Shown: positions 1 to 64,000 of the stretch, in pieces
Position numbering within the stretch: the first letter of the stretch is position 1
Layout: each line of letters opens with the position of its first letter
Source of the DNA: Podarcis erhardii
Lineage: Eukaryota
Direction: 5' to 3' (one strand)
Assembly: GCA_964252035.1 (NCBI GenBank)
Contig: OZ176208.1
Length of the DNA stretch: 64,000 nucleotides
The notes under the pieces: model-generated
Told to the model about the DNA's origin: nothing
Database searches by the model: none
The model's input: the letters and a program-made list of their open reading frames with translations, nothing else
Made by a program: the position numbers and the translations under genes

Positions 1-342
1 GAGATTGAGAAGAGATATGATAGTCATCAAATATGTCAAAGGCTCTCACATGGAAGAGGGAACAAGCTTGTTTTCTCCTGCTCTGGAGGGCAGGACTCCA
101 ACCAATGGCTTCAAGTTACAAGAAGGAGATTCCGACTAAGCATACAGAAAAACTTTCTGACAGTAAGAGCCCTTCAGCAGTGAAAGAGTCTCCCTTGGAA
201 GGTGCTGGACTCTCCACCCCTGGAGGTTTTTAAGCAGAGGTTAGATAGCCATCTGTCATAGATGCTTTATCTGAGAGTCCTGCATTGCAGGGGGGTGGAC
301 TGGATGACTCTTGGAGATCCCTTCCAACTCTATTATTCTATT
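1..342 (+). mobile_element. CR1 LINE 3' end, 5'-truncated at the window edge
   Basis: Degenerate ORF2 C-terminus followed by a typical CR1 3' UTR ending ...CCCTTCCAACTCTATTATTCTATTATTT. It resembles the reverse complement of the CR1 3' end at 39284. Confidence 0.85.
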
Positions 343-644
343 ATTTGAAGCCCGAAACAACTTGGGATCAGGATACCTGGCAGGAACCTACTTCCCATTC
401 CTGGTTCAGACAAAAGCAAGTCTCCAAAAACTCTGCTGGCTGGTGACAGATTGGAAGTTGGCTTTCTCACTGGGGGCAACCATCCTTCCCTGAAGGGCTT
501 GAGAGACAGAGTCTCTTAAAGACATCTATTCACTCAAGTTTTCCTCAACACGGATTCCTGAGGTTGAAATGTCTTTCTTTTTGTTTGGTGATTTTTTTTA
601 TGGTATGTGGTTTTTGTCCTCTTTTTATTTAGGTTTGTAAGAAA

Positions 645-814
645 CAGTGGCGTAGCGTGGGTTGTCAGCACCCGGGGCAAGGCAAGTAATTTGTGCCCCC
701 TAACCCATGGATTTGCGCCCCCTAACCCGTGGATTTGCGCACCCTAACCCTAACCCCCAGATGTTGCGCCCGGTGCGGCCGGCCCCCCCCTGCACCCCCC
801 ACGCTACGCCACTG
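645..814 (+). mobile_element. Non-autonomous hAT element (MITE), short cargo-free member of the family also at 30146
   Basis: TIRs CAGTGGCGTAGC / GCTACGCCACTG. Perfect 8-bp TSD GTAAGAAA (637-644, 815-822). Internal 22-bp tandem unit containing CCCTAACCC. Confidence 0.92.
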
Positions 815-2253
815 GTAAGAAAGTTTTATTCCATTGTTTTATTTTTATATGAATTTATATTATTTCTTCTTTTTATTGAAAAGTCTGCTTAGATGTTTCC
901 TTTTATATTAAGGGTTATATACGATTTATAAATAAATAGAATAAAATAAATTCCAGATTGTATAGTTATCAAAGGTCCATACACTTTTAATAAAGAAGTC
1001 TGTATGCTTCTGAATTGTTTCAGACTTGTTAGATTTCTTGTCATTTATTGAATCCTACATTCCTTAAATCTGTTTCCCTCTCCTTAAACACAAAAACAAT
1101 TAAGATAATAATTCTGCATGCTACTTTTCATTTAATTAAGACAGCAATCCTAGGCACACCTTCTGGGGGTAAGCAACACACAAGATCATATTTCATCATT
1201 TTATTTAAATATAGGTTATTAATTTTTATTATTTTATTAAATTTTATTAATTTTTATTACTGCAGTTCTTCCCATCTAATATAACTTTGATTTAGCTCAA
1301 TTATTCAATATTTGCTTCATTTTATACATTATAACCAGATCCTGGTCATTCTTAGAAAACTTAAACCTCAAATATCCCGTTTGTCTTTCTTTCTCTATGT
1401 GAACAAAGCATCATTTCTGATTAGGAATAGTTTTATATCTTTCTGTATGCCCGAAGTCTTTGCGCTACTTCTAGCATTTTTTTTTGAAAGGATACTCTGG
1501 GTTTCTCAAATAATACATTTTCTGCATACAGTAGTTATGGACCAGATACACTGGCAGAACAGATGCCACACCCAATCTGTGCTCAGCCTGGCAAGGAAAA
1601 ACACACAAACGCAAAATGCAAAAATGGGTGTAGAAATGGCACACATCGTCATAGTGCTCATGAAAACTCTGCCACTGCCCACCAACCAGGGATTTTGCTA
1701 GTGATGACATCCACCTTCAGAAGGAGCCAATGAATTCATGGTGATGGAGACTTGGCCCCAGCAAACAGCCATGAGTCCTGGAGTAACTGTGGCTCATCAC
1801 CCAGGTTCAGTGTTGGGGGATATTCTTCTTCTATTAAAACCTTGTTCAAAGCCCCTTCCAGGAAACCTGGGACTCCAGTTTTTGGCTTTATGGTTGGGTT
1901 GCCATATTTCAAACAGTGAAAATCCGGACAGAAAAGTTGTTTGCAACAGAAGCGGGAAACCTGATTTTAAGAAATTGTATTAAATTAAAGTAATTTGGTT
2001 TGATTTGTAATAATTTGGAAAATTAACACTGATTCTGTGACTGCAGTATTCCAGATATGTCTGGGAAGTTCTAGACATGTAGCAACCCTACTTTATGGCT
2101 ATGCACACAACTGGTTCTCTAAACACTTGAACACTTGAAGGGCAGCATTGTGCCCTGTTGTTCCATTGTGTGTGTTTGTGTTTGTATGATTCTTGGTATT
2201 TCTGTGGCCTGCCCTGAAAACATTTGGTACAATGAACAAACAAATAAAATATT

Positions 2254-2826
2254 TGTCGCTGCCCTGCCCTATGAACCCGTCATAGAGGTCAGGAGCGCAG
2301 GGCTACAGGACCAGCCCTAGACAGGTTGCCTTTTATGTGCTGGAGATGTGCTGGTTCTTGTCCAGGCTGCCAACACACAACAGGAGAGGTAGGAAGGGTC
2401 CCCAAAAACCCAGGTGCAGCCAAGCCTCTCAGGAGGAGTGCAGCGTGAGCCTGCAACTTGGCCCTTTGGCCTGGCACCTTGTCCTGACCTGTGCATTCCC
2501 TTTTGCCTAACAGGGCAGCCCTGCTGGGCAATATGCCTGCCAGTGCACCGAGCTCTAGCTCCTTACCATGGCCAGACACTGGGCAAGCACTGAGGCTGCA
2601 GGATGAGAGTCACTGACAAGGACACTCAACCCCATAGCCAAATCAAACTGTAGTTAAAACTTTCAGAAGCTGAGTCAAGTAACATAAACTTACCTTAAGA
2701 GAACCTCACCAACGTTTTAAGAGTAGAGTCAGGGTCCCAAATGGGCCCCCCATGAGCCTCAACATCACTGTGGAGTGGGCCCTGTCAAGCCTCCTCACCA
2801 TTTTAACTTCAGATGGAGATGCGACA
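2254..2826. mobile_element. Possible solo LTR
   Basis: GC-richer 573-bp block bounded by inverted termini TGTCGC...GCGACA. No TSD is recognisable. Confidence 0.35.
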
Positions 2827-3039
2827 CAGAGCATAATTATTTTAGCAGGCATCAGAATATGAAGTAGTGCTGCAAGACTTCGTCTTCCTGGTCAGGGGTG
2901 GCAGCAGAGAAACCTGCACCCTTTTATGCAAATGCATGTTACTTCATGTATTTGAACCCGGGGCGAGACAGCTCTGCTGCATTTGGAATCCCTCCAGCTC
3001 CTTCTGTTGAATGGGACCCCTAAATATCTGCCCCAAAGT

Positions 3040-3259
3040 CAGTGCTGTATTAAACCCTGTGGAAGCCCCTAGGCAGTCGAAATCTCGGGGGCTCCCTCAG
3101 GCATGCTTTCTAGTAGGATAACATGGAAAGAAGAAAGCTGGATTGTAATTTTCTTTCAAGGTCAGATCAATATTATTTTGATCCATTGTTGTGGGGCCCC
3201 TAAAAGGTGTGGGGTTCGTAAGCCAGCACCTACTTTGCCTATTTGGTAATCTGGCACTG
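3040..3259. mobile_element. Older hAT MITE (related to 28782-29069)
   Basis: Termini CAGTGCTGTATTA / TAATCTGGCACTG. Flanks CCCAAAGT and CCTTAAGC match at 5 of 8 positions (decayed TSD). Confidence 0.6.
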
Positions 3260-4629
3260 CCTTAAGCACCACTGTTCCCTTACTGTACTTCTTCAGGGAA
3301 TGGGAGGTTCTGAATCAACGTATAGATACTGCTGGCTTGAAAAAGAGCCATCTTCTTAGAGGTACAGAAACAGAACATGCTGTCAAATGTACCAGAAAGC
3401 GTCTCAAACAATGGATCGCTTGGCATGATGAAGAAACTCCAAGCAAATTCTGATGAAAGTCATCATCAAGCAAGTCAAGCAAATGCATAAAAACTGCTCC
3501 AGAAAACAACCCAAGCTTCCAAACGGAAAACCAAGGAGAGCTTCAAACAATTCCCCGATAATATGTGCTTTACATGAATCTCTAAGTGTTAAAACTGATT
3601 TAATTTGCTGTTGTAAATAATGACTACCAACCAAGCATGCATGTTTATCTCCCTGGCAAAGATAAAAGAGTTCCATCTGCCAGTAGCCTCTGCTGGGGAA
3701 GCTGCATTTCATCTGCCTTGCATGTGTTCCAGACCCAGTAATCAGCAATGAACTTTCCCATGTGGAATTACTTTGGTGTGCTGACTTTATTTTAATCTTA
3801 TTTTTCGTTATCTTAAAATTGTGCTTCAACATACTACCAATTCATAAACAGAGAAATTTAGCTGCCAGGAGCTTTAAGGCTTGGTGGTCAGCTCTGTGGC
3901 GCCAGTTTCTCCATGCTGACAGCTGAAAAAATAGTTGTTGCCCCAGTGGCATTTGGTGCTAATAATTCCTTGTGCACCTTCCTTTCCTCTGTCCTCTGTC
4001 CCAGAATTAGGTGGGTGGAAACAGAGCAGCAGCAGCAGCAAATTAAAGTGCCTGGGCAGGCTGCAGTTAGCCAGCTGGGAAGACTGATATATAAATACTT
4101 GTTTAGTGATAATATTTCTGATGGCTGATATGATTAAGTATGGCAGGAATGTCCAATTGGCAATTCACAGGCAGGGGTTGGCTCTCAAAGTCATTCAACT
4201 GGGGCCCTGGTGACGCCACTGAACTTTAATCAATATTATGCGAGATATTTACCCAAAATTTCAAGTCAAAGTTGTTTCCAAGTGGTAAGAAATAAAGATA
4301 TGACATACTTTATATCTCTGTGTATGAACCATCAACTGTACACCTTGCGATGCTTCAGTCCACAGCTGAGAAAACGAATGGCACAAACTTTATTATGGAG
4401 TCTATTTACCACTGTTTGTGGCAAAATATACCTCCAAATTTTTCTCAGAAGCAAGACACCAAGGACACCTGGTGATTCTAGTAATTTTGAGACACTTCCA
4501 GTCACTCCTGCAGCTCCTGTTGCTGTAGCTGCTAATTTAACAAAACACTGTGCAAACTCGTTTCAAGGTATTGAACCCAAGCATGTTGTCAGAAACAGGG
4601 GCCACAAGGCTTCTGAAACAGTATATGGC

Positions 4630-4692
4630 TTCTTCTTCTTCTTCTTCTTCTTCTTCTTCTTCTTCTTCTTCTTCTTCTTCTTCTTCTTCTTC
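4630..4692. repeat. (TTC)21 microsatellite
   Basis: Perfect trinucleotide run. It explains the poly-F and poly-S ORFs in the track. Confidence 0.98.
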
Positions 4693-4789
4693 TATTAAAG
4701 CAGCTGAGCACTGTGAGCACCCACTATCATATTTAGTTCAGATAGACCAGAGAGAGACTTTTGGGCTTTACAGTGGTTCTGGTCCTCCT

Positions 4790-5040
4790 TGGATTGTTGT
4801 TTCCAGAGGGTGATGCTTGGGAAATGCTATTCAGCTCTTTGGAGTCTTCAATGTGGGGTTCCTCGGGGTTCAATTTTATCCTCCATGCTGTTTAATATCT
4901 ACATGAAACTGCTTAGTGGGGGTATCTGAAGTTTTGGAGTATGTTGTCAGCAATACGCTGATAACACACAGCTATACTCCTTTACATCTGCAGGTGTGGC
5001 AATGGATGTGCTGGACCACTGTCTTGCTTTGGTAGTAGAC
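4790..5040 (+). mobile_element. Old L2-type LINE reverse transcriptase fragment
   Basis: Degenerate RT motifs readable as GVP(Q)GSILSSMLFNIYMK...QQYAD(N)TQL. Confidence 0.7.
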
Positions 5041-5043
5041 AAA

Positions 5044-5410
5044 GGGGCAAGGTGGCGCTGTGGCCTAAACCACTGAGCCTCTTGGGCTTGCTGATCAGAA
5101 GGTCAGTGGTTTGAATCCCTGCGATGGGGTGAGCTCCCGTTGCTCGGTCCCAGCTCCTGCCAACCTAGCAGTTCGAAAGCACACCAGTGCAAGTAGATAA
5201 ATAGGTACTGCTGCGGCGGGAAGATAAACGGCGTTTCTTTGCAGTCTGGTTTCCGTCATGGTGTTCCGTTGCACCAGAAGCAGTTTAGACACAGAAAGCT
5301 ATCTGTGGACAAACGCCAGCTCCCTTGGCCTGAAAGAGAGATGAGTGCCGCAACCCCATAGTCGCCTTTGAGTGGACTTAACCGTCCAGGGGTCCTTTAC
5401 CTTTACCTTT
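5044..5410 (+). mobile_element. Sauria SINE (older subfamily)
   Basis: tRNA-derived head with A/B-box-like motifs, core CCTGCCAACCTAGCAGTTCGAAAGCA, and (ACCTTT)n tail. Confidence 0.9.
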
Positions 5411-5657
5411 TTAGAGGACAAACCTCTGTCATTGCTCAAAACCACATTTTTTCTTTCATTGTCTCTCCACTCCTACTTTATTCAAACTTCTGCCATTGTT
5501 TAAAGCAGTCACTTTTCCTCCTTTCAGCATTTCTCCCTTCTCATTGTACTCAAACTTCTCTCTCTCTTCTGTTCCTCAGCTGCCTCATGTGAGAGATGCA
5601 GAGTTCTTAGATGTTCCATGGTTCCTTCATAGAATTAAGGTACTGTACTCAAACCTC

Positions 5658-6022
5658 GCGGGACGCGGGTGGCGCTGTGGGTAAAACCTCAGCGCCTAGG
5701 GCTTGCCGATTGCATGGTTGGCGGTTTGAATCCCCGCGGTGGGGTGAGCTCCCGTCATTCGGTCCCAGCGCCTGCCAACCTAGCAGTTCAAAAGCACCCC
5801 TAAGTGGAAGTAGATAAATAGGTACCACTTTATAGCGGGAAGGTAAACGGCGTTTCCGGGTGCTGCTCTGGTGCCGGTTCGCCGGAGCAGCTTCGTCACG
5901 CTGGCCACGTGACCTGGAAGTGTCTGCGGACAGCGCTGGCTCCCGGCCTCTTATGTGAGATGGGCGTACAACCCTAGAGTCGGACACGACTGGCCCGTAC
6001 GGGCAGGGGTACCTTTACCTTT
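5658..6022 (+). mobile_element. Sauria SINE, full length (young subfamily)
   Basis: GGGACGCGGGTGGCGCTGTGG head and ACCTTTACCTTT tail. 12-bp TSD TACTCAAACCTC (5646-5657, 6023-6034). Confidence 0.95.
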
Positions 6023-8313
6023 TACTCAAACCTCTGCTGTTCTTTAAATCAGCATTTTCCTCTCCATTTCCTCCATCCCTCCCTCCCTCAAACTTCTGCC
6101 ATTGTTTTATGCCACCACTGAAACCTCTGAACCCCTCTCTTCTTGTTCCCATGCCATGCAATGGCTGTTGTGCAAGCTCCCTTCACTTTTGCTCCCCTCC
6201 CTTGTGGTGAAGCTGCATGGTCCGTCACTGGGGGTGGAGAGCAGGCGGGGGCGCAGCTGGTGCGCGTCCCAGGGGTGTGGCATGCATCCTGTGGGTGTGG
6301 CGCCCGGCGTGTGTCTGGGGGGGCAGCTGCGGTGGTACCCCCCTCCCCAATGGTGCCAGGGGCGATGCGCTCCCCCAACTCCCCTGTTCCTCCGCCAGTG
6401 CCCTCCCCTCCCCTGACTTCATGCACATCCAGGATTGTGATGTGGCACTACAAATCTTCCAGTGGGAGCTGCACAAAGACATTCTTACATTTTTTCCTGT
6501 CAAAGTATATATCTAGCTTTAAAGGTGGCTAAGACTGAGGTTTCTTGGGCTAGGTGAAACACATTACGTTTTCACTGTCAGAGCTGAAGGGGCAACACTG
6601 CTTAGTTGTGAAGTTGTTTGGCGGCTCTTGAGTTCAGTTTCTTGGCTGCATGACAGTGTGATGGAACTGAGAAGACAATATCAGAATGCTAGCAAATGGA
6701 TAGAAAATACTAGTGTGTGGTGGTGATCCTGCATTTAAAAACTAAAGTTAACAATTCAGTCGTTTTGACAAGTGCAGTCCTGAAATAGGAAAGTCAACAT
6801 TGCTCTCCTCTCACTCAGAGCAATAGAAGCAATGCTTCAAGGAAAGGCAAAAAATGAAAGAAAAATCACTGCAATTATTTGCACTTAGACATGTCAGTTT
6901 AATTAAGTTTCACGCTGCTGCTTGATCACTGAAATGGGAACTGAGTTCAGCTCTAAGTATGGAACTCTAAGTATGGAACGCCTCTCTGTCCTCTTGCACA
7001 CACAGTTCCCTGTATCTTTTTTTTTCCTGGTGGAGTTGTTTTCCCCAATAACAGATCAAAAGAAAAATTATCAGTATCTTTCTGCCCTCAGACTAAAGAA
7101 GCCAGACTTCTAACAACTTAAAGCTGGAAAAGGCACCAAGATCAAGGGAGGGGTGGGGGGAGAGAGATGGAGAAAGACAACTCCATGACTGCATTGTAAT
7201 TGCCAGATTACAGAGGAGGAAATTGCTGTTTGAGCACCCACAGATGCTTAGAAGGTGGGGTGGCAGGAGCTGGGGGTGGCAGCCTTTCCTGATTGGGCTT
7301 AGTCCACCCCAAAGGCACCAAGGTCACAGACCCTTGGACTTGCAGCTCCCAAACTGAAACAGCATCCTCTTGTGTTATGCAATGGATGGCTAAAGGTGAA
7401 GCCCTTTAAAACAAAAGGACACATTACAGCAAGATTATGCCTATTAACGGAACACACATGTAAGCTAAGAATCAGAAATGCTGCTCTGGAAATGCTGGCT
7501 TAAGCCAAACGTGTAAGATTCATTTTCTCACCATCTAAAGGAAAATTAATTAAGCAGTCTTAGGTGCCTTTGATTTCAGGGGGAGACAAGTCTGCTCTTG
7601 AAAGCCGCAGGATTAAAAAGTGCTTAACTTTGCCCCAGTTGTGGTCATGATTTGCATGAAGTACAACAACAGAACTGATGTCCTCAAGCATTTGCTGAGA
7701 GCCTAGGAAGACCCACTGGACCTTGTTTCTGGGTGGCAGTAGTAGTGGATGAGTGGCCCCCACCCTGTACTGCTGTTAGGTTCCACTGGGGGGATTTGGG
7801 CCCTTGACCCCCTTCTCTGTCTATCATTTGACATATGTGCTCCCGCCTGTGGCAGCAACGGCAGCACCTCTTCTTCCTTCCCTTTGTCCCAGAGTAGTGG
7901 AGGGTAAGCAGTAGCAGCTGCTTGCCCATTCTTGCTTATCCACCAGAAGCACCAGCCATTGCTACCAAAAGGACAAAGAAAGATGACCAAGAAACATCAG
8001 CTGCATCTTTGCAAAGTCTGCCACCCAGGCAAGTGAGCAGGTGAGCCAGGGTGCTGGACTGAAGCAGCAGCCACCGCTGCTCGTTCACCTGTTTTGTATC
8101 TTGACAATGCCATGGTGGTCGCTGCTAGCAGTAGTGTCAGCAGGCAAGGAGTAATGGCAGTTATGTGTAGAAGCCATGTTTCCTCCTTCTCAGTAGCAGT
8201 CACTGCTGTTTGCCCTCTGTCCAGGGCAGGGCAAGAAGGTGGCCACAGCATAGGAAGTAGGAAAGGAGACGTGTGTGGGAAATTGCAGTCAATTAAAACT
8301 ATGCATAAGTGCT

Positions 8314-8698
8314 AGTTAGAACATGAAGAGGTTAAGACCAGAGACGTCTGTTCCTAGACTCAGCTAGGTCATGCCCCATTACCGCCGGGATGGAGGAAGT
8401 GAAGCTGTTTCTGCTCCTTTCTCTTCTCTCCATGTAATCCACCAGGACAGATGTGCCTGAACTTGCTCAAACTTTAGACCACATGTTTGAAACTATATGC
8501 TGTATTTTGCAACCAAGAGTAATCTACCTGTGTTCTCCTTACTCCTGCCTGGAATAATACATGAAGCAGACCTTTGGCTTTAGTAAGTAAAGTTTTTAAA
8601 CTTACTTAACAATGTATGGTCTGTTCATTGCTAGAGGGGTAGAGAGGGGCACAAGAGCTTTAAGGAAGACTAAACAGGAGATGCAAAAGGGTCTAACA
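8314..8698. mobile_element. Possible degenerate solo LTR
   Basis: Termini (A)GTTAGAAC...GTCTAACA resemble TGTTAG...CTAACA, with an LTR-like A-rich signal near 8585. No TSD found. Confidence 0.3.
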
Positions 8699-9346
8699 AC
8701 CTAGGTGCCCAGACAATTACCCACACGTAGGTCAGATGTATTTTCCACCTCCACAATGTGGACCCACTGTATGGCGTATTGCTTATAGCTTAGTAGCACA
8801 TCCCCAAGAATATGTTTTGTCTAGTGTAACAGGTATGTTACTTCTCCCTACACAAATACTTAGGATTAGAGGACAAATATGTTGATATCTATCACATTTC
8901 TATCTTGCTCTTCTTTCAAAAAGCTGAGGGTTGTAGCTGCTGGGGTGAGATGTTTCATGAAAGGCTTGACAAGCTCATCCTTACTAAAGGCCTTGGCTAC
9001 CTGTAGCAATCGCATTTTGCAAAATTGCTGCTGAAGATGACAGGTTCTAAGTTCTACCCATCAGCTTCAACAGACCTTGAACTGGGAATCTGATTGTAAT
9101 ACCCTTTGGGCTATAATACAGCATGTTCAATTTAACCCAGAATTTAATAATGGTTTCATTGGCACTTTTAAATCTTGAGCTCAATATTATGCAGATAGGT
9201 ATTTCAGGATTGGATTGAGGAGAGTTATGTGAGAACATACATGCAATTTCAAAACAGACTAGACGGTACTATAAATTTGTGCAGATGAGCATTTATTTAA
9301 AACAACTGACTAGGACAGCAAAGAACTATTAGATATGGAATATTTA

Positions 9347-9550
9347 CAGTGGTACCTTGAGTTTACAAACATAATTCATTCCGGAGGTCCGGTGCTTTCG
9401 CCAATGGGGCCTCCAAAAAAAATGGGTTGTAATCCAAAAAAAGGTTGCAAACCAGGACACACACTTCCAGGTTTCACATGTTTTTAATCCAAAACATATG
9501 CAAACCAAGACGTATGCAAACCAAGACGTATGCAAACCAAGGTGCCACTG
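9347..9550. mobile_element. Tc1/mariner (Tigger/pogo-like) MITE, family B
   Basis: TA|CAGTGGTACCTTG...CAAGGTGCCACTG|TA. Three tandem 16-bp TATGCAAACCAAGACG-type units near the right end. Confidence 0.88.
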
Positions 9551-10960
9551 TATAGTTAAGAAACCAGAGAAACATTTCTATGTATACCAGTTTACTAGTT
9601 GATTTGGAAGGAAGGCGGGATATACGGTGAATTGAAAGAATTTATATATTAATGTAAGAGAAGAGCTTAATGAGCTTGTCTGAGGACATTTGGATCAGTA
9701 TTTGGAAGAACCGCCCTGAGATCTGATGATGAATCCAAAAATAAATAAAGAATATTAATCTTCTCCAGGGTTTCAGAGAAAGGCCTTTCTCATCTCCACC
9801 CACCTATGCTACGGATCCCAGATTTTGGGGTTCGTATTTAATTTTCCTCTCCACCATCTCCTGCCCACTCACAGAATTTTCACAGTTCTCTGGAATGGTA
9901 GCTCTTTTAAAACCAAAGATTGAAACATTAACCATCTTCAAAGGTGGTTTCAATTATGGTCCATTTAGCCTTATCTATAAGTTGAGTAATTGCACAATAT
10001 CACAGCAAATTTCCCTACAATAGTAAATGTAAATTAACATTTTAATGGTTCCATATGGCATTTGGCACTATTAGAAATGGGCCAAAGAGAATAATTAATT
10101 GGGACATATCCCCACAAAGATTCACACCATGTAGCTACTGCAAATAGTCAGCAAAATGTGGTTTATTTATCACCTGAAGCATTCCAGAAACAAATGTGAG
10201 GCAACACTACTGAATCTTTCCTATTTTAAAAGTCTGCCATGTTGAGAATTTTGTCTGCCACAGGAGGTCCCTGTGACTCAATCAACCAAACATTTCTTAC
10301 TTCTGCAAGTAATCATGAAAATGACAGAAGATCAGTTGCATCTTTCCTATCTTCTGTCTGTCTTTCAAAAATTCATTATTGAAATGTTCACCAATCTTTG
10401 TGTATCTGGCCAAACTGGGACTATGGCAGGAAGAACAAGCCTCAGCCATCTACGAATACTCACTGGCGTGAAGACTTTACTGCTGTTTCTGGATTTAAAC
10501 AGATGGCTTAGAATCATCAGTCTCATTTATATAGATACCTATTTTGGACATATGGATTGCTTATATTGATTTATAAATTTAAAGTAGGGTTGATGTAAAT
10601 TTTTTACTGTCAATGTCAGCTGGAAATGTTTTTATTTTTCTTTCTTTCTCTGTTATATTTGCAGATAAACGCTCTCAGAAGAATTAGTAGTTCAAGCAGT
10701 CCTGATCTACAGAGCCCAATGAGTTTTGACTCACTGAAATTAATGGAAACGCAGAAGCAAGTGTTCTGTTTGTGTGGCAATGGATTTGCCCCATGTTATT
10801 AGTGGAAGTGTGCGTGTGTGTGTGGCATTTGAATTTTATGCCTCAGGGACCAAAATGTATTGGGATGATCTTAGGATCAGATTGTACAGAAGCAGAGATG
10901 GATTATTAGACTTTGTTGTAATAAAGCACATGGGAATGGGAAACCCAAGACCACTCCATG

Positions 10961-11224
10961 CAAGGGCAGCCCAACCCATTTCGCCACCAGAGGCAAAATG
11001 GGCAAATGGTCCCCCGTACCCCCCGCTGAAGCCTCACTTATCAGGATCACTGCAGCTTCCGGCGAGATTTTGCGAGAGTCCTGTGAGATTTTGCCAGAAG
11101 CCACATGGGACCCCGGTGACAGTGGCGGGGCGGTTGGGTGTGGCCCCCATGGAGGCACTGCCCTGTGGGAGTCCACCACCTGAGGTGGGCTACTTCACTC
11201 CGCCTAATGAGTGGGCCGGCCCTG
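10961..11224. mobile_element. Degenerate GC-rich hAT-like MITE
   Basis: Left end CAAGGGCAGCCCAA and right end GTGGGCCGGCCCTG resemble CAGGGCCGGCCC-type TIRs. The TSD is not intact. A similar remnant lies at about 22152-22445. Confidence 0.4.
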
Positions 11225-11559
11225 GCTCCTTAAAAAGCCCTCCTGCCACCAGTGAAGTTTCCAATAGCTGTAAACACTTTGAACCAATTTGAAGATGACT
11301 CCATTTGTACTATAGGATGGTTTAAACATTTAAATAAATTACTAATACAGTCCATTGGGGGGGAATATGGGTTGGCTAGATTTTCCTTCAACATTCAAGG
11401 GCCATCAATCATTTTAATTAAAAGTATATTTGCACACACTAGCAGAATTCAATCATCATGCTATTTTCAGATCTGAGTTTGTCAAATCCCACATGGCCAG
11501 GGGTATTGTTATTTATTATTGCAAAACTGAAAAAAATTGGAAACCAATTTACCAGATTG

Positions 11560-11730
11560 AAAACTGGAATGCCCTCCCATCAGATGTCAAAGAAATAAAC
11601 AACTATCTGACTTTTAGAAGACATCTGAAGGCAGCCCTGTTTAGGGAAGTTTTTCATATTTGATGAATTATTGTATTTTAATATTTTGCTGGAAGCCACC
11701 CAGATGGGCAGGGTATTCATCATCATCAAA
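11560..11730 (+). mobile_element. L2 LINE 3' end
   Basis: WNALPSDVKEINNYLTFRRHLKAALFREVF* C-terminus plus 3' UTR. The same family recurs at 35829 and 48250. Confidence 0.8.
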
Positions 11731-12026
11731 TATTTATATTTTTGTTTCCAAAAACAAATAAAAGGAAGACATTCTACAGTAACATTAAAGCAGTTATAAA
11801 ACTGTTCAGTGTTAAAAACAGTTAAAACAAAGCACAGTCACAGAAATACGTTGTGTCTTCAAAAACATCAAAGATATCAAATGCTGTCTGTCAGGGCCAA
11901 ACCAGACAATATGCCAGCTATGTATCTGTGACCTTAAGAGCAATTGTTTCACAAATGTTGTCAGCACAGGAGGCCTGGTCTACAGCTAGCACTGTACTTT
12001 GCAGTGGGCACTGCTGCCTTATAAGC

Positions 12027-12159
12027 TAAGGTTACCAGATTTTTTTCAATGAATCCGGGGACACTTTTCAACTTCCTACTAAACAGATGGATTTTGTCAG
12101 GAGACTGATTTGTAAATCTGGGGACTGTCCCGGGGAAACGGGGACATCTGGTAACCTTA
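12027..12159. mobile_element. hAT MITE (Blackjack/MER81-like termini)
   Basis: TIRs TAAGGTTACCAGAT / ATCTGGTAACCTTA. 8-bp TSD TTATAAGC (12019-12026, 12160-12167). Confidence 0.88.
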
Positions 12160-13879
12160 TTATAAGCAAAACTTTTAAAAAGTTAAAAGTAGAAGGGGGG
12201 AAAGGTCAGGTGATTTAGGGTCCACTGTGAAAGATCCAGGGCACCCCCTCAACAGTGCCCCTGATCTGTATAGCTGTATAGTCAGTATAGCTAAAACATG
12301 CTGCGTTCTCTTAGATCAGAAAGCACCCTAAATAGGGATCTATTTGCATTTAATTTACCTGTATATAAGCCTTGGGTGGCTCCAGCAAATGAAACAAGTT
12401 CAGCTCTTTCTCTTGGTGCAGAAGAGGGGCTGAGAGTATTTGATAAGGTCATCTGAGAAATCAGTGCTGGTGTTGCAAGTTGCACTCCTATTTATCCAGC
12501 ATACTTGCTTTGAACAGAAATACATGACCAAAAGCAGAATTAATCTTGATGAAAGGAAGTATTCATTTTAAACTCATATTTCTGAAGCAGGCAAAAACTC
12601 TGATGGGAGAGAGTAGGGAGAAAACCTTCCTATGTTAATTAATTAACTATAGGAAAAACCAAGATAATGCTTCAGAAGACAGAAGGCACAAGCCGCTGGG
12701 AAGCCATGAAGTGATTCAAACAATGTCATCTGGTTATCTTGAGATCAAAAAGTCAATTTTGTGAATAAGAGTTTGGAGTCAGTGGTGGTGGGGATGATTT
12801 AGGATGCAGAAGAGATTACTGGTGATTCGGAACAGATAAAATAAAGCACTTCACACAGTGCATACTTAATCTGAGGAATTTGCTCCCGCAAGATGTGGAG
12901 ATAGCTTTATCCTCCTTAAATTTGTGTAAACTAGAGACTATGTCCTAATGGCCATGTGAAACCCGCTAGTTGCTGTGAGCAAGCAAGAGCAGAAGGGTTT
13001 GGCCACCATGGAAAAGGATGCTGACTTAGGTGACTTAGGTGAGTCTTTGGTCCTAAGGTAGCCCAGGTATTTTTCCCTTTTCCACCAGTGGATTTAAAGT
13101 CTGCCTACAAATCTTCTACTTTCACTCTTTGCATCTTCAGAATCATGATGGGCACTGTGTCAAAGGAGGGAGGAAGCACAAGTTGATCCATTTTAAAATA
13201 AAAGAACATCAGCATCTGTCAGTGGGGATTTATAAGCAGGCCTAACAGGTAAACAAAATGTACTTTGAAAGATAATGCTATTTAACTGTGATCCTGTGCA
13301 GGCTGTTTCTGGAGAGTCTGTAATCGGCAACATCCCATCTAAACAAAATGTTATCTTTGTTTACTATACTTATCTTGTTCGTTAATTGATCCAGTGTTGA
13401 GTGTCTCAGTGAACAACACTCCAATTAAAGCCTTTTACCTATAATTTGTTTAGCTCAGATTAAGACGCAAAAGACAGCTGGGGAAAGCAGCACCAGAACT
13501 CAATGCTGTGCATCCTGCTGATGTCAGGAGATTCATTACCAAAGCATTTGTTGCATGGTAATTTTGCAGAGCATCAGATTATTTGCCCATTTCAATTACT
13601 TACACATCCAAAAAAATGTTATGTGAATTGAGCATAAGGAAATAAATAAAATAAAATAAAGGGGTGGGGGTGGGGAGAGACACCTCAAATACAGTAACTA
13701 TAACAGTTCCAGTATTCCTTGATGCAAAACTCTTCACAAGCAGATCAAAGTGCTTTGGAATAAAACAATACCCCTTCTTCAGGAGCTTCAGAAATTCTTA
13801 AAATTAAAAATGCCTTGTTCTTAAAATATAAGCAACTCAAGAACCAGCTTGAAAAGGTTGTAGAGGAATTTTTTATTAA

Positions 13880-14225
13880 CGCTATGGTGTAAACCACAGA
13901 GCCTTGGGCTTGCCGATTGGAAGGTCTGCAGTTTGAATCCCAGCAATGGGGTGAGCTCCCATTGCTCTGTCCCAGCTCCTGCCAACCTAGCAGTTTCAAA
14001 GTGCAAGTAGATAAAAAGGTACCGCTCTGGAGGGAAGGTAAATGGCGTTTCCACGCACTGCTCTGGTTTCACCAGAAGCAGCTTAGTCATGCTGGCCACA
14101 TGACCCGGAAAAACTGTCTGCGGACAAATGCTGGCTCCCTCGGCCAGTAAAGCGAGATGAGCGCTGCAACCCCAGAGTCGTCCACGACTGGACCTAACTG
14201 TCAGGGGTCCTTTATCTTTACCTTT
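13880..14225 (+). mobile_element. Sauria SINE (older subfamily), 5' end eroded
   Basis: SINE core plus GGGGTCCTTTATCTTTACCTTT tail. Confidence 0.88.
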
Positions 14226-14499
14226 AAGATGATATTACCATTACAATTCAAGCACCTGAAGGGGCGTTCTACTCCAAAATGTGTTGAGCTACTCTGAAGA
14301 GTTTTCTATCCGTGAGTGAAACTATGGAATTAAATTGGGAATAAGTGAGCAAAACCATTCCCTACGAAGCCTGTGCTCTTTTTCATAGGAACCAACTCCT
14401 GGACCTAGAGGCTGAGGGGTCTTTTCAACCTCCCCAATAAAATATTTGAGGGGGCTGCCCCCCCCGTTGATTACCATTGCTATTCAAATGGTGTGTGTG

Positions 14500-14612
14500 C
14501 ACTGTGACACCAAACTGGGGGGGGGGGTAGCTAATGCAGCAGAAGACAGCATCAGGATTCAAGATGACCTTAACAGATTGGAAAACTGGGCCCAAACTAA
14601 CAAAATGAATTT
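14500..14612 (+). mobile_element. CR1 RT fragment
   Basis: Translates as DTKLGGGVANAAEDSIRIQDDLNRLENWAQTNKMNFN, a typical CR1 ORF2 segment after the FADD motif. Confidence 0.8.
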
Positions 14613-17600
14613 CAATAGCAGCAAACTTCTTCAGCTGGTAGAATCCTCCTACACAAGCAGCCAAGGTAAGGGCAAGCTATTAGGGGGAAACAACAGCCAG
14701 GGAGGGATTCCATAAATTGAGGGCCCTGGAGCATCTGGTGCCTTCACCATACAGATTTTGGTAAATGCTGAAGATGCATCTCTTTTACCCTGAAATGTGT
14801 GTTTTCGAGACCTGTCCATTTTCTGTGAGTGTAATTTGTTTTAACTCTTTTTAGTACTGAATTTTAATAGTTGCAATCCACTCTGGGGTCTGCGCTGGTA
14901 AAGGGCAGGTAATTAATAATACTAAAGGTGATTAATAATAATAAATCCAGTTATGATGCCATACAGAAGAAAAAAAGGCATGGCTTTTAAAGTTGGTTGC
15001 CTTTTACGCCTGCTGTTAAGCCTGATAGTCATTGAAACCTTAAGTTTTGTCTGTGCTTGGACCGACCACTGCACGTCTATAGTGTGACAATCTCACATGG
15101 TAAGTCACATCAGAGAAAATATTTCTATCTCACAAAATGGTTGTGCAAAAACTTGTAAGTTTTTAGGTGTTTGTTGTTGTGATGCTGGAAATTTATAAGG
15201 GGACAGAAATGTCCCTCTTTGTGACTGTTTTGCCTGTAACCTAGAACTGATAAAACCTGTCTGTCTGGTAGGATCAAGATGATGCTGTATCTAAAGGTAT
15301 AATTACTTAAACAAGGTTAGAACAGAGTCCCAAAAATAATTTAAATTCATTTCTCAATTGCATTTACATTCTCTTTTCAAACATCCTCTTAGGAAAATGG
15401 TCCCTAAACTACACGCTTAGAGAAATAGACACACACCCTTTAACTGTTCTTGTTATTGTTTGTGACTCCTTATTATCCACACCCAGGAATTCTTTGGGTC
15501 TCATTAATACGAAAGACAGCCTTCTTTAGCCCCTGTCTTTTAAAACTGTCAGATAATTACACAGTTGGCTTTAGAGTTTAACTTGTCAAAGGAGTTTTCA
15601 TTACTTTGTTCCTTTTGGGCAACCTGCCCTATTGTGTTCCTGGAACACTAAACAGAACCTATATTAACTGTCAGTTAATTATACACCATTTTTTCCTTCA
15701 GCTTTTACCAGTCAAAGGGGCAGGTAGGCTGCAATCCTATCATCTCAATCACTGTCTTTTGCCACAAAAGAATCAATAAAGATGAGTCACATAGTGTCAC
15801 CTAGCGTCTGATACTCAAAGCCACCCATTCCTAATTGCCTTTAGAGATGAATGATAATGAAAACTTTGAAGTGATAATCAGTCTAATGAGTGGTCTTGCT
15901 GAGAGGGCAGATCATGTGTCAGTAGAGTTTGCAGATGCTTAAAGGCAAACAAAGCCCACTTTCCTTTTAGAGCTGAGAAGACCCTGACGAGTCTGGTACC
16001 CAGAGGCCTGCACAATGACAGAGACTGGCTCTCAGCGGGATGCTGAAGCCTGCGGATCACAACTGACTCCATCCATCTTGCTCTTTGCCTTTTAATCAAC
16101 CCAGTCAGAGTGAACTCTCTTGGATCTTGTAGCGTAAGTCTATAGTCGTGGCTTAACACGGGTTGTTTGGATCAGAACGAGAAGCATGGCAACACATTCC
16201 TTCTCTCTGGAAAATGTTTGATTTAAGCAGTGGCGGAAACTTCATGGGCAACGTTTGGGAAGCCTAGCTAACAGTTGTGGCCTTAAATGCAGGAGAGCAG
16301 GGCAGCTACGTGACAATAGAGAGACAATAAAAGGTCGTTCAAACAGCAGTGAAAACCAACATCAGCACAAAAAACAAAGGCGGTGTTTGGTTTGCTAATA
16401 AGAGGCTGAGGGGCTTTGTGTCACAATGCCTGAAATGTGTCTTCATTGCCGTGGGTCATATATTTCTTTTTCATTTTCTTCTGTTTATGAATGGAAAGAT
16501 AGGAAGTTTGAGAAGGCTGCTTCTAAAAGTTTGAAGTAAGACTATAAAAAGAACAATGAAAATATTTGGAAGTGTTGAAAACAGATTGCAAGTTCCTTTA
16601 CCTTGGGATGCTCTTTAGTAAGAGAGGAAACTAGTTCAATTTCTGTCTTAGTTGCCAAAACATATTGGGATAGTCTTGGACTTTAAGTCAACAATTCATC
16701 ATGAACTAAAGTAATAAGAAGTTTTAAAAGCAACTCTATTCAAAGAAAAGTCCTACTGAGTTTAATGGGATTCGCTTCCCATGATTTCAGACTAACACTT
16801 ACACAGGCTCACTGCTTTGAGGCACTTTTTTGTCCAGTTCCATGTGGAACCCATTCTTGGTAATGGCTTCCCCATTTATGTATTAGGAAAAGGAATGTCA
16901 CATATATTATTTCGTATGGTTTTCTGCTCAGCCTTCAAACTGACTGACAGTGTAAACACCCCTGAATTTCTTTAGCTGCAGTGATGAAACCAGTGGTGTC
17001 ATCGCCAGAGGCTTTCTGGAGAAAGTCCATTTGAGCCATAATATCAATGTTTGGCTGATGGGATTAATCAGTTCATGTTAACACAGTGATTATCATAAAG
17101 TAAAGGGGGAACATTTCAAAAGAATAATCCAGTCTGAGAAAGTGAAGCAAAATCATTTGTGCTTCCAGAGAGGTCATGGTTGAATTATCACAAAACTCTC
17201 TTTATTCAAAGCAGATGCTTATTATGATAAATTTAGTGTGAAAAGTGAAGCAAAATGCATATAAAAGACATTGTCTCCTCGATTATGTAATAAGAAACCA
17301 CCTCATTATATATCCACCAAAGATGATTGTATTTTCCTAGGGGCTGTATAACTACAGCCTGCCAAAAGCCTCTCACAGTCCTCTTCCAATATTTTACATG
17401 AAATAGCATACTTCTGAGAATAAAGCCAAATGACCAGTAACAGAAGAATCTAAAATAAACATCATTTTAAAGACGCAAAAGGCATTTCTTACTGTCTCCA
17501 TCATGTATATTCTTCCTAATAAGAAACGTTATTGTTAATATACATTCATGAAGACATGTTCGTTTTGCTTTCTGTTCTTGAGACTATAAAGCACATAGCA

Positions 17601-18235
17601 GCCAGCCGAGAGCATTTCCTTGTGCATTTATAAAACGCCTGCAATCCTATCAATGCGATGCATTTTAGAAGCGCTATTAATGCAGCCCCCCTTAGCTTCT
17701 TCTGCAGGCCAGAACTGAACCTTCTGAAAGGCTCCTGGCTGCCACCAAAAACAGCAGCCTTATTGTGCAGCAATACAAAACATATGACATGGTGCTGTTG
17801 CGCTGAGAATCTCTCCCCACCCCCAAAAGAGGCAGCCAATGAAGAGGAGTGCCCTGCCCGAAAAGCGCATCAGATGTTTCATATTATGTATGGGAGAAAG
17901 GAGAATCTGCAGTGATCTTTGCAGTGGCAGTACCACGTCCTAAGCCCTAGTTCCAACCTTCAGCTGCACAACTATTTGTAAAAAGAAGTTTTACAGCCAT
18001 TTTACTTTCCTTTGAGAAATAGTTCAGTAAATACCTGCCATTACCAGGAGGCTCAGCTTCTTGGGCTCTCCTGCAGGTTTGCAAAAGAGTGCCTGCTTGG
18101 TTTTGGGTTGGGGTTTTTTTTGGTTTTAATGTTTACTTGCTTTTTGTTTTAGCGCCCTCCAGTGTCCCCGCAGGTGTACTGATGATTTCTTTTCTGCTTT
18201 GTTCAATTAATTTGAAGATCAGCAGTAGAGAGCAT

Positions 18236-18264
<29 letters not shown>
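18236..18264. repeat. (CA)14 microsatellite
   Basis: Perfect dinucleotide run. Confidence 0.97.
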
Positions 18265-18266
<2 letters not shown>

Positions 18267-21200
18267 CTGTATGACTTGCAAACTTTTGTAAGAATCCTGG
18301 AAAGAAAGTGAAGGCCGGATCCGCCAGAAAGTTCTGTTGCACAGGGAAAGAGCACAGGAGGAAGGCGAAGATGCGGGAGCCGGGAGGGTCCACTTCTCAG
18401 GTAAGCAATGTGGAAATTTGTCAGAAGAAAGTTGCGGCAGGGGTGGCATGGTGGCGGAGATTTCTCTGGTGCTGTGATAATCCCCTGAATAATTTTATAT
18501 GGGGTTTAATTTTCTGATATTAAAAAAGAAAAACGCAGAAGGTTGATTTTCTTCCCCACCATTGCAGGAAATTTGCACCCTCAAGAAGCTGAGATTTTCA
18601 CAGGCTGCTAAGAACTTTTTGGTTCATTGGATGTTTATGCGTAGGATTTCTTCTCAAATGTTGCTGATATAAAGAAGCCCAGGCTGTGATAAACTGATGG
18701 CTGAAGAGGACTTGAAGTTCCTGAGAAGGCAAAGGTGGCCATCATTTTAACAGTTGTACTTATTTTTGAGTGTATTGATTTAACTCCTGCATAAAATATG
18801 GTATAAGCAAAGAACAGAAGGGGAAAGATTTGAATATTTACTGTGTAATTGTATCATACTAACTAAGGATATGTATGCAATATTTTATTTGTATGGGACA
18901 AACAGGAATAAAGCTTACTTCCATCCCCTAATCTTGTAGCACCTGAAGGCAAACAAATTTATTATAGCATAAGCTTTTGTGGAATACTAAGGTAGATTTC
19001 TCTGGATGCACATAGCGAGTGGACATGCTTTAAAATGTGCTGTAAGATACAGCGTTGTGGCCATATGAGTAACCTACATATGAATTTTAGGATCCTGTTG
19101 CTTCAGTACAAATAGGGAGAAACTGGTCCTTGTGACAGCTTGAACAGAAATAGATGAACTCATGGCAGTTACATCCTATGGTTAAGCATTTGAGTTAACA
19201 GGAGTAAAACTCATTCCTGATCCAGCCTTTGTGATCAACAACTTCTCTCAGTTTGCATTGCATCAAAAGGATTCTAAAATTCAGATATTATCTGTTAGCA
19301 ACGTCTCCACAGTAAGTATGGGAAGCTGGTGAGTTTATTTATTCTGAACAAAAAATTGAGATATAAGCAAATATTATTCCTGTTTTTAACACAGATCATA
19401 GGTTTGAGAGACTGCTTCTATTTTAGAATAAATGTTTCTGTGATAATTCTACCCCTGCTAATAGTCTTCCTTTTTAGTTGCAACACCAGACATTAGAGCA
19501 AATGTAATATCAGCTAGGGGAGACTAAGACTGCATTGATTGATATGTAAAACTCAAATTAAAATTTTGATTATTTTATCCAGAAAAGCCAACACTTGTAA
19601 ATGTGTACCACCACTGCCCTCATCACCACCATCATCCCACCACGATTTATCACAGATTTTGCTGGTGTCTACAGTGATCAAAAGGATTGCAAAACATGTA
19701 TGAGGAGAGATAGCAGCGGGATAAAAAAAAGTATTGTTTCTCAATTCTCTTCATACTTAGAGCAGACAGATGGCTCCCTCCCTCCCGGCCCACATTTCAC
19801 TTTGGAAGTCTTCTGTGGCTTGACTGCACCTGGTATTCTAGGCAACCAGTCTTCTCAATAATCAGATACATTTCATAATAAATTTTGTAATCTGCTTATG
19901 CAGTTTTCTCTTGCTAAAACTTTCCATTATTCATTGTGGTGTTTACCACTTCAGACAATCCATGCTCTGGTATGACAATACTCATTAAACCCCTCGTGCT
20001 AATGACATAAAAACGTGGTTCCTGGTATCACTGTATCCATCTATTTTCAGTTGGAAGGATATTTGAAACTGGACAATTGGACGGTATCGTCTTCTGCATT
20101 TTAAAATAAGTAAGGACAAGGAAAAGGGTTTTTCTTGATATAAGCATTTCCGTGCAGCCAAATGCACACTGGAATGTGCACGGAAGTACAATTTCCACCG
20201 AAAGCCCTTCCTTGAGTTCTTAAAGTGCAGAACAGTTTCAAATGTGAATGATTTTTCCAGATTAAATTACAGGTAACAGCAGGATATCTTTTGGGGGAAA
20301 GTAAAACAGCATTATTATTATTTTTTTAAAAAACCATGCAATCTTATGATAATAATGGAAAGACTCCCTTATGGTAATACTTGTTAATACTTTTAATACG
20401 TTTCTTTATATGCTTGCATATGATTAGTTTCATGAATATGTGACAGAAACGGAAAGCTATAGTCTGAGGAAATTGAGTGTTTAAAGCAAACTTTAGGAAT
20501 TCTGGAAATCTGAGGTAGAAGAATACGAAAGCAAATGCCTTGAAACTACTCCATGACAGGACAAAGTAAACGGAAGTGTTAAATCTGGAGAGGGGCTGGA
20601 AAGAGGTGGGGAACCGAGGAGAAAGGAAATGTACAGCACAACTGTGTGCATGTTTACTTGGAAATAAGTCCCCCTCTTCAACAGGACTTACTCCCAGAAA
20701 AGCATGATAGGAGTGAGCTAGACCCGTTTTTAGAGCTGCAATCCTAAACTAGGTCTGCATACATTACGATTTACCAAGCCAAATACAGCCCGCTAGTTGT
20801 GCATTGTGCCTGACAACTGTTTCTGCAATCCCAGGCAACTCTCGTCAGGCCATCACACATAGTTTGCGAGCCATGTTTAACTTGGTGGGTCACACGTTTG
20901 CAGGCTTGATATAGTGCTGAAAATCTACAAGAAAAAGAATATGAAAGTTTTTTTAAAAGATTTAAAAAACCAAAAAAAAGCAAAGTACATATCTGTGCTG
21001 CATTAATTGTAAGGGGAAGTAGCTCAAACATTATGTTTTTATTTATTCAAACTGGTAAGAATAAATTCAAAAGGCTGAGTTTTATCCCCTAATCAAAATG
21101 CATTTTTGCAGTTATCCTCCACCCACATGAAGTTATCTCCTGCTGAATACAGTTTTGCCTCCCTTTTGATCTCTCCCTCCTGTTCGTTTCATCACCACTA

Positions 21201-21437
21201 GTACTTATAATTGACCTGTGCACAATTTAACACTCTTGCCTGTATCTCTGCTGCCACATTTGATTTTTTAATGTTGCTTTTGACCTATTATTAAGTTTGC
21301 CTCTTACTTCTATCACAGTCATCACTGCAAAAGGCCACGTGTTAATAATTAAAGTTGGGGGACAAGGCAAAACAAAAAAATTACATGAAATGTACAAATA
21401 AAGTCATTTGGCTCTTTAGGAGAGAATGTGCTGTATG

Positions 21438-21678
21438 TAGGCTTGGCATACGTCAGGAAAATTCCTGACATATCTGTTATCGGGTGTAAAAATGGCATCA
21501 AGGAATTTTGCCGAATTGGCAAAATGTCAGGGAAAACCCATATGTATGGCAACGTGATGGAAAAGCAGTGGAAACAGCTCAAAAAGCTTAAAATCAAAAA
21601 GCTTAGGTTTCACCCCAAAAAAGCTTAACAATTTTGGTGGGTATCAAGAATTTTACTTTTTGAAATATGGCAACCCTA
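21438..21678. mobile_element. hAT MITE (TAGGGTTGCCA-type termini)
   Basis: Termini TAGGCTTGGCATA / TATGGCAACCCTA. TSD GCTGTATG / GGTGTATG (7 of 8 match). Confidence 0.75.
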
Positions 21679-23212
21679 GGTGTATGTTTTGGTAACACCC
21701 CCACTGTTTTGCTAGCAAGTTCAATCTCTGTATTGGGGAAAGAAGACTGATTTTTTAAAAATGCATCCCTCCGCCCAATCTTGGTCGTTCTAGTGAGGTT
21801 GCCAAAATTTAGAGTAGCTGTAATTACATTTTCTATTGATGTTTAACTTACTTTTACTCTTGGAAACTGACATCCTTAGTTGATTTTTATTCAGACAAAG
21901 TTTTCCCTGAAGGAATATGGAGAACATACACATAAAAGAGTTTGGCCTTTGAACACTTTTTCGTTTTCCACATTAAAAGTTAAAAATATAAAACGTCCAT
22001 GATCACTGAAAGCAGTAGAGGCGGCAGTATACATTGGCCACTGTTGACTGAACAAAGCCAACCCAAACTTCACCTTCTAATGCAATTAGAAGACTATGAT
22101 TGCTATATTGCTAAAGCTAAGTATATCGCCATCTATTCCCTCCTGCCTGCCCAGGGGCGACGCAGCCCATTTTGTCACTGTAGTTGGAATTCCAAAGCCC
22201 CTTGCCCCCCACACCAAAGCCTTCCTTACCTGGTTTGTGCAGCAGTGCCTGCAAAGTGGTGGTGCCTGCAAGTTCCAGCAAGATCTCATGTAGTGTATGA
22301 GATCTCACAAGATTTTGGTGAAATGTCGGTGGACGCCACTGCTGCTGTTTCTCTGCCAGTGCTAGAGGAGGCAGAGCCCCCAAATCTTTGTGTTCCTCTG
22401 CCTGAAGCTGCTGCCTGAGTCTGCCTCATGGGCAGCCTGACCCTATGGCTGCCCCATGTGGGCTGCCCAAAAGAAACTTTAAACATTAAGAACTGCATCA
22501 TGCCTAGCTCTGGAATAATGATGCCAAAATGCATTGCTCTGCTTTCCTTTGAACCACATAGCAACGGGGGGGGGGGGTTGTCTAGGCAGCCCAGGACCTC
22601 CACGCACACTGCCTAGGCTTCTGCTCCTAATACAGCAAAAACAATGGGGGAGACAGCAGTTAGGTCTCTGCAGCCACAGAAGGCGCTGTGATTCTCCAGT
22701 CCTCCCAGAGGGGCACTCCATTGCCTCTTGAGACAGATGGATGCCACCAACCACCAACAAAATTCCCTGCACTTCACCTGAGGGTCCCAGGGCATGAAGT
22801 CTTCTCCCCGCCACGCGGCGTCTTTCTGAGAAATCACATTAATTTCTTCTTAAGCAATGTATTTAAAACAAGATGTTGTTATTCTTGGGTGTGTGAGTTG
22901 GCATGTATAGGTTTGGGCAGTGGGCTGGATAATGATAAAGCAAAATAATTAGTGCCAGTTCTATTCGTTTCGGACACCCTCAAGGGATGAGGCAACTGCT
23001 TTGGCTCGGCTGCCAATGGGCTCCTCCTCTCTCTGAATGATCTTTCAGCAGCAGCTCTTCCCCCAGGCTGCAGCGGAAGGAGATGCCCCAGAGCTGCTAA
23101 CTCAATTGGCTGCTGTCCTTTAACTATCATCTTTTAGCTGCCATTCCACCTGGATGCAGACAGGAACTGGGAGTCAGCACTCACTCCATCAGCTTTGGTT
23201 CAGCTTCCATGT

Positions 23213-23544
23213 GGCCCCTGACCGTTAGGTCCCGTCGTGGACGACTCTGGGGTTGCGGTGCTCATCTCGCTTAACTAGCCAAGGGAGCCGGCGTACAGCT
23301 TCCGGGTTGTGTGGCCAGCAGGACTAAGCCGCTTCTGGCAAACCAGAGCAGCGGATGGAAATGCCATTTCCCTTCCCGCTGGAGCGGTACCTATTTATCT
23401 ACCTGCACTTGGACGTGCTTTCGAACTGCTAGGTTGGCAGGAGCAGGGACAGAGCAACAGGAGCTCACCCCGTCGTGGGGATTTGAACCGTTGACCTTCT
23501 GATCGGCAAGCCCTAGGCTCTGTGGTTTAACCCACAGCGCCACC
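23213..23544 (-). mobile_element. Sauria SINE (older subfamily), tail missing
   Basis: Reverse complement of the SINE body from the head (GGTGGCGCTGTGGGTTAAACC) to ...GTCAGGGGCC. Confidence 0.88.
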
Positions 23545-23714
23545 AACGTTATTATGTTATTACGCATCTTTAAAAACCACTTCGTAACTTTTATTGGTGT
23601 CTGGATCTCCTTGTTTTTCTCTTCCCTCCCCTTCTCCTTTCCCTTTTGTGCCACACCTTTTAGATTGTGTGGAAGGAATGTGTTTCTGATCAGCGTTCAG
23701 TGCGACTCTTTTAG

Positions 23715-24075
23715 GTAAAGGTACCCCTGCCCGTACGGGCCAGTCTTGACAGACTCTAGGGTTGTGCGCTCATCTCACTCTAGAGGCCGGGAGCCAGCGC
23801 TGTCCGCAGACACTTCCGGGTCACGTGGCCAGAGTGACGAAGCTTCTCCGGCGAACCGACACCAGAGCAGCATACGAAAACGCCGTTTACCTTCCCGCTA
23901 TAAAGTGGTACCTATTTATCTACTTCCACTTAGGGGTGCTTTCAAACTGCTAGGTGGGCAGGAGCTGGGACCGAACGACAGGAGCTCACCCCGCCGCGGG
24001 GATTCGAACCGCCGACCATGCGATCGGCAAGCCCTAGGCGCTGAGATTTTACCCACAGCGCCATCCGCGTCCCTC
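23715..24075 (-). mobile_element. Sauria SINE, full length (young subfamily)
   Basis: Reverse complement of the full SINE. 13-bp TSD GC(G/A)ACTCTTTTAG (23702-23714, 24076-24088). Confidence 0.95.
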
Positions 24076-24120
24076 GCAACTCTTTTAGCACTTGGTAAAT
24101 TTTAGGAACTTTATAGATTA

Positions 24121-24362
24121 CAGTGGTACCTCGGGTTACATACGCTTCAGGTTACATACACTTCAGGTTATAGACTCTGCTGTCCCAGAAATAGTACCTC
24201 GGGTTAAGAACTTTGCTTCAGGATGAGAACAGAAATTGTGCTTTGGCGGCACGGCGGCAGCAGGAGGCCCCATTAGCTTAAGTGGTGCTTCAGGTTAAGA
24301 ACATTTTCAGGTTAAGAACGGACCTCCGGAACGAATTAAGTACTTAACCTGAGGTACCACTG
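24121..24362. mobile_element. Tc1/mariner MITE, family A
   Basis: TA|CAGTGGTACCTC...GAGGTACCACTG|TA with iterated CAGGTTAAGAAC / CAGGTTACA motifs. Confidence 0.93.
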
Positions 24363-25973
24363 TAATCATTATCGTCATATGCATGTTCTATTTACCACAT
24401 AAAAACAAGGGGCACAGCCTTCTGCAAGGATCTTTTGTGCAAACCTCCTTGGTATAAAGAGGGGTTCTCAAAAACTCCTCTGAAACTTCCTAGAGCTCTT
24501 GTGCAGTTCACATTTGTTCCAGTGAGGAGATGGCGGATCATGTCCCCGATACTGACTACTAAGGTAACAGAATATCTTCTTTCCTGCATGCTCTGCACAT
24601 ATTTTCAGGGAGCTTGATTAGCACAAAGTTTGCCAATTTCCCCCAAATTTAAGTGGGATTTCTTTTTCACTTTCATAAAGTTGCTGAGTTTATTTTGAAT
24701 GGGGGCCAATGAATGTGTCTGATACTGCTTAGTCAAACAACCCAACAATTTCCAAATATGGCTTCTTTTGTTGACATGCCTTGATTACGAGTAAGTGGTA
24801 TAAGCAAACTGCCTCAAAAAGAAGTTTTCAGCATTAGAATTCAACACATGTGAGCTGTTGTTCTTCCCATGCCAGGAAAGTATGGAACAAATAAAATATA
24901 CTGAATATAACTTTATTACAGAATCAAGCCAAATTGTGCCTGTCCCAGCAAGAATTTACAAAAGCAAAGCAGCTTCAGCTGGTCTGAGTCATGACTTTCG
25001 TGCATCTGGGGTTGTCACTACAATATTGTAGCATGTTTCTCTGGGGATACTTCTACCTGCAGTGCTTTGAGGGAAAGAATGTAGTTCATTGTGTGTATAT
25101 GCGTGTTGTAGAAATATAGACCAAACTAAAAATCTCGAATTTCAAGGGGAGGCTTTTTTTATAGCCATTATAAAAGAAGCCATAGTATATACTCCTAGAG
25201 TCTCTCTTCTCAAAACTAAGCTTTAAACCTTCACATCAAGGTACCTGTGGAAGTGCAAATCACATCTAAATGCAGTTACTGTACACAGGAAACCAAGATC
25301 AAGTTCAAACGCATCTGGGCACAAGTTTGAAAAAGCACTTTTTAAAGCAGTTACAGTCTTCAAAGCTATCTCTCTCTCTCTTTGGGAGGAGGGGATCTGA
25401 AAGTATTATGTACCTAATAAGGTGGACCAGTTCAGTCATCTCCTCTAAGCTTTTAAAAAAAATATCTATAGAGAAGCCTTTCTTCCTTTGGGCCAGAAAT
25501 CAAGACAGGATTTTGCCACTGTATTGTCTATCATTATAATCTAAAAGTGCTGGTACTGCTGTAGTATTCTGGCTACAAACTTTTAAAACTACATATATTT
25601 TCAGGAAATTAATGTGTACAGTATGATCTTCCATGATACCTGAGTACAAGTTGTCTACTTGGATGAATATTAAAATTTTCCAAAATCCTGAAAGCATTGT
25701 TCCTGACTTCATTTTGCAATAAACATGTGGTAATGGCCGTTTTCATTATGGCTAAACATGAATGCAAAAGTGTGCAGGTATTCACAGCTTTGCTTCTCTT
25801 CCAGTCCTACTGCTTTCAGCTACATCAAGATTTTGATCAATCTTGTGTCAAAACCTGGAGTTGTACTTTCTCTCTCTTGTCTCTCTCTGTGAGTGGTAAG
25901 CTAAGGATGAACCTTGACTACAGCTCATGACTTGTCTGGAGCAAAACAATGAGCCTGACTACAGCCGTAGGCA

Positions 25974-26267
25974 AAAGGTAAAGGACCCATGGATAGTTAA
26001 GTCCAGTCAAAGGTGACTATGGGGTTGGGGCGCTCATCTTGCTTTCAGGCCGAGGGAGCCAGTGTTTGTCCACAGACAGCTTTCCAGGTCATGTGGCCAG
26101 CAGGACTAAACTGCTTCTGGCGCAACTGGACACCATGACGGAAACCAGAGTGCACGGAAACGCCACAGCAGTACCAATTTATCTACTTGCACTGGCATGC
26201 TTTCAAACTGCTAGGTTGGCAGGAGCAGGGACAGAGCGATGGGAGCTCACCCTGTCATGGGGATTCG
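25974..26267 (-). mobile_element. Sauria SINE (older subfamily), 5'-truncated
   Basis: AAAGGTAAAGG tail (reverse complement) and SINE body, breaking off within the B-box region. Confidence 0.88.
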
Positions 26268-27637
26268 TATTATGTACAGACATAACACTAAGCGAAAGGA
26301 ATCACCATGAGACCTGCATGTACAGGGCGGTATACAAATTTAATAAATAATAAAATGAAACAAGGATTGAAAGGTATCCAATGTAACACCAATTTAAAAA
26401 AAGGGATCCTGGGAATTACAGGCTGATTAGCCTCATCTGTCCCAGGAAAACTTGTGGAAAGTATCATTGAAGTTTCAATAATTAGTAAAATACTGCTTAA
26501 CTTAAAAAGTTTTGTAGCACTTTAAAACTGAGGGGAAACAGTAAAACTCTGAAGTAAAGCTTACTTAAATATGGTATAAAGTTGTACTTCAAAATGTTGT
26601 ACAGGCAACTCCCCATTTTATGTTGGGGTTGTGTTCTGGGCCCCCATGCACATAAGTGAAATCACGCGGGGGAGCACCCTCTAAACACCCTCTCTGCCAC
26701 TCTCTCTTCAATCTATACCAAAAATAGTATATCCAAAAATATTCACAACTAGAACTGAAGTTGGAAGACATGTGGGAAAGCGGTTGTTGCTGCTGTTGCT
26801 GCACTACCTACACATCAGCTGTTAGGCAGGGAGGTTGAGCGGCATAAACAATGCCCTGCTGTGCCTCTGGTCACTTTGGGTCTTCCTCCGCCCTCACTGA
26901 CGGGTCTCTTCCAGGTCAGGTCTCCTCGCAAGTTCCAAGGACTCTCCAGCCATATTTGGATATGAATTATTATTTCCCCGTGCCATGCGTGTATGTGGTT
27001 GTGCATGAGTAGAACATAATGGAGGGGATGTCTGCATTATAAAATCCATTTGGTTTGTGAATAGTTAACTTAATGAAGGAAAAAGGTGGGCAAGGTCACC
27101 TCCACAACTGAGACCTAAGGAATATAAGGTAATCTACAGCTGGCAACCTGCCAAGGAACAGCTAAGCTGATACCATTACTAAGGTGGTGACTAGGTCCCT
27201 TGAGAAATGTTCCATTATGTAGTTGACACTGGAGACCACTGCTTTTATAAGACACAGTATAATAATAAAAAAGGTTAAATTGCAATGTGGACTCTTGTTG
27301 ACATTCCACTGGCACTCAGTGGGCCTCAGTTAAAACTCAGTGAGCTGTCAGAGAGTAACCTTTGGTGAGAGGGATGTGCCTGAAGTGTATCAAAAGGCAG
27401 ACACAGCCCTGTAGGAGTAAGCCTGGAGTTGGGAGAAGAAGCTGAGATCTGAGCAGCAGCAGCAGCAAGCAGTAACTGTCCAAGGATGGAGAGGTCAGGG
27501 TGAACGTGAAACCCAGCTTGTAAAAAGAGCGGAAGCCAGATTGTCAGTGGTTCACAAGAAGCAGCGAGTTTCTGACCAAATGAAAACTTTAGGTTAAGTC
27601 CTATATAAAAATCTATGTGTTAACTAGGGAGAAGATA

Positions 27638-27852
27638 CAGTGGTACCTCGGGTTAAGAACTTAATTCGTTCCAGAGGTCCATTCTTAACCTGAAACTGTT
27701 CTTAACCTGAAGCACCACTTTAGCTAATGGGGCGTCCTGCTGCCGGAGCGCGATTTCTATTCTCATCCTGAAGCAAAGTTCTTAACCCGAGGTACTATTT
27801 CTGGGTTAGCGGAGTCTGTAACCTGAAGCATCTGTAACCCAAGGTACCACTG
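27638..27852. mobile_element. Tc1/mariner MITE, family A (opposite orientation to 24121)
   Basis: TA-flanked CAGTGGTACCTC...AAGGTACCACTG. The interior is the reverse complement of the 24121 copy. Confidence 0.92.
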
Positions 27853-27969
27853 TAATGGCAATTGCCTTAGACCAGGGAAAAGACATGGTTATTTTAAAGA
27901 GGTAACATTGTAAAGCAAACATCAAAGTTTCATTTAACATCTAGCCTTTCAAATACATCCTATTATCAG

Positions 27970-27970
<1 letters not shown>

Positions 27971-28011
<41 letters not shown>

Positions 28012-28024
28012 GTAGTAGTAGTAG
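27971..28024. repeat. (TAA)13(TAG)5 compound microsatellite
   Basis: Read directly from the sequence. Confidence 0.95.
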
Positions 28025-28140
28025 TTTGGCTTTTCAGTTTTAAGCCTCCTGGTCTGTTTGTCCCATAGTCTAATAAGGGAGTATTTAGAACTAATTGGAG
28101 GCAGTGGAGATTTGTGGATGATGGGCGGTATACAAATTTA

Positions 28141-28143
<3 letters not shown>

Positions 28144-28179
<36 letters not shown>
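28144..28179. repeat. (AAT)12 microsatellite, probably an L2 tail
   Basis: Preceded by GGGCGGTATACAAATTT, typical of L2 3' ends elsewhere in this window. Confidence 0.9.
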
Positions 28180-28181
<2 letters not shown>

Positions 28182-28340
28182 AGCAGGTGCTACTTTTGGC
28201 TCGAGAGCTTGTTACTCAGCTCCGTTCTGTCCTGCTGTAAGTTATCATAGAACTGCAAAGTTGGAAGGTCCAACCCCATTACAATGCAGGGGGAAGATGC
28301 AGCTGTCCCTTATGGGGGTCGAACCTTCAACCACCTGTCC

Positions 28341-28382
<42 letters not shown>

Positions 28383-28749
28383 TTTTTATTTATACCCCGC
28401 CCTCCCCAGCCAAGGCCGGGCTCAGAGCGGCTTACAAGCAATAATAAAAACAAGATGAATGATTACAACTTAAAAACAAAAAATACAACATTAAAATAAT
28501 GGAACATTAAAATATTAAAATGTAGCCTCATCGCAGGAGGAGAAGGAAAAGAAAAAAGAAAGAGAGGGAGGGAGGGAGGGAATCAAATTGGCTCCAAGCC
28601 AAAGGCCAGGCGGAACAACTCTGTCTTACAGGCCCTGCGGAAAGAAATCAGATCCTGCAGGGCCCTGGTCTCATGAGGCAGAGCGTTCCACCTGGCTGGG
28701 GCCAGAGTTGAAAAGGCCCTGGCTCTGGTTGAAGTCAATCTAACTTCCT
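28341..28749 (-). mobile_element. Young L2 LINE 3' end with (AAT)14 tail
   Basis: Near-identical reverse complement of 62451-62917. The ORF2 C-terminus reads ...WNALPHETRALQDLISFRRACKTELFRLAFG. Confidence 0.88.
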
Positions 28750-28781
28750 ATCAGGTGCCCTAGGGCAACCATCACTGAACC

Positions 28782-29069
28782 CAGGGCCAGATTTAGATCT
28801 GATGAGGCCCTAAGCTACTGAAGGTAATGGGGTCCTTTCTATTTCCAGCTGTTCTTTGTCAACAACAAATTGTCAGTTTTTTTGTGTTGAATATATGCTA
28901 TTCATAGGAGCCTACACAGCACAAAACACGGTTGGTGTATGTAGGTTTTGTTTTTTATCTTATATTTTGGAAATGTACATCCAGGGTTTTTTTTCTTAAA
29001 TTTTTTGGGGGGCCCCCATTTGGGGCCCTAAACTATAGCTTGTTTAGATTATAAATTAATCCGGCACTG
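28782..29069. mobile_element. hAT MITE
   Basis: TIRs CAGGGCCAGATTTA / TTAATCCGGCACTG. Perfect 8-bp TSD ACTGAACC (28774-28781, 29070-29077). Confidence 0.9.
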
Positions 29070-29090
29070 ACTGAACCCCACGCTTTCCCC

Positions 29091-29245
29091 CTCAGGTTAC
29101 AGACTCTGCTATCCCAGAAATAGTACCTCGGGTTAAGAACTTTGCTTCAGGATGGGAACAGAAATCACGCGGCGGCAGCGGGAGGTGCTTCAGGTTAAGA
29201 ACGGACCCCCGGAACGAATTAAGTACTCAACCCGAGGTACCACTG
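29091..29245. mobile_element. Tc1/mariner MITE family A, left end missing and internally deleted
   Basis: Matches the family A interior and retains the right TIR GAGGTACCACTG|TA. Confidence 0.88.
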
Positions 29246-29379
29246 TACACATATATATGGACACCCCATATATGTATGGATACACTGCCCCTGCCTGGGG
29301 AGGCTCTGAACGCAGATTCAGCCTTCTTACACCAAGGGGAGGGCAAAGGGGGCAGCGGCGCCTTCTTCTCCATCCCGGG

Positions 29380-30130
29380 AATAATGAGGCGCAGAGGGAG
29401 GGAAATGAACGAGAGACTCCGAGGAGCGCTTCCCCATTTCTGCGGGCCGCTCCTCCAAAGCGAATGGGGGATCCCCCCCCCAGTCCCTCCGACGAGGGGG
29501 GGGGCTGTTTCGGAAGAAGGCTTCCTAGGCCGCCCTGAGGAGCCGGCCAACCGCCAACTCCCCGCCCCGCCAAGCGCGCCAAGCGGCGGGCGGAGGCGGA
29601 ACCCTCGCGCGCAGTCCCGGCTGGCGAGGGGACGCCTTTGGGCGCGGGACGCCTTCCGCCTCGCCGCCCGCCCGCCCGCCCGCCATGGCGGTGGACATCA
29701 CGCTGCTCTTCAAGGCCAGCGTGAAGACGGTGAAGACCCGCAACAAGGCCCTGGGGGTCCCGCTGGGCGGCGGCGGCGGCGGCAGCGGCAGCGAGGGGCC
29801 CCGCGACGAGGCCCAGGCCCTGCTCAAGCGCGGCGGGCAGCGCGCCAAAGGCGACTTCTCCAGCCGCGCCCGCGAAGTGGTGAGGGGGGCTGGCAGGGGG
29901 GCGGGCGGGCGCCAGGACGGCGCCAGTCGAGTCCAGAAAAGAGCCTCTGGCCGCGACTCCAGGGGCAGCAGCTCAGCTGGGGCTTCTTACTATCTTGAGG
30001 CTGCGTTTGGCTGTGCGGAAGTGAAGAAGCGGCACTCTGCACATGCTCGAAGTGCTCCTTTCTTCGCAGGTCGCCAGAGAGGGGGGTCGGAGTTCTGCCT
30101 GGGTAGGATCTGGTGTGTTGAAAGAAAAGA
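29380..30130 (+). promoter_or_regulatory. STX18: CpG-island promoter / first-exon region of STX18
   Basis: Very high GC and CpG density. GC boxes CCCCGCCCCGCC (29561-29572), ETS-like CGGAAG (29511 and 30016), no TATA box, and strong Kozak context CCCGCCATGG. The TSS is not determinable from sequence. Confidence 0.8.
29685..29879 (+). CDS. STX18: Syntaxin-18, coding exon 1 (65 aa)
   Basis: [25 protein letters not shown]...[11 protein letters not shown] matches the vertebrate STX18 N-terminus. Donor GTG|GTGAGG at 29880, phase 0. Confidence 0.97.
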
Positions 30131-30145
30131 AAGAGGGGTGGGAAG

Positions 30146-30654
30146 CAGCGGCGTAGCGGGGGTTGTCAGCACCCGGGGCAAGGCAAGTAATTTGCGCCCC
30201 CTAACCCCTAACCTGCCGCCACTGCCAGCTTCTTCTTGCTGCCGCCTGGGCTGGGGTATTTACGGTAAGGTAGCCACGGCGGCGGCGGTGGGTCCGTGTC
30301 AGGTGATCTGAGGCGAGTTGCCACTGGCGCTGCCGCCCAAACGACGCCACTTGCCCAGAGGAGGAGGAGGGCAGAGAGGCGAGGACCCATGCCCAGCCGC
30401 TGCAGCAGCAGCGGCGGTGCTGTGAGGAGGGGCTGCCTGGCGCGCCCTCCGCGGCCCTGACACGCGGGGAGCCGCTACCTGCCGGACGCCTTCAGCCCGG
30501 ACGCACGCACAGCTCGTCGGTTCCGCGAGACATGGGGCTCTGCTACAGCCTGCGCCCGAGGCTCTTCGGCGACTCCGGAGGCGGCGAGCGCGCCCCCCCC
30601 AGATGTTGCGCCCGGTGCGGCCAGCCCCCCTGCACCCCCCACGCTACGCCACTG
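30146..30654 (+). mobile_element. Non-autonomous hAT element carrying captured GC-rich host sequence (Pack-type)
   Basis: TIRs CAGCGGCGTAGC / GCTACGCCACTG. Perfect 8-bp TSD GTGGGAAG (30138-30145, 30655-30662). Both arms match the 645-814 element, but 30214-30592 is extra. Confidence 0.9.
30532..30591 (+). pseudogene. GNAL: Captured fragment resembling the start of the GNAL XL isoform (XL-Galpha-olf) exon 1
   Basis: MGLCYSLRPRLFGDSGGGER versus the mammalian XL-Golf start as I recall it, MGLCYSLRPLLFG (12 of 13 identical). It is truncated by the right arm of the hAT element. Confidence 0.7.
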
Positions 30655-30897
30655 GTGGGAAGTACTGCACGTTGGAGCATATTCTTTGCGGATCTGATCC
30701 TCTTGCATTCCCCACCTACCCAGCCAGTGGTGACAGTGTAAAGGAGGATGGGGTGTTAATTGTTTATTTTTATACCGCCTTTTTAGCCCAATGGCCCCCA
30801 GAGTGGTGAACAACATTAATCCATATTATTACAAAAAGGTACAATACTGTACATAAAAACACATCTATCAAGACAATATAAAATAGCGGCAAGGTTT

Positions 30898-30997
30898 TCA
30901 GTGCAATCCAATACATACATGTCTGCCCAGAAGTAAACCCCACTAAAATCAAAGGGATTTAAGTTCAGGTATGTGTTTATTATGGGATTGCAACCTA
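30898..30997. mobile_element. Short palindromic (hairpin) element, possibly a PIF/Harbinger-type MITE
   Basis: GTGCAATCC...GGATTGCAAC termini around an AGTAAACCCCAC...GGGATTTA core. Related copies at about 49125-49265 and 20660-20745. Confidence 0.4.
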
Positions 30998-31274
30998 AAG
31001 CACCTTGCAGAATAGGAGTGGGCTTTTGGAGAGTGAAAAACTCATACCCTTTGTGGCAATTGTTTTTCTTCATTGCTGAAGAAAAAGGAAACTTTTCACC
31101 TGCAACGGACTAATGTGTTCACAAAATATGTAAACGTTGTACTGCAACATTATCATAATGGGCATCTTGTTCAATGGTTGAATTTAATATCAGTGATTTA
31201 CATCACAGTCTTAAGCATTTCTACTTGGAAGTCCCTCTGAGTCTATTGGGACCAACTGTAGAATAACTGTAGAG

Positions 31275-31495
31275 CAGGAGTGGCCAACTCCCAAGAGGCT
31301 GCAATCTACTCACAGGGTTAAAAACTGGCAGTGATCTACCCCATTTTTTGTGGTGCTGGACAAAAAAATTGAGCTTTTTTTAGGGGAGCCAAAGTTGTTG
31401 AGCTTCTTTGCAGGGAGCCAGTGATCTACCAGTGATCTACCACAGACGTCCAGTGATCTACCAGTAGATCACAATCTACCTGTTGGACATGCCTG
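31275..31495. mobile_element. hAT-Charlie-type MITE
   Basis: Termini CAGGAGTGGCCAAC / GTTGGACATGCCTG. Perfect TSD CTGTAGAG (31267-31274, 31496-31503). Internal repeats of CAGTGATCTAC. Confidence 0.9.
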
Positions 31496-31517
31496 CTGTA
31501 GAGTAACTGGATTACAG

Positions 31518-31719
31518 CAGAGCTCTCCAAACTGTGTGTCGCAACACATTAGTGTGTTGGCTGTTGTAGGTGTGCCGTGCGAATTCTCCCTGTGTTCCTC
31601 CCACGGCTAGAAAGGGGTTAGTTTAACCTCCGGTTTGCTAGTAAAACTGAATTACTGTGTCATGAAATGATGCATGTCTAAAAAGTGTGTCACCAACATG
31701 AAAAGTTTAGAAAGCTCTG
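31518..31719 (+). mobile_element. hAT-Charlie-type MITE, copy A of a tandem pair
   Basis: TIRs CAGAGCTCTCCAAACT / AGTTTAGAAAGCTCTG. Confidence 0.85.
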
Positions 31720-31734
31720 GTGTAGACTGTTCTG

Positions 31735-31917
31735 CGTTCTGTTGGAGGCAGCAATGCTTCCGAATGCCCCAGTTGCTGGAAACCAGAGGGGAGAGTTGCT
31801 CTTGGGCTCATGTTCTTTTTGCAGATTCTCCACAGGGATATGGTGGGCCACTGTGAGAACAGGACGCTGGACTGGATGGGCCATGGGCCTGATCCAGAAG
31901 GTTCCTATCTTCTAATG
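31735..31917 (+). mobile_element. Old CR1-type 3' UTR fragment between the two MITE copies
   Basis: ...GGCCACTGTGAGAACAGGACGCTGGACTGGATGGGCC...CCTGATCCAG...TTCTAATG, a typical old reptilian CR1 3' terminus. Confidence 0.55.
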
Positions 31918-32338
31918 CAGAGCTTTCCAAACTGTGAGTCATGACACATTAGTGTGCCGGCCGCTGTGTGTAGGTGTGTAGCATGAATGCTCCCCACACT
32001 CTTTCTGGGGATGGAAAGGGTTAGTTTAACCTCTGGTTTGCTCGTTTAGTCATTTAGTTGTGTCTGACTCTTCGTGAGCCCCTGGACCAGAACACGCCAG
32101 GCCCTCCTGTCTTCCACTGCCTCCCGCAGTTTGGTCATACTCATGTTTGTAGCTTTGAGAACACTGTCCAGACATCTCATCCTTTGTCATCCCCTTCTCC
32201 TTGTGCCCTCCATCTTTCCCAACACCAGGGTGTTTTCCAGGGGGTCTTCTCTTCTCATGAGGTGGCCAAAGTATTGTGTCTCGAAATGATGGATGACCAA
32301 AAAGTGTGTCACCAACTTGAAAAGCCTGGAAAGCTCTG
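31918..32338 (+). mobile_element. hAT-Charlie-type MITE, copy B, interrupted by a BovB fragment
   Basis: TIRs CAGAGCTTTCCAAACT / AGCCTGGAAAGCTCTG. Collinear with copy A on both sides of the insert. Confidence 0.85.
32043..32276 (-). mobile_element. BovB (RTE) LINE 3' end
   Basis: Reverse complement of the BovB 3' region (...GTGTCTGACTCTTCGTGAGCCCCTGG...CATCTCATCCTTTGTCATCCCCTTCTCC...GGTGGCCAAAGTATTG), recognisable from Bov-A/BovB. Confidence 0.85.
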
Positions 32339-32600
32339 GATTGCAGTCTTAAACTGCTCTAAATTTATCTAGATGGAGTCTGAACCAACATGCCAAAATG
32401 CAGGTGTCTTGGATAAGATCAGGCTCCATTATTGGAGCATGTGCATTTGCTTCCTTTTATCATGGCTATCCCTGATTCAGTGGCAGGTGTGGAACAGAGC
32501 TTGCTGTCCTTGAATACATATGTATTTCTTTCAGTCTTGCCAGTGACAAGCTTATTGGCTCCTTGCTGTCTAACTAGAGACTGTTTCCACTCCCTCTATC

Positions 32601-32851
32601 CATGGGTAGGCAAACGAAGGCTCGGGGGCTGGATGCGGCCCAATCGCCTTCTCAATCCGGCCCGCGGATGGTCCGGGAATCAGTGTGTTTTTACATGAGT
32701 AGAATGTCCACTTTTATTTAAAATACATCTCTGGGTTATTTGTGGGGCATAGGAATTCATTCATTATTATTTTTTCAAAATATAGTCCGGCCCCACACAA
32801 GGTCTAAGGAAAGTGGAGCGGCCCCCTGCTGAAAAAGTTTGCTGATCCCTG
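32601..32851. mobile_element. hAT-Charlie (MER58/MER30-like) MITE
   Basis: Termini CATGGGTAGGCAAAC / GTTTGCTGATCCCTG with internal GGCCCGCG / CCGGCCCC motifs. TSD not preserved. Confidence 0.6.
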
Positions 32852-35828
32852 ATACAGTCCCATAGCCTGTTTCTACTGATGCAGTAGTAATAGCAGCTTC
32901 TGTCCCAATGAAAGGGACATTATCCCCTTATCATGCGCTAGAGCAAAAGGGTCGGTACAAATGCAGTAGAATATACAACTAAACTGTAGTGCTTATTTTA
33001 CTACTAATACTGTATATGAATTTCTAACGACATCTTGTTTTATTTTGCCTTTAGCTGTGAACCATTAGAGCTGGGGGGTTTTCATAGTAGCAACAGTGGG
33101 CAGCTATTAAAGTGTAGTCCTAATTAGTTCAGTTCATAAAAACCTTTTCTTCCACAGTCCTCACCAGCACTCCAATTTTGCTTAACTGTTAAGTGATGCA
33201 TTTTAGTGTCAATATTTGCACTTCCTTTTCTTCTAATAGTTAATGCTAACCACCAATATCTGTTGCTACAAAGCCTCCTTGGAATGTGTACATGTACCTG
33301 AGCTTACATTTTATTCTTCACACAAACATCACATCACATCACATCTGTATATAAACCCTTGGAAGGCTGTTGATGTATGTAAGCCAGATAAATTATCTCT
33401 GAAAATAAGGGCACCTTGTTAGCCTAGTATCTAGAATGCTTTTTTGCAGGGGAGAGGAGATTGCAAGTAACTTGCTTACCTCTTTTCTGAGGAGCTATAT
33501 GTTTGTATGCAGTTTAATCCTTGGCATCTCCAGTTGGATGAATCTTCTGTAGGAGTTGGGCTCTGGAAGACCCAAAACCTTGCAGAGTTGCAGCTAGCTG
33601 TAGTAGAAAGTACTAGGCTAGATGTACTAGGAAGTACTGGAACTGATTCATCTGTTCTGAGCTGTATGGTGATCTTGTAAAATAGTTGAAATGTACAGCC
33701 TTATGAAGTGATACCCAAGCACTAAACTACTGGACATTAGGTAGTTCTGATTAAAGTGGTCATTTGCTGCCAGAGTTGGTGTTGCAATAAAATAAAATAA
33801 AGTGAAGTGTTTACTGCAGCTATAAACTCAACTTGATTATGTAGACAGAGGATTCACTCAAATTTTTATTCTTCCTTTTTTTTGTTATATATGTGCCACT
33901 GCTTCTATTACCAGGCAGTAAAACTTGAAAATGTAAAACAAAGTTGAACAACATTTAAAGATCATCCTGTATTTCAGTGCTAGAGGGCTCTCAATTGTTG
34001 ACTGACTACAATTGAGAAAATTAGTCAGGTTCCTACCAGAGTTACCATAGCATACTTTTACCTCCGTAGTTTCTCATGTGATGACATCAGATTGAAGAGT
34101 CCGTTTTCAATGTCAAAATGGAAACGGAAATTAAATCTGTTGTAGAGAAACTAAAATATTGTTAGCGTAAACCAGCCTTGTAAATTTGCGCTCAAACATT
34201 ACCAGCTTTCAAATGGCATGGGAAGAGACTTTGCTGCCTCTATGTCATGTTTCTGTGCCTGATGCTTGTCTCTTGTAGGAACACAGGAAGGGGTGCACTT
34301 TTCCACCACTGCCTGTTGTGTTGGGTTCTATGCTGTACATGTAGGAGTGAGCTTTGGCTCCTCTACACCCAGCACAGAAATGCAATGGGATGGAAGTGAA
34401 GGGACAGAAAGATTTGTCCCTTTGCTGCCAGCTTGCTTGGTTTCTGTGTGGACAGCGAGAAGGCAAAATACCCCCTCCATGGCTAGCATAGAAACACAGT
34501 TGGTTGCTGGGGGGGTGGGGGGGTGGCGAGTCAAGCACTCCAAACCTCTTCTGGCAACTTCCTCACTTGCCTGGATGCGGTTCTTAGTTGCCTGTGGCGA
34601 CCAGGCAAGTGGTTCAAACAATGATGGGGTAAACCAGAAACACTGTCTATTGCAGCATGCTTTGCATTTACAAAGTTTATTTTAATTGGTGACCGTTATA
34701 ATTAAGAGCAGGGGAAAGAGAACATGCACGTCTGCAGCGTAGGTTAAGTGTTAATCAGCTCTGCAGTTTAGAGAAATTCATCTTGGACATTAAGAACTTA
34801 AAATGGTTTCATCTTTCGGTTTGCTTTTAATGAGAAGCTAGCTCTTTTAAATCGGGCTCATAGCTGAGGTTATAGGGACAGCTAGTTCTTCCTCATGTAA
34901 CAATTTAAATAGAAACTCATTGATACTGGTATATACAGTATTATACTTATAGTTTATACAGTATTACCGTATGTTTACACACATCTATTTTAAATATTGA
35001 ACTAATTCCCATATCATGTAGCACAAGTTTTATTTTTGCAGAAAAATAGCAAATTAACAATATGAAAAGTTATGTTTATGTCAGAAACTAATTTAAAACT
35101 AAAGAGCATGCCTTATTTAATAGTTGATTAAGTTCCAGACCAGTTAATAGTCCCTTGGGGAGTGCCTCTGAAGTCAGCCAAGTAAGATGTGTGTACAGGA
35201 CAAGCAGTTCAAAATGCTAAGTTTAGTCTAGTAATATATATATATGAATATATATATTCATATAACAACTAGTATGGATATATGAAAAGTGAGGATTGGA
35301 TAAGCAGGGTTGCTGTAACTATGAGCTGCCTCTCTGAGGTGACATTTACCAGTTTATCTCTCACAGGTTAAATAGTATATTGCCGAACAGTGATACCAAG
35401 AGGCTAAGAATTTTTATATGCCTCTTTTCTAAAATATGTGCCATGTAGACAAAATTATATTTGTTTGTTTTATTACACTTAATGTGAATAATTGTACAAA
35501 CAATATGCATACACTACAAATGTAAACTACTTTTAATCCCATTCAGTTGTCACAGCTCCCAGACATCATCTTTCCATGATTGGATAACTCCCTGCCCCCT
35601 TTTTTGTTTATATTGGTCTGAGTAAGAGGCAGAATAGTGACAGAATGAAAACTTGTTGAATGTGAAGTAGATTCGCCTTCTGTGTTTGTTCTTTAGCAGT
35701 TTTGGTATCCTGGACTGCATGTCTATTTTTTAATATGTGTCCTAGTCAGACTTCAAAATAATTTAAGTATTCTTAATGGGAACACATTAATTCCGACATT
35801 TTTCATTCCCTAAATAATTTTCTTTCTT

Positions 35829-35961
35829 TTAGAAGACATCTGAAGGCAGCCCTGTTTAGGGAAGTTTTAAATATCTGAAGTTTTATTCTGCTTTTAATGT
35901 TCTGTTGAAAGCCATCCAGAGTGGCTGGGGAAACTCAGCCAGCTGGGTAGAACAGAAATAA

Positions 35962-36006
<45 letters not shown>
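35829..36006 (+). mobile_element. L2 3' end with (ATT)15 tail
   Basis: TTTTAGAAGACATCTGAAGGCAGCCCTGTTTAGGGAAG is shared with the 11560 copy. The tail spans 35962-36006. Confidence 0.82.
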
Positions 36007-36008
<2 letters not shown>

Positions 36009-38024
36009 TTGGGACCTTAAAAGTATAAACATCTGATAAATAAGTGTCTTAGAATAATTGGTCTGCTCCTTTAATTAATGTAGAGAAACTGGTCCCCACT
36101 GTGTTAATTCTGTTTCTGGAGCTAAATTGCACAATTATTTCAAATGTGACTGGGTGGCTTTTAGGGGTTCTTTGAAATGTCCATGCTGTTGTTTTGAAGT
36201 TAATTTTATTGAGGGTTATTGTGAAGACAAAGCCTTTCCCTGCTAGATAGTCAATAGTTTCCCCTGGAAATTTCATTGCAGTTTTTCTTCTTGAATTGGG
36301 TGCATCTTGATGGGGATGGCGGCCGCCAATACAGGCATGTTCTCCTTTGCGCTGGACATGGGACTCTGCTTCCCCTTTTCATAATGGCTCCTTCACTTTT
36401 GCGGTAATAACAAACAACTGAGGACAGCAAAGTAACATGAAAGAGAAGCATGAAAACAATTTAATGATTAGCACCGAAACGAATATTTAATTAAAATAAA
36501 AGCCATGCCTAAAAGCCTTAATGCTGACTTTTGGAAACCGAACCATGCTGTGGTATTTGGAAAGCCCAATGTCCTGTACAGTAGATATTCCAAATTGCTT
36601 GGGAACTGGAGCTTACGTTTGCAAGCTTGGAATGTCCTGCGGATAATTAAGTTGTGGTCAGGCTTTAGAAAAATACAAAGTTCTCAAACTATGATTTTAT
36701 AAACATGCTGCAATAACATTTCTTTATATTTAACAGTTTCGTATAGAAAGCTGATACTCTCACAAGGCATTGATTAAAGGTAAAACATCAAGAAAGGAAA
36801 AATATTAAATTAAAACTTCAGTTAGGATGTTGACAGTTGGCTTGTAATATTAAACAGATGTGCGTGTTCTTGGGATATTCTTCTTTCAAAGCCTTGTTGC
36901 CAAGATTAAAAAAAAAGACAGCTACATGATTTTTTATTAATGTTTAATTCCCTTTTACTTTAGATTCTCTTTTGCCTGGTTCAGTTCCTTTGGATGCTGA
37001 GATTTTAATAAGGTCTTTGTATATTTCATTTTAGATCAGAACACATGAGATTGTGCCCATTATTTAAAATTCTTGTTTAGAAAGTTTTCACTTTTGCTTT
37101 GCATGTTAAATTCGTTTTTTATGTAATTGATATGTATGTGGGAGCAGAATTCGATCCACTTAGATCCATGCTGATTAGAAGTAGTTTATAATAGATAACA
37201 GAAAATCATTAAACTTTTCTACATTGAATTGTAGTTCAGTATAGTGCTTCTTCTTTTTTAATTGTGAGAAAAACACTAGGAAATAATGTGATCAATTACA
37301 GAACTTCTTTTTGGAACAACTAGTGTTTAACTCAGTATATTTTTGCTTTTTATCCGTGGCTTTATTTTTTATCCGTGGCTTTATTATGTTATACCATGAA
37401 GTCCCAAGAGCTACTTCGAGAAGGAGATTGCCAGTGACATTATTAACTTCTTTTTCTTCCAATAGTTGACACCCGCATGTTATACCACAACTTCATTTTT
37501 ATGATGTTTTGATTATTTTATCATATACCACTGTGACATTTTATAAATCTTTTTATAAATAAATAAAATAAACTGCTTTAAATCCTCTGTCTTAAAAAAA
37601 GTCTGCCATGTAAAACACAAGTCTGAAGCCTCCATGAGCTCAGCATGTTCTTTGGCACCTGACTCTGGCATCTAAGGATAGTTGTAGACAACTATCTACC
37701 AAGCTGTTTTTGTTTTAGCAGATATAGATAAAATTATCTTCAACAGCTGGCTAGACATTGCCAGATATCAGGGCTACATGGAGACCTTCCTGGGCCCTTT
37801 GTTGTTCAGTGTCTTTCTAAATGACTTGGATGAAAGAATTGAGGGGATGTCCATCCAATTTGCAGAGGACACCAAACTGGGAGGATTCAAGATGACCTTA
37901 ACAGACTGGAGAACTGGGACAAAGCTAACAAAATGAATTTCACTAGGGACAAATGTATGTTCTGCAATTAGGCGGGAAGTACCAGGTGCACAAATATAAG
38001 ATGGAAGAACCAGGCTTACTAGTA

Positions 38025-38242
38025 CAGTGGTACCTTGGGTTACATACGCTTCAGGTTACAGACTCCGCTAACCCAGAAATAGTACCTCAGGTTAAGAACT
38101 TTGCTTCAGGATGAGAACAGAAATTGTGCTGCGGCGGCAGCAGGAGGCCTCATTAGCTAAAGTGGTGCTTCAGGTTAAGAACAGTTTCAGGTTAAGAACG
38201 GACCTCCGGAACGAATTAAGTACTTAACCCGAGGTACCACTG
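38025..38242. mobile_element. Tc1/mariner MITE, family A
   Basis: TA|CAGTGGTACC...GAGGTACCACTG|TA inside the old CR1. Confidence 0.93.
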
Positions 38243-38340
38243 TAGTACATGTGAAAAAGATGTTGGGGTCTTGGTGGACCACAAGCTTAACATGAATCAA
38301 CAAAAAGTGAACGCTCTTCTGGGCTGCATCAATAGAAGTA

Positions 38341-39039
38341 CAGTGGTACCTTGGTTCCCAAACTTAATCCGTCCCAGAAGTCTGTTCCAAAACCAAAGCG
38401 TTCTAAAACCAAGGCATGCTTTCCCATAGAAAGTAAAGCAGAATGGATGAATCTGTTCCAGACTTTTAAAAACAACCCCTAAAACAGCAATTTAACATGA
38501 ATTTTACTATCTAACGAGACCATTGATCCATAAAATGAAAGCAATACTCAATGTACTGTACTATAAAATAAATAAGACTGTATTGTAGATGATAAAAATT
38601 AAAATTAATTTTTTTCCTTACGTGCACTGATCATTGTTTGGATCAGTGCTTTTATCCATTTTTGCAGTCACACAATCAGTAGCTGAACTGGGTTCCACAC
38701 AGTTACAAGTCAGTACCATAAAACGAAGGACAAGTCACAGTCAAAAAACCCCGAAAAAACCACACAAACAAAAGCGCAAAAAAGTAGCAAAAACAAAAGC
38801 TCCAAATATTATCTCTGTGTTGCGTGGGTGCTCAGGTCTAAACAGCTGACAGACTCAACAGGAAGCCTCTGATAAGCAGCGGGGGACTCAATTTACAAAC
38901 GGAACACACTCAACAGGAAGCGGAACATGTTCCGCTTCCAAGGCAAAGTTCACAAACTGGAACACCTACTTCCAGGTTTGCAGCATTCTGTTTCCAAGTT
39001 GTTCATAAACTAATCTGTTCTAAAACCAAGGTACCACTG
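38341..39039. mobile_element. Tc1/mariner MITE, family C (699 bp)
   Basis: TA|CAGTGGTACCTTGG...CCAAGGTACCACTG|TA with iterated AAAACCAA motifs. Confidence 0.9.
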
Positions 39040-39163
39040 TATAATAGTGTCCAGATCAAGAGAAGTAATAATAACACTGTATTCTTTCTTGGTGTCAGAC
39101 CACATCTGGAATACTGTCCCCAGTTCTGGGCACCACAATTTAAGAAGTGTATTGACAAGTTGA

Positions 39164-41330
39164 CTTTTCATTTAGTTGGTAATACTGCAACCTGTCTGTC
39201 GCTCAGTTCTTTATTTTCCCCCACGTCTTCAGTTTGATTTCTCTCTCCGATAAGTCCAGTAAATCTCTATATATTGCCCATTGTCATAGAATCATAGAAT
39301 CATAGAGTTGGAAGAGACCACAAGGGCCATCGAGTCCAACCCCCTGCCAAGCAGGAAACACCATCAGAGCACTCCTGACATATGGTTGTCAAGCCTCTGC
39401 TTAAAGACCTCCAAAGAAGGAGACTCCACCACACTCCTTGGCAGCAAATTCCACTGTCGAACAGCTCTTACTGTCAGGAAGTTCTTCCTAATGTTTAGGT
39501 GGAATCTTCTTTCTTGTAGTTTGGAACCATTGCTCCGTGTCCGCTTCTCTGGAGCAGCAGAAAACAACCTTTCTCCCTCCTCTATGTGACATCCTTTTAT
39601 ATATTTGAACATGGCTATCATATCACCCCTTAACCTCCTCTTCTCCAGGCTAAACATGCCCAGCTCCCTTAGCCGTTCCTCATAAGGCATCGTTTCCAGG
39701 CCTTTGACCATTTTGGTTGCCCTCCTCTGGACACGTTCCAGTTTGTCAGTGTCCTTCTTGAACTGTGGTGCCCAGAACTGGACACAGTACTCCAGGTGAG
39801 GTCTGACCAGAGCAGAATACAGTGGCACTATTACTTCCCTAGATGCTATACTCCTATTGATGCAGCCCAGAATTGCATTGGCTTTTTTAGCTGCCGCGTC
39901 ACACTGTTGGCTCATATCAAGTTTGTGGTCAACCAAGACTCCTAGATCCTTTTCACATGTACTGCGCTCAAGCCAGGTGTCACCCATCTTGTATTTGTGC
40001 CTCTCATTTTTTTTGCCCAAGTGCAATACTTTACATTTCTCCGTGTTAAAATTCATCTTGTTTGTTTTGGCCCAGTTCTCTAATCTGTCAAGGTCGTTTT
40101 GAAGTCCTCTGGGGTGTTAGCCACCCCTCCCAGTTTGGTGTCATCTGCAAATTTGATCAGGATGCCCTTGAGTCCATCATCCAAGTCGTTGATAAAGATG
40201 TTGAATAAGACCGAACCCAAGACAGAACCCTGTGGCACCCCACTAGTCACTCTTCTCCAGGATGAAGAGGAACCATTGATGAGCACCCTTTGGGTTCGGT
40301 CAGTCAGCCAGTTACAAATCCACTGAGTGGTAGCATAGTCAAGACCGCATTTTACCAGCTTCTTTACAAGAATATCATGGGGCACCTTGTCAAATGCCTT
40401 GCTGAAATCAAGGTAGGCTACATCCACTGCGTTCCCTTCATCTACCAGGCTTGTAATTCTGTCAAAAAACAAGATCAGGTTCGTCTGACATGACTTATTT
40501 TTCAGAAATCCATGCTGACTATTGGTGATCACAGCATTCCTTTCTAGGTGCTCACAGACTGTTTGCTTAATGATCTGCTCCAGAATCTTCCCTGGTATTG
40601 ATGTCAGACTGACTGGGCGGTAATTATTTGGGTCCTCTCTTCCCCCCCTTTTTGAAAATAGGGACAACATTTGCCCTCCTCCAGTCTGCCGGGACTTCGC
40701 CTGTTCTCCAGGAATTCTCAAAGATGACTGCCAGTGGTTCTGAGATCACATCTGCCAGTTCTTTTAATACTCTTGGATGCAGTTCATCTGGCCCTGGAGA
40801 CTTGAATACATCTAAACTAGCCAAGTATTCTTGTACTATCTCCTTAGTTATTCTGGGCTGTGTTTCCTCTGCTGAATCATTTGCTCCAAATTCTTCAGTT
40901 CGGGCATTGTTTTATTTGTCGGAGAAGACTGAGGCAAAGAAGGCATTGAGGAGTTCAGCCCTTTCTGTGTCCCCTGTTTGCATTTCACCATCTTCTTCTC
41001 TGAGTGACTGTCCATATTAGTCTTCTTCAATGCTATAGCTTCTATTGGTGATAACCACAAGAGTGTTTCCCTCTCCAACAGATTTTTATATTTCTCCCAG
41101 ACTCTGTAGGTATTCCTTCTTACCACATGGTTCTCGAAGTTCTTCTATATATATATTAGCATTTCCATACCATAAACACGGGTGCCAGCCAAAATTAATA
41201 CCATGACCTTCCAAATCTAATAGGTGGTTTTTTTAATAGCAAAATTCATTCCTTTAACCAACATAAACATGCCGCCTCATAATATAATTGTAAATTGGCA
41301 ATTTCTTATTTAGGTACGTATCTTCTGATT
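39164..41330 (-). mobile_element. Internal L1 ORF2 fragment (39164-39281 plus 41013-41330) interrupted by a young CR1
   Basis: Minus-strand translation across frameshifts: LYYEAACLCWLKE..LLDLEGHGINFGWH..NHVVRRNTYRVWEKYKNLLERETLLWLSPIEAI..|..WAIYRDLL..LQYYQLNE. I recognise this as post-RT squamate L1 ORF2. It is bounded by a direct repeat ACAAGTTGA. Confidence 0.6.
39284..41008 (-). mobile_element. Young 5'-truncated CR1 LINE (1.7 kb) with disrupted ORF2 reverse transcriptase
   Basis: (ATTCTATG)n tail at 39284. ORFs 40080-40721 and 39364-40056 give the CR1 RT ([35 protein letters not shown]). A frameshift near 40630 and small deletions near 40105 and 39840 break the ORF. Confidence 0.96.
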
Positions 41331-42199
41331 ACAAGTTGAGCATAAACAGTCATAAGTTATGTTGTAACTCATTCTGCTTTTTGTAAACCTCTCTGAGGGT
41401 TTTTTGTTGTTGTTGTTTTACAATCAAGCGGAATATAAATTTTCTGAAATAAGATAAATATACTTTGACAGTTTGAAGCCATTATGCCTGACTGTGGTTA
41501 GTTAGATTGTTTGATATTATATTATCCCTGGCCTTGAAAATTGCAGTGGTCTTTAGGAGTGATCTGACATTCATGAAATCAGGCTTAGTATACCTATTCT
41601 GGAATGTAAAACACCCCTTTCCCCCTTTTGTATTGAGGATAAATCATGATGAAATCTTTCTCATTTCCCTGTTTTCTTCCCATTATAATGTATAATGCAA
41701 ATAATTTTCTCTGAATTTTAAGACCTGATCCCTATGAATTGTAGGCAAGTGGTTTCAATTCAAGGGGAAGAATGAAGAAATAGGGCAAATAAATAGATTT
41801 CTTTCCTATGAAAACACACGCATAGTTTCAGCTTGTTTGTTTATCAGCCCAGTTTGCATTGTGTCTCCCCATGTTGATTTGCTTTTTTTTTGTTTTCCAC
41901 TTGAGAATGCAGGATGAGGGTCATTTGATTGCATGCTCCTCCGTATTAGAATAAACCACTGCCTATTAAAAACTCAGTGACAGAGTGTCACAGATTTCAA
42001 TTCTACCTTTCCCCCTGACGTGCACATTATCTGTGTGTAGGAATCAACTCCTCCTGTAGCAGGGTAGTATTTCACCAGGAGTCTAACCAGACACAGGTTT
42101 GAAATAGGCCTTTTTGTTCCTAAACATCAGTAAGGCATCCTATAAAGATAAAATATTCTATCTTTCCAACTAGCTTTGTAGAATGAAGACCCTGTGGTC

Positions 42200-42370
42200 T
42201 TGCCTTGTGGGGTGTGGCTGCTGTTCCATTTTATCCTTACAACAACCTTATGAATTGGATTCATCTGAGAGATGGAGATTGGCCCAGGATCACCCAGTGA
42301 ACTACATGGCCAAGCAGGGTTGGACCTGTGAGTCTCTTTTCCAAGTCCCATTCTCTGAGTATTGCACCAT
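42200..42370 (-). mobile_element. Degenerate MIR-like / squamate tRNA-SINE fragment
   Basis: TTATCCTTACAACAACCTTATG...GATTGGCCCAGGATCACCCAG resembles the CORE-type SINE body in reverse. Confidence 0.45.
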
Positions 42371-44429
42371 AGTGGTTCAGTTTTATTTGAAATCTGTTTG
42401 GATGGTATAAGAAAAAGCAAAGTGTACTCTTTTGAATAAACAGTTGTTTTGCTTCTTTATTTTGTCAGGCTGCAGATGGTACTTCTGTATTGCCATATCT
42501 GCACAGTAAAATGGGAGTGGCATTGTAGGGTGTTTGCTCAGTTAATTATAACATCAATTACGAGTGTGTGTGGTTGCAGTAGTTCATTGTTAGATATATG
42601 ACCCTCCTGCTAAAATAGAAGACATCACACGATTGTGTGTGTATGTATGTTGAATGACGTGTTCAGGGTTTTTTTAATGCAATTTTGAAAATATGCAAGA
42701 TGTAGCAATTAACCTACATGTACGTATATAATACTAGAAAATGGGCGACTTATTATATTCAAAGACAGGATCTGATAGGCTCAAATTGCTTAAAACATCA
42801 GTTATTGAAGATCTACCCAGGGGAATTTAAGAAACCATTTAACAGATGAAAGTACATTTTGAAAAGTTTGACCTTACAGGCAATCATAAAATGAATGCAA
42901 ACAGTGCTTCTCCCCCTGAAATGTATAGAGCCCATCTGTGTCTAATCCAGTAATTACAGACTGAGTTCAATTACCTTTTCAAACTTGGAGCAGACTGGAG
43001 ACTAAGCAGTGAATGTGCATGGGGTTTTGTCTAGACCTCAGTTGACCACAGTCTAAAACAGGAATTTATATCTAATTTTATTTTATTTTGTTCAGTTTGG
43101 TAGCTCTTAAAAGATTCATTTTGGTACTTAAGTTATCAGATTCTGGAAGCCTAGTACACATGTATTGCTGTACTTGTGTGTGAACATGTCTTAAAAAAAA
43201 AAAGTTTGTGAGAAAAGTAGTTGGCATTTGCAGCGTAAGGATTTGGGGAGTTTAGTTCCTTTTAAAAACTGTTTGAGAGCAGCCATGCTTTTGTTTCTTA
43301 GTTCTTTGTGGTTTACTCTGGTTCTGTTTTAATACTGTGGCCTATAATATGCATTGCATAATGAATAATATTTTGAAAGAATTATTAACAGTAATTTTCA
43401 AATGTAACGCACTATAAACAATGAAGCACCTTTACTATCACCCCTAAGGATCATGGAGCTAGGCTGCCTGTGTGTGCTGGCTTTGTGTGGGATCCTGTGC
43501 AACATGTTAAAATGATGCTGGAGCACATATTCTTGCCTAGCCCCATTATTTTCTTATTTTAAGTAACTGGGTTTTAGGGGCTTTCAATGGCAAAGTGAGG
43601 CAGAAATGTTTGGGATTGTACCATGTGCTCAAGTTAAAATCGTCTCTTTGCTTTCAGCTGTTTCTCTCATTTAAATCAGTAGAAGTTCTGAACAGTAGCG
43701 CACAGTCCTTGTACGGTAAATAGATTGTAAGCACAGCTGCAGGAACTGATACCACTGTTTGAAATGAAATGAAATGACTTGCTATCAATACAACAACATA
43801 GCATATTCTCTTCCTTGCATATCAAATAATTCATCTGGCGATGAGATATTAGCATGGTTCGCACATCATGCTAAGCCAAACTATGCCTTATTGACAGCAT
43901 GTGGGCTTCTGGAGACGAAATTGCCTCTAGTTTGCTACTCAGTCAGTTTTCTGCTGTGGAGCCCTGAGCTCGTCTATGGTTTGGCTTAATGTGTAAACTG
44001 AACCCAGGCTTGTGGTTTAGCTCTCTCTACACTAGCCATGAACTTTAAACTATAGGACAAAACTTGGTTACAGCTCATGTTTAGTGCGGAGAGAGCTAAA
44101 TAATGAGCCCAATTTGGGCGACATGTTATACCAAACCATGGCTTATAAGGTTCAGTGCAGAGCAGGAGCAAAATGACTAGGGAGGACCAAACGGCCATTG
44201 CTTCCTCTCCCAGGGCCTGTATGCATTCATGCTAAATCATGCTTTGGTTTACATTGATGTGGGAATCAGGATATTATTTGCTAAGCTGATAAATTGGGTA
44301 TGCCAACAACTGTAGTCTTACACAATATTCCGTGGGTCAGACTTTATTATTAATTTTACTTATTTGTCTACTACAAAAAGTGTCAATCAGTGCCAATTCA
44401 GAAAAAGATATAGCATAATAAAACCATTC

Positions 44430-45850
44430 TAATAATCTATAAACAAACCCAGTAGAAGAACATTTTATGGAATTGCCACCAACCAGCTGGTTGCAATCCA
44501 TCAAATGCCTGGGAGGAAAAAAAGTAAGTTTTAACTTGACACCTAAATGATGTTATTGGTGGACCTCATTGGGAAGAGCATTCCATAGGTGGGTAGCCAT
44601 AACTGAAAAAGTTTTCTTCCCTGTTGATACCTCTTGAACCTTCCTCAGAGGGAGCATTCAAATAAAGATCACAAGTAAAGATGGAAGGGTCCAAGTAGAT
44701 TTATACTGGGAGAGGCACTTCGGAAAAGATTGTGGTCCCAAGCCATCAGTGTTAAAACTAGCACTCTGAATTGGCAACCAGTGCAGTTGTGCCAGGATCG
44801 GTGTGATATGTCAACAAGTGGGTGGCCACTAGCTAAATATTCTGAACCATCTTCATAGGCAAACAAATATACAGCACATTGCAGAGCATATATTACTGCA
44901 GCCAAGTTATTCCTGTCCATAGACGGCCATAGCTGAGCCACCAGACAAAGCTGGTACTCTGCACTCTGCACCACCGAGGCTGCCTATGCCTCATGTGGCA
45001 GCAGTGGATCTAGGAAGACACTCGACTGCAGACCTGCTCTTTCAGAAGGAGCTTGACCGCCACCCACCTGGTCAGAAGAATCACCCACTAATAATATTTC
45101 AGTCTTGCCTGGATTCAGTCTGTTTATAGGCCCTCATCAAATTCTATTTTCACAACCAAGCACCAGTTCGGCACATTTTTCACCTCACCTGCAGAAGAGG
45201 AAAGAGACTAATGCAGCTTCGTGTCAACAGCCTGCTGTTGAGAATGCACTGTCATTAAAGAGAAGAGTAAGAGCAGCCTCTGCAGGACCCAGTTCTGGAG
45301 AACCCATAGGGCCAGACAGTATCCCCCAAGCACAACCTTCTAGATCTAGGAGTGGTGATGCCTTTAGGGCAGTTCCTTCTTTAGAAAACTTCTGTTAAAA
45401 AACCCCAATGGTTTCCCTTGCATAGATAGTACATCTGGATTAGCCCAGAGTAAAAAATTCTGTTGCCAGACACAAGAGGGTGCATAGGAATCTGTCCGTT
45501 AAGGAGGCCATTGTCAGAAGTTACGGTATATGATGCAGCCATCTTGTTGAAGCTAAGTAGGTGTGGGCCTGGATGGGACACTACATGGAAACTCCTTGAG
45601 GTTTATAATGGAAATAAATTCAACCTAATCTGCAATAACAGCAGTTCCATCAACATGGGTAAAGTTTGCAGATCCACACATTCTGTAGAACAAGAGGTAA
45701 ATTTAATGATGGTTTGGTGTGGTATCTCCGTTAACAAACCAATGTTTCAGATGTTGCTCCACCTCCAGAACCACTGTTTCTAGAGATGGTAGCACTAACA
45801 GATGGGGAAATGGGGGGACTTGCGGTACATGCATGGGTCAAGTATACGTT
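44430..45850 (-). mobile_element. Old, fragmented L2 LINE
   Basis: Patchy L2-like ORF2 and 3' sequence on the minus strand. Boundaries are approximate. Confidence 0.45.
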
Positions 45851-46578
45851 GGTAGTTGCCACTTTACAAAGTTAGGCTCTCTGGCCGCAGCTGCACAAAA
45901 GAGTCAAAGTAAATATATCCCTCTGGTGTTTTCATATTCTAATTGGACCTAAACATGTTTACTCAGGTAAGTTTCACTTAATCCAGTTCTATTTCCTCCC
46001 AGCAATTGTTTTGCAGACTTTGTAAAAGTTAGTAATTTTTCACTGAGACCATTGTGGAATGTTGTAGGCTACATGGCATTTATTTCAAAAGTATGAACTA
46101 TGCCTTTCAATTTAGCACCCTTTTCAATAAAATTAAACAGCAATTTTTTTTGACTTGGTTTTTTTTTTTTTATGAAAGAGATATTGCCTAAGTGGGTATA
46201 ATTAAGTTGTAAGAAGTGGCCCATCAACTGAAATCCTATGACGAAAAGCAAGACGCTGTTTAATAAAAGGAGGTTCTTTTGCAGAAACAGTACTCTGATT
46301 TTCATTAAGTAAATGGTATTCTCAGCTACTTTATCTAAGCTCGAGATTAATTTCTATGGTTACGGGTGGATATAAATCTCTAGTATGCTTTTCAAAACTG
46401 ATTGTGTTTGTTCACAACAAGATTATAGCAGCCTTCTTCTAAAATAAGTTTTTACTTTAAATTCCCCCCATTCAATGCATAGACATAGGTGGGCTGCGAT
46501 TCCAGAGGCATCATAAAAAAATAAAAAGATATGTGCTGAAATAGAATTACAGAAAGTAGACATTAAAATACTAAATAG

Positions 46579-46725
46579 CAGTGCTTTCCCCCTTAAAAAC
46601 ATGTTTAGGGGTACTCTCATTTTCCTACTCATATTGAAATACCACCCCTCAATGAGGCCAAACTTAGATTCACAAAATGTTTAGGGGTATGTGTGCCCCT
46701 GCGTCCCCCCAGAAAAAAAGCACTG
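46579..46725. mobile_element. hAT MITE (CAGTGCTTT termini)
   Basis: CAGTGCTTT...AAAGCACTG with perfect TSD CTAAATAG (46571-46578, 46726-46733). Confidence 0.9.
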
Positions 46726-46783
46726 CTAAATAGGGTTCATGGTTTCAGGCAAAGGGAAAAAATGAAGGCCCCTTACTGTACAC

Positions 46784-47086
46784 CAGGTATACAGTGGGGA
46801 GCCTGAGGTCTGGCTCTTTATCTGGCCTTGAAACTATCCCAGGCCACATCCTGCATCAGCTCATGTGACCCCAAACTCTGTTAATTTCTCCTCCTTGTCT
46901 GGGTATAGAACAGAGGGAGAAGTGCAAGTGTGTGTAGAAACTCTTCTAACATGCAAAGGTAAATTTATTTGCCTTGTCCTGTTCCCTTTTGCCTCTGGCC
47001 CTGCCTACCAATAATTGGTTGTGATCCCCATAAAATTGCCCAGAAGCAGAGGTGAGCCTTGAACTAAAAATGGTTCCTCACCCCTG
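46784..47086. mobile_element. hAT-Charlie-type MITE
   Basis: Right TIR GGTTCCTCACCCCTG, with a disrupted left TIR. Perfect TSD CTGTACAC (46776-46783, 47087-47094). Confidence 0.82.
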
Positions 47087-47928
47087 CTGTACACTAGGAC
47101 TTCTAAATATTCATTTCTATACTTCAGCTCTAGCAGGTAGACATATTTAATGCTGAGTAATAAACACATAATTAATGATGATAAACAATTTGTTGGTTTA
47201 ACATTAGGTGCAACCTAAAATTTTGCTCCCGTAAATAAAATTGCTAATGTTAAAATGTAAATTTCCCAGAAAGTTATGTATGAGCCAGATTAGATTACTG
47301 TTCGTGTAAAGCGTGATGGAAAGCATGTTTATACTATTGTGTGTGTGTCCGTGTGCACTCATGTATTTTCCATATAGAGATCATGTCATTTTTTGTTCCC
47401 ACATTCCACGCAGAGAAAGAATTTCTGAAGCATAGCTTATTTATAAAATAATAGTCAGGAAACATGTTTTTGAGATTCTGAATAGCATCAGTATAACGTG
47501 TAAGTAGAGGATATACAGAAGGATATCTTGTTAATGGAAATTGCAAGTAAGGGAAAGGTATTAAAACACTTTTAAAAGCAATGATAATGTGAATGAGAAT
47601 CTCTGTATGGGGCTACTAGTTACAGCCAACTCATTCTCAGAATGTGGAATCTTTTGTAGCCAAAGCAGCACAATTCACACACATAAAAGAGGCTTCAGTA
47701 GGCTTGAAGGAGTCCCAAAGAATGCTATCTAAATAAATAAACTGAAAAACCCTTTGGGGGCTAGGTGGGTGGAATGCTGACTGACTGTTGGCAAAGACAA
47801 CAGAAAACCTGGAAGAGAGGAAGTGGAAGGGAGTATCCTGTAGGAGGGCATTGCTAGCTGGTTGGAACCCTCATCAGGAGCATGCCACACGACAGTGTTT
47901 TGTTGCAGGTCCTGCTTGTCTCTGCACA

Positions 47929-47986
<58 letters not shown>
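47929..47986. repeat. (GT)10(GA)19 compound microsatellite
   Basis: Read directly from the sequence. Confidence 0.97.
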
Positions 47987-47992
<6 letters not shown>

Positions 47993-48249
47993 ATATTATA
48001 CAGATGCTCGTTTACCTATAGCTTGTTATGTACGGTTTACAGTGACTTCAACCGGAAAATAGGTGCACCTCAGTTTTGAAACTTTGAATAAATTTTGAAT
48101 CTGAAATTATATACTGTGCTACATAGATACAATTCAGTGTGCATTTCAGAATTGGGCCTCTATTATGTACATCAGTTACAGATTTTTAAATTAATGAATA
48201 ATAATGAATAGGATTGGGCTCCAACCTGTACACCCAATCCTACACAACT

Positions 48250-48345
48250 TTTAGAAGAAATCTGAAGGCAGCCCTGTATCAGGAAGTTTTTAACGTTTGA
48301 CGTTTTACTATGTTTTTATATGTACTGTAAGCCGCCCAATCCTTT
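48250..48345 (+). mobile_element. L2 3' end fragment
   Basis: Same family as the 11560 and 35829 copies. Confidence 0.7.
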
Positions 48346-51300
48346 GAATAAGGATTCCTTAAATCAGAGCATAACATAGTTTTTATAAAACCTGATTTTT
48401 GTAAAGAGTAGATTAATGGGAAATGTTTGAAGATGAGCTGCCTATTATTCAGTATAATGTCCTACCTTATTACAGTTGGCCCCTGTCTTAATGATGCTTC
48501 CATGTCTGCAGTGGTTAATTGTAAAAAGATGTGGACTCTGCAGAAGAGTTGAGTGAGGTCTATTAGTTGCTCTTTTTGTTTACTTGATAAAGAAAAGAAG
48601 AAATAAATTTATAATTGATTCAGAACAAAATGGACCACTTGAAGAAAAAACATCCTGTGTAAAAGTGCAAATAAAGTTTAATGCTGAGAATTATGATAAG
48701 CGGAGTGTGTTTAATTCGCAGTAATAAAGGCCAATTTTGGCAAACATATTTTGACCAATTTGCTTTTGTTTCCCATCTGAAACGTTCCTCAAAACTTGTG
48801 GCTTTTGTGTTGCACTTAAAGAGGTTTTAGATAGTTGTGTGAAAATATAAATATTGAAGTTCTGATTGGAGTTAGGCAATAAGACAAGAAGAAAATATTG
48901 GAAAATCCTATTAAAGTCAGATGTTGCATCCCACGATGAAACAAAAAATATGAACATCAGAAGGTTTGTGTGTTTTGCAGACTTGAATGAGGCAGCTTCA
49001 ATTTGTTAGTTCAAAAGATAAGACTGAAGTCTTGTCGGGTCCTTATTTTTCAGTTCAGTGACAAAAACTCCTTTTAGTGTTTATGCTTACATAACGGTTG
49101 TGTGAATAATGAACTCACTGACCGTGCAATCTTATGCATGTGTCATCAAAAGTAAGACTTGCTCTCAAACATGTGGGTGCATAAATTATTGTCGCCTACT
49201 CAGAAGTAAGTCCTGTTGAATTCAGTGGGGCTTACTGCTCGGTACATGGAGTTAAGATTGCAGCCTTATACATGAAAGTGATACTAAAACTGTATCCAGT
49301 CGTTTGAAACTTTCTGCCAGTTCTTAAAACACACCGTTGTGTTCCTTTTCGCATTAATTAGCCTTCCCTTTTAATGTATAACATTTCAGTGTGTTGAAAT
49401 TCATAGAATTATAAGTATTCACATGTATGAACTTACAAAGGCAAGAAAATTACTGGTCTGTCTTTTTTGGACAAGGACTTGGAACAATCGACGAACCACA
49501 TTTTGCAGGTTCTTATTTCAGTGTGTTTTATTTAGAATCCAAGCTCAGTGGATCTGTAGAAGTTCAAAGTCTTAATTATGAAGTTTCATTTGGTGATCTT
49601 GTTGCACAAGCAAAAGTCACTGGTGCCTCCTTCCGTCCTCTGCTGCTCCCCACAGGTCCCAAAGACCCCCCTGAACAAGTTTGTGCTCAATATTATACAA
49701 TAACTCTTGTAACATATAGTCAAGGTTGTTCTCGCATTTGGGAGTGGTACATGTGTGTGTCTGTGAAACCATTTGTTTTCTTAATTTTAAGTAATACTAA
49801 ATGTAAGAGATGCAACTGCATTAGGATGCTCACTTATCAAAAATATTTGAGTTACTCAAAATATTCTACTTTCCTTTTAATAATGTTGCAGCGATACAGA
49901 AAAGCAGCTTTCATAATCCTGGAAGGAGCATTATTTAAATACTTCCTGCTATGAGTCCCTTTTTTTTTGGTATGTTTGTTAAAGGAAGCTGTACTCAAAG
50001 ATGAAGTAAACCAATTTCAGAAAATGTTTTTCAAAAGCTGTAAACTCAAAATAGTGAACAGAAGGTTTATGATTTATTCCTCACAGTTAGGATTGCATAG
50101 TCGCTCTTGTTGAAGGGGTGTCCCGATTCAAGAATATTTTGATCCTTTAGAATAGGAATCTGACGTATTTCTAAATTTCTATATACTAAAAGAGCTCCCA
50201 AATGCTTTTGTTTTGGAAATTTGATTTTGTTTGACATCAGATAATAGCAGGAGATTATGAAGAGATATGATGTGCAAGTAGACTAAGATAAGTCAGGGCA
50301 GTTGTGCATGAAGAAATGCATTATTTAAAAAGAACACCAAAGAGCACATATTTGCGTAAAATTTGCATGTGCTACTTTATACATGTAGATTTAAATTTAT
50401 AAAAAATTGCTATAATTATAAGGGTGTATGATAAATTTAGGGTCAGGTAACCTGTGTGCCTCCTCTATGTCTGCTGATGGGCCCCTGCTCGTCTTTATCT
50501 TCAAACCCGACTTTGGCTGGACAGCCTTTCAAAAAATAAAGGATTCCTGGAGTATAGTCCTCTGACACGCCTTCAAGTAGAGGACTGTTCTGTGTTAAGT
50601 AGGGTATGTGGCCGCCCTATGTTCAGTTGTGCAGACATGTATGTGACCCTTTTCCAGGGTTGTAGCAATTCACTTTAGTAGCGCCACTTGGGGTGGGGTT
50701 TTGGGGGTTTTTCTGGGGCTGATTCTGGAGCCAGAGAGTAGTTGTACACAAGAATGAGCAATTCAGTTTTTAAACAACAATTATGAGCGCCTCGTTAAGG
50801 AATGGGAAATGTCTCCTTTTATATCGCTGTACTTTCTCATTACAATCTGCCCAGTGAAGTAATCAAAATACCATAAAGTAAACTCTTTTATTCCTTATGA
50901 TTCACTTCCATTTTTGAAACAGGTTATCACTGCAGAGTGACATAAATGCTCCTGTATTATTTGTTTGTTCTTAATGCAGTCAACAAAAAGATTGCACATT
51001 TTATTCTAATTGATTTTTTATTATTATGCAATCCGATAATTTTTCAAGTACTGCGCTGTCTCTGCAGTGGGTAAATCACATGAACTTTTTTGTTTAGTTT
51101 TGTTACCGGCAGCTGTACTTTAAAATTTTGCCTCAGTTTTTCTAAACAACATTTTTAGCGTCTCCATATTACATCTCTTTCAACATTTGCAGATAAAAAA
51201 ATATGCAAGCATTCAATTTTTGTGTTTATTGTTTCTATCCTTTCATTACTTTGAATAACTGGATATGAGTAAGGAAGGAATGTGGAACCCTCAAGTCTGA

Positions 51301-53239
51301 ATTTTGGTGCATCTTCAGACCCTTCTACTTAGGATTTGCTGTCGTGCTTCCTTGCCTTTTTAATTTTGGGTGCATTTTTAAAGAGTATTGTTGTTGTCAT
51401 TTAAATGCTGCTATTCAAATAACTTTTAGTAGAACAAAAGTAATGGAATAAAATGTGCACGCTATGCCTGTTAATAAAAGTAATTATAGGTCCCAAATTG
51501 CCTTCTACTTGTAGACTAGTTTTTGTTCCCCATTTGTTGATGTAAACCAGGAACTGAGCAAGGTAACCATTTTCATGAGATTAGAGGCAGCCAGGCTGAC
51601 TGTCTCTTGGCTTTTTGCTCCCCCCACTTAAATGCATGCCCACCCCTATCTTCTGTTTAGATATCGCTTGCTTTTTGGAGTTTCACATTACTGCAGCAAT
51701 TGATCTGAGTGACCTAGCTTAAGAACTTTAACATTGCAGTTGCAACTTAAACCAAATGTATACCCTCAAGAGGCAAATCATCTGAAAAACTGGTCAGTTG
51801 TGATTAGGACCTACTGTACTTTCTCCCCGCAAACCTGAATAGGATAGCACTGGAAATCATCAGTTGCTTAAACAGGCGGGTGACATAAATCTAATTTCTG
51901 CTTATACAAATGCAGCACTTTTGCAGCTTTAGAATAAGCATTTGAACCAGCTGTGCCAACTTTTCACAGTTGCTGTTCCTGAAAGTTTAAACTTTGTCTT
52001 TTATTCTATTTCACTTAACCATCAGACCCTGAGTTTTAAACTTAGAAATTAGGGTCATGAATTTGGAAATTAGATGCTAATTGTGCATCAGAGCTTTGAC
52101 CTGTAATTCTCAAATATCTTCAATGTAAAAATCATTACTGTTGCGGAGACCTTTATCCTATTAAAAATCAGATAAACATGCCTAGACCGTACCAGGAATA
52201 GATGAATATTTAAATTATTATTTTCATTATAAAGACATGAGCTTTACCTTCAAAATGTGCAATACTTTGTATATTTTTGTAGAGTAAATCTAGGTGATCT
52301 CAGTGGGACTCTGTAGTTTCAAGTAAACATGCATGGAATTAGACTAAAAAGCCTATAATATTGGGTCCGTGACTTGTCAAAAATATATTTTTCATAATTC
52401 AGCTGTTTAGGCTCTTACGTAATGCAGTTGGTGGACTTGTGCTTATTCTGCAGTGCTCTTTTTGTGAAAGGATTGCTCAAGTTTGAAAAATATTAATCGA
52501 ACTTTACTTTTGGATCTGTATTTCTGAACTACACATAATGATAGAATATATAATATGGATAGAACATCTCTAACAAAAATAAGAATTTACAAAAACAAAT
52601 GAATCTTTGGCTTCTCGATTTTGATTCCTTAGTATTTTTAACGTCTCACATTTAGGTTTTGACTATTTCGGTTTTTAAATACAGATTTGTTAATCTACTA
52701 CTCAACAAGTAACATACAACCACTGCATCATTTTATCATTTGCATGAGATTAGAAGAAAATGGCTACACCACCTTGAGTTTTAACAAATCTTGAATTGTA
52801 ATTAGTAACACCAGTGATTTTAAAGGCATAATGACCTCTTTAATGTAATACACCTCTTTTATGTAATGACACCAATTTACACAAAAATAAACTGGCTTCT
52901 AAATAAGATTTAGAAGATGCTTTCTGACACCATAGATGTGACCCCTCATTTTTCATGCAGTTAACATTTTCTATCTGCAATTTAAAAACATTGAACATTT
53001 AAAATCCAAATTATGCAACAATTTCCCCAACCCATACGCTCTGTGTTCATACACAATATGCAATATCTTCTTTTGTTTTTTTTATTTTGTGCCTGCATAT
53101 AAGTCTGTTTTTTTAATTAAAAACAACAACACAACTCCAAGATCCTTGATTTTGATATTGATGTCTGAATGAAGAACCACTAGGTCCTATTTTTAAATGT
53201 TGTCTTACTTTCAGTAATGAATTATTTTTATTACTGTTA

Positions 53240-53800
53240 CTATTATATTTATATCCTGCCTTTTTCCCAGACCAGGACTTGAAAGCAGCTTATACAAATT
53301 AAAACAACACAGATAAAATACAGAAGGCTTAAAACATATAAAATATAGTAATTAAAAAGTAATTAAACTGGAGTAGAATTAAAACAATATAAACAATGGT
53401 TACAGTGGTACCTCAGGTTACATACGCTTCAGGTTACAGACTCCGCTAACCCAGAAATAGTGCTTCGGGTTAAGAACTTTGCTTCAGGATGAGAACAGAA
53501 ATCGTGTCCCGGAGGCGAGGCAGCAGGAGGAGGAGGCCCCATTAGCTAAAGTGGCGCTTCAGGTTAAGAACAGTTGCAGGTTAAGTACGGACCTCCAGAA
53601 CGAATTAAGTACTTAACCTGAGGTACCACTGTATATTAAAATACAGATAGTAAAAGAAGCACAGCACTCTTCAAAAGCCCTTTCCTTTAAGAAATGGTCC
53701 TGCAACGCCTGCTGCAAGAAAGCAGTCTTTTCCTGCTGGCGGAATAGCAACAAGGAGTGAATCAGTCTAGCTTATTTAGGGAGCAGCCACCAAGAAGGCC
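53240..53800 (-). mobile_element. Old L2 3' region interrupted by a family A MITE
   Basis: TATTTATATCCTGCC...AAGCAGCTTATAC L2-type terminus in reverse, continuing past the MITE. Confidence 0.55.
53403..53631. mobile_element. Tc1/mariner MITE, family A
   Basis: TA|CAGTGGTACCTC...GAGGTACCACTG|TA. Confidence 0.93.
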
Positions 53801-54189
53801 CTCTTGAGAAATGTATCTTAATGGTAATTCCTTTGTGAATGAATTTTGAAAAGCAATTGCAATTGAGATTTGTCAGGTGAGGATTCAGCACTTTGATGTG
53901 AAGGGTTGTGCAGAGGATCATGAAGGTATCCTTTTTATTTATTTGTTACACTTATCCCCTGCCTTTCCATACAAAAAGGTTTTTCTTCTGAAAACCAACC
54001 CTGTATTCCTATGTTCCATCTTATTGGCAATTTCCCTTCTTTGGCAAGATAGCTGAACAAGTGTACATCACTTATTTGGGAACACAACTGGATGTGAGCA
54101 CACTTTTATAAACACCTACCAACCTGGCATGTGGTCTGTTAATAGCGTTGGGCAGGCCTTGATTAACAGTTGCTGCCTGTTGATTTATC

Positions 54190-54470
54190 AAGATTTTCCA
54201 CCCCATAGACCCTCTTAGATCTTTGATGCCTTTGGTAGTGTTGATCATGAGATGTTGTTGGAGACACAACTGCGGAACCTGGCAGGAATTCAAAACATAG
54301 TTGTGGAGTGCCTGGTTTTGATTATAGCATGGAGGTCTGATTTGTTATCGTCCCTTTCGGACTCGGCCTGCCCTGCCCTGCCTCCTGCCCAGTGTTACAT
54401 ATTGAATTACTGGGTAAGATTACGTATAATCTAATGTCATCAATATGCTGATGATACCCAGCTCATTATT
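54190..54470 (+). mobile_element. Old L2 RT fragment
   Basis: Degenerate LDL..AFGSVDHEMLL and HQYADDTQL motifs. Confidence 0.6.
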
Positions 54471-55854
54471 GTAGTTTATCTGAGCCAAGCTCTGCAGTCT
54501 TCCAGGTTCAAGCCACAGCTGGATATTTCATTATGAGTGCTAAAGAAGTGCTTGCTTGATTCAGTATAATAGAACAATATCCCAATAGAACAAAATTCCA
54601 TCCTTTCTTCAGTGCGGAGGTGAGTATGATTAGCCTTAGACAGGTGAGAATAGCCATACAAGTGGTGGAAGGGCAAAATTATCCACCTGCAGCTTTACAC
54701 ATAATTTAAGTTTGTGGTTTTTTGTTTTTTAAATTTTTGGTATGACATGCTTCGTTAAGGGCTTCCCATGTTCACTTAAACTCTGAAATGTAGAGAAATT
54801 TGTGAGTCATGCCCTTAATAGGCGTACTTGGGCAATGTGGATCTTCTGTGGTTCATTCCAGCTTCACCACTACTTTATTTATTTAATTTATGGAGCGTTT
54901 CTAATAAAACATCTTGTAGCAAGCATCAGCAAATAAGAAACCATTTCAGTTTCAGTGCAGATGCAAACTGGGAAATCTCCACTTAAAAGGCTTCTAGGAA
55001 AACGAAGGTCTTCAGTAGCTCCTGAAAATAAAATATAGAGATGGCTGCTAGAGGCACAGTGTCACATGAACCTGAGTCTATTAAACACATGAGTCCATAT
55101 AACTGAATCAATCAGTCCATGTTCCAAGCACGCAACTGGTGCTTTTAAAACTGCAAGGTATGCATACATCCTGGTTTTAATATAGAAAGCATTAAAAGTA
55201 GTAGGTCCAGTTTGCCCCTCTTCTTCTATATTTTATATTTAAATTATGTTTGTGCTGCTTGTTGTGATCCATGGGGATGCCCAATATTGTGGTGGCCCAA
55301 GCAAGGGGATGTTGGTAGTTCCTGGTTGCCCAAGCGAGATGGCGAGGAAAAAGAAGGCTAGGTAAAGGCAGCACCTAGGAGGGAAATAAAGGTGGGGGTT
55401 CAGGACCATGGATAGGGCTCTTGCAGTGGAGACGAAACAGTCAAGTTGTCTTAGTGAGCAACTGGCTGAGTTTTGCAGCAGGACTAGGTAGTCATTGGCG
55501 AAATGCTCCATACCCCGAGTGCCATCTCCCGTCAGTTAAAGGACCTTGTTCTTTTTTCTGTAGCCATCGGTTTCTTCAAGGTAGTGGAGTTTCCAGCTAT
55601 GGAAATCTCCATCTCATCCTCACAGTTGCAGTTCTGGAGGACTAACTCCAAGGAGGTCTGTTCTAGGATCATGACTCCCAAGACGGCATATGGGTTTTTG
55701 TTTGTTGATGTAAAAAGACAATCCAATAAAACACATAATGATTATTTTTTAAGAAACAAACCCAGTAGCAAAATGTCCCATCACAACCTCTTAGAGAGCC
55801 CCCAAGTGTGTAATCTTTACAGTTGCATGTGTCATTGCTTTGATAAGAGAAATA

Positions 55855-56532
55855 CAGTGGTGCCTCGCAAGACGAAATTAATTCGTTCCGCAAGTTTTTT
55901 CGTCTTGCGAGTTTTTCGTCTTGCGAAGCACGGTTTCCCATAGGAATGCATTGAAAATCAATCAACGCGTTCCTATGGAAACCGCCTTCAGACCAGGTCC
56001 GGGGACAGTCTGTCCCCCGACCTCTTCTGAAGGCTGGGGGGGGGGACACAAGGGCTTTTCTTCCCACCCCCAGCATTTTAAAAAACCCCGGGACAGCAGA
56101 GGACTTCTCCGCTGTCCCGGGGTTTTTTAAAATGCTGGCGGGCAGCAGCGAAGTCCAGGACCTCTTCTGAAGGCTGGCGGGGGGGCGAAAGTCTTTGCTC
56201 CCCCCCGCCTGCCTTCAAAAGCCGTCCGGGATAGCGGGAAGCGCTTCCCTGCTATCCCGGACCGCTTTTAAAATGCTGGCGGTGGGGAGCAAAGCCTTTC
56301 GGCCCCCGCCGGCCTTCCTGGACCTCTTCTGAAGGCCGGAGGGGGGGGGGAAAGGCTTTGCTCCCCACCGCCAGCATTTAAAAGAGGTCCCCGGAGATTT
56401 CCCTATGGGCTTTCTTCTTGCGAAGCAAGCCCATAGGGAAATTCGTCTTGCGAAGCGCCTCAAAAAACAGAAAACCCTTTCGTCTAGCGGGTTTTTCGTC
56501 TTGCGAGGCATTCGTCTTGCGGGGCACCACTG
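55855..56532. mobile_element. Tc1/mariner MITE, family D, with internal hairpin modules
   Basis: TA|CAGTGGTGCCTCGCAAGACG...CGTCTTGCGGGGCACCACTG|TA. Iterated CGTCTTGCGA motifs and three GACCTCTTCTGAAGGC modules. Confidence 0.92.
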
Positions 56533-56956
56533 TAATCTCTTCCTGTCCCACTCTTATTTATTTCATAGATGTTATATACTACTTGTTTGTAAAAATTCTC
56601 AAAAAAATTATCAAAGCAGTTTGCTCTTCTGGTGAAGAACACTGTAGCTAACACTATGCTATAGATAATCAGAAACAGTAACAGCACTAACCAAAATAAA
56701 ACATGTCATACATTATAATAACAATAAAATCAAGTTGCCCCGAGTAGCCAGAGCAACCCAGTCAAATGGGCAGGGTACAATCAATCTAGCTAACTATCTA
56801 GCAAATGCAAAATAGTAGTGCGTTCTTGGCGGCTGCTTTGCAGGTGCAGAACTCCCTCTACTTTGAGGCTCAATGAAGTGCAAGCCTGAACATCTTTTAC
56901 AATTATTTATTTTTTTTGGGGGGGAGTATTGGTTTGTTTGTGTTTGTATATGTATA

Positions 56957-57187
56957 CAGTGGTACCTCGGGTTACATACGCTTCAGGTTACATATGCTTC
57001 AGGTTACAGACTCCGCTAACCCAGAAATAGTACCTCGGGTTAAGAACTTTGCTTCAGGATGAGAACAGAAATCGTGCAGCGGCAGCAGAAGGCCCCATTA
57101 GCTAAAGTGGTGCTTCAGGTCAAGAACAATTTCAGGTTAAGAACGGACCTCCGGAACAAATTAAGTACTTAACCTGAGGTACAACTG
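56957..57187. mobile_element. Tc1/mariner MITE, family A
   Basis: TA|CAGTGGTACCTC...GAGGTACAACTG|TA. Confidence 0.92.
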
Positions 57188-57413
57188 TATGTATATGTAT
57201 GTGTTTGTCCTTGTTTTTATTATGTATTTTGTATTCCTTCTGCCCCAAGATCTGTGGATGAAAGGTGGTACATAAATAAAATAAAATAATAAAATAAATT
57301 TATATTCCACCCTTCCTTCCAAAGAAGCCCAGAGCAGTGAAGGTTTATGTGATTAATACAGTTAAGATAAAAGCATCTTTTAAATAAGTTTACATATTTG
57401 TAAATAAAACATA

Positions 57414-57640
57414 CAGTGGTACCTGGGTTTATGAACTTAATCCATTCTGGAAGTCCGTTCTTAAACCAAAACTATTCTTATTCCCTAATGAGGCCTCCCA
57501 CCGCTGGTGCCCTTCCACTGTTTGGATTCTGTTCGTAGACCAAGGTAAAGTTCACAAACCGGGACACTATTTCCGGTTTTGCGGAGTTCATATACCAAGT
57601 AGTTCATAAACAGGGCTGTTCTTAAACCGAGATACCACTG
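57414..57640. mobile_element. Tc1/mariner MITE, short relative of family C
   Basis: TA|CAGTGGTACC...GATACCACTG|TA. Shares AACTTAATCC, AAAGTTCACAAAC and GTTCATAAAC with 38341-39039. Confidence 0.88.
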
Positions 57641-58562
57641 TATTTGTAACAATTTCAAGCTGCACTTTGGACAAGGGGTGGGTGGGTAGACATTAGTAGG
57701 TTTGGGGGCTTTAGATCCTAGTGCATTTTTAGTTCTTAAATTGGATTTTAATTTGATACTTGATGGGGTATTCTGTCTTTTCCTTTTCCTGAATTCAGTA
57801 GTACCATCTAAAAGCCTTCAGGACTGAAATGTCAGTTACATCAATATTACATTAGTCAAGAAATGGAAGTGTTCATAATGTCAAAACAATGCAGACATTT
57901 GGTAACACAGGTTTTCATTGAAATAAGAATTTTTACAGTGGTCTGTTAATTGTAGATGACGGTCTGCTATATTATGGTAACTTGCTCATTTTTTATGTTT
58001 GTTCATAAATTTATATGCACTTTCTATCAGTTCCTCTCAGATTCCTCTGTTTTGTCATATGTGCATTGAGTAGGAAGCTTCAGTTAGTACTTGGTTCAAC
58101 TAGAGATGACCAAACAGGACCAGGCACAATTGGTGCAGCCAGGGCAGGCACTGGTGCAGCGGCTTGGTGTGTGTGTGTGTCCTCACCCCTGCAGGCTTTT
58201 TTCTTACCACCAGTGGGATAGAGAATAACTTTTCAGCTCCAAGGAGTCATAGATTGCGGCCTGATCTGTAGATGTTTCAACGGAATAAGCAGGCTTTAGA
58301 TGTGGTCTCCCCAGTCCCCACTGCTGGTAAAAAGACCACCAGCCATAGAGCTTTCCTTACTGAATTTTCTGCAGATGTACAGGGGGCCTTCAGACTGCAT
58401 AGTGCTGCCCCTCTGGTGGAGGTGCTGTCTGTGAGCAGGGGGGCACCTCAGCCGGCCTTTGTAGGGCGCTAACCCTAAACAAAATTCATTAAAAGTAAGC
58501 CCTTTTTATTGCAGCGGAACAAGCTTCCCCAAGAAAGGTGCTGTTGTAAGAATACTTGCAAG

Positions 58563-58693
58563 CAGTGCTTTCCCCCCCTAGAAAAATAGGTGCCCATCCT
58601 CACCATGGAGATGTTACAGTAGATGCCACATTTTTTAACAACAACAAAAAGATGTGCCGGTACCCTTCAGTATCCCCTAAAAAACCCCCACTG
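58563..58693. mobile_element. hAT MITE related to 46579-46725
   Basis: CAGTGCTTTCCCCC...CCCCCACTG with perfect TSD CTTGCAAG (58555-58562, 58694-58701). Confidence 0.85.
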
Positions 58694-60004
58694 CTTGCAA
58701 GAAAGTAAATCCTATATCCCTTTCTCAACCCCACTGGGAAAGGAATATAGGTCAAGAGATAAACATCTATGAATGTTGATGGACCTGGACAAAAATCCAA
58801 CCGTCCTAAACCAATGCCAGCAGACCTAAGAGAAAATATTCTAAAGAACCGGTTTCAGTGGTACCTTATCTCTCACATACTAAGGGGATGCTTATTCTGG
58901 GACTTGCTGAACATCGGGCTGTTCTGGAGCCTAACTGGTAGCTCAGTTAATGAAATGATAAGATACTCCTTACTATTAGAAAGAAAAGGTATTATTTGGG
59001 TTATTTACAGGATCAGATAGCAGCAGTTGATAGGAAAATAACTGTGAAAATATGCATAGAAAACTGAAAGAAAAATAATCCCCCATTGGAATGGAGCATT
59101 ATAACTGATTAAATTAACATTTAAGGAAGACCAGATTTGAGAACTTGAGCAAACATTTGGAACACTGGTCACTATTAATTACTTTTTCAAATGACAATAT
59201 ACAACCCTGCCACACTTTCCCACTGCTGTAAAAAGCGTTTTCTCTTTACTTTGGTTTGCTGATAATTTGTGGTTACTTTATATTTATTTTATCCATCAGT
59301 TATTGATGTTACTTGTTGTTTTTTGTTTATGCCTATGCTAATCTGCATTGTTATGTTGATTTATATACTTTGGAAAAGTAATTCATTAAAAAAAATTAAG
59401 AAGGCAAAACCTGTTTAATGGATTTTGAGCAAACCTGTCTATGGTGTGTCTTTCAGCGAGTTGTGGATTCTAGGAGCAGATGTTAAACTGCCCACCATCA
59501 AAATATTTTGGCAAGACATGCAGCTCATTGAAAGTATTGTTCCTTGCATCTTCCTGTTGTATTTAAGTCTGCTTTAATTAAACATTATATATACCTTTGA
59601 ATAATAGAGAAAACTCAAAGCCAAATGAGTATGCCTGTACCCCAGTTACTGAAGGCTTTAGATAAAAATGCTTTGCTTGTCTCCTGTCACTGTTAACAGA
59701 AGACAGAAGTTTTAACTGTTATCAAAAAAGATAAAGTATTTGTTCTGTTACTTTTAACATGATATGATTGGGTTCTTTCATCTCTGCCTCCCCCCCTCAA
59801 AGAAAAAGTGATGCTTGCAGGCCTACAGATACAGCATCTTCAAACTACAAACTAAGCAAAAGTCGCAGAGAGATGAACATAATCTCTCAAGACACCAGCA
59901 TACTAGCACAATGCTGAAATCTTTGTTGCCATCTAGTGGATATCCCTGTTGTGTGCAGGAGTTTGTGTATTGCTGCTAAATTTATAAAAGCTATCCTTCT
60001 GGCA

Positions 60005-60363
60005 GGGACGCGGGTGGCGCTGTGGGTTAAACCTCAGCGCCTAGGACTTGCCAATCGCATGGTCGGCGGTTCGAATCCCCGCGGCGGGGTGTGCTCCCGT
60101 CGTTCGGTCCCAGCGCCTGCCAACCTAGCAGTTCGAAAGCACCCCCGGGTGCAAGTAGATAGATAGTGACTGCTTACCAGCGGGAAGGTAAGCGGCGTTC
60201 CGTGTGCTGCGCTGGCTCGCCAGATGCAGCTTGTCACGCTGGCCACATGACCCGGAAGTGTCTGCGGACAGCGCTGGCTCCCGGCCTCTAGAGTGAGATG
60301 AGTGCACCAACCCCAGAGTCTGGCAAGACTGGCCCGCACGGGCAGGGGTACCTTTACCTTTAC
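60005..60363 (+). mobile_element. Sauria SINE, full length (young subfamily)
   Basis: A box (TGGCGCTGTGG), B box (GGTTCGAATCC) and (ACCTTT)n tail. 14-bp TSD CTATCCTTCTGGCA (59991-60004, 60364-60377). Confidence 0.96.
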
Positions 60364-60973
60364 CTATCCTTCTGGCAAAGAGTATCTTTGGTGCCATTCC
60401 ATTAAAGACTGCTTCCTGGGTCTCAGTCCTAATCTTTACTCAGACTTCATTATTTTAACATGTGCAACTACCCATTCTGTATGCCTATTTTATAGTTGTG
60501 TTTTTCATCTTTTAATTTTTGTCTATGGTTCTCTCAGTTTTATATACATCCTGAAATTAAATAATAATAAACAGCATTACAAAAAAGAAGGGGGAGGCAG
60601 CCCTATTTAACCAGCTGAGAGATATCACTTCTAGGGGTGCCACACTCTTTCTGCTGTCTTCTGCTTAAGCACAACAGACTTTAGCTAGGCGACACCTATT
60701 TTTGTTGCCTTTTCAACCACTGCTCTGTCCAACAACCTTTTCTGAGCTCAGAGGCATATTCTATTTGGATTTATCAGACCGAAAGATCGATCGCCCCATT
60801 CTGAACTGAGGCTGACTTGGAATTCTGTGGCTGCTTTAGTCAGGGCCACATCATACCTGCCTGTTTCTACTGGTCTTGCTTGATCTGGGAGCAGTGGCTC
60901 TTTTCTGTCACTTCTCAGCCACAGTCCTTATTTTCCAGCACAGTGCCTAAGATTTTCCTGAGTCCTGTGGGAG

Positions 60974-61310
60974 TGTCATGGAGGTCGTGGTCGGACCCTG
61001 AGGAGGAGGAGTAGGAAGAGCTTGGGGATTTGATCTTGAGGATGCTGGGGAGGATCCCAGGGGGTGAAGGGATGGAGATGCACCCTCCAAAGAAGGCTCA
61101 GGCCAATTCTCAGATTGCTTCCAAACTTGCACCTTGCAGCTTCTCTAGCTGTGGAGCTGCCTCTGGTGCCTTCACTGTTATGCAAGAACGCCCCCCCCCC
61201 TTTCAGGAGAGGCAGCTGGGAGTAAACCGGATGCCAAGCCAGCACCACTCCACCTTTGTCACCTGGAGACTACAGCACTGACTCACACAACAGCACCTAA
61301 CCTGCCCAGT
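60974..61310. mobile_element. LTR-like remnant
   Basis: Begins TGTCATGG with a purine-rich GAGGAGGAG body resembling lizard LTRs. The 3' end and TSD are not resolved. Confidence 0.3.
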
Positions 61311-61751
61311 GGACGGAGTGCCTGTTTGCTTGCCCAGACTCCCAGCCGCTTGCAGCACTCAGTATTGTGCTCACCCCATCCTTCAAAAGGAAAGTGCAGG
61401 GGGCATGTCACATCTTAGCTCTTGCCTAGCTGTGCCTTTGCCTTCTCATGTAACGGCTGATTCGTGCAACCTGTGACTTGCCTTATGTACTGTTCTAATC
61501 TGAAAATGAACACCTTTAGCAAAACTGGAGTTCCAGTCCCTCGTGGGTCTGGCAGTGGTTGACAGAAGGTAGGCCTAAGTTGGTCTGCCTTGCTGGAATT
61601 AGTGCATCAGTGCAATTTGAGTGCTCTTTGAAAATAGCCCTCACTGTGCATTTGATGTTCAAGTATCATATCTTGGGCACATAAAATGCTTTTCTTTTCC
61701 CTTTCATTTTTAAATCCATTATTTACATTTTGCTTTTTTATTATTATTCAG

Positions 61752-61819
61752 GTCAATAACATCGGGAAACTGAAAGATTTTCTTCTGCAGCACAGGAAAG
61801 ATTATATTAATGCCTACAG
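61752..61819 (+). CDS. STX18: Syntaxin-18, exon 2 (68 nt)
   Basis: TTCAG|GTC...TACAG|GTAAGT. Encodes VNNIGKLKDFLLQHRKDYINAY(S), matching STX18 (human ISHIGKLRDFLLEHRKDYINAYS). Confidence 0.96.
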
Positions 61820-62450
61820 GTAAGTATTGCAATAGGAACAGTGGGTGGGTGGTGAAGAAGGGAAACATTCTTGGACTGATGCTCTCTCCCTTTGTGGAAA
61901 GCTCTTGTGCTAAATTTCCACTCTGATTACTGAACCTGTTCTCATAGTCAAAGAATGTTAAATTGGTTTCCCTCTGAACAGGAAGAATAAAAGGTTGTGG
62001 TAAAAAAGAAAGCTGTGTTTGTTGAATGAAAAGAAGTTTTGGAACCTTGTCTGTTGTGATGGATTGAGATGGCTGTGGATGCATGGATTCCAGTTCATAC
62101 CTACAGCCTATGCGCTAGGAAGTTGCTGCCGCCACCACCTCCAACCAAAAGACCACAGCCACTTGTGGGATTAAGCCTGCACATGGAATCTGGGGGGCAA
62201 CCAAGCTACCTGCCGCCACCTCGCGTCACTGCCAAGGAAGTCTTTGGTCTGCTTCCCTTTTCGGCTTCGTGCCGTAGCCTGTAGTGTAGAGGTGCTGCCT
62301 TGCTCATGTGGAAAAGCTCTTTGAGCTTGAAAGTCACTTCAGTCAAAACCCAGTGTTCATTTAAAAAAAACATAAACTTGTGGTCTGGGTAAGATAGTAA
62401 AAGAGGAATAAGAAATGGAATGTTGAAGGAAAATGTTGAAGATTATTTCA

Positions 62451-62917
62451 CCTACGGGACCATCCGCCTCTCCCGGTCTGCCCCACGGAGAGCCTCAAGG
62501 TCCATAAATAGCAACACCCTAGTGGTCCCAGGCCCTAAGTAAGTTAGATTGGCTTCGACCAGAGCCAGGGCCTTTTCAACACTGGCTCCGGCCTGGTGGA
62601 ACGCTCTGCCTCATGAGACCAGGGCCCTGCAGGATCTGATTTCTTTCCGCAGGGCCTGTAAGACAGAGTTTTTCCGCCTGGCCTTTGGCTTGGAGCCAGT
62701 TTGATTCCCTCCCTCCCTCTCTTTCTTTTTTCCTTTCCTTCTCCTCCTGCGATGAGGCTACATTTTAATGTTCCATTATTTTAATGTTGTATTTTATTTT
62801 TGTTTTTAAGTTGTAATCATTCATCTTGTTTTTATTATTGCTTGTAAGCCGCTCTGAGCCCGGCCTTGGCTGGGGAGGGCAGGGTATAAATAAAAAATTA
62901 TTATTATTATTATTATT
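62451..62917 (+). mobile_element. Young L2 LINE 3' end in STX18 intron 2, sense orientation, (ATT)7 tail
   Basis: ORF2 end ...VRLASTRARAFSTLAPAWWNALPHETRALQDLISFRRACKTEFFRLAFGLEPV*. Near-identical to 28341-28749. Confidence 0.9.
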
Positions 62918-63326
62918 TGAATATCTAGGCAGTTTCTAAGTGCAGATATGCCCAAGCAGAGATGAAGGACAACTGCTTGAAGTGTGGAAGAAAAAGCTTA
63001 TGGTTTCCATAGTGGGAGGGAAAATATCTTTTGAACACACGCACACACATATATGTACCCTGTTTTTTCACTGACAGGCATTCAAGGCGGCTTATAGATA
63101 AAAATAAGAAATAATCTCTCTTTAATTCTTTTTAGTCACGTGTTAGAATGGTTAAACCACATCACCAGGTGGCAGTGTTCATCTTTTGGATTTAATAGCG
63201 GTATTTGTTTTATGAGAAGAGGTAACTAGTGTGGGAGCAATACCCTGACACTAGTTGCAGTGGACTTAAGGAAACAGAAGCGGAGTGTGGTGAAATAAAA
63301 TTAACAACACTGACTGTTTCCCCCAG

Positions 63327-63442
63327 CCATGTCATGTCTGAGTATGTGCGGATGACAGACACTGAGCGAGACCAGATTGACCAGGATGCCCAGATCTTTA
63401 TGAGAACATGTGCTGATGCAATTCAGCAACTCAGAACAGAAG
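63327..63442 (+). CDS. STX18: Syntaxin-18, exon 3 (116 nt)
   Basis: CCCCAG|C...GAAG|GTAAAT. Encodes [38 protein letters not shown], and phases are consistent with exons 2 and 4. Confidence 0.97.
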
Positions 63443-63534
63443 GTAAATTGATTAAAATAATGTGTGAGTTGTGCCAGATGTTTAAAGCGTTTATCTGCGA
63501 AGCGTAATGCTTTTGTGTTGTTGTTTTTTTTTAG

Positions 63535-63612
63535 CGCACAAGGACATCCATTCCCCACAAGTGAAGCAGCACAGAGAAGCTGTCCTAGATTTCATTGGAG
63601 ACTATTTAAAAA
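63535..63612 (+). CDS. STX18: Syntaxin-18, exon 4 (78 nt); the gene continues beyond the window
   Basis: TTTTAG|CG...AAAA|GTACAT. Encodes (A)HKDIHSPQVKQHREAVLDFIGDYLK, matching human AHKEIHSQQVKEHRTAVLDFIEDYLK. Confidence 0.95.
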
Positions 63613-64000
63613 GTACATATTTTTCTTGAAATTGTGGTGTTTTTTATTTTGTCTAGCCATAATTATTTTCTTTAAGCTTAGACCAAAATGCTGTGCATCG
63701 CTGTAGCCTTTTCATAAGTGCTTCCCTGTTTCCATTGCTGGGACAGCTAGACAGCCAGAGTTGCCGGGTGACAATAAGGCAGTGGTGTAGGGAGGAAAGT
63801 TATAGATATGTTGTGTCCCAAGTAACATTTGTGGGCAACTGGAACCTTGAATTTCAATGCACACAAGTCAACTGGCTTTAAAAAAGCAAAGCAGATTTGA
63901 AACTGACTTTGGAAGGAAAGCTAACAGGAGAAGAGTTTAAGTTAACTTGTTAGGGTATCCCTAACAGGTCCACTAAAATTAACAAGCCCATCAAAAATAT

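What the first reader, a model, noticed from the sequence alone, without database searches (positions are those of the whole stretch)
30146..30654. Pack-type hAT transposon carrying a captured host gene start (GNAL XL-like) inside STX18 intron 1
Seen: both arms match the 170-bp element at 645-814, the 8-bp TSD GTGGGAAG is perfect, and about 380 bp of CpG-rich non-repeat-looking DNA (30214-30592) is inserted at the centre. Its right end is an ATG (30532) opening MGLCYSLRPRLFGDSGGGER. Established (from memory): the XL isoform of Galpha-olf (GNAL) begins MGLCYSLRPLLFG, 12 of 13 identical. Capture of gene fragments by TIR elements is well known in plants (Pack-MULEs) and much less documented in vertebrates. 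Inference: this family picks up CpG-island/first-exon DNA from other genes and deposits it elsewhere, here into another gene's CpG island. That would be a route for shuffling promoter and 5' UTR modules, and could generate RNA complementary to the GNAL locus.
Basis: partly seen in the sequence, partly recalled or inferred. Interest (0 to 1): 0.88.

Follow-up and report, generated by a model that had tools for sequence, protein, structure and literature searches.

The report
Lizard hAT transposon carrying GNAL start
A small cut-and-paste transposon in the first intron of the STX18 gene carries about 370 bases copied from the start of another gene, the long "XL" form of the olfactory G-protein gene GNAL; this way of moving gene starts around a genome is known but rarely seen in vertebrates.

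Summary
Window 30146-30654 is a 509-bp non-autonomous hAT-type element. It has 17-bp terminal inverted repeats, a perfect 8-bp target-site duplication (GTGGGAAG), and two arms 95% identical to the 170-bp element at 645-814. It lies 266 bp into STX18 intron 1, on the same strand as STX18.

The ~370-bp interior comes from the 5' end of GNAL. Its ORF start, MGLCYSLRPRLFGDSGGG, is 18/18 identical to the N-terminus of annotated "G(olf) subunit alpha isoform X1" of lacertid lizards. At the DNA level, two blocks match the XL first-exon locus of two birds in the same order. One is the ATG plus ~55 nt (92-93%, E 1e-20). The other is a conserved upstream block (81-82%, E 1e-11 to 1e-14) with a TATA-like box and an E-box. 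The transposon arms are absent from the bird and frog GNAL loci.

This is a Pack-TIR (Pack-hAT) element, a kind already described in animals (Tan et al. 2021). It is therefore a new member of a known kind. That survey found no Pack-TIR in its only lizard genome.

The scan's first-stage notes report the same GNAL cargo in at least seven other windows of this genome. If true, the element moved after the capture. I could not check those notes. The species' own GNAL locus could not be fetched.

The parts
30138..30145 (.). Left target-site duplication GTGGGAAG
   Evidence: Identical 8-mer on both sides of the element. It fits the hAT target pattern nTnnnnAn (established knowledge).
30146..30213 (+). 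Left arm of the hAT MITE, including the left TIR at 30146-30162 (CAGCGGCGTAGCGGGGG)
   Evidence: 95.2% identical to 645-706. The TIR matches with 2 mismatches. The arm ends inside the family's internal 22-bp repeat zone.
30214..30531 (+). Cargo, non-coding part: 318 bp from upstream of the GNAL XL start codon (promoter-proximal region and/or 5' UTR)
   Evidence: Collinear with bird GNAL XL loci. 30246-30317 is 82% identical to L001 9761-9834 (E 5e-14) and 81% to L003 1207-1267 (E 1e-11). A weak third block, 30427-30453, matches L003 1321-1347.
30246..30317 (+). Conserved upstream block within the cargo: TATA-like TATTTA (30257-30262) and E-box CAGGTG (30300-30305)
   Evidence: Conserved between this lizard copy and two birds. 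GTCAGGTGATC is also present upstream of the frog XL exon. The promoter role is inferred.
30532..30585 (+). Cargo, coding part: first 18 codons of GNAL XL (MGLCYSLRPRLFGDSGGG)
   Evidence: 18/18 identical to lacertid GNAL isoform X1 (P0026, P0127, P0128, P0130, P0135, P0136). 92-93% nucleotide identity to two birds (E 5e-20 and 2e-20).
30586..30654 (+). Right junction (about 4-7 nt of unclear origin) and right arm of the MITE, including the right TIR at 30638-30654
   Evidence: 30596-30654 is 95.1% identical to 754-814. The TIR is a perfect match.
30655..30662 (.). Right target-site duplication GTGGGAAG
645..814 (+). Cargo-free 170-bp member of the same MITE family, with TSD GTAAGAAA at 637-644 and 815-822
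   Evidence: Perfect 17-bp TIRs, an 8-bp TSD, and a 22-bp internal tandem repeat of 2.8 copies at 689-750.
29685..29879 (+). STX18 exon 1 coding part (65 codons), with donor GTGAGG at 29880
   Evidence: The ORF starts [24 protein letters not shown] and ends SRAREV. The donor was read. Exons 2 and 3 lie at about 61.8 and 63.3 kb.

Best explanation
This is a Pack-TIR (Pack-hAT) element: a non-autonomous hAT-family MITE whose centre has been replaced or expanded by about 370 bp copied from the 5' end of GNAL.

The copied piece runs from about 320 bp upstream of the XL-isoform start codon to codon 18. It includes a promoter-like block conserved between lizard and birds.

The most likely history has three steps.
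1. A double-strand break or stalled replication occurred inside the MITE's internal 22-bp tandem-repeat zone. It was repaired by switching template to the GNAL XL CpG island (gap filling or FoSTeST-type capture).
2. The chimera kept both TIRs, so a hAT transposase supplied in trans could mobilise it.
3. One copy inserted at GTGGGAAG, 266 bp into STX18 intron 1, in the same orientation as STX18.

Shown here: the TIR/TSD anatomy, the arm homology, the GNAL origin of the interior, and the location.

Inferred: the capture mechanism, movement after capture, and any promoter activity of the cargo.
For: Anatomy:
- The arms are 95% identical to a cargo-free family member.
- The TIRs are 17 bp and the TSD is a perfect 8-mer. 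Both TSDs fit the hAT pattern nTnnnnAn.

Origin of the cargo:
- A phmmer search of 1.84 billion representative proteins with the first 40 residues of the ORF returned one start-to-start match, a thrush XL-type G-alpha first exon (P0003, E 9e-4).
- Relatives of that exon are named G(olf) subunit alpha isoform X1 across vertebrates.
- Lacertid proteins share MGLCYSLRPRLFGDSGGG exactly. The tegu, agamids, iguanians (anole, Sceloporus), geckos, varanid and anguid differ at residues 14-18.
- Nucleotide matches to two independent bird loci are collinear and significant.
- The MITE arms have no hit in the bird or frog GNAL loci.

Known precedent: hAT is the commonest Pack-TIR carrier. Multicopy Pack-TIRs favour GC-rich and 5' UTR DNA, for example hAT-N8_XT with the CAPSL 5' UTR (PMC8277862).

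Mobilisation: first-stage notes of this scan list the same cargo in at least seven other windows of this genome, in SLC6A12, DST, CDKAL1 and FLVCR2 introns among others. These notes are unchecked.
Against: - The species' own GNAL XL exon and flank could not be fetched. Identity between parent and cargo, exact breakpoints and junction microhomology are therefore unknown. Every squamate GNAL gene model looked up spans more than 100 kb and was returned without DNA.
- Multi-copy status rests only on unverified AI notes. Within this window there is a single cargo-bearing copy.
- No autonomous hAT element or transposase is present in the window.
- Between the two conserved blocks, the cargo aligns poorly to birds. 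That is expected at this divergence, but about half of the cargo is assigned to GNAL only by collinearity.
Confidence: 0.85

Rival explanations
1. In-situ, transposition-independent capture. An ordinary MITE inserted into STX18 intron 1 first. A later break inside it was repaired here using GNAL DNA as filler. This copy would then be unique and never moved as a chimera.
For: Most animal Pack-TIRs are single-copy and arise this way (PMC8277862). Only one cargo-bearing copy is in this window. The breakpoints lie in the internal region of the element, as in gap-filling cases.
Against: Scan notes report the same cargo between hAT ends in at least seven other windows, in introns of different genes. 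Those notes are unchecked. Gap filling usually copies DNA from less than 15 kb away on the same chromosome, and no GNAL sequence lies elsewhere in this 64-kb window.
Confidence: 0.1
2. Composite mobilisation (end bypass or macrotransposition). Two separate MITE copies flanking the GNAL XL exon start were cut out together, using the outer TIR of each.
For: This is a recognised route for TIR-element transduction, named as the end bypass model in PMC8277862.
Against: The two arms are complementary halves of one element: 68 bp carrying the left end and about 62 bp carrying the right end. They meet in the internal repeat zone and are not two full elements. The bird and frog GNAL loci carry no such elements, though the lizard locus itself was not seen.
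Confidence: 0.03
3. The interior is ordinary family sequence or a chance look-alike. Either this is the normal internal sequence of a longer hAT element, or the GNAL resemblance is a low-complexity GC-rich coincidence or an assembly chimera.
For: The cargo is GC-rich with simple GGC/CAG runs. Several of the weak BLAST hits are of that kind.
Against: There are two non-repetitive, collinear matches to two bird GNAL loci at E 1e-11 to 1e-20, both on the same strand and in the same order as in GNAL. The peptide match starts at the start codon of both sequences and is 18/18 identical to lacertid GNAL. There is no transposase-like ORF. The perfect TIR/TSD frame argues against misassembly.
Confidence: 0.02

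Closest known systems
Pack-hAT-N8_XT of Xenopus tropicalis, which carries the CAPSL 5' UTR (Tan et al. 2021, Nat Commun 12:4280, PMC8277862)
   Same: A non-autonomous hAT element with both ends intact. A few hundred bp of GC-rich 5' gene sequence sits in its centre (291 bp there, about 370 bp here). It transposed after capture, shown there by three distinct TSDs.
   Different: The host is a lizard, and the only lizard genome in that survey yielded no Pack-TIR. The cargo also includes the start codon, 18 codons and a conserved promoter-like block. If the scan notes are right, copy number here is well above the 3-5 copies reported for any vertebrate multicopy Pack-TIR.
Pack-MULEs of rice and other plants
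   Same: TIR transposons carrying gene fragments, with a bias toward GC-rich 5' ends of genes. Many families are multicopy, and they can form chimeric transcripts.
   Different: Different superfamily: Mutator with 9-bp TSDs and long TIRs, versus hAT with 8-bp TSDs and 17-bp TIRs. The host is a plant. No expression data exist here.
Ssk-FB4 family of Drosophila melanogaster (PMC8277862)
   Same: A captured host gene segment with 5' upstream DNA, amplified by repeated transposition. The FoSTeST model was proposed for it.
   Different: The carrier is a Foldback element and a nearly whole gene was captured, with coding potential retained. Here only 18 codons were captured.
Non-autonomous hAT/hobo families of Anolis carolinensis that incorporate extraneous DNA (Novick et al. 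2011, PMC3014272)
   Same: Lizard hAT non-autonomous elements whose interiors are unrelated to any transposase and include foreign DNA.
   Different: The filler described there is mostly other transposon fragments, not a host gene's promoter and first exon. None of the TIRs visible in the part of that paper's table that I read matches CAGTGGCGTAGCG.

Membership tests
hAT superfamily, non-autonomous element (MITE) | 8-bp target-site duplication | tested here: met
   GTGGGAAG flanks 30146-30654 and GTAAGAAA flanks 645-814. Both fit nTnnnnAn (established knowledge of hAT targets).
hAT superfamily, non-autonomous element (MITE) | Short terminal inverted repeats beginning with CAG | tested here: met
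   The 17-bp TIR CAGTGGCGTAGCGTGGG is perfect in the reference copy and 15/17 on the left of this copy. There are four matches in the window against 0.04 expected.
hAT superfamily, non-autonomous element (MITE) | An autonomous partner encoding a hAT transposase with the same ends | not testable with these tools
   No hAT domain was found in the long ORFs of the window; only a LINE RT fragment appeared.
Pack-TIR (criteria of Tan et al. 2021, PMC8277862, Methods) | Both flanks cover at least 10 bp of the terminals of the TIR element | tested here: met
   62 and 61 bp at 95% identity to the cargo-free copy, TIRs included. The comparison is with one family member, not a curated consensus.
Pack-TIR (criteria of Tan et al. 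2021, PMC8277862, Methods) | The internal sequence is non-TE DNA with a unique parental copy elsewhere in the same genome (at least 90% identity, length ratio 80-120%) | not testable with these tools
   The genome is not searchable. Lacertid and other squamate GNAL gene models were too long to return DNA. Substitute evidence: 18/18 residues with lacertid GNAL XL and collinear nucleotide matches to two bird GNAL XL loci.
Pack-TIR (criteria of Tan et al. 2021, PMC8277862, Methods) | The parental locus is not itself flanked by the TE, which excludes segmental duplication | tested here: inconclusive
   The MITE reference has no hit in the thrush, second-bird or frog GNAL XL loci. The lizard's own locus was not seen.
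Multicopy (transposed) Pack-TIR | Two or more copies with the same arm-cargo junctions but different flanks and TSDs | not testable with these tools
   Only first-stage notes are available: at least seven other windows of the same genome. No sequences were available to compare.
GNAL XL (extra-large G-alpha-olf) first exon, as source of the cargo | N-terminal peptide of the XL exon, starting at the initiator Met | tested here: met
   MGLCYSLRPRLFG is shared by proteins that their sources name G(olf) alpha isoform X1, from fish to birds. It extends to 18/18 residues in Lacertidae.
GNAL XL (extra-large G-alpha-olf) first exon, as source of the cargo | Nucleotide similarity that extends into the non-coding 5' flank, in the same order and orientation | tested here: met
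   Cargo 33-104 and 313-373 match L001 9761-9834 and 9995-10055. The same two blocks, plus a weak third, match L003.

The most novel reading that the evidence does not exclude
This copy may be one of tens to hundreds of copies of a GNAL-cargo Pack-hAT. The same lizard hAT MITE lineage may also have repeatedly captured CpG-island promoters with first exons of other genes; the scan notes name CENPW, ATP1B3, SPR and RFXAP. Each capture would then have been amplified. That would be an animal counterpart of rice Pack-MULEs. It would scatter a deeply conserved promoter module and a start codon followed by the XL N-terminal motif MGLC (I take it to be a lipidation signal, from memory only) into introns of many genes. 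Some copies could then act as alternative promoters or first exons. Here codon 41 of the cargo ORF ends exactly at the TIR end. It is followed by a weak GT donor in phase 0, which is frame-compatible with STX18 exon 2.
Probability: 0.3. Interest if true: 0.75.

Novelty: new member of a known kind. Interest (0 to 1): 0.5.

Why it matters
Gene-fragment capture by cut-and-paste transposons is a major source of new gene structures in plants. In animals it is regarded as rare and almost always single-copy: 4 multicopy cases among 370 in 100 genomes, and none in the one lizard examined (PMC8277862).

This is a clean squamate example. The cargo is a promoter-proximal block conserved between lizards and birds, together with a 5' UTR and a start codon. 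It lies next to another gene's CpG island. It shows that the mechanism operates in lizards, whose hAT elements have been recently active.

If the other copies noted by the scan are real, this family would be the most amplified vertebrate Pack-TIR known. It would also be a natural experiment in spreading one promoter and first-exon module to many loci. That could be tested directly with RNA-seq, CAGE and methylation data.

Tried and rejected
1. A word-indexed protein search with the 69-aa ORF (residues 1-40) found nothing. That tool's length window of 38-120 aa excludes full-length GNAL.
2. A literature search for the peptide MGLCYSLRP and for XLGolf plus GNAL found no paper.
3. I tried to fetch squamate GNAL XL exon DNA through gene models of Podarcis muralis, Varanus komodoensis, Anolis sagrei and Elgaria multicarinata. 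All span 141-165 kb and came back without DNA. The Zootoca model P0026 is not on record.
4. A search with the lacertid XL exon (P0128:1-200) for short lizard ORFs on small contigs returned only birds, frogs and fish. Cluster listings of ten squamate GNAL proteins showed no partial model on a short scaffold.
5. An exact look-up of two ORFs over STX18 exon 1 was meant to find this locus in other assemblies and test for an empty site. Neither is on record. STX18 cannot be rebuilt from the window because only exons 1-3 are present.
6. The search of earlier findings by sequence and by place (near) returned nothing. The operators warn that a blank by sequence means nothing.
7. Frog versus cargo: only the coding start aligns significantly. 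The frog adds little beyond the motif GTCAGGTGATC.
8. Rejected: an autonomous-element interior, since there is no transposase ORF and the interior is GNAL-homologous. Also rejected: a TE origin for the GNAL exon, since that exon is conserved from fish to birds without the arms.

Full report
**1. What is at the coordinates**

The stretch 30146-30654 (509 bp) is bounded by CAGCGGCGTAGCGGGGG on the left and the reverse complement of CAGTGGCGTAGCGTGGG on the right. The 17-mer, allowing 3 mismatches, occurs four times in the 64-kb window. Those four sites are the ends of this element and of the 170-bp element at 645-814. About 0.04 matches are expected by chance.

Directly outside the ends lies GTGGGAAG on both sides, at 30138-30145 and 30655-30662. 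The 170-bp element has its own 8-bp duplication, GTAAGAAA, at 637-644 and 815-822. An 8-bp duplication, TIRs beginning with CAG, and T at position 2 with A at position 7 of both duplications are hallmarks of hAT elements (established knowledge).

BLASTN within the window gives two arm matches:
- 30146-30207 matches 645-706 at 95.2% (E 2e-23).
- 30596-30654 matches 754-814 at 95.1% (E 2e-22).

The interior has no other match in the window. It is 71% G+C with CpG observed/expected of 0.88. The downstream flank is 39% G+C with CpG o/e of 0.29.

The short element contains a 22-bp internal tandem repeat (ATTTGCGCCCCCTAACCCATGG, 2.8 copies). In the long element the left arm stops within one such unit, at 30213. 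The right arm resumes with GCGCCCCC at about 30590. Both breakpoints therefore lie in the repeat zone at the centre of the element.

**2. Where it sits**

The ORF list shows [24 protein letters not shown]...SRAREV starting at 29685. This is the syntaxin-18 N-terminus; I recognised it from memory, and the exons found downstream support it.
- Exon 1 ends at 29879, followed by the donor GTGAGG.
- Exon 2 (VNNIGKLKDFLLQHRKDYINAY) ends near 61820.
- Exon 3 ([26 protein letters not shown]) lies at about 63.3 kb.

The element is therefore 266 bp into a roughly 32-kb intron 1. It is on the same strand as STX18, at the 3' shoulder of the STX18 CpG island.

**3. What the interior is**

The ATG at 30532 opens MGLCYSLRPRLFGDSGGGERAPP..., which then reads on through the right arm.

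I ran an exhaustive phmmer search of 1.84 billion representative proteins with the first 40 residues. It returned three hits. Two are repetitive proteins that match only the low-complexity part. The third, P0003, aligns start to start (E 9e-4). P0003 is a truncated Turdus gene model whose first 155 residues end in EEREAEKEARKVSKSIDRALKEQKREYKQTHRLLLL. That is the segment that joins the G-alpha core.

I then used the natural 321-aa ORF of that bird exon as a query. This was needed to get past the search tool's length window. It returned about 200 proteins. The full-length ones (476-549 aa) are named by their sources [quoted passage not shown]. They come from birds, turtles, lizards, frogs, lungfish and ray-finned fishes.

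All of these begin MGLCYSLRPRLFG. After that the sequences differ by lineage:
- Lacertids (Zootoca, Podarcis muralis, P. raffonei, P. lilfordi, Lacerta agilis) continue DSGGG-SISS.
- The tegu has ESSGGG.
- Agamids, iguanians (anole, Sceloporus), geckos, varanid and anguid have other variants.

The cargo reads DSGGG, so it is 18/18 identical to lacertids and diverges exactly after codon 18. The source gene is therefore GNAL (XL first exon), in its lacertid form.

**4. Nucleotide evidence, including non-coding DNA**

The Turdus locus (L001) was fetched. BLASTN of the 379-bp interior against its 39 kb gave two significant hits on the same strand and in the same order:
- Cargo 313-373 matches L001 9995-10055 (91.8%, E 5e-20). 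This is the start codon region.
- Cargo 33-104 matches L001 9761-9834 (82.4%, E 5e-14). This lies about 240 bp upstream of the bird ATG.

A second, independent bird contig (L003, from a Logan assembly) reproduces both matches, at 93% (E 2e-20) and 81% (E 1e-11). It adds a weak third collinear block, cargo 214-240 (E 0.017).

The upstream block contains GGGGTATTTACGGTAAGGT and GTGTCAGGTGATC. The second motif also lies upstream of the Xenopus laevis XL exon (L002).

The cargo is thus collinear with the GNAL XL 5' region over its length. It carries a non-coding block that has stayed over 80% identical between lizard and birds. I infer from the motifs and their position that this is a TATA-like core promoter and start-site region. 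No expression data exist.

The 170-bp MITE has no hit in any of the three GNAL loci. The arms are therefore not part of GNAL.

**5. How it most likely arose and works**

The two arms are complementary halves of one MITE, with foreign DNA placed in its internal repeat zone. This is the anatomy of Pack-TIRs.

Tan et al. (PMC8277862) describe two routes. In transposition-independent gap filling, a break inside a resident element is repaired by template switching, and the result is a single-copy Pack-TIR. In the FoSTeST route, template switching is followed by transposition, and the result is a multicopy Pack-TIR.

The perfect TSD around the whole chimera fits either route. What separates them is copy number. 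The scan's first-stage notes list hAT elements with the GNAL XL start in at least seven other windows of this genome. These lie in introns of SLC6A12, DST, CDKAL1 and FLVCR2, among others. One is an "orphan" GNAL-like N-terminus that ends after a poly-C tract, which is just what the right junction looks like here.

These are unchecked AI notes and I could not see their sequences. Taken at face value, eight sightings in 689 windows (about 44 Mb) would extrapolate to a few hundred copies if the genome is about 1.5 Gb, a size I assumed from memory for lacertids. That is a rough, unverified figure. I therefore favour capture followed by trans-mobilisation (about 0.75 within the Pack-TIR reading) over in-situ filling.

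**6. Consequences at this locus (inference only)**

- The cargo is in sense orientation relative to STX18. STX18 pre-mRNA would carry a sense copy of the GNAL 5' end, not an antisense one.
- The insertion extends the CpG-rich domain by 0.5 kb. Its high CpG o/e suggests that it is young or protected from methylation.
- The cargo ORF's codon 41 ends at 30654, the last base of the TIR. The next bases, GTGGGA, form a weak donor-like site in phase 0. STX18 intron 1 is also phase 0. A transcript starting in the cargo could therefore splice in frame to STX18 exon 2. This is a one-in-three coincidence by chance and is only a hypothesis for RNA data.

**7. Comparison with what is known, and novelty**

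Pack-TIRs are documented in animals. There are 370 in 100 genomes, 208 of them on hAT elements. The median cargo is 224 bp. Exonic sequence is captured 3.2-fold more often than expected from its share of the genome. Multicopy cases favour GC-rich DNA. One frog hAT element carries 291 bp of the CAPSL 5' UTR in three places. The present element belongs to that kind.

What is new is the host and possibly the scale. The only lizard in that survey (anoCar2) scored zero Pack-TIRs, with just 77 usable TIR-element copies annotated. Only four multicopy Pack-TIRs were found in the reference genomes. The one multicopy family for which a count is quoted has five copies.

The Anolis transposon survey reports incorporation of extraneous DNA by hAT/hobo elements, but mainly other transposon fragments (PMC3014272).

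I rate this as a new member of a known kind, with moderate interest. The interest rises if the multicopy and multi-cargo notes hold up. Those notes name CENPW, ATP1B3, SPR and RFXAP first exons as other cargos.

**8. Limits**

- The decisive comparison, cargo against this species' own GNAL XL exon and flank, could not be run. The genome is not searchable here, and all squamate GNAL gene models exceed the 100-kb limit for DNA retrieval.
- The empty-site test in related lizards could not be run either.
- No N-containing stretch was involved. The window has no N.

Noticed in passing
window 30246-30317; L001 9761-9834; L003 1207-1267: A non-coding block upstream of the GNAL XL start codon is 81-82% identical between the lizard cargo and two birds. 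It contains GGGGTATTTACGGTAAGGT and GTGTCAGGTGATC. The motif GTCAGGTGATC is also upstream of the Xenopus XL exon. This is probably the conserved core promoter or start site of the XL transcript.
   Followed up: partly
window 30652-30662: Codon 41 of the cargo ORF ends on the last base of the right TIR. The TSD that follows (GTGGGAAG) begins with GT in phase 0, the same phase as STX18 intron 1. In-frame splicing to STX18 exon 2 is formally possible. This is speculative.
   Followed up: partly
window 689-750: The cargo-free MITE has a 22-bp internal tandem repeat (ATTTGCGCCCCCTAACCCATGG, 2.8 copies). Both cargo breakpoints in the long copy fall in the matching zone. This suggests a fragile or slippage-prone site where template switching happens.
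   Followed up: partly
window 39364-40721, minus strand: Two adjacent ORFs (230 and 213 aa) lie in STX18 intron 1. The second (40080-40718) has a Pfam reverse-transcriptase domain (RVT_1, E 3.5e-27). This is a decayed LINE.
   Followed up: partly
window 61656-61820 and 63226-63504: STX18 exons 2 and 3 lie near the right end of the window. Intron 1 is about 32 kb, and the gene runs off the window.
   Followed up: partly
other windows of the same genome (scan notes s1-238288, s1-263131, s1-268836, s1-220624, s1-220619, s1-229638, s1-259081): First-stage notes describe hAT elements carrying the promoter and first exon of CENPW, ATP1B3, SPR and RFXAP, several of them seen twice. If these use the same TIR family, this genome has a recurrent, 5'-biased, multicopy gene-capture process.
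   Followed up: no
Varanus komodoensis GNAL locus (no DNA returned): A minus-strand gene model with Metallophos plus RVT_1 domains overlaps the GNAL range. The Metallophos domain fits MPPE1, which I recall (from memory) lies next to GNAL in human; the model looks like MPPE1 fused to a retroelement ORF.
   Followed up: no
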